Source: Leucoraja ocellata
Taxonomy: Eukaryota
Length of the DNA: 64,000 nt
NCBI GenBank assembly: GCA_036785375.1
Contig: JAWMAR010000321.1
Coordinates: 992,001 to 1,056,000, forward strand
Direction: 5' to 3'
The notes below the pieces were generated by a model that did no database searches, was not told where the DNA came from, and saw only the letters and a list, made by a program, of their open reading frames with translations. The translations under genes were made by a program, and so were the position numbers. This document shows, in pieces, positions 1 through 64,000 of this stretch. The first letter of the stretch is position 1. Each line of letters begins with the position of its first letter.

Positions 1-660
1 GTGAGATAGAAGTGTGTACCTCATCTACTGCCTCCAGTTTTCCTGATTTGGCCTCCTGTACAGTTACAAGACCAAGCATAGACTCGGCGACTATTTCGCC
101 AAACACTTGCACTCGGCCCACCAAGGCTCACTGGATTTCCCAGTTGCTAACCATTTTAACTCCTCTTTTCATTCCCACACTGGCCGTTATGTCCTGGGCC
201 TCATCCATTGCCAGAGTGAGGCCACAGGCAAACTGGAGGGAATGGCACCTCATATTCTGCTTGGTTAGCTTACAACCCGATGGTATGAACATTGAGTTCT
301 CCAATTTTAGGTAACCATCAAACATCCTACTCCACTCCCCATATGTTTCCAACCCCTCCCCGCTCTCTCTCCTGTGCTCCACCTGGACTCTCCCTTATTT
401 CTCCTCTCCTTCACCCACATTCCTTCGTCTAGCTTCACAATTCACAACTCTTTAATCCTCTTGTCTCACACCTTTTGTCTTTTCATCTCTGTCCACTGTC
501 CAATCATCTGCCTATCAAAAACCGAATCATCTGTAATCATCTATATCCACCTGCCAGGCTTTGTCCTGCTCCGCTTCTTTTCCAATCGGTCTGCAAACGT
601 CACCTATCCATGATCTCCAGACATGCTGCATAACCTAATGCATTCTCCTGTAATCTGAGC
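1..660 (+). mobile_element. Decayed Penelope-like element 3' fragment (GIY-YIG C-terminus plus 3' UTR/pLTR)
   Basis: Ends ...HLIFCLVSLQPDGMNIEFSNFR* (stop at 314), matching the C-terminus of the intact PLE ORF at 25898-26783; followed by a pyrimidine-rich UTR and decayed pLTR. Confidence 0.85.
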
Positions 661-692
661 CTTTTTCTGAAAGGAGTCTTTCTTAATGCTAA

Positions 693-1261
693 TGGCTAGT
701 TTTCACGGGGCGACTTGACGCAAGATGTAGCCAGAGTGGAGTGGTCGTGGTCTAGCACGATATCACACGATATAACGGGGGTAGAGTAAAGTGTTCCCAC
801 GGTACTCGGCAATTCTGTCATTTGTGCGAGTGACTTGTCCGTCTCCCGATCTTTCCCGTTAATCGTGAATGAACATCGTGGACTGTAGTGTAGTTAATCA
901 CGTGGCACAAATGATGTTACTTTGTTGTCACACACTATATTGTTTTTTTTCACCCGAGCTCTTTAATGAGCTGAAGAATAATCTGTGTTTTTTTAGACAA
1001 ATGTTGTTTGGTGTGATGCACCTTCTCTCAATATGTGCAAGAAGTCGTCTTTTTATTTTGTCAAATATGAATAAACACTGTATCTCACATTGACCGTGAT
1101 GATTGTGTTATTTTATGATCTACTGAGAGGTGAAACTTTCAGTCTGAAGAAGGCTCTCGACCCGAAACGCCACCCGTTCCTTCTCTCCAGAGATGCTGCC
1201 TGTCCCGCGGAGTTGCTCCAAGCAACTGGTGTCTATCTTCAAAAAGGACTGACCAGGACTG

Positions 1262-1299
<38 letters not shown>

Positions 1300-2853
1300 C
1301 CTCTCTCTCACACAGGCATGAATGGATGAACTCTGCGGGCCAGGCAGCATCTACGGAGGGAAATGGACAGGCGACCCATTCTTCAGACTGCCTTATGTCT
1401 CTCTCCCCCCCACCCCCCCCCCTCACCCCAACGCCCACCCACACACACGAATGCTGGAGAAACTCAGCGGGTGCAGCGGGGCCGAAACGTTGTCTATTTC
1501 CTTCGTTCCATAGATGCTGCTGCACCCGCTGAGTTTCTCCAGCATTCGCGTGTGTAGGTGGGAGTTGGGGGGGGGGGGGGGGGGGGGGGGAGAGAGACAT
1601 AAGGCAGCCTGAAGAATGGGTCGCCTGTCCATTTCCCTCCGTAAATGCTGCCTGGCCCGCGGAGTTCCTCCATTCATGCCTGTGTGAGAGGGAGGGAGAG
1701 AGAGAGAGAGAGAGAGAGAGGCACACACAAGGTGGACGCGAAATTTCACCTGCCTGTTTCAGTGACAGACACCCACCGCCAGTAAATGAAGACACTCCCA
1801 TCTGTCTCCCCCTCCTCTCCCTCGACTCCCCCACCTTTCCCTCCCAACTCCAGTCCCGTCCCGACCCCCTGGGGAACTGAAGGTTTCCCGCTGTAATTAA
1901 AGAGTTCCCACGGTAGACTGCAAAACTGGGACCCTGGTTCTGGACTCCCCCCAACATCGGGAACATTCTTCCTCCATCTAGCCCGTAGATACGATTATTT
2001 AATTCAATTAATGATTTCTATCGCCCAGCCTCTCATCTTTCAATCGGGTTCGGCCAGGAAGGAACTGCAGATGCTGGATTAAAACGAAGATAGACACAAC
2101 ATGTAGCTCAGCGAGACAAGCAGCATATCAGAAGGGTCTCGACCCGAAATGTCACCCATTCCTTCTCCCCAAAGATGCTGCCTGCCGTCGAACTCATTCT
2201 CTTTAAACCGGCATCTGCTGTTCCTTCCGACACATACACAAGAAATAAGCAACTTTTCGGGCCGAAACGTTGCCTATTTCCTTCGTTCCATAGATGCTGC
2301 TGCACCCGCTGAGTTTCTCCAGCATGTGTGTGTGTGGGTGGGAGTTGGGGGGGGGGGGGGGGGGGGGGGTAGAGAGATAAGGCAGCCTGAGGAAAGGCTC
2401 GCCTGTCAATTTCCCTCCGTAGATGCTGCCTGGCCCGCGGAGTTCCTCCAGTTAGAAACTGCTTTCAGACAAAAAGAGACACACTGACATTAATGAAATG
2501 CTTGTTAGCTAGTTTTATTAGATTTGTATGTAAATAGCAAACTGGCTGGATTTACTCTATCCAACTTCCGGGTTCACCGTTCGCAGGAGTTCCCACGGTG
2601 ACCGCAAGAGTTACTACGGATATCGCACTGGCCACTACGCTCATAAAATGTTGCAATGCTCAACCACAAGTGTACAAGTCACTCTTGGACAAATTCGAAC
2701 ATGTTTGAATTTTCTCCCGAGTACCCAAGTTACACGATTACCTGCCGTTAGCGCCACGGTGGTCCACGAATGCCGTACTGTTACCGCACGAGGTTCCCAC
2801 GATGTTAAACTCTGGTTACCTCTTGCGTCAAGTCGCCCCGTGAAAAGGGGGTT
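693..2853. mobile_element. PIF/Harbinger-type non-autonomous DNA transposon interrupted by a PLE-derived insertion
   Basis: ~40 bp inverted termini (ttttcacggggcgacttgacgcaaga... at ~700 and ...tcttgcgtcaagtcgccccgtgaaaa at ~2821-2846); TAA at 690-692 and 2854-2856. Confidence 0.75.
1139..2452. mobile_element. Composite of Penelope pLTR fragments in both orientations with (CT)n/(GA)n and poly-G
   Basis: Repeated gatgctgc..cccgctgagtttctccagca pLTR motif; inverted arms ~1260-1478 and ~1515-1721; ~2258-2450 repeats ~1480-1672. Confidence 0.8.
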
Positions 2854-3811
2854 TAATGAAAACAATGGGGGGGGGGGGGGGAGGCATGAACAGGATACAG
2901 AAGTAGATGATTAGCCTTAATCATGTTGAATTGTTGACCTGCTCTAACACCAGTATCTTATGATTCTATAAATTCTGCATCTGTGTAGAATAACATGCCA
3001 GTCACATGGTGACTGCATGCCTGAAAGGCACCAAGGACAATACAGTAGAGATCATTCTGCGGTTGGCTTGAATTACCATATGGAGGTCATCTTATGTTTT
3101 TGCAGGCAGAATGCTGCAAACTGATGGCTATGGTTGTACTTCCTCATTAAATTGCTCCAGTGCCCCCAGGGAATACCTTGCAATGTTCATCTTTTCATTA
3201 TATATTCTCATAGGATGTGTTACCTGCTTTTGTTTGGGTGGCAGCTGACATATTGTGACCAACATCTTCCATTAAAAAAAATCTGCCTGGCTCTAGTTGG
3301 CCCTCTCTTGCTGTTCCTCTTACTTTATGATTTCTAAAGGAGAATATAACAACCCCAAACTTTTCTTATTGCAGCCAGAGATTCAGAATCGGATCCAGGC
3401 TAAGTGCAAAAGAGTACCGAAAGAATGTACTTTCCAGTTCCGGTCCAGTTTCCAGCAGTGTTTCAGACTCCCAACTCTATCCATCTCAATTGATTCTCTG
3501 AACATCTGGCTCGTGCATCTCACTCTGTATCCCCCAGCTGAAAGATCCAGGTCTTGTTGCACAGATGTAGTTTGCCTAATTATCTGAAGTATTGCAGATG
3601 AAACTGAACTCTGCAGTGTTTAGCAAATATCCTCACCCCTCACCTTATGATGGATGAAGTCATTGATGAGGCAGCCAAAGGTAGTTGAGCCAAAGTGCTA
3701 CAGTACGGTATTGCTACAAAAATGAGATCATTTGCCTTCAGTAATCACAATAACCTTTTTAAACTCTCGATATGATTGAAGAATGTAGTAAATGTCCTCT
3801 TTCTTCCCATT

Positions 3812-3900
3812 AGACAATGGGTGCAGGAGTAGGCCATTCAGCCCTTCGAGCCAGCACCGCCAATCACTGTGATCATGGCTGATCATCCACAATCAATAAT
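3812..3900 (-). mobile_element. CR1 LINE 3' tail
   Basis: ggtgcaggagtaggccattcagcccttcgagcc is the reverse complement of the CR1 tail at 10810-10870. Confidence 0.8.
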
Positions 3901-3967
3901 ATAATTTTTTTTTTACAGCTCCTCTTTGATTTCAAGAGCATTCATTTTGAACTCGCCTCTGGAACAT

Positions 3968-4260
3968 AGTTTAGTTTAGATACAGCACAGAAACAGGCCC
4001 TTCGGCCCACCAAGCTTGCACCGACCAGCAGTCCCCACATATTAACACTGCCCAACACTAGGGACAATTTTACATTGATACCAAGCCAATTAAGCTACAA
4101 ACGATCACGTCTTTGGAGTGTGGGAGGAAACCAAAGACCTCGAAAATCAACACAGGGCACGGGGAGAAGGTACAAACTCCGTAAAGACAAGCACCCGTAG
4201 TCAGGATCGAACCCGGGTCCCTGGTGCTGTAAGACAGCAACTCTACCACTGTGCCACCAT
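3968..4260 (-). mobile_element. HE1-like V-SINE (tRNA-derived)
   Basis: Minus-strand A box (tggcacagtgg) and B box (gggttcgatcc), V-domain, CR1-like tail ending (ctaaa)n; homologous to 40497-40818. Confidence 0.85.
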
Positions 4261-4261
4261 A

Positions 4262-4960
4262 GTGTAGTTTAATTTAGTTTATTGTCACGTATACTGAGTG
4301 AAAAGCTTTTATTGCATGTTAACCTGTCAATGGGAAGACTATACATGATTACAATCAAGGCATCAACAATGCACAGTCACATGATAAGGGGAATAATGTT
4401 TAGTGCAGGATAAAGACCAGTAAAGTCCGATTAAAGATAGACCGGGAATCTCTAGTGAGGTAGATAGTAGCTCAGGCCTGCTCGTTAGTTGTTGATAGGA
4501 TGGTGCAGTTGCCTGATAACAGCTGGAAAGAAACTGTCCCTGAATCCGGAGGTGTGCATTTTCACTCCTCTGTACTTTTTGCCTGATGGGAGATGGGAGA
4601 AGGAGGAGTGAGAATTGCCCATGATGATGCCGGTGGCCTTACCAAAGGCAGTGTGAAGTGTAGATGGAGTTAATGGAAGGGAGGTTGGTTTGTGTGATAG
4701 TCTGGGCTGTGTCCACAATTCTCTGCAATATCTTACAGTCTGGGATGGAGCTGCTCCTAAACCATGCTGTAATGCAGCCCGATAAAATGCTTTCTACAGC
4801 GCATCTGTAGAAGTTGGTGAGAGTTGTCGGGGACATGCCAAACTTCTTAAGTAGAGGTGTGTTTTCTTGAACATTGCTTTGGTGTGGGGGGGGGGGGGGG
4901 GGTCCAGAACAAATTGCTGGTGTTATTTACTCCAAGGATATTAAAGCTTTCAACCATCTC
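4262..4960 (-). mobile_element. Rex1/Babar-type LINE 3' fragment
   Basis: ORF pieces TLTNFYRCAVESILSGCITAWF and LPSGKKYRG..FRDSFFPAVIRQL (post-RT C-terminal region); frameshifted. Confidence 0.85.
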
Positions 4961-5203
4961 TATTTTATATTGTTCAAGTTTGGAGCAAGTTTGTGATGGG
5001 TTCTAAAGCTTACTAGTGAATTCAAACAGTCAACTTGTGTGCAGGTTATTGGTAACGATGTGCTGTCCGATAACACTGTCATCAACACCTTGAGACTTGA
5101 CTGATGTGGGAATAACTAGCAGAATCAGATTTTCCTTACTTTTTGTGAACAACGCATGCATGGGGTAATTTTTCACACGAGGGCAAGCTGTGTGCACCAT
5201 ATG

Positions 5204-5824
5204 TGTAACGGGTATAGCTTGGATCCAATAGCAGCACAGAGTAGAAACACAGGAATGGGTACACCGTACTCACATAGAGGCTCAGGATTGAGCGAGGGTT
5301 CCGAAGAGGGGCAGGCAGGAGACGTAGTCGGGGTAGCGGAAGGTCTGGTAACCAGGAGATCCAACACACGATGCAAACAAACCAGCGAGGGACAGACAAA
5401 AGGAGAGTCGAAGCCAGGCAGGAAGTCGAGGAGCCGTTGCAGGGATACACCAAACAGCCCAGGCGAGAGGCAGACAGAAACCAGGAGGTACGGGACGAAG
5501 GCTGTGGACAGAAGGCTGAGGTGATATCCGGGAAGACGACAGGACGGAATGGTCAGGGGCAGGCAGGTTTGAATCCGTGTAGGCAGTCGGGAAATCGCTG
5601 GAGAGTCTTGCATGAATGCTGAGAACAATCTGGCACTGTGTGAACGGTGAGGATAGTCTATATACCGGGTTAATAGGTGATCAGAGGCCACTGAGTGCAA
5701 CAGGTGAGGAGAGTTGGGCTGATGAGAGGGGAGTGGCAGGCAGGCAGGTGAGGAGAAGGAGGGACCGGTGGAAAAGTACCGGGAGGTGAAGTGGATGAGA
5801 ATGAGGAGAGGGCAGACTGTGACA
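5204..5824 (-). mobile_element. Solo LTR (Gypsy-like)
   Basis: TGT...ACA termini; exact 5-bp TSD ATATG at 5199-5203 and 5825-5829; TATA-like tatata near 5660; orientation inferred. Confidence 0.85.
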
Positions 5825-6544
5825 ATATGTTGTTAAATTCCATATGCATTGTGCTCTATGCATTGTCCTTGACTAGTGAACTAGCCAGAAATTTACTTTT
5901 GTGATGATGGAGCTCTCAAAAGAAAGCTAGGATGGATCATTCACCGGTTACTTCATGTTAAGGGTGATTACAAAAAATGTAACATTGCATTTTATGCTCA
6001 CATATGCCGTCACTGTTAAGTTGGTGGAACCTCATGGATCTCCTTGTTAGCTCTTTGATTGTCCACCACTATTCATGGCAGAATTTGACAAATTTGCAGA
6101 ACATTGATCTAGATAATTGCTTGTGAAATGATTTACCTCTGTCTGCAATACAACACCACTGTTATATATTGTGCATGAAGTCCTATGCTATAGTTTTACC
6201 AACTTGGCATCACATTTTTAGGAGTAACTGCTACCCTTCCTTGAATGCTCTCTTATAATCTCTACTGACGGTTTTCATGTCCTGACTTGTGATGATAAAT
6301 GAATGCCCAGCAGTAAGTTAGGTGTATAGGATACCATAGGTGACAGTTTGCCAGAATGCAAGTTCTGCTGCAGAGATTCCAGGTGGTTTCTTCGAGGTTT
6401 CTAAGCTACTGAATGCAGAGTATAGGTGTGCAGAAAATTCTACACATACTGGCAATGGTTCAGAGCATAGGGGTCCACCTTTAATTTGTGGCGGGTCTTT
6501 GCACAGAACATCCCCAGCACCGATTAAATAGATAGCTTGATGAT

Positions 6545-6920
6545 AGTCTGAGCTTTAATTTCTTATTGTCACATATACCAAGGTACAGTGAAAACTATGC
6601 TTTTCATGCTATCCAATCAAATTGGATAATACTATTCATTAGTATTATCAAACCATCTCAAATGCAATAGGTGGAGCAGAGGGGAAGGTGCAGAGTGCAG
6701 AATTGTAGCGTAACAGTTCCATAGACAACGTCCAATGTACTCAATGGGGCAGAGGTGAATCAAACCCTTGCTTATGGAAGGACCATTCAGAAGACTCAGG
6801 AAGAAGCTGTTCCTGAGTCTGGCGTTGCACGCTTTCAAGCTTCTGTTTCTTCTACAAGATGGGAACAGGGAGAAGAAGGAATTACCAGAGTGGGACAAAT
6901 CTTTGATTATGTTGGCTTAT
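6545..6920 (-). mobile_element. Rex1/Babar-type LINE 3' fragment
   Basis: HSGNSFFSLFPSCRRNRSLKACNARLRNSFF; tail ...gtgacaataa on the minus strand. Confidence 0.8.
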
Positions 6921-8769
6921 TCATTTAATACAAAATTATTCATTTCATACAAAATCTGCCAATTTTGCTTTTAATCACATTCTGACATATTTATGAGAGG
7001 CTACATATTCTAATGCTATTTATCCAGTGCTTGCTAATCTTACTTTTGCTTCAGAATGAGGATGTTGTAAGTCGAGGATGTTGAGGATGTTGTAAGTCGA
7101 CCCAGACCTTCTGTAACCGGAATACTCATTGAAAGCTGCCTGATGATCTTTGTTGGGTTTGTTTTCTTTTCTTGATGGGGCTGGGGCTTTCTTTTAAAAA
7201 TTCACATCATCTAGTTGTAGCCATTGGTGACGTAACGGAACCATCAGGAAATTGGATCGGATTTATCAGCTTGCAGGCAAATCCAGAAAGTGAAACAAAA
7301 GATTAAGGGATATTTTTGTTTTGTATTTTCAATTATATTCAATTCCATATTATTTATTTAGAGATGTTACATCATGACTTTTCCATACCATTGGCTGCTG
7401 AGATTACTTTCTGGATGGCATTACTGTGTGCATTACTACCTTAACTGTAAATGATATGTTGACTTTTCACTTTCAATCAGCTGACAATTCATTTTCATGT
7501 TTCCACCATAACTTTCCACACATTTCTCAATGTAAAAAACAAACATTTTTATTGGTCACCATGATGGACAGTGGATTCTTTACACCATTGCTACTTCCAT
7601 AGCAAACAAAATATAAGCTAATTTGAAAAAAAGAAGTGTTATTTTTCATTAATTTCTATTGTTGTCCAATTTGTTTCAAATCAATTCCTTCAGTGTAGCA
7701 CCCGATCTTCATTGAGCACATGGCTGTTCTGTAAAGGATGACAATGTGGTTACAATGAATGTAGCTTTTGACAGGGTTCCTTATGATTGGAAAACCCCTT
7801 TCCCTTACTGTTGGAATCCATGTTTCATTAGGAGGTGTTTAGTTTCACTTAATATTGCAAAGCAAACACTCATGAATTTATTCACACGCTGGTTTTATTC
7901 AGCTCATCCTAGTTAGATCATTTTGGAAAATGTCATAGGATTAAAAACTGTCAAACATATCGCACGTAAACTTGGGTGGCATTATTCTTGCTGGGTCTGG
8001 ATTGTAACTTGCACTTTTGCTGCAATGAATTGGATTGGCGCACTATCTGAAAACAATTAACACCCATTTGGCAGAAATTCACCACACATTTCAGAACTAA
8101 CATTCGCATGGGAATTTGAAACATTAGTGTACCTCCTTGTTAAATTGTCTTTCCATATGTTTTTAGTTATACAAACTTAAGGTTTTTAAGGGAAAGAACA
8201 GGCTTTGGCCATCAATGTATATTATATACCAGAATTACTGTGATTCTACATATGTGGTATAATTACAGTACTGCTCATGAGGAACACATAGCAGGGTTGT
8301 CAGAGGAGGTCACTGCTGCTGGTCTGTCTTTGTGCATTGACAATGCTCATGTAAATTTATTCCAATGTGGCTCTGGCCACATTCAAGCTATTCATTTGCA
8401 TTCAGTGCATAATAACTCTCTGCTAAACTATTTGTATGTCATTAACTGTGCCGGGTGCACACAGTAGCTTCATTTCTCACAATTGTCTTGGTTTTATTTT
8501 CCCGTTATTTTTGCTTTTGGGAAAGTAGGTACTTTATTTCTTTCATGTTCTGGTTAGGAATTAATTTCCCTCTGTCGAGAAAATGATGATGATCTGAATT
8601 TTCTTTAAATTACACAGTGACAGAACAATATCGCCCTTTTCCATGAAGACAATTAGGGACAGTGTGCTTCATTAGAGAGAAATTGTCTGATCAGATTTAA
8701 ATATTTTATATGCGAGCTGAGTTGGACAAACTGAATGAATGTAGGGAAGAAGCCATTGCATCCCCAATT

Positions 8770-9100
8770 TGGGCAAATCATTTCACAATCAGTTCATTAC
8801 TTTTGAAATGCATTCATTGTTCATTAGGGTAATGCACCAGACTGCACACAAAAAAAATGTCCATGATTTGCAACTGAAATAAATGATTTGTTTCTCTGAT
8901 TTTATGGATGATATTTGAATGAAGAACATTGGCCAACATTCCTAGGGATATTTTGTGTTCCTTTATGAATAGCATTATGGGATTTAACATTCAAAAAGAC
9001 GGCCATATGGATTCTTGAATATTGAAAACAATGGCTCAGAAGCATGTGCCACAATATACAGAAATGCCAGCCTTGGTTATAAAGAGCTCAAGCAGTGAAG
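8770..9100 (-). mobile_element. Highly decayed DeuSINE (SacSINE/AmnSINE-like) relic
   Basis: aacattggccaacattcctagggata..gaatagcattatgggatttaaca resembles the reverse complement of the Deu core (recognised from memory, no alignment run). Confidence 0.45.
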
Positions 9101-9244
9101 GAGGAGCACAGAATTCCATTGCACAGATCACGGACCAAGTAATATTAAGCTTTTTTATATTTGAAAAGCACCTATATTTGGAAGGTATGGTGTGAAGGTT
9201 ATATTATAATTTCTTGTCCATAACTAGACCATTACTAGTTGATG

Positions 9245-10152
9245 GCGGACAAAAATGCTGGAGAAACTCAGCGGGTGAGGCAGCATCTATGGAGCGAAGG
9301 AAATAGGCAACTTTTTGGGCCGAAACCCTTCTTCAGACTGATGTGAGTGTGAGGGGATGTGGCGGGAAGAGGAAAGGAAGAGGTGGAGCCAGTGGGCTGA
9401 AGAGAGCTGAGAAGGGGAGGAGAAAGTAAGGACTACCTGAAATTGGAGAAGTCAATGTTCATACCGCTGGGGTGTAAACTGCCCAAGTGAAATATGAGGT
9501 GCTGCTCCGCCAATTTACGGTGGTCCTCACTCTGTCCATGGAGGAGGCTGAGGACAGAAAGGTCGGATTCGGAATGGGAGGGGTCCTTGAATGGAGTCAT
9601 GAAGTCTCCGATACATAGATCTCCATAGATGAGGCTCTCACCAGGTTCTCTTCTATACCCCGTGACTCTACTCTCACTCCCCAACCCCCCCCCCCACTCG
9701 CAACAAGGGCAGAGTCCCCCTTGTCCTCACCTTCCACCCCACCAGCCGTCACGTACAACAAATAATCCTCCGTCAGTTTCGCCACCTCCAACGTGACCCC
9801 ACCACTCGCCACATCTTCCCATCTCTCCCCCCCTGTCTGCTTTCCGCAGAGACCGCTCCCTCCGTAACTCCCTGGTCAATTCGTCACTTCTCACCCAAAC
9901 CACCCCCTCTCCGGGCACTTTCCCTTGCAACCGCTAGAAATGCTACACTTGTCGCTCTACCACTCCCCTTGACACCATTCAAAGACCCAAGCAGTCTTTC
10001 CAAGTACGGCAGAGGTTCACCTGCACCTCCTCTAACCTCATCTATTGCATCTGCTCTAGATGTCAGCTGCTCTACATCGGTGAGACCAAGCGTAGGCTTG
10101 GCGATCACTTTGCCGAACACCTCCGCTTGGTTCACAATAACCAACCTGATTC
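9245..10152. mobile_element. Penelope-like element with internal inversion
   Basis: Minus arm ~9245-9583 encodes SHSESDLSVL..HLIFHLGSLHPSGMNIDFSNFR* plus pLTR; plus arm ~9620-10152 encodes the upstream linker and GIY-YIG (ctctacatcggtgagaccaag = LYIGETK). Confidence 0.9.
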
Positions 10153-10169
10153 CTGGTGGGGTTACGTAA

Positions 10170-10885
10170 GGGGAAGGTGCAGCTGAGACCTGGGTGTCCT
10201 TGGACACCAGACACTGAAAGTTGGCGGGCAGGTACAGCAGGCAGTGAAGAAAGCTAATGGAATGTTGGCCTTCATAACAAGAGGATTTCAGTATAGGAGT
10301 AAAGAGGTTTTCTGCAGTTGTATAGGGCTCTGGTAAGTCCACATCTGGAGTATTGTGTACAGTTTTGGTCTCCTAATGAGGAAGGACATCCTTGTGATTG
10401 AGGCAGTGAAGCGTAGGTTCACGAGATTGATCCCTGGGATGGCGGGACTGTTATATGAGAGAAGATTGAAAATACTAGGCTTGTATTCACTGGAGTTTAG
10501 AAGGATGAGGGGGGATCTTATAGAGACATATAAAATTATAAAAGGACTGGACAAGCTAGATGCAGGAAAAATGTTCCCAGGGGCCACAGTCTTAGAATAA
10601 AGGGGAGGCCATTTAAGACTGAGGTGAGAAAAAACGTTTTCACCCAGGGAGTTGTGAATTTGTGGAATTTCCTGCCACTGAGGGCAGTGGAGGCCAAATC
10701 ACTGGATGGATTTAAGAGAGAGTTAGATAGAGCTCTAGGGGCTAGTGGAAACAAGGGATATGGGGAGAAGGCAGGCACGGGTTATTGATTGGGGACGATC
10801 AGCCATGATCACAATGAATGACGGTGCTGGCTCGAAGGACCGAATGGCCTCCTCCTGCACCTATTTTTTATATGTTTCTATATTC
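10170..10885 (+). mobile_element. CR1 LINE 3' fragment
   Basis: RRFTRLIPGMAGLLYERRLKILGLYSLEFRRMRGDLIETYKI, typical CR1 ORF2 C-terminus; CR1 3' UTR. Confidence 0.92.
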
Positions 10886-11094
10886 TGATCATGAAAATCC
10901 ATGCATGTGTATTAGTTGCAAGACTTTGACACTCATGCCTGCTCCACCATTTAATAAAATAAAATGATTGCCACCACAGCTCTACATACCTATCTACCTC
11001 TGGCAATGTTTTACCCCCAAAAGATAAATTACTTACCTAAAAGTGGAACCAGGAGAAGGCATTGTGCTCTTTTCCACCTGGCATTAATAGAAGC

Positions 11095-11690
11095 AGTCAC
11101 AATAGAGTTGTAGTCATGCCGACCAACATACCCGAATTAAAATTGACACACTTGCCTGCTTTTGGCCCATATCTAGGCCATACCTAAACCTATTCTATCC
11201 ATAAAGCTGTCTAAATGTTTCTTAAATGTTGCGATAGTACCTGCCTCAACTACCTCCTCCAGCAGCTCATTTCATACACCCACCACCCTTTGAATTAAAA
11301 AAAAGTTACCCTTCTGGTTCCATTTACTTTTTTTCCCTCACCTTAAACCTATGTCTTCTAGTTCTTGATACTCCTAATCTGGGCAAACGACTCTGTGCAT
11401 TTACTCATTCTATTCCTCTCATGATCTTATACACCTCTCTAAGATCACCCCTTATTCTCCAGCGCCTCAAGGAATAAAGACCCAGCCTGCTCAATCTCTC
11501 CCTATAGATCAGGCCACCAAGTCCTGGCAACATCCTTGTAAATCTCTGCACCATTACCAGCTTGATAACATCTTTCCTATTATATGGTGACCAAAACTGA
11601 ACACAATGCTCTAAATGTGGCCCCATCAATGGCTTGTATGATGGTAAAAAGACCTCCCAACTTCTATACACAATATTTTGACTGATGAAA
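11095..11690 (-). mobile_element. CR1 LINE 3' fragment
   Basis: PHLEHCVQFWSPY..RLSRLGLYSL..RGDLREVYKIMRG. Confidence 0.9.
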
Positions 11691-12685
11691 GCCTTTTCGA
11701 CAATCCTACACCTCGCTTCGTCACAATATCCAGCCCCGTGTTCCACAGTCCAAGCAGCTTCTACAGAATTCCCTCTCTGGCCCACATTTCCTGCTCATGG
11801 GATCTTTGGCACATTTCTAGGTACTATTGCTTCACCGGCGGGGTTTTTAATTTACTCTCCTCTAGCTTGTCATGGATTACTGCCTTTATTAAAATGTGGC
11901 CAAATACTCAGGTACATCTGGCCTTGCAATTTAGCCACACGGAATCGCACTGTGCCTTAGAAATGTGCACACCTGCATAAGTGGAGGCTGTGGAAGAGCA
12001 TGAAGTTGGAGAAATCAGAAAAAAAATCTTCAACATATACTCCTATTTAAAAACTTGATCCGATATTTTCCACCTGTTGCTCAATTCAGATCACTTTCTC
12101 CATGTCATTTATTGTTTTACTGACATAAATAAATGTGGTTTCCTCACAATTGCTGCAGTAATTTTTAAGTGCATGTGTAATCCTTATCTCCTTTTGGGTG
12201 AAGACATTATTGTAATCCCTCTGTCCGATTTGAGACTTTGCATCCTGGAACGAGAATCCCAACTGGGTGATTATTGAATTGGACTCCAATGACATCAAAT
12301 GTAAAATGCCTGCAGACATCTAGTTTTGCTGTGAAGTGAGAATAGTTAATGTAGAAAGTAAGGACGCGGTAATGACAATGTTGGAATAATTTCCCTGTGG
12401 CTCAGAAGCCCGTGTGCCATACAGTATGTGGGAGACATTGACCAACTGAAAAAGTAATACTTAAAATCTGTGTAACATTGTCACCTTTGGAGATTTGGCG
12501 GTTGATGTCTTTATATTGCTCACTATTTACCTGCAATACAGTGATAGTGGAAGTGAAGCAGTGATTGTGATAGCTTGCCATGCCACTCATGGAAATGTTA
12601 AATCCACAATTATCTTTGTGGATAAAACTGACCTGATGCTCATTGATATCTGGGACCATTAGCAGAGGATCAGGAAGAGCATAAG

Positions 12686-12985
12686 GTACGAGGTAATTCA
12701 AGAGCTCTGCCGAGTTTAAAAAAATCAAACACGTGGTAAGCACGTAAAATGCACGTCGGAGCTCGGGACGTCTCTTGGCGACTCGTAACACAAACGGCAG
12801 GTACTCGGGGAAACGCGGTAAGCTCGTGAGGACTCGTGAAGATTTTTCAACTTGTGCAACTTGTTGAAAAAATGCGCACGAGAGCCCCGAGTGCCTACGA
12901 GCCGCTATTACCGTAATTCTCCGAGTTCGAATCGGGGGAAACTCGGGAGAACTCTTGAATTAGCTTGTTCAGTGGGACAGCCCCA
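12686..12985. mobile_element. Harbinger-type MITE, left terminus truncated
   Basis: Right end ...agtgggacagcccca|TAA resembles the MITEs at 25346 and 32969; subterminal inverted match taattcaagag / ctcttgaatta; CpG-rich. Confidence 0.7.
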
Positions 12986-13026
12986 TAAGGATGAATCTGG
13001 CAATCAGACAAGGGGTTAAGAGGGGA

Positions 13027-13070
13027 AGGAGAGAATAAGCCCTGCTTAAGGAGAGAATAAGCCCTGCTTA
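13027..13070. repeat. 22-bp tandem duplication
   Basis: aggagagaataagccctgctta x2. Confidence 0.9.
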
Positions 13071-14215
13071 TTCCAGTAAAAATGCTGGAAGACAATCTGA
13101 CTGTCAATATCTGGCTCATCTGGCTCAACAACCATCTGGCTCAGCTGGCTGTTGCAGTTAAGGCCCTCTGCAAATGTCTCTCATGTTCAAAAAACGAATC
13201 TGCTATTTAAAATAAGTTATGCATGTGGAACAAAACTCAAGTGATTCCAAAAATTTAAATTGCTTAAGGCAACATAATTCTTCATGGCTGTCCCTATCGA
13301 AGCTATTCCTGCACAAAATCCAACTTTCTTAAGTTTGTTCAGGCAGATTTGCCAGCAAATTTCAAGCTTTTTTTCTGGACAAAGGGACAGCTTTCAGGAA
13401 GTTTGTGATTTCCATATCTATGCAGTCATGCACAGAAATTCCCGACTGCTGGCATTTGGAATAATACTGGTGCTTCTTTGCAATATCCAATCTGTCATGC
13501 ACAGATTTTCTATTTAACACTGAATTTAAACTGATATTGCAAAGAGGTATTTTGTGATTGTTTTGCAGATTTGTTGCATTAAAATTGCACTTTATAGTAT
13601 TGAAGCTTCTCAATATGCATCCTACGTGAATGGGTTGAATGCTATTTTCTGTGCAGCAACTATTCACAAGCAGCAGTGTGGTTAGTTATGTTGTATTAGT
13701 AAGCAGAGTCTGGAATTTTAATTCATATTAAAAAATCTCTCTATTACTCACAAACCTTTTATGTTTAGCTTAAAATTACTCATTCACATTTTTAAAAAGT
13801 ATTGCCAATTGACCTTTCGTTACATTGCACACTGGGTGTTCTGAGTGTGTAGCAAGAAAAGCTAGGTGCTGAACTTCCAATTTAATCCATATTGGTCCTG
13901 AGATTAAATAAAGACAAATTCAGGCGGACAGTGTCTATTTTGGATGGTGCATGGGCTGAGGTCAAGTTATCGCTAGTAAAGCAGGAAATCTCCAGATTTC
14001 TTTTGTTTTTACTATTACTATATACGTTTAAAAGACTGCTCAATTATGATTTTATTATTTTTATTTATAATGTTTTGAGTGTTGTGGCTGGACAATGACA
14101 TATGTTCCAAAAAAATTGATTACATTTGAAATAAACGTAATTAATGTAATAGAATAACATCAATACAATGGTAGTGCAGATCCAGCTGATTATCATCACA
14201 TTCTACAGTTTACAC

Positions 14216-15006
14216 CAGTGGTTCTCAAATGGGGGTACGCGTACCCCTGGGGGTACGTGAAGGCACTCCAGGGGGTACGTGAGATTTTAAAATATAGGCC
14301 TACATATATTTAAAAAGTAGCATCCATGCAAAAATCCTTTAAAAATAATTATTTAATAAATGTTTCAGGAAAATATAAGTATAAGTTCATAAAATGAATT
14401 TTATATTCAGTAAGCTATTCAATTTCATTATCCTAAAAACCCAGAGTCTCCCCCATTCCAGGATGGTTCGACCCAACCTGTCATATGCCACCCGGCATCA
14501 CCTGTCAATCACAACTCCAACGATGGAGTCGTGGTTGAAGCGTAGCAGCAATTCTTTTGAAAACACGGAGGACAAGTGGCAAAGTGGCAATTTTTTAGTT
14601 ATATCTTTTTATTTCCAAATAGTTCAAGAGAGACCACTACAAATGAGCAGTGTTTTGCACAGTTATGGAGTTTTAAATGGTTCATTTTATAGTTTTAAAT
14701 GGTTATATGGTCACTGTTTTCACTACATTAGTTTGAATCACTACATTTTAGTGATGAGAACTATTTGCAATAAATTTAGTCATGGATTATTAACATTTAA
14801 AATGTTCGAAATAGTTTTTTTTCAAATGTTTGAATTTTGTATGTGTTTATCAGTTCCAAAGTTTAATAAATCAGACACTGATGGCACAGTGCTCTGTTTT
14901 AAGTCTTTTTTTTTCAACCAAAAATGCTTTGCGCTGGTTAGGGGGTACTTGGCTGAAAAAATATTTCACAGGGGGCACATCACTGAAAAAAGGTTGAGAA
15001 CCACTG
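14216..15006 (+). mobile_element. hAT (Charlie-like) internally deleted DNA transposon
   Basis: TIR CAGTGGTTCTCAA/TTGAGAACCACTG; exact 8-bp TSD GTTTACAC (14208-14215, 15007-15014); MESWLKR at ~14523 resembles a Charlie transposase start. Confidence 0.92.
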
Positions 15007-16552
15007 GTTTACACGATAGATAGATAGATCCAATTTGTTAACTTCTATAACTTTTTGTGACCGCTCGGGGTTCAGAATATTGCACAGGAGCTTCTGCCAA
15101 CCTTTTAGGACATAATTCCATATAATCTTCCCCTGACAACTCAGCAGGTGGCCTTTTTAAGTCCTTTCAGCAGAATGCTGACCAGGCTGCTCATGTAAAA
15201 AGGAAATAAACTTGTCCAAACTGGATATAAGATAATACAAATCTTTCGTTACTTTCACAAATCTATTTTATTTTCACACTTCTAACATACTTCTATTTCA
15301 GTCTTTGACAGTGTTTCCCCTTCCAGCAGAAGGCTTCAATTTATGACAGTAGATTCGATCTTAAAACACCACTGCTATTGTGCATGTCAGTATTTAAATA
15401 TTTGCCAAGCCATTAAACACAATATATGCACTAACTATTGGCTCTGCATTCATAATAATGCATCTGGTATTCAGTTGGAGAAATACAATAGTAAATCAGG
15501 ACACGAGTGACACTTTCAGTTTCTATATGTCAGGCAGACTGAGTAATCTGTATTTTATATCTTCTCACCATCCCATGGGGCTAACTTTTCATAGACCTGG
15601 ATGTGCAGATGAAGTAAATGCTACTCCAGCCTGTCAGACTAAATGAAGCAGTCACAAAACTCTGCAATCATCTTCATCTGTCTGGACTTAAAACATCAAG
15701 CGCTGACAATCTTTGTACGAGTCCGAAAGAACCATATGTTTTCTATTGTAAGTTTTGCAGTTGTTTCTAGTAAATGACAATGCAATAAAACATTAAATCA
15801 TCCCTGTTACTATACCTGCAAAATAAGTCATTACCAGCCTATAAATAGATTTACTGTCAGCTCCTCATAGTACAAGGAAATCAAATGGTCATTCAACTCA
15901 ACAAGCTTCATCTGCAAGTTAGTAACAACAATACCTCCATCTCTCAATTCCCTGCCGTTGCTGAATACATTTTTCTCCCCCAGACAACTATTTAGCTGCA
16001 AGGGCCTGGATGCATCATCATAAAAAACATGTTGCATGCTAAATCCACAGAGGCTGAGCTCAGGTGATTACAGGATACAACGGGGCTATGATTTAACCTC
16101 ATATACATAATCAAGGTCAGTAACTGTATCTTCAAATGCTACGGTTCACAACTTCCCCGATGCAGCATAACACACCAAAGAATAATCTCATTCACTCAGG
16201 CTCCCTTTCACACATCATAGGTCTCGCTGTACAGTTAACAATACTCTAGACCGCACACCCACAGTCAGTTAATCAACCATGACATGCACAATCCACATTT
16301 AAGCACATCATTCTTCTTGTAGAGTAAATGGATGGCAGAACCTTGGTGGACGATTGGGGGGCAAGTTTAGCAGCAGGCTCTCATTGACCAGCAGAAGAAA
16401 ATGTTGACCATAATTGCTGACAATGATAGAGTCCATAATAACTGGCAGGACAGGAATCTAAAACTGCAGACATGAAATAAATCCATATTATTACAAAATC
16501 GTAAAGCATGCAATGACCTGAATGGATCTTCAGATACATGGCTATATACATG

Positions 16553-17105
16553 GAACATAGAACAGTATAACACAGTAAAAGGGCCCTTCGGCCCACAATA
16601 TCTGTGCCGAACATGATGTCAAATTAAATATCACATCTGCCTGTACATGATCCATATCCCACTATTCCCTGCATTTCCATGCGTCTATCTAAAAGCCTCT
16701 TAAACATCACTATCATATCTGCCTCCACCACCACCCCAGGCAATGCATTCCACACCCCCATCACGCTCTGTAAAAAAAATCTTGCCCCACACATCTCCAT
16801 TAAACTTTCCCTCTCTCATCTTCTAGCTACGCCCTCTAGTGTTGGACATTTGATAATTTGATATACTTGTATCAAGTCTCCTCTCAACCTCTGACATTCC
16901 AAGGAAAGCAACCCAAGTCTGTACAGCCTCTCTCTGTAGCTGAAACCCTTTAACACAGGCAGCATTCTGGTATACCTTCTCTGCACCCTCTCCAAAGCCT
17001 CCACATCTCTCCTGTAATGGGGCAACCAGAACGGCATGCAGTACTCCAAATGCGACATAACCAAAGTCCTCTAAATCTGCATCATGACTTCCTGACTCTT
17101 ATACT
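16553..17105 (-). mobile_element. CR1 LINE 3' fragment
   Basis: SHLEYCMPFWLPHYRRDVEALERVQRRYTRMLP..RLRGDLIQVY. Confidence 0.9.
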
Positions 17106-17374
17106 CTTATGCCTTTATACCCTTGGCAATTAAGCACTGCAAGATAATTTAAACCCTAAATGGTATCATTTAACTGCTGGAATTCTCCACCAAATTACTG
17201 ACCTTTTCCTCACCCTCTCCACATTCTCTGCATTTTTAAAATTCTTTCTTTCTATCTTTTCCCACTCCTAATGGTTGTCAATTTTGGTTTCCCTTCAATG
17301 ATGTTGCCTGATCTATTGAGAAATTCCACCATTTTATGTTTTCTACTTCAGATGTTACTTTGGTGTGATACTGG

Positions 17375-17550
17375 TGAAGTGCTGCATCATCGGAGGTGCC
17401 ACTTCGTGAGATAAAGTATTAAACCATATCACCTTCCAGACTGAACTAGGTCTGAAGAAGGGTCTCTCCAGAGATGCTGCTTGTCCCGCTGAGTTACTCC
17501 AGCATTTTCTGTGTTCTCCTTCCAGACTGCCCCTTCTGGTGGATGTATGT
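17375..17550 (+). mobile_element. DeuSINE relic interrupted by a short PLE-derived insert
   Basis: gtgctgcatcatcggaggtgcc..ttaaacc..ctgcccc..ggtggatgt resembles the Deu core. Confidence 0.5.
17444..17517 (+). mobile_element. Short hammerhead-headed PLE-derived insert (internally deleted)
   Basis: 12-bp TSD ccttccagactg (17432-17443, 17518-17529); starts aactaggtctgaagaagggtctc. Confidence 0.85.
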
Positions 17551-17717
17551 ATGTACTCCCTACTTACCCATTGGTCTTGGCCGAAATGTATTCTTCAACA
17601 GACTTACTGGACATTCATCTATGTTGTTAATGGAGCCTTCCTTTCTACAACCAAGTTTCCATGTTAAATTAATCTGAAAAGCTGAATGCATTTTGGAATA
17701 AACTGCATCAATGAAGA

Positions 17718-18330
17718 ACTAGGTGGTGCCGACGATGGTTGCCTTGCCAACTGTCTGTCTCGTCTCTTTCTTTCTTTGTTGTTTTTAGTTTGTTGTAAAA
17801 TGTATGTTTTAGTGTAATTTTAGTTTTGTATTATGTGGGGGTTGGTGGGGGAAACTTTCTTTTAATCTCTTTCCTCGATGGAGATGCGACTTTCTTTCAT
17901 GTCGTTCTCCATTCGCACTATGGCCTAACATCGTGGAGCTGGCGGCTTCTTGCGGGAGACCGACTTTGGGATCTCCAACCGCAGGAGCCTGCGGACTTTA
18001 ACATCGTGGAGCTCGCGGTCCCTTGGTTAGGGACCGACTTCGGGTGCTCCAAACCGCAGAAGCTTCGACCGCCCCAGTCGCGGGAGCTTTGATCGCCCCG
18101 TCTGCAGATGGTTCGACTACCCCAACCGCGGGAGAAAAAAGAGGAAAAAAGATAAGACGTTATTGCCTTCCATCACAGTGAGGAATGGGGTGGAACCGCT
18201 GTGGTGGATGTTTATGTCAAATTTGATGTAGTTGTGTATCTTGTGGCTTTTTTGTTATGACTGTATGGCAAATCAATTTTCCTCGTATGTTGCAAAACAT
18301 ACTTGGCTAATAAACTACAATTGTGATTAA
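17718..18330 (+). mobile_element. Non-autonomous Rex-tailed short element (non-tRNA head)
   Basis: Collinear similarity with 54367-55040 (ggtggtgccg.., ctcga.ggagatgcgacttt, cgttatt.ccttcca.cacagtga). Confidence 0.75.
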
Positions 18331-19349
18331 CTATACAGGATCATTATTTTTAGATAGTTCCTTTTATAATACACTCTGCTAAAAATGTAGGAATTTTATA
18401 CATTACCTGATTGCTGCCCTCCTCCTCCCCCTCAAACACATCTACCCCCCCCCCCCCCCCCCCCCCCATGCCCGACTGCAACCTTAAGTATTTTAATCCG
18501 GATTTACATCATCTCTTTTTTTTTTCTTACATTATTATTGGTATCTGGCATCGCTGGCCTTCAGTCACAGTTACTGAAATCACCTGGATATTATTTTTAC
18601 AATTCAAGTATATGAATTACACAAGTCTATATAATTGTGTACAGGCAATGCTTATGATATGTATGTCATTGAATTGTATAACTCGTATAAACCTTAATTT
18701 AAAATGTCACTCTCGATTATATTGGGATCCACATGGCAATATCATACTGCAAGTCTCAGGTTGTGCATAAGCCTATGGAAAATCATGCAATACTTGCTCT
18801 TTAAAAACCCCAGCCTATAATTACAATACTTTGCTTCCAGAGGTTAATAATGTGCATTTGAAATTCACAATATCTTTTTGTCTGATAAATGGAACACTTT
18901 TGTTTGATCTTGACACTTTTCCACCAGTGTTTTCAGCACAGTATTTGTAAATAAAAATTAAATGGCAATTAAACAAAAAATAAAAATATAGTTTTGGAAA
19001 TATTCATCTGTGGAAAGAGAAATAGAGGTCAGTGAACCTTGTTCCATCTTTTTGGAAACTGTATTGGAATAAGGTTTATCTAACTGATTTCATTTTTATT
19101 GTTCTGGTTAATCCTATTTGGCAGATAATCCTTCCTGCAACTCAATTTCATTTCTGGAGTTTCCCTCTGGAAGTTACATTTGTCATAGAATGTCAAGAGG
19201 TGAACATTTTACTATTAGGCACAAATAAGAATATATCACATGAGAGGTGGCTGCTAATGTTTGCCTTGGCAGTACTGGATGCCAGGAATGTTAATGTGTT
19301 CCTTGACAATTACAACTTTTAAGACACTTGGACAGATGCATGAATAGGA

Positions 19350-19605
19350 ATGGGGGAGGGAGAGGGGTGGGGTAAGTGGGAGAGAAGTGGAAGAGTGGGG
19401 AGGGGTAGGGGGAGAGGTGGAAGAGGGGTGGAGGGAGAGAGGGAAGGGGGTGGGGTAGAGAAGGAAGGGGGTGGGGGAGAGAGGGATGGGGGTGGGGGGA
19501 GGAGAGGGAGAGGGGTAGGGAAATGGAGAGGGGGAGGAGAGAGGGGTGGGGGAGGGGTGGAGAGAGGGGAGGGGGAGAGAGGTTTGGTGGAGGGGGAGAT
19601 GGGGT
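19350..19605 (+). repeat. G/A-rich low-complexity tract with G-quadruplex/H-DNA potential
   Basis: ~255 bp of almost pure G/A with many GGG+ runs and essentially no C. Confidence 0.9.
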
Positions 19606-19662
19606 ACCACCATGAGGTACCACCTCCAGTTTAAATTCCATTTGGAATATTTTGGAGGACCA

Positions 19663-20022
19663 AGAGTCAAGAGTCAAGAGTCAAGAGTCAATTTATTTGT
19701 CATTTGGACCCCTAGAGGTCCAAACGAAATGCCGTTTCTGCAGCCATACATTACACACAAATAGACCCAGACACAACATAATTACAATTTTACATAAACA
19801 TCCATCACATAGCTGTGATGGAAGGCCAAAAAAAACTTATCTCTCCACTGCACTCTCCCCCCCCCCCCCGATGTCAGAGTCAAAGTCAAAGCCCCCGGCT
19901 GGCGATGGCGATTGTCCCGCGGCCATTGAAGCCACGCCGGGTGGTGCGAGGTCGCACACCGGGTCTTGGTGTTGGAGCCCCCGGTGTGCGCTCGTAAAGT
20001 CCCGCAGCCGTTCCAGCCGCGT
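19663..20022 (-). mobile_element. Non-autonomous Rex-tailed element, 5'-truncated
   Basis: Near-identical to 53487-53840; (tcaagag)n tail; hairpin ttggaccc..ggtccaa. Confidence 0.85.
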
Positions 20023-20039
20023 GGGCCAAGAACCAAGGA

Positions 20040-20155
20040 ATGATTAGAGGGATATGGACCAAATGCAGGCAAATAGGACTAGTTTAGATGGAGTATCTTG
20101 GTCAGCATTGACGAGTTGGTTTGAAGGGCCTGTTTCTATGTTGTATGACTATGAC
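20040..20155 (+). mobile_element. CR1 3' tail
   Basis: gagggatatggaccaaatgcaggcaaa..gaagggcctgtttctatgttgtatgact. Confidence 0.8.
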
Positions 20156-20454
20156 CATCAGTGATTTGGGCTGCAGCTATTGTGAGGTTGTGACAGCTGA
20201 GAAAATGTAACCACCCCAAACTCAGAAATGTGGTTGAGCTGCACACTTCACTATTGAATCTGGAACACAGCCAGGTGAGGATATAATTATAAAGATGTAC
20301 TACAGTACCTTGGAAAGAAATAGTAATTGGTAATAAAATAGCAAATGAAGAGTAATGAAGATGGAATGTGATTTATTATTTTGAGGGCTACTTTGGAGAA
20401 TGGAAAAGGATTGATAAGAATGGTAGCATGCTTATTAGGTACTGACCTATACCT

Positions 20455-21198
20455 ATATAACCATATAACAATTACAGCACGGAAACAGGCCATCTGGGCC
20501 CTTCTAGTCCGTGCCGAACACTTATTCTCCCCTAGTCCCATCTACCTGCACTCAGACCATAACCCTCCATTCCTTTCCCGTCCATATACCTATCAAATTT
20601 ATTTTTAAATGATAAAATCGAACCTGCCTCCACCACTTCCACTGCAAGCTCATTCCACACTCTTTGAGTAAAGAAGTCCCCCCTCATGTTACCCCTAAAC
20701 CTCTGTCCCTTAATTCTCAAATCATGTCCTCTTGTTTGAATCTTCCCTACTCTCAATGGAAAAAGCTTATCCACGTCAACTCTGTCTATCCCTCTCATCA
20801 TTTTAAAGACCTCTATCAAGTACCCCCCCTTAACCTTCTGCGCTCCAAAGAATAAAGACCTAACTTGTTCAACCTTTCTCTGTAACTTAGTTGCTGAAGC
20901 CCAGGCAACATTCTAGTAAATCTCCTCTGTACTCTCTCTATTTTGTTGACATCTTTCCTACAATTTGGCGACCAAAATTGTACACCATACTCCAGAATTG
21001 GCCTCACCAATGCCTTGTACAATTTTAACATTACATCCCAACTTCTATACTCAATGCTCTGATTTATAAAGGCCAGCACACCAAAAGCTTTCTTTACCAC
21101 CCTATCTACATGAGATTCCAACTTCAGGGAACTATGCACAGTTATTCCTAGATCCCTCTGTTGAACTGCATTCCTCAATTCGCTACCATTTACCATTT
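20455..21198 (-). mobile_element. Young CR1 LINE 3' fragment
   Basis: ORFs 20816-21196 and 20532-20819 (QRDLGITVHSSLK..LVRPILEYGVQFWSP); near-identical to 51543-52000. Confidence 0.93.
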
Positions 21199-21670
21199 AC
21201 CTCTCTGGCCTTGCCCTCTTTCACTGCTATCATTGGGTAGAAGGTACAGGAGCTTGAGAAGCGTGACCAGAAGGCTCAAAAACAACTTGGATTTTAGATT
21301 TAGAATTGCACAGCACAGGTGTAAGCCCTTTCCCCCCACAATGTTGTTACAAACAACGTCAGGTTAAACTAATCTCCGCCTGCACATGATCCATCTCCTC
21401 CATTCACTGTTTCTTTCCAGCAACAATCGGGCTCTTGGACACTACATAACACTAACCAAAACCCTACTTCACCAACTATGATCTAATATGGTCTTTGTTT
21501 TGATGGCAATGTGTGCTTATGGTTTTGCACCGGTACCTTAGCGTTGCTGATTATTAATTTACTGTATTACTGATTATTGTATTTTATTTTGTGTAAAGTT
21601 ACAGCAAGTAAGAATGTAATTGTTCCTTTGCCGGTACACATGAAAATTAAACACTCTTGACTTTTGACTC
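21199..21670 (+). mobile_element. Rex1/Babar 3' fragment split by a minus-strand CR1 tail (~21288-21410)
   Basis: LLSLGRRYRSLRSVTRRLKN; resumes ttctttccagcaacaatcgggctcttg; tail ctcttgacttttgactct. Confidence 0.75.
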
Positions 21671-22190
21671 TTTCTTACCACATCTCGCCTCCAACAAATT
21701 TCATGTGGGGGTCGAGAGAGTGAGAGTGAGAATCTTCAGATCTAACGAGCAGACATGCGGGACATCACACCCCTCTAACTAACTCCCTTTTTGCCCAATT
21801 CATGCCTTTAATTTGACACATTTGGAGGGATCATTGATTCTTTGCATTTCTAATTCTTTACCCATTTACAAAGTCAAATGTCTTATGATTTTGAATGATA
21901 CTGATGTTTTAGAGGTAGCGAGACATATATCATCAAAATAATAATACTGAGTCTCCAGTTTAGGGTGATAAAACCTAAATGTAAACATAGGCCACTCGTC
22001 TTTGGAAACATCTAGAGTTAAAGAGAGAATTGGTTATCAATGAAGGCATGTACAGTTCGACCTGAATTTTAGAATGCAGAAAAGTTCATGTGTTGGAGTG
22101 CAGATTTGAATGAGAAAAATTGAGAGGATTGATGAGCAGAACCACGGTGCTATTCAACATTTGCAGGGTGATCTTGGCATATTGAGAAGA

Positions 22191-22352
22191 CTTTAGTTTA
22201 GTTTAGAGATACAGCGTGGAAACAGGCCCTTTGGCCCACCGAGTCCGCGCCGACAGCAATCCCCACACATTAACACAATCCTACACATACTAGGAACAAT
22301 TTTACACATACACCAAGCCAATTAACCAACATACCTGTATGTCTTTGGTGTG
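22191..22352 (-). mobile_element. HE1-like V-SINE, 3' half
   Basis: tttagtttagtttagagatacagcgtggaaacaggccc... Confidence 0.85.
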
Positions 22353-23398
22353 TCAATGAAAAGTATCAATAAGGTAAAATATTAAAAAATATAAACTAAC
22401 CATTTATCTTATTGTTCAATGAAAGAATTTGAAGACTTAAGTTATGTGTGGTTGAGAGGAGGAAAACAGGTTATTTTCGACATGTAGAGGAGTCAAAAGG
22501 GTATCATGAGGCTATGTTAAAAATGATTTTTATCTGAAATAGTTACAGTATTTCAATATGCATTCTCAATGTGTGTGCTATTTCATTGCCGACTGAGAGT
22601 CGGATAGCTCATGAAAATTTGTTCAGAATAGCCACTGTGAAAAGACAGGCCTATTCTCAGGTCTACTGTTCTTCCAAAAGCAAGTGAATGAAGGATAGTA
22701 TACTCCTGGGAAGGTTTTTAGGCACGATGCAGAAAGTAGATTGGCTTCACGACTTTGCTCTTATCTCCCAGACATTCCTTACTACAAACCAAATTGGATC
22801 ACTGAGCCAGAGAACTACAGCTCTGCGGCTGTTTGTCATTGTCAAACGTGCTCGCCCGGCACTCTTCTCCAGTTTGCATTAGAATTAAACTGTCGAGCTT
22901 CATTGTTGTTGAGATTTTCCATTAAAACCGCAAGGAGCTCATAATTATTCTGGGAGAAAGACCAAGCTGAGTTTGCAGTGTTCTGTCCTCCTTTGGCTTT
23001 GCTAATGAGATTATCAGCGTCATTTGTTTTGGAAGAGTAATTATCGAGTGCGATAGCCTTGCCAGACAAAGAGTTCATTTTATTTGTTTCACTTTGTAGA
23101 GTAAATTAGTGTGAAGGATTCAATTAAAACCATAAAATGTAGCAACAGTCGGTTGAATAATTTTTCACTCAAACAACAATGCAAATTATTATATCACAAA
23201 AACCTGAGCTTACATGGTGCCGAAAGAAGCTCATTCATTATGAGTTAGTGAATTTATTGTTAAAATTAATTTCAAATGGGATTTTATAGTTATTGAAAAC
23301 TGTCTCTGACTCTCAGAGGCATTCGGAAACAATTCAGAGTTAAATTAAAAATATCTTCAAGTACTAGAAATTAAATAAATTAAAAGTACAGCAAAATA

Positions 23399-24042
23399 CA
23401 GTAAACCTTCAATAACGGACCATGGGGGGGGGATGGAGTCCGTTATTTCCGATTATCTGGTATAACCGAGTAAGATATTATCATTGTATGTAGTTGAAAC
23501 AGAACTGCAGATAGTGGTTAATACAACAAAGGACACAATGTGCTGGAGTAACTCAGCGGGTCATCTCTGTGGAAGAAGGATAGATGACATCAGGATCGTC
23601 TTCAGACTGATTCAGACGGCTGAGTTACTCCAGCACTTTGTGTTGTTTCACATTAAAACTAGGCGCCGATGCCGCTGGTCTGCACCAGCGAGCCCATCTT
23701 CACCGATTGCCGTGGCTGTTGTTGCGGCTCACATTATAGCCCTTGGCCGTCAGCTCTTTCTTCCGGCCGCTGCACCAACAGGACACACTCGGTCACCATG
23801 GGGCTCCCTCCCCTCTCACCTGCTGTCAATAACAAGGTGGAGTATGTCAACGACTCCAGGTGAGGAAGGGGAGGAGGCAGTGGAGGAGGGGGGGGGGGGT
23901 AGGGTGCGGAGAGGGAAGAGGCCGAGTGGACAGAGTGACGGGAGGATGAGGTGGCGGCGAGCGAGCAGGAGGTGAATCAGTAGGTCCGTCCATTATATCC
24001 AAAATCAGTTGTAAAGGGGTCTGTTAAAACAATGGTTTACTG
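23399..24042. mobile_element. Tc1/mariner (Tigger/pogo-like) MITE containing a PLE fragment (~23487-23652)
   Basis: TA|CAGTAAACC...GGTTTACTG|TA termini. Confidence 0.8.
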
Positions 24043-25345
24043 TATTAAAAAACTAATCATTTAACATCTTGCCCTTTCAATCAAGATGTGTGACCCTAGT
24101 CAATTGAATCATCGGTTCAGTTCTGTGTTTTGTCATGTGTACCGTGGTACATTGCAAAGCTTTTGTTGCGTGCTGACAAGACTGCATTATGGGTTTATTC
24201 AGCACAGAAACTGGACCATTAGGTCCATGCCTACCATTGAGTACATAAGTAATGACGCTGTTTACCAACAGAGTCTGTGGCTTGGTGTGCATTGATGATA
24301 CACGTATCATTCAAATACTTCTTACAGTCCCTGCTTTCACCACCCAATCAAGCAGTGCATCCCTATAAATGACAGCCATTGCTGGAAGGAACACACAGCT
24401 AGATCACAAGGTTCCCAGAAGTACTGATATTCACAGAGAGCACTCAAGCCTATGTAGATCTATCCCTGGCAATTTCATCCGATCATTATCACTTCATTTA
24501 CTAGATGGGTTTCTCCATTTATATTTCTCACTTCTGACCAATGATCCATTTCACTCTTCTGGTACTTATTATCATTACATTTTATGATGGAACCTGCTGA
24601 AATGTCCTAGGAGTGCAGTAACTGGGATCTCTTCTATAAGAAATTTGTTTGGCAGAGTTGCATGGCTCTCTGCACGCAATTAAGGAAGACATGAATCTGA
24701 CCCGTAAAAATATAAAAGCTAATTCTGCCATTCCAAACAGCACCAATTCGGACCAGTGAGGTGGGAAGTCTCACTGGAGATGGATGTGGGGTATTTTACA
24801 CTGAGCAGGTGAACTGGGCACCAGAAATAACAGCAAAAGGGTACATGAAATTCTTGCACCGAGAGGTTGATAATTAATAATGACTGAGGCTAACACACTC
24901 AAAGTCATGAACAACATTGCCACATTAACATGATTTTCATTTGTGTAGCACCAGTTCTTTGGGGCCACATTGGGCACGGCAGTATCTTGAGGCCAATTAC
25001 TGGGTTCGAAGACATTTGCACCGTTTTGATGTAGCTGATTCTACTGCATTCAGTATATTCAGGGATTTGCTGATGTTACCATTTCTCCAAAGTACAAAAG
25101 GGAGAAAATGCTCTCTTGAATTTGTTTCCAATCTAATAGTGGTGACATTGGTCTGTTGAACCACGATTCACAGCTAATACTGCAGTCAACATCCTTAGCT
25201 CCAAGTATGTTCCTCGACTGTCGTAACACGTTTATTATTCTATAATGATTTGTTTCCTTATATGAATGCTGTCCTTTTCTCTTGAACAACAATGGGAAGG
25301 AACAAAGGATTGTGAGGTTCCACAAAACACTGGTGTTTGGGGTAA

Positions 25346-25580
25346 TGCCTCTGTCCCACTTAGGAAACCTGAACGGAAACCTCTGGAGACTTTGAGTCCC
25401 ACCCAAGGTTTCCATGCGGTTCCCGGAGGTTGCAGGTGGTTGTCGGAGGTTGCAGGTAGTGGAAGCAGGTAGGGAGACTGACAAAAACCTCCGGCAACCT
25501 CCGGGAACCGCATGGAAACCTTGGGTGGGGCGTAAAGTCTCCAGAGATTTCCATTCAATTTCCTAAGTGGGACAGGGGCA
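25346..25580. mobile_element. Harbinger-type hairpin MITE
   Basis: TAA TSD (25343-25345, 25581-25583); ~90 bp near-perfect TIRs starting tgcctctgtcccacttaggaaa. Confidence 0.92.
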
Positions 25581-25749
25581 TAAGGCAGTGACATGTGCAT
25601 ATCTAGAACAATTCATATCTGGTACCTTTTTATATTTTCATACTTGGTTGCAATAAAATTGGTCTGAGGTGAAAGGGTTTGTTTTAAGGTTACACAAAAA
25701 AGCTGGAGAAACTCAGCGGGTGCAGCAGCATCTATGGAGCGAAGGAAAT

Positions 25750-25786
25750 AGGCAACGTTTTGGGCCGAAACCCTTCTTCAGACTGA
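25750..25786 (-). ncRNA. Minimal hammerhead ribozyme motif in pLTR (G12 mutated)
   Basis: Minus strand reads CTGAAGA A GGGT TTCG GCCC aAAAC GTT. Confidence 0.6.
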
Positions 25787-25897
25787 TCGGGGGCGGGGGT
25801 GGGTGGGGACAAGAAAGGGAAAAGGAGGAGTAGCCAGAAGGCTGGGGGATGGGAGGAGACAGCAGGGGGGCTGAGGAAGGGGAGGAGACAGCAAGGA

Positions 25898-26783
25898 CTA
25901 ACAAAATTGGGAGAATTCGATGTTCATGCCCCCGGGGTGCAGACTCCCCAAACGAAATATGAGGTGCTGTTCCTCCAATTTCCGGTGCTGCTCGCTGTGG
26001 CCATGGAGGAGACCCAGGACAGAGAGGTCGGAGGCGGAGTGGGAGGGGGAGTTGAAGTGCTGAGCCACCGGGAGGTCAGCTTGGTTATTGCGGACCGAGC
26101 GGAGGTGTTCGGCGAAACGATCGCCCAACCTCCGCTTGGTCTCACCGATATAGATCTGCTGACATCTAGAGCAGCGGACGCAATAGATGAGGTTGGAAGA
26201 GATGCAGGTAAACCTCTGTCGCACCTGGAACGATTGCTTGGGTCCTTGAACGGAGTCGAGGGGGGAGGTAAAGGGACAAGTGTTGCATCTCTTGCGGTTG
26301 CAAGGGAAAGTGCCCGGGGAGGGGGTGGACCGAGAGGGAAGGGAAGAATTGACAAGGGAGTTATGGAGGGAGCGGTCTTTGCGGAAGGCAGATATGGGGG
26401 GAGATGGGAAGATGTGGCGAGTAGTGGGGTCACGTTGGAGGTGGCGAAACTGACGGAGGATTACTTTTTGTATGTGACGGCTGGTGGGGTGAAAGGTGAG
26501 GACTAGGGGGACTCGGCCCTTGTTGCGAGTGCGGGGATGGGGAGAGAGAGCAGTGTTGCGGGGTATGGAAGAGACCCTGGTGCGAGCCTCATTTATGGTG
26601 GAGGAGGGGAACCCCCGTTCCCTGAATAGTGAGGACATTTCAGATGTCCTGGTGTGGAACGCCTCATCCGTGGAGCAGATGCGACGTAGACGGAGGAATT
26701 GGGAGTAGGCGATGGAGTCCTTACATGAAGCAGGGTGGGAAGAAGTGTAGTCCAGATAGCCATGGGAGTCAGTGGGTTTATAG
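25898..26783 (-). CDS. PLE polyprotein C-terminal fragment (RT C-terminus, Cys linker, GIY-YIG endonuclease); no native start
   Basis: Frame stays open upstream of the 246-aa ORF (YKPTDSHGYLDYTSSHP..SQFLRLRRICS); CNRKRCNTC; NLIYCVRC..IYIGETKRRLGDRFAEH..E..GMN. Confidence 0.85.
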
Positions 26784-29700
26784 TGTAAAGTGGGTTTGTT
26801 TTAACATTGTACAGCAAACACCAACATCTATCATGTAGAGATGATGCAGTATAACATATTTAGCAGATTTTGTTTTCTAAAAATTATAATTGGTATCTTT
26901 TTTGCTCAAGTGGAAGCTACAAGCCTTTTATGATATATTCAGGATATTCATAAATGAAAGTCACTCTTAAAATAAATCCTTTGGAATAATTACGTTTTTA
27001 AAGAATGTTGATTCACAAACATTTTGGTGGAGAAAGGTTAATTACTGGTTTCTTCTCGATACGACCAGTATGCGGTGGTTTTCAGTTAGATTGCAAAATT
27101 TCTGCAAATTATTTTTTGTAAGCAGCTTTTTAAAGGACAGAGCCTTTCATGATATGAAATGTATGAAACTTGGAGGGACAGTGTTGTAGGAAAGGTGGAA
27201 TGGCAATTATTTTTGTTAAGCAACAATATATGTTTTGTAAATGCATGTAATGCAATGTCCTGTCAGATTTAAACATTTAGTGCATTTACTTTTAAATATT
27301 CATTTAACACAATGACAGAATTCTCCTTGTATTCATCAAAGCAAAGTTGATGATGTCAGAAAGTTACTTTTTATAACCTCGAGGGTAATATTCTGGTTGC
27401 AGCCAATCGCCAACATATTTTAAACTTCACTTTCTTTATTTTAGTTTAGGAATATTAAATAAATTAAAGTATCACTGAAATAGATTTTCCTGGTGACCTA
27501 TAATGATGAGACTCTTGTGTAATCTGAGGCTCTTTAACATTAAGCCTGTAGCCTCTCTGTAGCCATATAAGTTTGCCTGATGCTTTCTCTGAGAGCATTC
27601 GGTCAAATCGATCATAAATTCTGTTCAATTCCTCGTGGTTACGGATCTGAAAGCAGAGGTCTGAGTGATTTTGCAATGAAATGGCCTGCTGTTCTGGGGA
27701 TTTTAGTTCTGAAGCTGTGGGAGAGTAGATGCATTTTTCAGATCAATTCAGATTACCCAAACATTGGCATGTGACAAGATGATCTATCTGATGTTTCATG
27801 GTATTCGTTGTACTGTGATTTTATGACAGAGTGTGGGAGTGGGATTTATGTTGAAGATTCGTATGTGAAGATACCTCATTTAAGTTAAAGGCCAAAGTAC
27901 TTTTCCCTGGCGCTGAGGCGTTCTTGCATAACCGCAGAGTTTGCTGGCTTAATATTAAAGAGTCTTGGATACAACTGGGGATAGCTGTTTATTATCATTG
28001 CACAAACATCACTATTCTTGGTTACCTTCAGAAGGTAGTCTTACAACCAACCATAACACCCTAAGGATTTGTGACTGTGAAATGTTTAGTTTGCTTTAAA
28101 ATGAAATAAGATGCATAACACAGAACATTAAAAAGGAACTCCGAGTGCTGCATGTGCTGCCTGTGCATTTATCTGTTGTAGCTGAGAATTTACTCAGTTT
28201 TTAGTTCCCATTTACAACTCTCTGTGTACAGGTCACTATTTTACACACTAGATATGATTGCCATGCTGCATGTAATTGGGCCATGTGTTAAACTCCAGAT
28301 TGTCTGGCATTGAAGTTGATGTGCATATGGAGTCTATTTATTGTTAAACTCCACATAACTGAAAAGGAGACATTGCCTGAGGGAGTATTTTCTGCTTGGA
28401 GAACTCACTATACTTCAAATGCAGATATATATTTTATTTTACCCACTGCTGTGCATGAAATTAAAATTTCAGTGCTGAGCAAACATGATGGACGATAGAA
28501 TAAAAAAAAACATGAAATATTTGAGATAGCAGGTTATGCAGCATCTGCGGGTAAACAAACAGTTTTAATGTTTCAGACTTTTCATCATTTGTCAGGAATG
28601 AAATTTAGTTTTATTTCAGATTTCTAGCCTTTTGCATCAAAGAGTGAAAGGGTCTTAGTTGTTTTTGTTGTGAAGCGGTGTCTGTTCTGTCATTGGATTA
28701 CATAAAGAAATGCATGCCAGCATGCCTGGAATCAAAACAAAAGCGAATGAAAATTGTTAGCACTGTTTTTAGATTGTTAAAACATTGCTGGACAATTTTG
28801 TCATGTCGATCCATCTATGTGCATTGTAACTAAGGTTTTAGATTGCAATCTCAGTGCAATAGTACAGTCACATGTTCACCAGGAAGAGCTTCCATTTTAG
28901 GGGAAAGCTACATGTACTTTAGCTGACAGAGAGGGAGGAGGAGTCTGCTTTGTAGATCAATCACTATTGCTGATTTGATTCATGTCTGGTCTATTGCTGA
29001 CCCGATCCGTAATCCATGTTGGGTTTCCACTATGCCAAGTAACCATGCTTCCAGTTTCAACTGCGACTTCGAGCCTACAGTACCTTGGAATATGATTTCT
29101 GTATGTATTCTTATTAAAGTACTTATTCTGAAGTTTTATGACTCGGTGTCAATAGTACTTTTCATGTTTCCCTCTTTATATATCAGTGCATGAAGATCCT
29201 GGTGAATGAAAGTCATATCTGAAGAGAGTTATTGAGTGTCATGAGAATTAGGCCTTCAATGGCCATAGTAAGGCTGCAGTAGATAGCTAATCAGATTATA
29301 ATAACAATGAAATCTACACAGTATGAAGCAATGTGCTCAATGCACCATGAATACCCTAGGATGTGGGTTGCTTTATATCTGCTATTTCATTTCAGCTGCT
29401 ATGCACCTCCACACATACACACAACTCGTATACCCACACTCAATCACACACAGAACCACATTCAGGCACACATCCATTTGTGGATAAAATCCAACAAGAT
29501 TGTAATTGTTGAACAATTGCAAACTTCCACTGTCTTTCAGGCCAAAGTTTTGAGAGATCGTAGGTTCATTTGGCAGGAAATAATGCAGTCCCAGCGCCAA
29601 ATGGTCTGGGTATTAAGGCAATCTAGACCCTATGTGGAGAGCACATCATAGGAATTATTAATTTCCAAGATAAGCACATTGTGTAACCTGATCATTTGCA

Positions 29701-30229
29701 CCAGCTTCCCTGGTATTACCAGCAGAATGCATCCCAAAGTTAACACAATGGGGTCTGAACGATGCCAACTCTCAGTGAGGCCCTCAACTGAATGGGTCTA
29801 GGAGATAGATGCTGTATAAAGCAGGACAGATTAACTGATTTAGGATGCTCGTGTATTCTGAAGAAGCACAGCACACAGTTAAAATCTTACCCTCTTGTAG
29901 CTCTATTCATGTTAGCCATGGGCATTGAAAGTAGCGATTACATTTTGTAAGTGATCCCAACTGTTTTCACATTTTAAATGATCACGCTTCTGAAAATTAA
30001 TGGCTTTTCATGAAATTATTAAACGTGTTCTAATGTTCTTATCAGATAACTAATAACTTTTGCAAGTATTTAACCTCGTCTTATCTACTTGCTGAAAAAT
30101 AAAAATAAAACTATTGTTGTCTCAGTAACAAACAAGAGTTGTTGGTACAAATATTTAATTTGTCATGGCCAAACAGCTTTGATAGATGAATTGTAAGAGA
30201 CAACATGGAAATAGGCACGCCCACACTCT

Positions 30230-30560
30230 TTTTAGTTTAGCTCACCTTCACATCCACTCCCTGCACACTAGGGTCAATTTACAGAGGCCAATTAACCTTT
30301 AAACCTGCACGTCTTGGTATGTGGGAGGAATCCGGAGCACCTGGAGGAAACCCACATGGTCACAGAGAGATAGACACAATATCCTGGAGTAACTCAGCGG
30401 GACAGGCAGCACCTGTGGAGAGAAGGAATGGGTGACGTTTCCGGTCGAGACCCTTCCCGACCTGGTCACAGGGAGAATGTGCAAATTCCACACAACATTC
30501 CCCGATGTCAGGATCGAACCTGGGTCTTGGCACTGAGCTAGCTGCACCACTGGGCCACCA
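30230..30560 (-). mobile_element. V-SINE interrupted by a short PLE-derived insert
   Basis: B box on the minus strand (caggatcgaacctggg on +); V-domain split at tggtcacag. Confidence 0.8.
30366..30462 (-). mobile_element. Short hammerhead-headed PLE-derived insert
   Basis: TSD tggtcacag (30357-30365, 30463-30471); minus strand starts ggtcgggaagggtctcgaccggaaacgtcaccc. Confidence 0.85.
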
Positions 30561-31777
30561 ATTGAGTTCTATTATTTGAATTAAGATTTGGGAGGTTGAG
30601 AAGAATCACAACGCTAAATACAAACTTGGTATTCAAGCTGCTGAGAATAATTTAAAACTGCATTATTGCTACATAAAATACATTTAATTCCATTATTTTT
30701 CTTTTACTCTTGGGCCTACAGGAATATTTTTTTAATGCAGCAATTTTAATGCACCATGTTTTCTCTTCATTGTATTTTACAGAACCTTTTCATGACCTTT
30801 CAGTATCTAATGCAATCCTGTTGCCATGGCCACATTCAATTTTTTTTTTGTATATGGTGCAGGGAATAAGACATTATCTGACCCAGTTCCCTGGCACAGC
30901 TGATGGCGTGTTATCCTTGTCAGGTCTCTACATGTTACTTGAAGCAACTGAACCATGGACTTGGTTGTACTTCTGCTTAACAGTCATGAGCACAATAAAC
31001 ATTTGATCTGGACCCTGAAGAATAGGTCTCATTAACAATGCTGCAATGACTGCAGGTGCGCAAAATCTGTTGTTAGATAACTAAGATTGATATTCATCTG
31101 TGCAGTTAGTGTTTTTAGTGCTGCTTAATGTCCTGCCTTTGTGTTCACTTTGATATTATTCATTCCTTCCACATTTCAATGATCCATTTTTTAGTAAGAC
31201 TACTTTCTTATCATTCAAGTTATATTTTCATTGTTAGCTTTTCAAATTCATATCCTAATATTTTTTGCATTTTATAATTTGAAAATGCCTAGAATCAATA
31301 TTTCTTAAATCTTTATATTATTATTCTATGAATGTGCTTTTCCAAAATTACTTTATTTACTGTAACAGATTGCCAAAATGAATTTCAATGAAGTATTTGA
31401 AACACTTAATTATAAGAACAAATTATAACCATCATAATTATTCTGAGATATTGCAATAATGTGGTGACCATAGTCGTTAATTTTTCAATCAAATGATATT
31501 TGAAGCAATTCCTTGTGCCACAAGTTTTAAATGCCTGTACCTGAACATTACATATCTGTAGTTACATCAAGCTTTGCTGATGTATTCGGATGCTACCGAC
31601 TTAACGTAAAGGTTACGTCCCGCAGAACCACGTGCAATTCAGATGTAATGCAAGTTATAAATGGAAATGCTGCTGCATACGCATTTACTATTCAATGTGG
31701 AGACCATTCGGGAGCTCGGGGTTCAGCACCCTGAAGAATGGGTCTCATTAGCAATGCTGCAATGACTGCAGGTGTGT

Positions 31778-32020
31778 GGGACTCAGACATGGGACTCAGA
31801 CATGGAGACCACATGGGAGCTCTGACCCAGAGGCCATGGAGGAGCTCTGACGCGGAGACCACGTGGGAGATCTGACATGGAGACCATGTGGGTGCTCTGT
31901 GCCGGAGGCCACGGGGGAGCTCTGACGCGGAGGCCATGGGGGAGCTCTGACGCGGAGGCCGGGGGGGAGCTCCGGCATGGAGCTCCAACATAGAGACCAC
32001 GTGGGAGCTCCGGCACGGAG
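31778..32020. repeat. GC-rich minisatellite, ~23-bp unit, inside a probable Tigger-like relic
   Basis: Repeats of gggagctctgacgcggaggccat-like units; flank ends ..cataagtcaggaagtgcctata at ~32195. Confidence 0.7.
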
Positions 32021-32968
32021 TATGCATGAAAGCATCCACGGGAACAGTTGACTGGCTTGCAGAAATGGCCACATGCGAAAGCTACCGAGACTAACGAAAC
32101 GTGCATCTTGGAAATAAAGCAGCGGGCTTAAAGAATTGCTTACATAAGTGCAAGTTTATGTAAGTCAGTTTTTACATAAGTCAGGAAGTGCCTATACTTC
32201 TTTGTCAGCCTACACAAAGCATTAGTACTTGCTTCTGATCACTATGAGCAAAATGAGTATGAAACAGATTTGTATTAATAAATAGTAGTCAGATAGACAT
32301 CTTCCTGCTAATTTATTAAAAACTAAACATTGTACTCATGTTTAAACTACCACTTAATTTGGGGAGTTTGTGACAAGTGCAGTAGGGCAAGTTACCAGCT
32401 GATGTTTAGCAAAAGGAAAGTCGAAGTCTTTCCAACCAATCACATTTCCATGAATTATTAACCTACTTTTGGTTAAAACCAGCCCAGCTAATTTTGATCG
32501 TCTGACTTTTTGTGTCTACGGTTTAAACCAGCATCTGCAGTTCCTTCTTACACATGAGATCCAACCCGACTGGTTTCTGTGAAGAAACTGTTTTTGAACT
32601 TCGAGCTCAGGCTCTTGTACCCTCTTCCCGATGGTGGGGTGAGACAAAAACTTCGCCAGAGTGACATGGGTCTCTGATGATATTGGCTGACATTTTAAGG
32701 CTGCATCCCCTGTAGATGCCTTCAATGGTGGGGAGGTCAGTGTCCGTGATGGACTGGGCAGGCCTGCCACTTCCTGCAGCCTCCTTCATTCTTGGGCATT
32801 CGAGTTACCATTATACTCTCTACTGTACACTTGCAGAGGTTCAATGGAGTATTCGGCGACATACCGAATGTCCTCAATCTAATGAGGAAGTAGAGATGCC
32901 GATGAGCTTTCTTTGTGACTGCGTCAATGTGCTGGGCCTCGACAGACCTTCAGAGATATGCACACTAA

Positions 32969-33150
32969 AGAGCCTGTCCCACTTAGGCAACTATTTAGGC
33001 GACTGCCATGGACTAGTTTTAATGGAATTCACCTACGACAACCTATGACGGCAAAGGTTGTCGCCAGTTTCACAAAGTTTTTTCAACATGTTGAAAAGTT
33101 TGCAGCAATAGCCTGTAGTCGCCCAAACAATTGCCTGTGGGACAGGCCCA
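32969..33150. mobile_element. Harbinger-type MITE
   Basis: TAA|agagcctgtcccac...gtgggacaggccca|TAA. Confidence 0.85.
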
Positions 33151-33249
33151 TAAGCAATTTGAGTCTGTTGACTCTGCACCTCCCATCAGTAAAGACAATT
33201 GTGGATTGCTGTCTTTCCCTTCCTAAAGTTACCAATCAGTTCTTTTGTC

Positions 33250-33355
33250 ACGCTTTTTTAAATTATATGTATGACTGCAGGGAAACAAAATTTCGTTCAG
33301 ACCGAAAGGTCTGAATGACAATAAATGCATCTAATCTAATCTAATCTAATCTAAT
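33250..33355 (+). mobile_element. Isolated 3' tail of Rex-tailed element
   Basis: atttcgttcagaccgaaaggtctgaatgacaataaa plus (tctaa)n; same hairpin as 44330-44355 on the minus strand. Confidence 0.8.
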
Positions 33356-33494
33356 ATTGAGAGCAAGATTGTTCTGCACCATTCAATCAATTTCCAATCT
33401 CCCTCCTGTATTCTGACTCATCATTACTCCTTGTTCCTCCAACAGCAGTGGTATCATTGGTTAATGGTTGGAGTTGTTTGGCTACACAGTCAAC

Positions 33495-33712
33495 AGACAA
33501 TAGGCAATAGGTGCAGGAGTAGGCCATTTGGCCCTTCGAGCCAGCACCGCCATTCAACGTGATCATGGCTGATCAGCCCCAATCAGTACCCCATTCCTGC
33601 CTTCTCCCCATATCCCCTGACTCCGCAATTTTTAAGAGCCCTATCTAGCTCTCTCTTGAAAGCATCCAGAGAACCTGCCTCCACCGCCCTCTGAGGCAGA
33701 GAATTCCACAGA
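33495..33712 (-). mobile_element. CR1 3' tail
   Basis: Reverse complement closely matches 40215-40418. Confidence 0.85.
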
Positions 33713-34469
33713 CATCATGGGTGGAGAGAGATTACAGGGGAATTCACAACCAGCCAAGAGGTGCTCCAATGTTGATAGTTATTGAGTGCCGTTGCCAATT
33801 TGTGCCAATTGCGGTCTGCGGATAAAGAAGTCAAGGATCGAAATGCATAGAAACAAGTAGAGACCCAGTTCTCTGAGTTTGGTAATATGTTTAGCCAAGT
33901 TGGAGTCGATGAACACGAGCCTGACATACTTGCTTTTGTTGTCCAAATGGACCACTGCAGAAGGGAGAAACCGTGGGATGACATCTGCTGTTTATCTGCT
34001 GTGGCGTAAAGAAATTGAAGTGGGTCCAGGTTCTTGCTATGTTTCATAACCATCCTTTTAATGCACTTTATCACATCCTACGCGAATGCCACCAGTCGGT
34101 AGACAATGAGGCATGTCCCCTTACTCTTTTTGGACACCGATATCGTGGATATCCTTCCAAAGCAGGTGGGGACCTCAGACCACAGGAGGGAAATGTTGAA
34201 GATGTCAGCTAAATCTCTGGTCAAGTTTCAAAAACATAGCCAAGGTACACCATTGGGGCCAGACACTTTCCTAGGTTTTAACATCGGCCTCCGTGATTAA
34301 GGTTACGGTATTATCAAGGGCTCAGAAGGTATGTTGATGTTCTCCCTTGCAAAATGAGGGTAGAAAGCATGTTCTCATCTGGGGGTGATACACCGTTGTC
34401 ACTCGAGCTGCTGTGTGTTTTCATCTTAGAAGGAGTAATGGCATGTATGCCCTGCCATGCACAAGCTCT

Positions 34470-34675
34470 GGGTAGATGGTGTATGGAAGAAGCTTCCAGA
34501 GAGATAGTTGAGGTAGGTATAATAACAAGTTAAAAGACCCATGGACGGGTACATGTGGAAGGTTGAGAGGGATATAGGCCAATCGCCGGCAAATGGTAGT
34601 AGTTTAGATAGAACACCTTAGTCGTCATGGTGGAGTTGTGCCGTTGTGCCCGTGTGCAAGCTGTATGACTATAAC
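34470..34675 (+). mobile_element. Old CR1 3' tail
   Basis: ggtgtatggaagaagcttccagagagatagttgagg..gctgtatgact. Confidence 0.65.
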
Positions 34676-35159
34676 TGACTTACATTGTTTACTGCTGATG
34701 TGGTTTATGACCATTGATAGATTATTTATCAAATCTAGAAGCTTGTGCTTTGCACCAAATGACTCGGGTTGGCTCAGTTGGATGAGGATGACACTGATGG
34801 GTAACGTCATGTATCTGTGACCCAGACTAACGTGTCTGATATCCCTTTACAGCTCTTCCTCTTCTTCCAAACGCAGCAAGTAAATTGTGTGCAGTATTAT
34901 TCAGGTGTAAAGAATCTTGTATTTCCTCACTCTGGCCTACAGATGACCCCCCAGACTCGCTCAATGTTGTTGATTCTTACCTGTCCTCGAAAATAGCCCA
35001 TGAAACCATTCATCCCATTCGGATAATAAATGCTGACCTACCAGTGCATTCTGTGAGGAATATATAACATTAATTATTGACGGTCTGAAGCCCTTCTGTG
35101 TCATAAACCCCTTTAAAAAAAGGAAAATATGCTAATGTCCACAGCTGCTTGCTGAGATT

Positions 35160-35290
35160 TAGTTTAGTTTTAGTTCATTGTCAATTGTACCAAAAGTACA
35201 GTGAAAAGCTTTTTTGGTGCGTGCTATCCAGTCAGCGGAATGATTATGCATGATTACAATCAAGCTGTCTGCAGCGTATAGAGTCAGGAT
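35160..35290 (-). mobile_element. Rex/Babar 3' tail
   Basis: Similar to 4262-4380 (gtgaaaagcttt..catgattacaatcaag). Confidence 0.7.
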
Positions 35291-35309
35291 GTACGTGTTC
35301 AAAAGGTTA

Positions 35310-36142
35310 TCATAGTACCTGCCTCAACTACTTCAACTGGCATCTCATTGCATTTGCCCAGCAACCACTGCGTGAAAAGTTTCCCCTGAGGTTCCTATTA
35401 AATCTTTCCCCTCTCACCTTAAATGTATGCCTTCTCGTTCCTGATTCCCCGCTCCTCGAAAAAGACTCTAAGCATTCAACCTATCTATTCACTTTCTGAT
35501 TGTATGAGACATAGAAACATAGAAAATAGGTGCAGGAGTAGGCCATTCAGCCCTTCGAGCCTGCACCACCATTCAATATGATCATGGCTGATCATCCAAC
35601 TCAGTATCCTGTTCCTGCCTTGTCTCCATACCCCCTGGTCCCTTTAGCCACAAGGGCCACATCTAACTCCCTCTTAAATATAGCCAATGAACTGGCCTCA
35701 ACTACATTCTGTGGCAGAGAATTCCAGGGATTCACCACTCTCTGTGTGAAAAATGTTTTTCTCATCTCGGTCCTAAAAGACTTCCCTCTTATCCTTAAAC
35801 TGTGACCCCTTGTTCTGGACTTCCCCAACATCGGGAACAATCTTCCTGCATCTAGCCTGTCCAACCCCTTAAGAATTTTGTAAGTTTCTATAAGATCCCC
35901 CCTCAATCTTCTAAATTCTAGCGAGTACAAGCCGATCCTATCCATTCTTTCTTCATATGAAAGTCCTGACATCCCAGGAATCAGTCTGGTGAACCTTCTC
36001 TGTACTCTCTATATGGCAAGAATGTCCTTCCTCAGATTAGGAGACCAAAACTGTACGCAATACTCCAGGTGTGGTCTCACCAAGACCCTGTACAACTGCA
36101 GTAGAACCTCCCTGCTCCTATACTCAAATCCTTTTGCTATGA
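35310..36142 (-). mobile_element. CR1 fragments (older ~35310-35500; young 35508-36142)
   Basis: 123-aa ORF GLSYEERMDRIGLYSLEFRRLRGDLIETYKILKG..; (catagaaa)n tail; near-identical to 46990-47415. Confidence 0.92.
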
Positions 36143-37299
36143 ACCTCTATAAATTTATTTCCTGGCTCATAATGCCCTGAGCTTTCATTAAATTCAGCTT
36201 TTATTGCACATACGATCTAAGCTTTAATGTGGAGGATTATCCCGGCCATTACCTTACACAGTCTTGTTCTTAGTTTGTTGTCTTTGTTATTTCAGAAATG
36301 CACTGGTTAGCCAACATGTTCAAATACCCACCTACTGAATGGACTGAGAGGACAATTTTCACGATCCATTATTTGCTGCACTTTATCCATTATCTTGCAA
36401 TTTCACCCCTTATTCAGTACGTAGATTAGTACCCTCTGAGAAAGGAAAATTACAACTTTTATGAGCTAACATTTCTTGGAAGACGTTGAATCACCTAGTT
36501 GTTTTTCACCTTATTTGATTTAATTTTCCCTGCATTCCCCTAGTTCAGTGGGAAAGAAAGCCAAGTTGAGAATAAAATGGGGGCTGAATCTAGGGACCTC
36601 ACTGTGCCCAATGCTCTCAGCAGTTTATAGAAATAACATTGTGTGAATAAAAATTGACCAGCTTTGGTGATGGTGGAAATAAAGGGAAGGAATTCAAATG
36701 GATCATTCACATATTTATGTCTGAATATGGTTGTAAATGTCTTTAGCACAAACTAGCTGGGTTCTATAGATTGCAGATCCTTCCAGTGTCATTGCGAATG
36801 GTGCTATTCTTGGAGTCTTCTCCTGCCTGCCATTGACAGTTCATAATTCACCAATGCTCATGAACAGATGAGACAGAGGTTTGTTCTGATCAGTTGATTG
36901 TTGGTCGGGTTGTTTAGTGCTATCTCTTAGTCTTTTTTGGTGTTTAGCGCACATGTGGTGGTTGATTGCAGGTTCTCCAGATCGACATCTCATTTCTCAA
37001 TGTGCTTGGTCCACCTGCATGCACTTCTCGTTTGAACCGGGGGGGGGCCTTCATCCTCTGGTTTAAATCCAATGGCAGAATGCAAGACATTTACAATCAT
37101 GAGATTACAGATTATAATGGTGTACAGTTCGAGGGCAAATGGTTCATTGTGCCTCATGGATACCCAGATTGAGCTCGAAGATCAGTTTTGATCCCATTTA
37201 GCATGATTTGAAAGTGGCCTTGGTGTCTCTCATAGGAGCTGGGGAGTAGCAAAATATACCAAGGCTTTTAAGGGCATACATTTATCATAGATGGATTAA

Positions 37300-37690
37300 T
37301 GAGGAAGGGATTGTACATTTATGGCTCAAGTTGCCCGCTTCCTGACACAAATGTGGAGCATCGTGGACAATACAGCTCACCCCCTCCATGACAAAGGTCG
37401 ACCTCAGGAGCATCTTCAGCAACAGACTAGTTCCACCAAGATGCAGCACAGAACGCCACAGGAGATCCATTTTTCCAGTGGCTATCAAACTGTACAACCC
37501 CTCCTCTTCTGTCGTGGGGTAGACTGACACTTCCCGCCCCCCCCCCCCACAAACCTTTGCACGTCCTGAATCCTTGACTTTCCACTTGTCACTTTAATTT
37601 CATGTTTCATGTATCTTGTTGTGTCTTATGACCGCTGGCAGACGAATTTCCCTCCTGGGATAAATAAAGTTGTATTGTAGCGTATCGTGT
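37300..37690 (+). mobile_element. Rex/Babar-like LINE 3' end
   Basis: SIVDNTAHPLHD; tail aatttccctcctgggataaataaagt. Confidence 0.75.
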
Positions 37691-39689
37691 CAAACCGAGT
37701 CTGGCAGATGCATCCTTTTGGCCTGCCAGCCCTGCTGGTCATGGGCCTATCAACTGACTCTCCGTGATATTAGCTGGCAATCAAAAAGAGAATTTCTTGC
37801 CTATCCTAAGATTGGGCTGTTTGTACTTTGTGATTTTTAATGTGGACCTAAATTTTACAGACCATTCCGTCAGCTAAATGCATCTGAGTTCAACAGTTAA
37901 TCTGTCCATTAGATTCAATTCCCAGTTTTGCAGTTAATCTATCAAATAAAACAGAGCTCTTGTTTTACTATCCTTTTATGAATACAGTTAAGAATCTCCC
38001 TTTAATCAGGCTCTATCTATCTCCTAGACAGTTTGTTTACCTTACCATTTGCACTTTGACACAGCTTCTAGGAAATTAACAAAGAAAAGTGTTTTAACTT
38101 CTTACGGGTTAATGAAGGATATTTTCAATTGCTTATTTATTAGTTATTTGACTTCTAACAAGATAATCTGCTGATATGATCTGTGCATTGTATTTAATCA
38201 TTGTTGTAGCACCCATGTTAGCCCCTCAGTGACTCAGTCTGGCTTCTGGAAGATGTAGAGATATCCTTAATACACAAGATCAATTCTTCCCCAAGATGAC
38301 CCTGGCTGTTGCACATGGACATTTGAAAGAACAAACTAAAATTGCTGGTTAAGGGCCTGCAACAATCACTGGAAGAGTTTTGGGGCAAACTTGCAGTTTT
38401 TGTGGATGAATCAGTTGAGCTTTATTGCTAAACCCTGCATCCGTTGAATGCACCAAAAAAGAGTGCAGTTCAGTTTTATGACGCCATTTTTAGTATTTGT
38501 AGGCTATCCTGTTAATTGAATGACACAATAGCGACTGGCAAATATCCACCCATTTAATGGAATTAAACATTCTGAGGTTTCTACTGATTGCTAATCCATT
38601 TTAAGTATTTTCTCCAAAAGAGCTTCTGCGTAGAGAGAATATTAATTGGCATCAAAATGATTCAGTTAAGAGGCTATAGAAAGCTGGATAGTGATAGCTT
38701 ATGTGGAAATAGATATGAAAATACAAATGCTCATAAATCCAAACCATTTCTGGTGCTGTTCATAAATGGCAGTTAAATCTAGGCTGTTATGCAAGGCAAA
38801 TCACCACATCAGTATCTGTAAGATGGCAAGGGTTAATATCTGGTATGTTTATGCACATGCCTCTCACACATTCCATTTTATTGTAGGAAACCACCATTGT
38901 CAGGAAAACTGCCAAATGCATTGATTTAACGTGAAGGCACGAGGTGTACATGCTATGCACCAGATGGTGAAAATGTAATGGAACATAGAAATAAAAAGTT
39001 AATAACATTTTGCCAAACCTATGAACATTCATTAACAGATATATCTTCATTTGGCACAACAGATTCACAGTCTATCATTTAGCATGCTGTTAGCTTTCTC
39101 CGTTTCTTCTCTGAGTGTGAATAATATTCTCGCTTCCACAGAACTGCCAGTCACACATGTGAACTGTCATTGAGCGATACCCAATGCTTCTGAATTATTT
39201 AAAGGGGCAAGCAGGTATATTTAATTCTAATGAAGGCTAGTGCGGAGGTTGGAATGCAGGAAGAATTTTATAGCTTGCAAAGCCAACATAGAGATTGCAA
39301 AGTATAATTAGCTCATTGTGTTGCTGGCAATGTAGACATCTCACAGCTACAATGCTCCAGGTTTAATTCTGACTTCCCAAGCAGTCAGTGCAGTTTTCCA
39401 ATTCACCCTGTGAATGCATGAGTTTCCTCTAGTTGTTTTGGATTTCTCCAATGGATTTGTTAATGGGCGTGTGTGAGATAATAGGTTCAGAGAAATGCAG
39501 CGCTGTGAGGAACTGGAGCTAGACGCAGGAAATTGCACAGTTTGGAGTCTCCATTTTCCAACGTGGGAAAAAGGTAGATTGAACCTTAACACGGAGTCTG
39601 ATGGATTCAACTTCCATTGCAACACAAGAAACAGCCACCCAGCAATTGAGTGTTGCCTCAGATCCATGCACTATGGCTGTGGATTGAAG

Positions 39690-39990
39690 AGGATCATGAG
39701 GGAAATAGATTGGGTAAATGTGCAGAGTCTTTTACCCAGATTAAGGGAATTAAGTACCAAGGAACATGGGTTTAAGATGAAAGGAGAAAGATTTAATAGG
39801 CGCCTGAGAGGTAACTTTATCTGACAAAGTGTAGTGGATATAGTCAGAGCAGGTAGTTGAGATATGCTCTATAACAACATTTATGACATTTTGACAGGTA
39901 CATGGATAGGAAAGGTTTAGAAGGATGTGGCCTTAACGCAGGCAGGTGGAATGAGTGTAGGTAGGGCATCCTGGTCGGCATGGGAAAGCT
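39690..39990 (+). mobile_element. CR1 3' fragment
   Basis: RIMREIDWVNVQSLLPR..HGFKMKGERFNRRLRGNF. Confidence 0.85.
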
Positions 39991-40214
39991 TATGCTCATA
40001 CCAAAGTAATCAGAGTAGAATTAGGCCATTTGGCCCATCAAGTCTACTCCACCATTCAATCTGACTGATCTAGCTTCCCCTCTTAACCACATTCTCCTAC
40101 CTACTACCCATAACCCCTGACACCTGTACTAATCAAGAATCTATCTATCTCTGCCTTAAAAATATCCATTGGACTTGGACTCCACAGCGTGTGGCAATGA
40201 ATTCCACAGATTCC

Positions 40215-40418
40215 TCAGAGGGCAGTGGAGGCAGGTTCTCTGGATGCTTTCAAGAGAGAGCTAGATAGGGCTCTTAAAAATAGAGGAGTCAGGGGATATG
40301 GGGAGAAGGCAGGAACGGGGTGCTGATTGGGGATGATCAGCCATGATCACATTGAATGGCGGTGCTGGCTCGAAGGGCCGAATGGCCTCCTCCTGCACCT
40401 ATTGTCTATCGTCTATTG
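40215..40418 (+). mobile_element. CR1 3' tail nested in the opposite orientation
   Basis: Splits host ccacagattc|accaccctctg; ends cctattgtctatcgtctattg. Confidence 0.85.
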
Positions 40419-40496
40419 ACCACCCTCTGACTAAAGAAATTCCTCCTCATCTCCTTCCTTAAGGAACATCCTTTTATTCTGAATCTATGACCATCC

Positions 40497-40818
40497 AGGA
40501 TGGCACGGTGGTACAGCGATAGAGCTGCTGCTTTAAAGCACTTGCAGCAACAGAGACTCGGGTTCGATTCCCGACTACGGGTGCTGGCTGTACGGAGTTT
40601 GTACGTTCTCTCCGTGACCACGTGGGTTTTCTCCGAGATCTTCGGTTTCCTCACACACTCCAACGACATATAGGTTTGTAGGTTAATTGATTTGGTATAG
40701 GAGTAAATTGTCCCTAGTGAATGTAGCATTGTGCTAATGTGCGGCGATCGCTGGTCGGTGCGGACTCAGTGGGCCGAAGGGCTTGTTTCCGCACTGTACC
40801 TCTAAACTAAACTAAACT
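40497..40818 (+). mobile_element. Full-length HE1-like V-SINE
   Basis: A box tggtacagcga, B box gggttcgattcc, V-domain, CR1-derived tail plus (ctaaa)n. Confidence 0.9.
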
Positions 40819-41454
40819 CTCCCACTAGTGGAAGTATCCTTTCCACATCCACTCTATCCAGGCCTTTCACTATTCGGTAAGTTTCAATGAGGTGCCCCCT
40901 CATCCTTCTAAACTCCAGCGAGTACAGGCCCAGTGCTGTCAAACGCTCATCATATGTTAACCCACTCATTCCTGGGATCATTCTCATAAACTTCCTTTGG
41001 GCCCTCTCCTGTGCCAGTACTTCCTTCCTCAGATATGGGGCCCCAAATTGTTCACATTATTCCAAATGCAGTCTGACCAGCGCCTTATATAGACGCAGCA
41101 TCACATCCCTGTTCCTGTATTCCAGTCCTCTCAAAATAAATGCTAGCTAGTTGGACTGTTTCTGTGCTCTATGACTCTATAATGCAGTAGGGTTTACAGA
41201 CTACCGCAACAGTCCAGCAATCCATCTTCCACTGGATCACTAGGATTGCTGAGATGCTACCCGGGAGAGTGCCAGTGGCCATATAGGACATGATCCTGCA
41301 GGATGACAGCTTTTGTCCTTCTACCCTGTCTCTCCCTCCGTCAGTATCCTTGCTGATTCCTGTCAGATGGCCAACCCAAACTGCTGCCTCCCAGGTTGTG
41401 ATGAAGCATTCTGACGACTTTTAGCCCCAGACCAGCTTCAGGTGATTATTGAAA

Positions 41455-41555
41455 CCAAAGATAGGCACAAAAAGCTGGAGTAACTCAGCGGGACAGGCAG
41501 CATCTCTGGAGAGAAGGGATGGGTGATGTTTCGGGTCGAGACCCTTTTTCAGACA
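41455..41555 (-). mobile_element. Short hammerhead-headed PLE-derived element
   Basis: Minus strand gtctgaaaaagggtctcgacccgaaacatcaccc..gagttactccagc. Confidence 0.8.
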
Positions 41556-41934
41556 TGTTCATATTGCAGCTGCTGGAGACGCACAGCAGGGAGGCAAAGG
41601 CATGCAGAAGACAGGCATCAAGAAAACTCATTCGTTGATTAGCTGATATTTTCATGCGATTTTGTATAAATTAATCAATTTGGTTTAGAATTGTACTAAT
41701 TTGATGAATGCAAGATTTGAGAGTCGAGGTGGTGATAGGAAGCTGAATGTAAGGACAATGAATTATGGAGAAATGCAACAATGAAAAAGGCCTTTGTCCC
41801 GATTCGCCCATGAAGACAAAGAAACCCCAGCCAAGCTATTCCCATTTCCCCATAACTGGCACTAATCCCTCTAAACTTTTTGTATCTATATATCAAGATC
41901 CTATTGTAATTCCTGACAGGCATCTTCACTGTCT

Positions 41935-42330
41935 ATGATATCATCTACTTTAGTATCATCTGCAAACTTACTACTCATGCCTTAGACAGTCATCCAAATC
42001 ATTGATATAGATGACAAACAGCAATGGGCCAGCATTGATCCCTGATACCTGTCATAGGCCTCCAGTCCAAGAAACAATGTTTCACCACCACACTCTGTTT
42101 CCTACCATGAAACAACTTCTGTAACTAATTAGCTGGCTGGATCTCATGCAATCTAACCTTCCAGAGCAGCCTTCCTTGCGGTACCCTAACATAAGCCTTG
42201 CTGACGTCCATGTTGATTACATCTACGCCCCTGCCCTCATCAACTTTCTCGGTTACATCTTCAAAAAACTCAAATCAAATTCGTGAATGAGAATCTCTCC
42301 CACACACAAAATTATGCTGACTATCCCTAA
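41935..42330 (-). mobile_element. CR1 RT-region fragment
   Basis: gtatcatctgcaaactt = KFADDT on the minus strand. Confidence 0.8.
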
Positions 42331-42342
42331 TCAACTTCTTTT

Positions 42343-42445
42343 TTAGACTGAAGAAGGGTCTCCACCTGAAAAATCACCCATTCCTTCTCTCCACTGATGC
42401 TGCCTGTCCCGCTGAGTTACTCTAGTATTTTGCGTTTATCTTCCA
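42343..42445 (+). mobile_element. Short hammerhead-headed PLE-derived element
   Basis: agactgaagaagggtctccacctgaaaaatcaccc..gagttactctag. Confidence 0.8.
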
Positions 42446-42945
42446 TGATCCCAGGAATGATTGGATGAAAATTTTGAACCTTATGATGAACGTTTAATGG
42501 CATTGGCTTATACTCACTGGAGTTTAGAAGGATGAGGGGGACCCGCATTGAAACATACCGAATAGGGGAAGGCCTGGATAGAGTGGATGTGGAGAGGATG
42601 TTTTGACTTGTGGGAGAATCTAAGACTAGAGGCCATAACCTCAGAATAAAAGGACATAACTTTAAAAAGCAGATGAGGAGGAATGTTTTTAGTCAGAGGG
42701 TGGTGAATCTGTTGAATTCATTGCCACAGAAGGCTGTGGAGGCCAAGTCAATGGATATTCTTAAGGCGGACATTGACAGACTCTTGATTTGTAAGGATGT
42801 CAGGGGTTATGGGGAGAAGGCAGGAAAATGGGGTTGTGAAGGAAAGATAGGACAGCCATGATTGAATGGCGCATGGTGGCCTGTGATTGAGGGCCCATAG
42901 ACTTGATGGGCTGAACGGCCCAATTCTGCTGCTATAACTTATGAA
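42446..42945 (+). mobile_element. CR1 3' fragment
   Basis: GESKTRGHNLRIKG..FSQRVVNLLNSLPQKAVEAKS. Confidence 0.9.
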
Positions 42946-44299
42946 CAATGGCCAAATCTTCAGCTTTAGGCTGCTCCCACAGTTTCTGCCTGCGGTTTAT
43001 CCTTTTATTGATGCGGACGGTCTACCACGATCACGGGCTACAGTCCCTGCAGTCTAGTGTTTCTTCCAGCACAGGTTCAAGATGTCATCATCATTACCAG
43101 TCAGGACATTGGCATCTTCACGGACTTCTCTGGCTGATTTTCACCTCATCTGCTTCCTGCCACAAATATCAGTGCATTTTGTTGCTCTCTGACTGTAGAA
43201 AATATTTCCTCCTATGGCGATAATTCCTTCGGCATTACAGCACTTCTGGAGATACAATTAAATCCTTTTATCCAGAGCCGTCTTTGCTTTTACTGCTAAT
43301 TAATCTCTCCATGCTCCATCCCTGTCAGTTAAGAAGTTAACAACTCAGCTGCCAAAGACTTCTCTGAAATATGTAACAGCTTGTGACCCTGTCCAACTCT
43401 TAACTTTAAGGCGAAATATTTTCAATCTGTCTTTGGCATTAGAATCCTATAAATGATCATATGAAACAAAGCTGTTGTGATTGTGCAGGTGGTGGATTTT
43501 TTGACTGGAATTTTTCATGGGAATTCCATCCCCAACGTTTTTTACGATTTTAATTTGCAGATGTTTTTAAAGTATGTTGCACGTGACTTAGCTGTGTTAA
43601 AGAAAACACACATATCATGAGCAGGCCACGGCCTTTCAAGCCTGTTCCACCATTTAATAATATCACGGCTGATGTGCTTTCCAGCTTCACCTGCACGTTC
43701 CCAAATTCCTTCCGATCCTTTTGCAACCTTGCTTACAAGTGGTGTGTCAACATCTATTGAGAGATATTCAATCTCGGTTGTCACTGTCGTCGGACAAAGT
43801 GTGTTCAAAAAACCCCTCAACCCTCTGAGAGAAAGAATGATTGTCTCATCTCTACAAAAAAAAAGTTTTCTAACAAGATTGCAATTAACGCTAAAAGCTC
43901 ATCAGATCCCCAGCCAAAATAAAATTGCAAAATTGGCCAAGATCCTGATCGAAATGGCTTTAAGGTAGATTACACCAAGGAACAGCACTACTAAACCAGG
44001 ACGTGGGTTCTTGAAGGGACCAGGATCAATTGTACCCAGCTGGTTATTTTGTGCTGTGCAGGCATCATACAGGGAGTCATCCTTGCACTCAATGTTGCAC
44101 CCTTTATCCGTACACTATGAACGACTAGATTGTAATCAAGCATAATCTTCTCTTTCACTGGAAAGCGCATAACAAAAGCTTTTCACTGTACCTTGATACA
44201 AGTGACAAATAATAAACTAAACTAAAGCAAGCTTATCATGAACGAGAAAGATTGGTGGGAAAAAGGAGAGAACATACATTCAATAAAAATGGGAAAGAG

Positions 44300-45127
44300 A
44301 ATTAGAATTAGAATTAGATTCCTTTATTGTCATTCAGACCTTTCGGTCTGAACGAAATTATGTTGCCTGCAGTCATACACAGAACCAATAAAAACAAAAC
44401 ATACAATAAACACAAATTAAATATCCACCACAGTGAGTTCACCAAGCACATCCTCACTGTGATGGAGGCAAAGTCTTAGTCTCCGTCTCTTCCCTCCTTG
44501 TTCTCCCTCTGCGCTGAGGCGATCGATCCAGGCCGAAGATGCCGCCCTCCAGTCCAGTGGACCTCCGTGGTGATGTCGTCGCCGCCGCCAAAAGCCGGAA
44601 CGCCGTCTCCGCTCCGAGACGGCCCGCCACAGCATCAGCTCCGGGCAGCCGCCCCCGCTCCAGGCTGCTGCCCCAGCTCCGGGTCCCGCAGTCTCAGCTC
44701 CAGGCCGCTGCCCCAGCTCCGGGTCCAGCAGTCTCAGCTCCGAGTCCCGCCGCATCAGCTCCAGTCCGCCGCCGAAAGCCAGAACGCCGCACCAGCAAGT
44801 CGGGCCACCGCTGCCTCAGCCCCGAAGACGGCCAGCCTCTCGTTGGTAAGTCCTGGCTGGCTCTGCCTCCGGAGCCTCGGGGTCGGTCGCAGGCTGGAGG
44901 CCGCCAGCTCCGCCATTAGGCCTCAGTGCAGACAGAGGCAGAGAAGGGGGATACGACACGAAAAAGTCGCATTCCTCCGAAGGAAGAGACAGAGAACATG
45001 TTTCACCCCCCAACACAACCCAACAAACTAAAACTTAAGCAAAACAAGACAAAAAAAACACCAGAAAAAAGTAAAGACAGACGGACTGCAGGCGAGCCGC
45101 AGCTGTTAACAACGCCGCCACTTCCGG
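44300..45127 (-). mobile_element. Full-length non-autonomous Rex-tailed element with GC-rich internal tandem repeats
   Basis: Minus strand starts ccggaagtggcggcg; 3' hairpin ttcagaccgaaaggtctgaa, tgacaataaa and (tctaat)n; internal cagctcc repeats at 44630-44770. Confidence 0.8.
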
Positions 45128-45649
45128 GGGAAGAACCCTTTTGTTTCAGGCTCAGTTAACTATGGGACTAGCTCTGTTTCAGGCTCTTTAACTAAGAGGA
45201 CTCGCACATTCAATAAAAGTGACATAAATACCATAACTGAGGTACGCGACAAGAGGGATGTTTGTTGAGAGAAGGAGGCAGGGGAGGTGGGCTTGGTGGA
45301 CGGAGGTGAGGGCCCATAGTTAAAAGAGCCTGAAACAAAAGGGTTCTGCAGGTTCGCCTTTAAGAGGAAGCAGATTAATTCCATGTATTAACTGTTCTGC
45401 CTCCACCTACTCATCTCTTTATCATGAGCACTCTGCTAGTGAAATAACTTAGAGAGCTGACTCAGGGGAGATGAACAAAGATAGCAGGCCCCATGCACAA
45501 CAAATCAGGGTGGCTCAGCTTCAGATCTGAATGGTGAAACAGCAGTGAAGTGGTCTATTCCAACAGACCAATACACAATTGCCTGCCAAGTCCTCTGAGA
45601 GTTTGCCTGGCATTCAGATCCAGGACAATGATGTGTTCCTTCTCAAGAA

Positions 45650-45790
45650 CACAAATTCACAAGGTCATAAGGGATAGGAGTAGAATTCGGTCATTCGGCC
45701 CATCAAGTCTACTCTGCCATTCAATCATGGCTAATCTATCTCCCTCCTAATCCCCATTCTCCTGCCTTCTCCCCATAACCTCTGACACCC
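45650..45790 (-). mobile_element. CR1 3' tail
   Basis: ggagtagaattcggtcattcggcccatcaagtctactc. Confidence 0.75.
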
Positions 45791-46989
45791 GCTGTGACCC
45801 CTCACCGAATCATGCCCCACCCACACACAGCAATCCCCGACTGCTCTTTCAATTGACCCTGGGCAGTTGTCTGAAGAGCTTCAGTAGTCACATAGAGAAC
45901 CATATAATATAGGACTTGGATATTGAAACCACTAAACCAATTTGAAAAAGGAAAGAAACCAGCGTGTTCACACACTGAACTTTTTTTTTCTCGTTTATGA
46001 TATTGTTTACAGAGTACTATGTTTACATTTTCTGTTGTGCTGCTGCAAGTTCATTGAATTTCATTGTTCTAACTGGGACATATAACAATAAAAAAAACTT
46101 GTGTTCATCTTAATCAAACGTGCTAAGATTTTCTATTTGCATTTTTTAAGACTTCTTATTTTCTGTCGCCGGCAGGCTGAGGTTACACGGAGATAAGTCA
46201 TACTAATGTGGCAACTGCTGACATCTCTGTGTATCCTGTTACTCTACACCTAGAAAGGTTGCCAATGTCATGCACATTGGATGAGTGCTCAAGCTAAAAC
46301 TTGATACCAGCTAAATAATGACTGATAATTTCATCTTAAAATGTACAGCCTCACTGCAGCAGAACAATAATTATGAACACATGCCATATCCGCTATGTTG
46401 CTCTGGCATTGATTGCATATGATACCCAGTGCAAAATTGATTTATTGAACCCCTGCTTGCACTGTTGCAGGGTCGTTATCATGGTCATCTCTGTGGCAGG
46501 GACAGCAAAGAATTATAAGGAAGGTTACAAATTGAGATTAAGCATTTGCTTTACTTTGCCCCTTCGCTTGGCATGCTCCTTTATGTGTGGAATGGTAAGA
46601 GATAAGATCAGGTACAAGAGTATCAGTGACAAATGATCTGTGAATTATCATGCATTTGTAAGCAGAAGGAAGATTGGGTAGCTTAAGGATATAGAATGAG
46701 GTAGCTAATATGTGGATCATACATGTGTTGGTGCTTCTGTTAAGTGTGATAGGATTCTTTGGCTTTGTATTTACTGAGAAGATGCTGCAAAACTGAGGTG
46801 AAGCTTTGGTTGCTGAGCACGGACCATCACCTTGTTGGTTCTTCTTTCTCCTACTCCTCATTTGGTCCAGGCTCCTTGTTCCTCAACCTTCAGCACCAGC
46901 CTGCCGTCTTTACCAGTCAAGTTTGCACAACATATAACAGATGGCGATGCAATCCCCATATCTCCTCACTTCCTATGGGGCAGAACTAT

Positions 46990-47415
46990 CATAGAAACAT
47001 AGAAACATAGAAAGTAGGTGCAGGAGTAGGCCATTCGGCCCTTCGAGCCTGCACCGCCATTCAATATGATCATGGCTGATCATCCAACTCAGTATCCTGT
47101 ACCTGCCTTCTCTCCATACCCCCTGATCCCTTTAGCCACAAGGGTCACATCTAACTCCCTCTTAAATATAGCCAATGAACTGGCCTCAACTACCTTCTGT
47201 GGCAGAGAATGCCACAGATTCACCATTCTCTGTGTGAAAAATGTTTTTCTCATCTCGGTCTTAAAAGACTTCCCCCTTATCCTTAAACTGTGACCCTGTG
47301 TTCTGGACTTCCCCAACATCGGGAACAATCTTCCTGCATCTAGCCTGTCCAACCCCTTAAGAATTGTGTAAGTTTCTATAAGATCCCCCCTCAATCTTCT
47401 AAATTCTAGCGAGAA
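46990..47415 (-). mobile_element. Young CR1 3' fragment
   Basis: SLEFRRLRGDLIETYTILKGLDRLDAGRLFP; (catagaaa)n tail. Confidence 0.92.
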
Positions 47416-48024
47416 CAAGCTGAAATCCTCGATGAATGTCACACTTCAACGAATAAGGCGTGTTTTTTTTTACAGTTATAAAGGGACCAATTGTGCAATT
47501 GTCCCCATTTTACAAATACATTCAAACTTTGAAATGTGTTGGATTATTTCATATGTACCTGGCCAAAATCTTAATTAGGCACATATTTATCGTTCCTTTG
47601 TGCAAATTTAATACTGATGAACGAGGCCTGCCCAACTTGAGAAACCACTGTGGCTTATGAAAAGTAGTCACTAAAGGCTATATTGAAAGGAGCAAAAAGG
47701 GAAAACATATTTTGGCAGAACAAGACTGTACCCCCCAAAAATGCTCCTCACCTGCTGTCATTTGCTATTACACTGGCTGTTACATTGGCTTTCCTGTGGA
47801 GAGCAACACACAATTCATCATTTTAACTTCATGTGCCTGAGCAAGAATGACAGGCACTGGCATTGTTCCCAACTGATACAACTGAGGTTTAAGCATAATT
47901 AGATCTAAAGATAGTCTTTAATTGATTTCCACTCCATAATCTCATATTCTTCATGTCTTCATTTATTAGAGTGTATAGAATCTGATGTTATTGCTGAGCT
48001 AACAGCACAGTGTGTAAATTCAAG

Positions 48025-48322
48025 GTTTAGTTTAGTTTAAGTTTAGAGATACAGCGTGGAAACAGGCCCTTCAGTCCACCAAATCAGTGATCCCCGCACA
48101 TTACCACTATCCAACACGCACTAAGGCCAATTTACATTTATACCAAACCAATTATTCTTGTACATCTTTGGAAGGAGGTGTGGTAGGAAAACGAAGATCT
48201 CGGAGAAAACCCACGCAGGTCACAGGGAGAAAATATAAACTCCATATAGTCAGGATCAAACCCGGAACCCGGGGTTCTAGTGCTGTAAAGCAGCAACTCT
48301 ACAGCTGCGCCACTGTGTGCCA
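48025..48322 (-). mobile_element. HE1-like V-SINE
   Basis: Homologous to 3968-4260 and 57445-57758. Confidence 0.85.
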
Positions 48323-49264
48323 CCATTACCTAATTTATCTAATTCAGCTTTGGGATTTTATAATGACATTTTCTAATTGAACCTTTCTGGCTGCTGTTTT
48401 TTCCCCAACTTTTGTCCCCAACTGGATGTTTTCCGGAAGAGGTAAACAATTATTTGTGATAAAAGACCCAATAACGTCCAACTAAATGTAATGGTATGCC
48501 TTAGGCATTTAACTAGAACTCATTCAATTCAGATGCAGGACAGAAGGTTTGAATATCTTTTTGTTGAGTGGTTGGGAGTTGTGGAAAAGTAAACAAATCT
48601 CAATATAGGGAAGAATAAAAAGTGGATGCCATTATTGCACTTGAATGGGTTGCAATGCAAAAGTGAGCAAGCCATCCTTCAGTCGGACAGAGCTTTGGTT
48701 AAGTCGGAAGATATTTTGGGCTTAGAGGGAGTATTTTTCAAAAATAGTGAGAGTGCTACATGAGCCAAAAGAGATGACATCGTTTTCGTAATATTTGTCT
48801 GACTTATCCTGAGCTTAAGGAATCCAATAAATTGGAGTGTAATCTTAAAATAAGAGTTGGTCCACGTGAGATTGAAATTGGAAATTTTCATCCGAAGAGT
48901 AGGAATTTTCAATTCTTTCCCAAAAGCATGTGAATAAGAGAGCAATTGAAATGTTCTCGTTTGGGTGTCAGATTGATGCAGCAGGTAGCCTTTCTGCCTC
49001 TCAGCTCCAGCGACCCAGGTGGGGAGAAATAAATAAGGAGAATTAAATTGTTGTGATCAATCTGAGAACTGACAAGGATAGGTTAGACCACATAGCCTTC
49101 TTTTATGCAATGAAAAATGAAAAATGTATAGATAAATTTATGTCGTAAAGAAAATCTGGCTAATATCAATTGGAAAGTTGTAATTGGCTCAAGTAATAGA
49201 ATGTCTTGTTCTTAACTTAATGTTTCTCTTGCACTAGGAGAGATTAAAAACAGTAATTCCTGTA

Positions 49265-49660
49265 AGTATTCATTCCCATCATGAATGCTAAAAATACTGA
49301 ATCTGCATTCCTTGGAATTTAGAAGGAGGGCGATTTGAAGAAATAAGATCCTAAAGGGGCATACCAGGGTCAATCTTGAGATGTTTCTACTATTGAGAGA
49401 GTCTCAAATGAGATGTCATAGAAACAATATGAAGGGGCTGTCATGTAAAATTGAGATATGTAGGGATTTTTTTCTCGCAGAATATCTGGAGGCATTTAAA
49501 GAGGACATAGATATTTTTTTGATAGATGAGAGAATAGAGGGTTAGGGGGGATTGGCACACGAGAGGAATTGATGCCTGGGGTGAACTAGCTATGATTGTA
49601 ATGAATGTCACGGCAGGCTTCATGGGGCCAGATGGCCCATTAGAATGCACCTATTTTCTT
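49265..49660 (+). mobile_element. Old CR1 3' fragment
   Basis: cattccttggaatttagaagg..; tail atggggccagatggccc..cctattttct. Confidence 0.65.
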
Positions 49661-49849
49661 GTTGTCTTGTACGCTCATCATGCATTATTTTGTCATTTTC
49701 ATTGTTTAACTCTTCTTAACCAATCGACCTTTGTTGTTGTGCCCATCCACACTATGTGCCCTCTTGGTTTATTTTATTATTCTTACTCTTGGTATTGTGC
49801 ATTCTGCCAATCAGGTTTTTGAATTAATCAATTGATTAATTAATGAATT

Positions 49850-50160
49850 AGATCTTGCATACACAAGTGTGCAAAGAGTCGCCACACATAGGGTGCGGAC
49901 AAAGTTGCAAAGTATTCCAATTGTCCTTTGTTTTTGGTGTCCACCACCCCCCACCCCCCACGCCAGGTCCCTCCCTGTTCTCTTGGTGCCCCATCCCCCC
50001 ATGCTGGGACCCTGTTTGTTCTCGACGGTGTGTCCGCATCCGACCTCCGGCCCCCACTGCGGCCCTGTCATCGTCCAACCCCCGGCACCCACCGCGGGCC
50101 CGTCCTCGACCGCTGCTGCTTCCTCTATTGACGTCTCCGCGGAGCTCACCGGGAGCTTCC
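49850..50160 (-). mobile_element. GC-rich short interspersed element fragment (unclassified)
   Basis: Sharp GC/CpG-rich island with (taat)n-like tail at ~49820-49850; architecture similar to the Rex-tailed elements. Confidence 0.5.
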
Positions 50161-51035
50161 CACTGCAAGTGAACAGCAGCTTTTTTAGGGCTCAGTTGGG
50201 GCTTTCAGTTTCTCCCCATCAACTGGGTAAAATTGCCATCGACCAACGTTGAACAGCATGCAGATACTGAATGGAAAACATTTTGGCAGCCATTTTGTAA
50301 CATCTGTGCTTTCCCTTACTCTATCTGCATCAGAAATTGGCAGAATAGCATTACACTGCATTTTTCTTGGTATACTCGCTGTCAAACTAATCTATTAAAC
50401 ATGTAATGGAATAAGGTAATAGTAGCAGTAATGTAAGAGTTTTTAATAGAAGTGCTTGAGCTCAACTAACTGCTCCATATAATTGAAAATAATGAGTTGT
50501 CTAAAAATTGTGCTGATCCATGTCATCTTTGGCTTTTATTTCTTCGTGGTTCCTCTTTCTCCCAACAACAGAAGTTATCTGGCTTAACTAATTATCTGTA
50601 AATTGTGAGATTAGCTCTATTTGCAGGCTAGACGGATTTTTTTTCCCAATGTTCCAGATAATCACCCTGATTTTATAAAGACAGACTAATATCTTCAAGA
50701 TGGTGACCAGACCCATATGGAATTTAAATGATGCATTGTAGAAAGTAGTTTTCCAATCAGTAGTCTGTTTGACATTTTGTAGAAAGTCGAGCTATCAAAA
50801 TCTAATGACTTCCCTACTCCTCAAGCACTTGCCTTCAGAAAATGACTTTGGCAATAAAATAGTATTGAATGAACTGGAACATGCTCCTGTAGAGTGAAAT
50901 TGATTTTCAATCCTTAATGTATCATGACTAAGTTAAAACACTTTATTCTATGTTATAGTTTCAGACAAAAGTGTTTGCCTAGAAATTGGATTGCATGCAA
51001 TACAAAATTCCATGAAATAAAATAAATCACACAAT

Positions 51036-51517
51036 GAGCACTTTGCCAGGTGTGTGAGCAGTCTCCAGTGAGTCTGGAGCTACCTCTGGAGTACAATGTT
51101 GTGTCCTTGATGGTTCCCTAAATAGCACTTACACATAGAATTCATCAGGTCTTCCCGTGACAACCAGATGAAAGTGATTTTCTGCATCTCAGTCCCAATT
51201 TATGATTGGAAGGATTCAAACATGCCTTGCCAATGTTTGTATCATTTGGTGCAGATCTGATTCCATGGAAACATAATACACAGTGGGCGAACTTGTGCCA
51301 GTTGTAAATTATGGAAGGACACATTTGGTTGGGATTCTCACCATCGTGTTTTATAAATCCTTCCAATAATAAATTGGGACTTCAAAATGCACAGAAAGAC
51401 AGAGAGCATAAGATGAGAAATTCTATGTGTTTTTTGGGAATCTATCAGTCACAATATGGCACTCCAAACATAGCTCCAGACTCACTAGAGACTTCTCACA
51501 CACATCCTAAAGTGCTC
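51036..51517. mobile_element. Old palindromic (foldback/MITE-like) element
   Basis: gagcacttt..gtgtgtgagcagtctccagtgagtctggagcta is the inverse of tagctccagactcactagagacttctcacacac..aaagtgctc; inner arms agtcccaatttat..ttggaaggatt / aatccttccaa..ataaattgggact. Confidence 0.75.
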
Positions 51518-51542
51518 TAACTGTGCTCAATGTAGCAGAGAT

Positions 51543-52000
51543 TATAACCATATAACAATTACAGCACGGAAACAGGCCATCTCGGCCCTTCTAGTCAGTG
51601 TCGAACACTTACTCTCACCTAGTGCCATCTACCTTCACTCAGACTATAACCCTCCATTCCTTTCCGTCCATATACCTATCCAATTTATTTTTAAATGATA
51701 AAATCGAACCTGCCTCCACCACTTCCACTGGAAGCTCATTCCACACAGCTACCACTCTCTGAGTAAAGAAGTTCCCCCTCATGTTACCCCTAAACTTAAT
51801 TCTCCAATCATGTCCTCTTGTTTGAATCTTCCCTACCCTCAATGGAAAAAGCTTATCCACGTCAACTCTGTCTATCCCTCTCATCATTTTACAGACCTCT
51901 ATCAAGTCCCCCCTTAACCTTCTGCGCTCCAAAGAATAAAGACCTATCTTGTTCAACCTTTCTCTGTAACTTAGGTGCTGAAACCCAGGCAACATTCTAG
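51543..52000 (-). mobile_element. Young CR1 3' fragment
   Basis: 118-aa ORF MLPGFQHLSYRERLNKIGLYSLERRRLRGDLIEV. Confidence 0.92.
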
Positions 52001-53486
52001 TAATTATCTTTTGGAAATTTTTACTACTGAGGATATCAGGTAATGGTGACTCTGCGCTAGTTGGAGGATCCTATACTTCAGTCTGGACATGGGCTGTCCC
52101 TGGCAGAACCCCACTCCTGTCCAGATTGCCTTCCTCTTATACTTTGTGGTATCTGCCTCAAAAGCAACTAAGCTTTTTATTATGCATTTATGGGTTTGAT
52201 AAATGTGTGTGTATGGGAGAGTGGGTTTGTCAGAGTCCGCACTGGGGAACAAATAATGTTTGTATGTCATAATGTTTGTATGTCAGCATGACATGTCAGC
52301 AAATTCCGAGTACAGTAGAGAGATCACCTTGGTCATGATTTCTGTCTAGAATTGTTTTATTGCCTTCCTCCTGGCATATATCTCTTTCATCACTATTTCA
52401 ATATCTTTTTCAGAGAACATTTGTGCTCTCTCCATGCAGTCTCCAAGCTGTCGCTACTTTCTATGACGTGTTATAATCGTGTTTCATAAATGTATATTGC
52501 TGCTATCTGTTTACTGTAGAGAGTGCACCTTGAAGGGTAGATGACTTCTCCTAGGCTGCACTGCAAAGTATTGGCAGCCACGATAAACTGGGAGTGCTCC
52601 TGTTAAGATCTGTTAGGATCAGTGTAAATTTCCTTGTAAGTAAGTCCTTTATATGCTAACAAGTGCTGGCTTTACGTGTTAACAAGTAGAACGGGATTAC
52701 TCCCTGTCTTAGACTGATGGCAAAAGAATTAGACGTTACTGCAATGATTCCAGGGTGTAAAATTACAGCATGTTTGCAATGATATATCTGCCATCAATGA
52801 AAAATTAGTTTATGTGTTTGGTTTAATGCCCAGAAGCATTTAAGACCCAAGAAATCGTGTACTTTGGGAGTTTGGGTGCAATTATTAAACATTTTTTCAG
52901 TTTCTGACAACTTCAAATAAAGAGTGGTAATTCTAATCTGGTCTTAAATGTCAAAACTGAAATATATCAATAAATTGTCTAGTTCCACTGAAGTCTGGAA
53001 CTTACATTTAACATTCCTATTCTCCACCTTGACATAAAAGTCTGGATATAAGCAACTAGATTTTTGGCAAGTATGTCGGGCAATTTATTGGGTTTTGACT
53101 AAGCCTGAAAGCAGCTTTTTTGTAAATTTGCCCATTACTTTTTGGCTTCTGATGACGTATAAAGTTCTTAAAGGTGCATTACATTCTCTTCAGGTTTTTT
53201 GATTATTCAGCGTCTAAATGGACAGCGCAATGAGGTTTTAATCAAGAAATCTTTTAGATAAAAAACTAAACTAAATGTTAAAAACAAAAATCATAAAGTG
53301 TTCAAGAAAATGTTGTTAATAGTGGGAGATAAATTTTACTCTGGTTTACTATCAGTTATCCTGAGGGCACTGTGAAATATTAGAATTTATTTAGAATTTG
53401 ACTCTGCGTGTAAACCTATTAGCAAGGTGTCCGTATGTTTAAGAAGATCCACTGGTTTGATATAGTCAGTGGAGGCCAGTAGAGAG

Positions 53487-54254
53487 ATTCAAGATTCAAG
53501 ATTCAAGATCCAAGATTCAATTTATTTGTCATTTGGACCCCTTGAGGTCCAAACGAAATGACGTTTCTGCAGCCATACCTTACAAACAAATAGACCCAAG
53601 ACACAGCAACACAACATAATTTACATAAACATCCATCACATCGCTGTGATGGAAGGCCAAAAAAACGTATCTCTCCACTGCACTCTCCCTCCCCGATGTC
53701 AGAGTCAAAGCCCCCGGCTGGCGATGGCGATTGTCCCGCGGCCATTAAAGCCACGCCGGGTGGTGCAAGGTCGCACACTGGGTCTTGATGTTGGAGCCCC
53801 CGGCGTGCGCTCGCAGAGTCCCGCGGCCATTCCAAGCCGCACAGGGCGGTGCTGTACCCGCTCCAGGAGTTCTTCAACCCCGCAACTCGGGCGGGAGAAG
53901 TCGCGGTGCGGGAGCCCTGAAAAGCGGTCTTCCTCCAGTGACCCGCGGGCTCCCGGTGCCGCCGTCCGCCAGACCCGCAGTTGCAGCCTCCGAATCTCCG
54001 GAGGTCGGGCCGCAGCAGCAGCAGCGCTCCACCACCGCTCGTTGCAGCCCCAACGACAACGGAGACCCGACAAAGAAATGGTCGGGTCTCCCGTGCAGGG
54101 AGAGATTAAAAGTTACCCCCTCCCTCCCACCCCCACCCCCTCCACACACACACCCCAACAAAAAATAACAAAAACTACATAAAAACATAGACAAAAATAA
54201 TAAAAACGCAGACGGGCTGCAGAGGCCGCTGCTGATGAGAGTCGCGCCGCCTAC
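53487..54254 (-). mobile_element. Full-length non-autonomous Rex-tailed element
   Basis: (ttcaaga)n tail; hairpin ttggaccc..ggtccaa; GC-rich body; T-rich segment near the 5' end. Confidence 0.8.
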
Positions 54255-54366
54255 GTAATAACAATCTTGTTGATACAATCTGCACGGCCTTCAAGGATAA
54301 CCCCCCCCCCCCTTCAATTTTACTTATTGCTGGGTATATAAATAACTAAATGCTTCATACGTCATT

Positions 54367-55040
54367 GGGTGGTGCCGTGAGCAACAGCCTTGCCAGCAAC
54401 GTGTTTGGCCTTACAACTTTGTTTGTTTTATAGTATGTCTAAATGTATGTTTTAGTGTGGGGGGGGGGGGGGGGGGGTGGTGGAAGGGGAATAGGGGGAA
54501 ACCGTTTTCAGTCACTTACCTCGACGGAGATGCGACTTTTCTCTTTGTCGCACCTTCGCTCCCCTCGCGGCCTAACAACTGATTTGGTGCAGCCTTTCTC
54601 GGAGACTGGCCCAGAACTTCAGTAACAGGCGCGGCGGACTTACCATCGCGGAGTGGGGCGATCCCTTGCCGGGGATCGCCAGAAGAAGTGCTCCGACCGC
54701 CGGCCTGCGGACTATAACATCATGAAGCCGCCGTCTCCGGTAAGAAAATGGCCAATTACAAGCCGACGTCAGAGTTTCGATCATCCCGACAAGAGGGCTT
54801 GTACATCGGGCTGTCCGTAGCGGCGACTACGGAGGGTTCATGGCCCTGACCACAGGTGAACAAAGGAGGAAGATTGACTGAACGTTATTACCTTCCACCA
54901 CAGTGATGAATATTGATTCCACTGTAGTGGTTATTTATGTTAAATGATACTGTGTATTGTGTTCTTTTTGGTTGTCTGGCTGCATGGTAACTCATTTCAC
55001 TGTACCTTAATTGGTGCATGTGACAAATAAACTTGAAATT
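54367..55040 (+). mobile_element. Full-length non-autonomous Rex-tailed element
   Basis: Homologous to 17718-18330; tail atttcactgtaccttaattggtgcatgtgacaaataaa resembles Rex tails at 44180-44225. Confidence 0.78.
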
Positions 55041-56869
55041 GGTTTAATAGAAATTCTAGTGAAGGCATTTTGAGAATAATGTTAATTAACTTAACAATGT
55101 ATTCACTGATAATTTTAAACAGATTCATTATCAATGGAGGTCTTCCTTTTCATTAGGTACATTCATTGCAAATCGTGCATCACACATGGGGGGTAACACA
55201 TGAGAACATGTATTTTTAACATGGAATGTATTACTGTTCGGTGGCTTTAATTGATTAATGCCTGTCTGATGTGTGTTTTGCTTCCTTGATGCGCTGATAC
55301 ATTGTAGATTTGGTAGGGATTAAATGGGGTGAATCTTGTGGTGGCCTAAGCGCCCTTGCTGGAATTTCTGCAGTTCTACTTACCCAGTCAGAATTGATGG
55401 TAGACAAAAAAGCTGGAGATGGGCTCTTTCCCACTGGCCCTCCACGTTTCACTAAAATTGCAATTGAGGCATTTTCAAAATGATTATATTGAATTAAATA
55501 TTTAATAAATGCAGTTTAAAAAAAAAATAACCGAGCAGTCATAAAACAACCAAAAATAATTAAATAAATTAAATAAAACAAACAATCGAAGCAGTGTGGA
55601 GTCTATTGTTAAGACGTGTCGAGGGTATCAGGCATGTAAACAAGGTAAAGAAGTTGGTGATCTAGATGGATATTACATGTTGTTCCCATAAAGTCAAACT
55701 TTTCTTTCTGTGTGTGGTAAAAAAATCAAACGTACATTTTAATCTTTTTCTCATAGCTTTGGCGAATGCAGTAGGTGCGATTACCGTTATAACTTAGTTT
55801 TGCTTTGGGTTGTCGCCTGGCCAATTGCTTATTTGAACAAACACACTTACAAATGTACTGGAAGTGACACTGAGCCATGGAAACTAGAATGTAGCGATAT
55901 GATGGCACATTCCAATGTAAAGAGATACGTGTACTAATTGTACTTCCTGTAGATTTATTTCGATTTAAAAAAAGGATGTGGGTGACCAGTAAAATTCCTG
56001 GACATTTCAATATATCAGTACATATTGAAGACAAGAGGCTGCCAGTGAAATTTGGCATTCACGGTGCTGTGTCAATTATATACAAACTGGAATTTGAGCA
56101 ACGTTGACCAAAAGCCACAGATAATTTAGGAATTCACCTGGTTTTTCTTTGTAGGGTAAGGATCAAGGTGGTAGGAATAAGCAAGTAAACTAACTTTGGT
56201 TTTACCTCCTGAATCTTTGAACTACAATTTGTGCTCAAGTCAAGGCTTCTCAGACCCAACGCCAGCTTCTAACCTGCTACAATATTTGAGTGAAAGTTCT
56301 CTGGTGTAATGCTGGGGACTCACTAACAAAGTAACTCTCCACTGCAGGGCTCCATCTGCTAGTGGCTTGGATTTTCATGTCTCACAGCACAAATGTATAA
56401 CTGCAGGATATAACTGCATTTCATTAGTATCATTCATTAATTTCATTAATGGTTCCAATTGGAATTGGCATGAAAATTCAGCTCAATATATCAGAATTCA
56501 CGGAAGTTAAAACCAGGGGAGGCAACCATTTGTGATTAGTGCGCTAGAGGTAGATTTAGTTAATATATTTGTGGAAGGATTCACATGTATTACTCTTTTG
56601 TTAGAAGTTTCTGAGAAGTTTCAAAAAGCTACTGCGCTAGCCTTAGGACTCTGTGTGAAAACTGCTTTGTAGCCCATGCACTCCAGTGCATGAGTGGTAA
56701 TAAATACGTCTTCACGACATGGCTGGCACATGGTTGTTCATTTCACACTGATGGCCGTGCTTTATGTAATTTCAACCTGGCACAAAGATATTTTATAATA
56801 CTTGGCAACGAGATGTAGCAAGGACATTTTGTGAAATTTATGGAAACTGCATTGAATTACATTAAAGCC

Positions 56870-57145
56870 ATCGAGTTATATAACACATAAACAGGCCCTC
56901 ACTCCAGCTTGCCCATTCCCACCAAGGTGTCTCATCTATAACTGCTCTCACCTGCCCATAGACCTCTAAACCTTTCCTATCCATGTACCAGTCCAAATGT
57001 ATTTTATATGTGGTTATAATTTCTGCCGCAACTACCTCCTTTGGCAGCTCATTCCACACACCACCCTCTGAGTGAAAAGGTTGCTCCTTAGATTCCTATT
57101 AAATCTTTCCTCCCTCGCCTTAAACCTATGTCCTCTGGTTCTTGC
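56870..57145 (-). mobile_element. CR1 3' fragment
   Basis: WNELPKEVVAAE..LDWYMDRKGLEVYG. Confidence 0.85.
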
Positions 57146-57444
57146 TTTAGTCTTTCACTTCAAACGACATTGCAGAATAGAAGGATTGATTCATTTTGCC
57201 GGCATCTGTGCAGGTTGCTGTACAACTGATATAATTCTTGCTGATTCCAATAAACCCATTTGAAGAGTTGGTACAACTAGTTAAGCAGCACAGTGCCCTA
57301 ATTCAATGGTGCATGTTTAATGGCTAGAACCAATATCCAATTGCAATTGTTGCAGTTATTGTAGATTTGAAATGAATTGCTGAATGCTGCAAACATGGAC
57401 CATAGTTGAAGGCAATGGTGGGGCGTTGCATAGTTTGTGGAATT

Positions 57445-57758
57445 TTAGTTTAGAGATATAGCGTGGAAACAGGCGCTTCGGCCCACCGAGTCTGCACCAA
57501 CCACCGATCCCCACACATCCCTCACACTATCCCACACACACTAGGCCAATTTACACATACACCAAGCCAATTAACCTACATACCTGTATATCTTTGGAGT
57601 GTGGGAGAAAACCGAAGATCTCGGAGAAAACCCACGCGGTCGAGGGGAGAACGTTCAAATCCGTACAGACATCATCTTGTAGTCGGGATCGAACCCGGGT
57701 CTCCGGCGCTGCAAACACTGGAAGGCAGCATCTGTACCGCTGCGCCACAGTGGCCCCC
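57445..57758 (-). mobile_element. Full-length HE1-like V-SINE
   Basis: Minus strand gggggccactgtggcgcagcggta..cccgggttcgatcccg. Confidence 0.9.
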
Positions 57759-58334
57759 CTAAATTCAAAGTGTGTGTGCTCGGAGATGGCTACTCTCTGA
57801 AACACTGAATTTCAAGCAGGTTTTTGATATTGCCTGGACAATGGAACTGTGATTAAATAAACACACAGATTGACAATATCACATTGCAAAGGCTCTGAAT
57901 GTTTACAAGGTAGGCACTAGGTCAACTACATCTTTAAGAGTAATCTGATGGGGAGAGATTATCATTGTGCCTGTATGTAATTTTGGATTTACAAATGCAA
58001 TGGGTCTGTTTACCAGAGGTCTGGTATAAAGAGGCATCTGTCAACAGTGTGCCTAACACAAAGCAGGACCATGGCTACCTCACGCAACCAAGCACTGCGT
58101 GGCCTATTATAAAGAAGAGTAAACAGTATTCGGTACCTGGACTCGAAAAAGGTGGTAATCTCAATGAATAACACAAACTTTTTTCTATTACTGAACATTT
58201 CACTATATTAATACACACTGAAGGCAAGAAAATGTCAATTCAATTTAATACCGCTGGAGCAGGAATTAAAGCAGCATTTTGATCAAAAGGTGTAGAAAAT
58301 TTAAGAATTCACTTGGCTTTCTTCATGTCTGAAT

Positions 58335-58765
58335 TGATTCAGATTCAAATTCAGATTCAATTTTAATTGCATTGTCAGTGTACAGTACAGAGACAACGAA
58401 ATGCATTTAGCATCTCCCTTGAAGAGCGACATAGCAAACGATTTGAATAAAAAATAATAAGTGTCCGGGGGGGGGGGGGGGGGGGGGGGGGGGTTGGTGA
58501 TTGGCAGTCACCGAGGTACGTTGTTGAGTAGAGTGACAGCCGCCGGAAAGAAGCTGTTCCTCGACCTGCTGGTTCGGCAACGGAGAGACCTGTAGCGCCT
58601 CCCGGATGGTAGGAGGGTAAACAGTCCATGGTTGGGGTGAGAGCAGTCCTTGGCGATGCTGAGCGCCCTCCGCAGACAGCGCTTGCTTTGGACAGACTCA
58701 ATGGAGGGGAGCGTGGAACCGGTGATGCGTTGGGCAATTTTCACCACCCTCTGCAATGCCTTCCG
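58335..58765 (-). mobile_element. Young Rex1/Babar LINE 3' end
   Basis: Open frame QRVVKIAQRITGSTLPSIE..SHPNHGLFTLLPSGRRYRSLRCRTSRSRNSFFPAAVTLLN*; (tgaatc)n tail. Confidence 0.92.
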
Positions 58766-58959
58766 GCATGAATTGAGAAAGGATCAAGGTGATAGGGATA
58801 AGTGAAGTTGTATTGAGAGGTGGGAAAGTTCCAGGGCAAGAATCCGATTTGATTTGCTTGAAGTTACTATCAAAGATAAAGTTTGATAGTGTAAGCATTA
58901 GTTTCTTCCTATGTATTTTGGCTGCTTCACTGAGAATATGCCCACTTCAAAGAAGTTCT

Positions 58960-59115
58960 CCTCCTCTCTCCGATAAGAGTTCTGCAACATCCTCTCCCTC
59001 TTTGATTCCTTCTCCACTCATTCATTTTTTCTATGCACCTTCTATATCTCTCATTTCCTCTCCATGACTCTCAGTCTAAAGAAGTCAGCAGTCCGAAAGG
59101 TCACCTATTCCTTCT
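58960..59115 (+). mobile_element. Decayed PLE 3' UTR/pLTR
   Basis: Pyrimidine-rich UTR then cagtctaaagaag..ccgaaaggtcacctattcc. Confidence 0.6.
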
Positions 59116-59119
59116 TTTT

Positions 59120-59340
59120 CTGCACAGAGAATGGTAGGTATATGGAATGAGCTGCCAAAGGAAGCTGGAGAGGTGGGTACAATTACAATATTTTAGAGAC
59201 ATGTGGACACGTACATGTCTAGAAAAGGATTAGAGTGATATGAGCCAAATGCAGACAGATGGAACTAGCTCTGATAGACACTTTGATTGGCATGGAGGAG
59301 TTAAGCTAAAGGGCCTGTTTCTGTGCCATATAACTTTGAG
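59120..59340 (+). mobile_element. CR1 3' tail
   Basis: cacagagaatggtaggtatatggaatgagctgcc..gggcctgtttctgtgc. Confidence 0.8.
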
Positions 59341-59737
59341 TCGGATAAGTTGGACAAAGATTCAAATACATACTCAGCAATACATTTGCACCTTGGACTG
59401 CTCCAAAACAGCTGACCTTCTCATGGAATAATGTCATCTCTGCACATTTTATTAAGGACTGTGGATAGTTTGATTCATGATTTTCCAAGTGTCATTTGGC
59501 TATTTGACTAAAATTAGGAACAAGAAGAAAATCTAAAAGATGTACCTTGATGATTCGAAGTAGCAGGAGAGCATTTGAGAAAAATTGCTGGCTTATATAT
59601 AGTCCAATAAAGTAATAGGTTTATTGATTGTGAAGAAGTCCTTTGAAAGCAGTGTTTGATACTCCTGGTCCAAACAAATTGATATAGTTTAAAGTGGATA
59701 ATTAAATGAGGACGCAGTGAGTTGAGTGCGAATCAGT

Positions 59738-59832
59738 CAGGCTGAAGAAGGGTCTCGACCCGAAACGTCACCCATTCCTTCTTTCCAGAGATGCTGCCTG
59801 TCCGGCTGAGTTACTCAAGCATTTTGTGTTTG
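59738..59832 (+). mobile_element. Short hammerhead-headed PLE-derived element
   Basis: Starts within a few nt of CTGAAGA; ends gagttactcaagcattttgtgt. Confidence 0.85.
59742..59773 (+). ncRNA. Minimal type I hammerhead ribozyme, intact core
   Basis: CTGAAGA(59742-48) A GGGT CTCG ACCC GAAAC GTC; predicted cleavage after 59769; stem I weak. Confidence 0.7.
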
Positions 59833-60100
59833 TGGTTTTAACAGGCCCATTTATGGAAAATATGATGATCATAATAGTAAATGCATATTCCGAGTATCGA
59901 ACAGAATTCTTCTGGGTACTTCTACTTCTCAAGCGATGAGTTTAAAGTTAAGAATGATATATAATATGCTTGATCTACCAAAGTTCCAGTGCAGTGGGCA
60001 ATGCAATCATCCAGACTGGTGCTGAACTTTGAAGGAATGAACTCAAGCATGTGCACACAGATTCAAATGGTCTGCAGGAAAGACCATCTGAGACTGAAAG

Positions 60101-60333
60101 TAGACAAAATTGCTGGATTGTTGGCAGCATCTATGGAGCGAAGGAAATAGGCAACATTTCGGACCGAAACCCTTCTTCAGACTGCTTGATCTGCTTGAAA
60201 CCCAGTCTGAAGAAGGTTTTTGGCCCGAAACGTTGCCTATTTCCTTCGCTCCATAGATGCTGCCGCACCCGCTGAGTTTCTCCAGCAATTTTGTCTACCT
60301 TCGATTTTCCAGCATCTGCAGTTCCTTCTTGAA
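60101..60333. mobile_element. Palindromic PLE-terminus insertion with two opposed hammerhead motifs
   Basis: 16-bp TSD catctga(g/t)actgaaag (60085-60100, 60334-60349); inverted arms around a short spacer. Confidence 0.9.
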
Positions 60334-60887
60334 CATCTGATACTGAAAGATGGACTGAGAAAAATGTACATTAAAATTGATTCAAAAGTTGCACACTTCT
60401 TATTTGATTCCGTATACAATTACAAGACAAATATCTGCAGAGTTACTGATAGTCAGACATCTCAGCATGCATTTGGATTTGGTGAGGCCACAGATTGGTG
60501 CTACTCTTTGTTCCAGACAGATGAAGCAGGAGATGCAACAGGACATCACCATTTGTTAGTAGATGTGTATTTAATGAAGTTTCCACATCTCTGACTGAAG
60601 CCGGCATAGTGAACGAGAACACACCTCAGGAACTAAGCACTTATGTCATAGCAGCACAACTGAGTTGCCTTGTATTGAGCAGGCAAGGATATTACCAGGT
60701 AGAATTAATCTGTAATTAGGGATATTTTAATTCTGAGGTTTTGTTGATAACATTGGACTTCTTTTGATGGTATCTTACATATATTTGAAAAAAGGTATAT
60801 ATGGTTTTCATCCAAATTAAGACAGAGGATGTATGAAAAACTTTGGGTGCTAGTACCTTGTTCATCACCTGTAATCTTATTGCTATC

Positions 60888-60906
60888 AACGCCCTCTAGT
60901 GGATGA
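60888..60906 (-). promoter_or_regulatory. Candidate CTCF binding site
   Basis: Minus strand CCACTAGAGGGCG (60902-60890) matches the CTCF core CCASYAGRKGGCR; lies outside any recognised repeat. Confidence 0.6.
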
Positions 60907-61804
60907 GTGGGAATAAAGGTAGCTGCTATCCACTCATAATGAGGACCTCATAAAGCAATCTATGAATGTTACGTAGATATTGAATGCTGTTACTATTGTA
61001 GCAGCAGGGAATTCTACTTAAAAGCAACCATCATTAAGTGATAAATTATGTTTCTGAGTGATGAAATAATTACAGAACTACTTTGAATAGAAATCCCTGA
61101 TGTGCCAAGAATAGAGTGTAATTCTCCAGGAATGCTACAGATCACGAGGTTAAACAAACATCAAAGTAGTCTATAAAGTAAGTGCAAGGAGAGAAAAGAT
61201 ATTTTAATTTCAACTTTATTTAACCATATTTGATTTGGGAATGCACAAGACTCAGAAGTGATAAATACGTGGCACATCATTAGAATTCACAAACAACTTG
61301 GTTTAACAGGAAATTAAGCCTGCAATCACAGAGTAATCCATGGAGCTCAGACGCAATTAAACCTCGTACCACGAGAGATTTGTAGATTTAAATGAACTAG
61401 AAAACAAGAGACGAATGAAGATATAAAACAAATGAATTAGAGAATAAACCTTAATGGCACCTCAGACTTTCTTTAGCTGAATACCGTCGCATGAATGCTG
61501 AAAACCGGCAAAGTCCAGATGAGGATTATTAGTAAACATTCAAAGAATGAGAAATGGCCTTTTGAAATCTAACAGGTGGAAAGGTGAACTGAACTAAATA
61601 TGAGGTCATGCAAGAATAAGTTAAAAGGATGATGAGAACCCTTGAAATAACAGTCCTGCCAAGGAATGATATTATGATAATATTCCAAATGTAAGAGGGT
61701 AATCAAAAAAGAGATGAGAACTCTAGAATTTTTTTTTTAAAGAGCCTTAAGTTAAGGGCCAGCATGATGCAATTAACATTGTAAATGAATACTTCCTTTC
61801 TATT

Positions 61805-62024
61805 GTTTAAGAAGGAACTGCAGATGCTGGAGAATCGAAGGTTACACAAAAAAGCTGGAGAAACTCAGTGGGTGCAGCAGCATCTATGGAGCGAAGGAAA
61901 TAGGCAACGTTTCGGGCGAAACCCTTCTTCAGACTGAAGAAGGGTTTCGGCCCGAAACGTTGCCTATTTCCTTCGCTCCATAGATGCTGCTGCACCCGCT
62001 GAGTTTCTCCAGCTTTTTTGTGTA
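61805..62024. mobile_element. Palindromic PLE-terminus insertion with two opposed hammerhead motifs
   Basis: 14-bp TSD acttcctttctatt (61791-61804, 62025-62038); near-perfect palindrome centred on 61933 (cttcag-a-ctgaag). Confidence 0.92.
61934..61964 (+). ncRNA. Minimal hammerhead ribozyme, intact core (mirror copy on the minus strand ~61903-61932)
   Basis: CTGAAGA A GGGT TTCG GCCC GAAAC GTT; predicted cleavage after 61961. Confidence 0.7.
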
Positions 62025-62794
62025 ACTTCCTTTCTATTATTTGGATGATTCACATTTATGCGCAGAGCAGCAATAAAGTGGTTCGTGGATGCCTCGAGGA
62101 GTAGTTTCATTTTAGCCGGTGTAAAATGCTGCTGGGATTGTGTTTCCCACCAATTTTTATTTTTAATTTCAGTGGAAATCAACTGAATCAACAAACTGTA
62201 ACTAGTCCAATATTTCCAATTTTATATTGCATCAGGTGTCTGGGGTCTAACAACTGAATTTCTGAGCTTTTTTTCCAGGAAGAAAAATGTCTATGCCTTT
62301 TGTTAGGAGAGGTTACATTTAATTTAACTACTTTAAATTAAATGGGGAGATGAGGCAAAGAAAATGCAGATTTAAATTGTTAAAAAGTAACAGAAAGACT
62401 GAGTCAAGTCCTTCATCCAGACTATGATATCCAGAATGTAATTAACTATATGCAGAGTAAATGGAGGCAAGGCTGGGATTACTTTGGAAACAATTGGAAT
62501 GACTACTGTGGGAAGTACTGGATTTTCAGACAAATTACAATGGGCCGAATAGTCATAGATCTAGATTTTGGTTACTTGTATGAAAGGAAGCACCACTTGA
62601 ATAAAATGGCCTAAACTACTGAGGTTGCTTAGTTTTTGCATTTTGTTGAAAACTGTCATGGTTGAAGCTAGTTCAGTTTAGAGCTCCATAAATGATGGTC
62701 ATAAACAGCAAATAATTTAGGTTACTTGACAATATGATATACCACATGTAAAACAAATAACGTTCACACTGTCTGCTTATTCTCCTCTGTACAG

Positions 62795-62800
62795 CTGGAA
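62795..62800 (+). other. Candidate 6-nt microexon (CTGGAA) of an unidentified host gene
   Basis: ttctcctctgtacag|CTGGAA|gtaagt; ~70-nt AG-free zone; upstream TGC and a branch-like ttcac. Confidence 0.4.
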
Positions 62801-63180
62801 GTAAGTAAACATTTTCTTTCATTTAAACAGAGCTGTGTTTTAAACGGCAAAGATTTACAGTGAGACATTGCAGTTCTGTATCATCATTCTTACCAAATTT
62901 TTTTTGGAAGCCTTATATGGTTTGCTACAACAGGATGATAGTCTGGTCTCATAACTTGCAATAAATACTGCAAGATACATTTCTTTCACTTGCATAATGA
63001 CTGGTGTACCATATCAGGTTAGTAACAAAACTTGCATCTATGACCATCTGGATTTCAAACCGGATAAACCCAGTATTTCAAGAAGGTGAGTCTCATTTGA
63101 TGTTCCTTTGCTTTAGATCCCGAAGAGGATTACGCTGGGGAAATTGACACCTTAATCCTCGACAGAATATCTTACATTAC

Positions 63181-63391
63181 TCATTTCTCCAATTTTAGGT
63201 AGTCCCTGCTTTCTCCTTCTTTCCCCTTCCCTTCCCAGCTCTCCCATAGCCCACTGCCTCTTCCTTTCTTCTTCCCGCCCCCCACCCCCACATCAGTCTG
63301 AAGAAGGGACGTCTCAACCCGAAACGTCGCCCATTTCCTTTGCTCCATAGATGCTGCCTCACTCACTGAGTTTCTCCATCATTTTTGTCAT
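63181..63391 (+). mobile_element. PLE 3' end with pLTR hammerhead motif (~63298-63330)
   Basis: ttctccaattttaggtag (FSNFR*), UTR, ctgaagaagggacgtctcaacccgaaacgtc; TSD tcttaca(t/c)tac at 63170-63180 and 63392-63402. Confidence 0.88.
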
Positions 63392-63820
63392 TCTTACACT
63401 ACCTCCAACAAAATTATAAGCCTGTTTTTATTTTTAAATGTCTGAATTTTTATACAAGTTACATTCAGAGCAAGTCTTCTTGCTACCTGTATGTTTACAA
63501 TGCGACTAACATTGTGGGTTTAAAATTAGATTGCTTAGTGGTGTTACTCCAAAATGCCGACCCTTTCTTTCTTTCTTCAGCACCCTGAATTCAGCCTTGG
63601 TATCTGAATGCCCCATTGAATTCACTCATTACCCCCACATCCTCCAGTGTCCCAGGGCTCAAAACAACAGTTGTGCAAATGTACAGTGACTGTTCAGTCA
63701 TGCTACTGAAGTTTGCCGCAATGAGCCCTCGACCAAAATGGTGGTTGGTGTACTGCTTCCATATTCATATGTCCAGAGCAAATCTTCCTCAATATAATAA
63801 TACATCTGCTTAACTAGAAC

Positions 63821-63967
63821 CCTGGGATGGGAGATTGCAACCTTCACATGGTCCGCCTTGTTTCGACGAATGCAATCAAACTGGGGTGCACAATCAAATA
63901 AGATCAAATAGAACAAGTTGTCCGACAACTTTAGGCTGTGCACGCCATATGCAAGAAGAAGAAGAAG
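63821..63967 (+). mobile_element. Short non-LTR 3' end with (GAA)n tail (RTE-like)
   Basis: TSD actagaac (63813-63820, 63968-63975); ends gccatatgcaagaagaagaagaag. Confidence 0.7.
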
Positions 63968-64000
63968 ACTAGAACTCTACCAAAACATATGGGCCTGGAA

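Follow-up and report, generated by a model that had tools for sequence, protein, structure and literature searches.

Structure of the insert and of its locus

In the stretch of 64,000 nucleotides analyzed here (the window), a 220-bp insert occupies positions 61805-62024 and is bracketed by two direct repeats of 14 bp that are identical letter for letter. The insert consists of two inverted arms that correspond to the pLTR of a Penelope-like element (PLE), and only one of them carries the additional terminal segment known as the tail. In the following, ends of arms are numbered from the C of the hammerhead CUGA, which is +1. The features of the locus and of its context in the window are as follows.

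61791-61804, no strand: left target-site duplication (TSD), 14 bp, identical to 62025-62038, present once at the empty site of run X5
61805-61932, minus strand: long arm, pLTR that begins with the hammerhead core and runs to the end of the tail, 128 of 133 aligned columns identical to the parent element
61805-61840, minus strand: PLE tail, 36 nt, only on the minus-strand arm, located between the pair of 3' ends that recur in the parent (about +91..97 and about +130..133)
61906-61932, minus strand: minimal hammerhead motif with the parental T before the core, loop II short by one base, predicted cut 61906/61905
61930-61936, no strand: axis heptamer CAG-A-CTG, a quasi-palindrome with central base 61933
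61934-62024, plus strand: short arm, pLTR that stops at the 3' end without tail, identical to the parent in 95 of 97 aligned columns
61934-61961, plus strand: minimal hammerhead motif with the first pair of helix I broken (A facing G), predicted cut 61961/61962
62025-62038, no strand: right TSD, 14 bp, identical to 61791-61804, single copy at the empty site
25686-26800, minus strand (context): 5'-truncated copy of the parent PLE with a 300-aa stretch comprising the Cys linker and GIY-YIG, a pyrimidine tract and the same hammerhead/pLTR; the tail is absent
60124-60335, plus strand (context): another head-to-head stub of this family, with 18 nt of filler at the joint

Comparison of the inverted arms (61841-61932 with 61934-62026) revealed two differences, a 1-nt deletion near 61917 and a substitution at 61869. 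The axis base 61933 separates two CTGAAGA cores, one on each strand. The predicted fold of the insert has an energy of -191.4 kcal/mol (z = -27.6), and none of 200 shuffled sequences was equally stable.

Long inverted repeats are prone to errors, and the palindrome could in principle be a fold-back chimera produced by sequencing or assembly. No single short-read contig among those listed spans the whole insert, and its axis therefore rests on the assembly. Against an artefact, a contig of run X5 (organism C) joins position 61790 directly to 62025, which represents the empty site, where the 14-mer is present once. Contigs of runs X1 and X2 (organism A) and X3 (organism B) enter the insert from the unique flank on the tail side and reach 61825-61826, while contigs of the same three runs leave the short arm at 62000-62003 into unique flank. 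Since both junctions were found in X1, X2 and X3 and the empty site in X5, the inversion and the TSD are real, and the insertion is common to two organism labels (A and B). The TSD and the two differences between the arms also speak against an artefact, as do the matches of the axis motif in the genome, 378 in forward and 359 in reverse orientation. At the level of the family the axis is crossed by short-read contigs (X1 record 3). We therefore give an artefact practically no weight. The earlier note had described a palindrome with its axis at 61933, 14-bp TSDs and a one-sided tail, and had raised the doubt that long reads might expose an assembly error; sequence comparison and short-read contigs agree with the description, and the two junctions together with the empty site answer the doubt as far as the inversion itself is concerned. 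Among the RNA runs listed, none contained the exact locus.

Beside the insert, an exon-like frame of 76 aa lies in conserved unique sequence at 62384-62614 on the plus strand. It had no match in Pfam or PDB.

The parent element and its family

The parent PLE was found by a search with the 5'-truncated copy at 25686-26800. It forms tandem units of 3,946 bp on contig C8 of the genome (G000:C8) and has an orf of 1,221 aa with RVT_1 (E 1.6e-6) and GIY-YIG (E 0.013) domains, both scoring under the curated cut-offs of Pfam. The region G000:C8:5606139-5616717 (L131:6139 to L132:6717) contains 2.7 identical tandem units with the intact 1,221-aa orf, and the array stops at the tail-less site. A long Pro-rich linker is located ahead of the reverse transcriptase (RT). 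It should be mentioned that at L131:8610-8729 a GT donor-like site at the orf stop is followed by a pyrimidine tract and by CAG directly before the hammerhead, a possible intron as in the Penelope element of D. virilis. Spliced copies were absent from the 100 listed arms, and GT..AG joints from the 15 RNA joints listed out of 121.

The arms of the insert are 96-98% identical to the pLTR of this element. An orf with RT and GIY-YIG, tandem units forming pLTRs, a tail at one end, an inverted arm and a TSD are all features of EN+ PLEs and all were observed; judged by sequence comparison, the arms of the insert derive from such an element. The presence of a Cys motif between RT and EN is, beside RT phylogeny, a criterion for the Neptune/Nematis type in the excerpts of PMC8557442 that we used, and the Cys linker in the translation suggests that the parent belongs to this type. 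The PLE origin of the insert and its manufacture by PLE machinery, both assumed in the earlier note, are thus supported, the arms being the pLTR of an RT/GIY-YIG element. The insert was also rightly called non-coding: its arms measure 91-128 bp and contain no orf.

The family is large, with 75,800 exact genome matches of a 36-nt arm motif and 36,465 of a 26-nt core. The repeat suggests a cartilaginous fish as its host. Several other members are located in the window. The copy at 25686-26800 is young, its 300-aa stretch is open, and the same insertion with the same flank is found at G000:C54:1534900-1536014, the locus being duplicated in the assembly. In the stub at 60124-60335 both arms reach -4 and the short arm is interrupted near +57. 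At 9249-9591 (minus strand) and upstream, an older PLE end follows an inverted piece of the 3' part of the orf, again head-to-head and with longer arms. Rearranged arms at 1443-1546 and 2242-2333 lie inside a larger inverted duplication with G/C runs; they resemble three other loci (L183, L184 and L232) and are probably part of another repeat that carries a stub.

Frequency of head-to-head pairs and variety of their joints

In a sample of 1,044,000 bases (1.04 Mb) with 328 arms we found 50 head-to-head, 8 tail-to-tail and 23 direct pairings. After one double-used arm and the insert at 61805-62024 had been dropped, 48 head-to-head pairs were kept. Their joints vary. Both arms extend to the start of the core in 10 of the 48 pairs and at least one arm does so in 28. 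Fillers and deletions are common at the joints and blunt joints are also present; the fillers and blunt joints between the arms suit a joining of two ends.

The exact 31-nt axis motif has 737 matches in the genome, and exact-axis copies make up 1,334 of the 36,465 young cores (3.7%). Among ordinary head-to-head joints the exact axis is favored, yet only a minority have it. Its central base was A or T, never C or G, among the first 100 of 1,334 matches listed; relative to the long arm it was T in 17 and A in 13 of 30 exact-axis copies. A GGCC defect that recurs on one arm was considered as a hairpin-linked artefact and rejected, since it reflects query bias and is rare in the unbiased axis set.

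Arm pairing rule and identity of the arms

The 30 exact-axis copies examined have 29 distinct flanks. Their long arms end between +116 and +140, while the second arm ends at +89..+104 in 22 copies, at +15..+63 in seven (six of them independent) and at +123 in one. A TSD of 12-19 bp was detected in 23 of the 30.

The combination of one tailed and one tail-less arm is not confined to this set. It was found in all 11 young head-to-head pairs, some of which have arms that extend over hundreds of bp, and in 36 of the 48 sampled pairs against 48% expected under independence (p = 1e-4). Both arms were tailed in a single sampled pair, with 16% expected, and both were apparently tail-less in 11 of 48, a count to which old copies that align short may contribute.

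Within one insert the arms share the type of positions +81..+90 in 21 of 22 cases, compared with 33% by chance, and differ at 0.9 sites, compared with 2.7 between inserts. Taken as a set, the palindromes include the same subfamily types as other tailed arms. Because the arms of one insert agree and the set spans subfamilies, each palindrome was made anew from one template. Together with the variable joints, this composition does not fit a single lineage with a fixed structure, such as a MITE- or SINE-like unit. The insert is almost certainly a dead head-to-head PLE stub of a kind that is made anew each time. Later conversion or flipping between arms could also produce the identity of the arms and the balance of A and T at the axis. 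Two loci (L010 and L011, on G000:C1121 and C2) have the same flanks and a flipped palindrome core, the axis base and one mismatch being swapped between the arms; this flip may represent either recombination between the arms or a choice made in assembly.

Distribution of the 5' and 3' ends

The ends were mapped in the first 100 of 75,800 arm-motif matches listed, of which about a dozen are segmental duplicates that were left uncollapsed. The 5' end was located beyond -700 in 20 arms, in -700..-7 in 19 and in -6..-1 in 26 (13 of them at -2); further downstream it was in +1..+27 in 30 arms, at the predicted cut site +29 in four (two events) and at +33 in one. Thus 26 of 100 ends fall within -6..-1, compared with 19 across the 694 nt upstream. 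In the whole genome, the match to the parent is lost just before G-2 in 5,836 and just before A-3 in 3,556 of the 36,465 cores, together 26%, a small part of which will be point mutation.

The hot spot is also present in old subfamilies (98 truncated solo copies) and in copies without inversion. Since the ends pile up at -2/-3 whether or not there is an inversion, the axis reflects a general 5' end located 2-3 nt upstream of CUGA. A TSD repeat of at least 8 bp lies within 8 nt of the hot-spot 5' end in 20 of 30 copies, and as the TSDs adjoin the 5' end, capture of host exons through the CAG acceptor was rejected as the source of the hot spot. Peaks of 5' ends at +18, +35 and +43 in old copies were taken as alignment effects of the young reference and were not used.

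The hot spot coincides with an Inr-like TCAGT and with the outer edge of helix I and is 28 nt away from the cut site. An axis at the ribozyme cut site was rejected, only four of the 100 listed arms (two events) starting there. The earlier note had tied the fold-back to the position of the ribozyme and had proposed to plot the breakpoints relative to CUGA. Such a plot bears out a non-random pile-up close to the ribozyme, at -2/-3; the GUU cut site is not the place where it occurs, and the joints otherwise vary. A head-to-head pair at G000:C34:2011731-2011928 (the L061 block) has both arms starting at +29 and a filler of 34 nt, and together with L189 it is a rare hint of cleavage in vivo.

The TCAGT motif, which has the form of an Inr as judged by the Inr consensus, is kept across subfamilies. 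A cap-G signature was seen in 13 of 20 ends in a small sample and in 34% of ends in the whole genome against about 28% expected; about 40 of 100 matches listed have it at -2, as counted by eye.

The 3' ends form two groups, at about +91..97 and about +130..133 in 100 young listed arms, which are about 36 nt apart. Among copies without inversion, the 3' end is most often the tail-less one. The two groups agree with the pair of RT start sites on either side of the tail in the anole element (PMC11167929).

Hammerhead motifs

Hammerhead features, numbered after PMC4209133, were scored in 72 copies chosen by their core pattern. Pairs of helix II are kept in 64-70 copies, U16.1 in 69, H17 in 71, and CG or forms of CpG decay at 15.2/16.2 in 66. 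In helix I, pair 1 is present in 54 copies, pair 2 in 57 and pair 3 in eight, which falls short of 4-5 bp. No Rfam hammerhead model matched the insert or the parent at E up to 10; on the insert, Rfam gave only sub-threshold hairpin and miRNA models. The identification of minimal hammerheads in the earlier note nevertheless holds at the level of the motif, with the core, the extra base, helix II, the palindromic 15.2/16.2 and U16.1-H17 all present.

On the plus strand of the insert, CUGA is preceded by A where the parent has T. Since just one of the two strands can have T at the axis, the plus-strand motif lacks the first pair of helix I. According to folding prediction, opening either core in the insert would cost about 33 kcal/mol, compared with 5.5-5.7 in the parent, and helix II would have a probability of 0. 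On each strand the antisense arm is transcribed first, and the hairpin is predicted to capture the core as it is made. The hammerheads of the insert are thus predicted to be sequestered in the hairpin as passengers unable to fold.

RNA reads of organism B contain head-to-head joints and hence stub hairpins are transcribed. Neither start, cut, splice nor circle signals were seen in this RNA, of which 15 of 121 joints were listed and whose libraries are unsuited to such signals. Likewise, no tail-to-core back-joints occurred among these 15 joints, from libraries without circle enrichment.

Origin of the palindromes

We consider it probable that both nicked target strands prime reverse transcription on one RNA and that the resulting ends anneal. 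The structure, the ends and the counts are observations, from which we infer the priming, the 5' end of the RNA and the annealing. In a single insertion event, the target would receive a staggered cut of 14 bp, and the 3' ends of both cut strands would prime on the same RNA. One cDNA would start at the end of the tail and the other at the tail-less site, and synthesis of both would stop where the RNA template ends, at a discrete 5' end by the Inr-like TCAGT that immediately precedes the ribozyme. The 3' ends of the cDNAs could then anneal through CAG-W-CTG with an A.A mismatch and be filled in, with either A or T left in place of the mismatch. Where cDNA ends were shorter or resected, asymmetric joints or joints with fillers would result.

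The one-tail rule, the two 3' ends, the axis restricted to A/T and the pile-up at -2/-3 argue for such double priming. A strict use of two sites does not predict the seven of 30 second arms that end early or the one at +123. The 11 of 48 pairs with two tail-less arms, the weakened cap-G signature and the lack of a start peak in the RNA of organism B (from unsuited libraries) also count against it.

Self-priming, in which one cDNA (or an antisense RNA template) folds back and is extended and an endonuclease or repair then trims the second arm at the tail boundary, would explain the identical arms as well as the early second arms in seven of 30 copies. This is the origin favored for head-to-head PLE palindromes by Arkhipova et al. 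(2013, PMC3846280), who proposed an antisense RNA template, and the tail has been ascribed to EN-mediated resolution (PMC8557442), as far as excerpts of both papers go. We regard it as unlikely here. A fold-back at CAG-A-CTG would need a loop of 1-3 nt on two or three pairs, and with a single order of synthesis the axis base should be fixed, whereas 17 T and 13 A were observed. End-joining accounts better for the fillers, which reach tens of nt, and for deletions that affect either arm. Moreover, the tail-less end that trimming would have to create is the commonest 3' end without inversion and, in the anole element, is an RT start site in vitro (excerpts of PMC11167929).

Another explanation keeps the double priming, with which it is compatible rather than exclusive, and lets the ribozyme set the 5' end: a protein-bound hammerhead, whose helix I begins at G-2, would block 5'-to-3' decay of the RNA, or factors bound to the pyrimidine tract and AG would block the RT. 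The modal end at -2 (5,836 cores) falls on the outer pair of helix I, which has 2 bp, and not on the Inr A at -3 (3,556 cores), the excess of cap-G is weak, and a pyrimidine tract and CAG precede the core. In published excerpts, the anole hammerhead is protein-assisted (PMC11167929) and the D. virilis intron stops at helix I (PMC4209133); the promoter and intron of D. virilis Penelope have been described (PMC2377424). On the other hand, TCAGT is kept across subfamilies and an Inr-like TCACT is reported for a rotifer pLTR in excerpts of PMC3846280, spliced copies and GT..AG joints are lacking in the sets of arms and RNA joints listed above, and TSDs beside the 5' ends exclude captured host exons. 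We hold a ribozyme-set end to be rather doubtful, though less so than self-priming.

The earlier note had favored an ambisense double-hammerhead hairpin, loosely viroid- or retrozyme-like, as a mobile unit; such a unit would be transcribed, cleave itself and be copied whole. At least 737 copies do share the exact 31-nt axis, head-to-head joints do occur in the RNA of organism B, and early second arms could derive from hairpin transcripts that were copied incompletely. However, only 3.7% of young cores have the exact axis, joints otherwise vary, the palindromes belong to the same subfamily types as other tailed arms instead of one lineage, and short-arm ends and TSDs differ from locus to locus. 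Starts at the cut site are restricted to the two events among the 100 listed arms. The predicted opening cost, set against that of the parent, would leave both hammerheads sequestered, and the plus-strand motif lacks the first helix I pair. The idea of a mobile double-ribozyme unit is thus largely refuted and is very improbable as an explanation of the insert.

Comparison with known systems

Inverted PLE termini had been named in the earlier note as an established structure, and indeed an inverted pLTR with a tail and TSD is already published for PLEs (PMC3846280, PMC8557442; both cited from excerpts). The insert resembles insertions of EN+ PLEs described there (Arkhipova et al., 2013; Craig et al., 2021) in its head-to-head 5'-truncated copy, its tail of 30-40 bp at one end and its TSD, and also in the palindrome at the inverted junction and the Inr-like motif of the pLTR. 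It differs from them in its short arms without an orf, in the abundance of such pairs (48 in 1.04 Mb), in TSDs that are mostly 13-17 bp long and in an axis with a preferred 7-nt microhomology. The origin of inverted PLE structures is called undefined in the excerpts of PMC8557442. In our literature search, whose coverage was incomplete, we found no proposal of two-site double priming for PLE inversions and no account of these palindromes.

With the minimal type I hammerheads of metazoan PLEs (Cervera and de la Pena, 2014; PMC4209133, excerpts) the motifs share the core, the extra base before helix II, G10.1-C11.1, the palindromic 15.2/16.2 and the absence of helix III. Dual minimal hammerheads on opposite strands are noted there at distances of 100-700 bp, whereas the two motifs abut here, and helix I has only 2 bp, as in D. 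virilis.

The Poseidon element PAc of Anolis, studied in vitro (Frangieh et al., 2024; PMC11167929, excerpts), shares with this family two start sites that bracket the tail and a hammerhead located upstream of them. Both target strands are cut and extended in that system by an enzyme predicted to be a dimer, and the hammerhead is not needed for insertion. The PAc orf begins inside the hammerhead, while that of the parent begins 165 nt downstream, and the parent differs from Poseidon PAc in its Cys linker, which suggests the Neptune/Nematis type.

Non-LTR retrozymes are defined as arrays of two or more successive units arranged head-to-tail, every one of them with a complete hammerhead (bioRxiv 10.64898/2026.07.22.740005, excerpts). 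The insert is like them in being non-coding, PLE-derived and provided with a type I hammerhead. Its head-to-head geometry fails this tandem definition, and it would predict that both hammerheads are silenced.

In the twin priming of L1, one RNA serves as template for two cDNAs, the second of which is primed by the second target strand, and the result is an inversion within the TSD. The inverted pieces of L1 are non-overlapping and arise at variable internal sites. Here, in contrast, the two cDNAs would copy one and the same segment, each from its own fixed site, with a palindrome as the result.

Meaning for the family

Taken by itself the insert is an ordinary PLE-end stub among tens of thousands, and its value lies in a testable pairing rule rather than in a viroid-like agent. 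The one-tail rule, the axis restricted to A/T and the end at -2/-3 yield sharp predictions for the anole in vitro system. As many near-perfect hairpins of about 90 bp are present in the genome and some are read through in RNA, they are a putative source of dsRNA.

It can be suggested, tentatively, that the stubs are a genome-scale record of inverted PLE insertion by one enzyme dimer that primes on both target strands, using the two RT start sites of a single RNA, with the 5' end of this RNA at the edge of the hammerhead; this may quite possibly be so, though we hold it less firmly than the double priming itself. If true, the tail at one end and the head-to-head palindrome would both be products of one mechanism, in which the hammerhead serves to mark the end of the RNA or to protect it, with no cutting role there.
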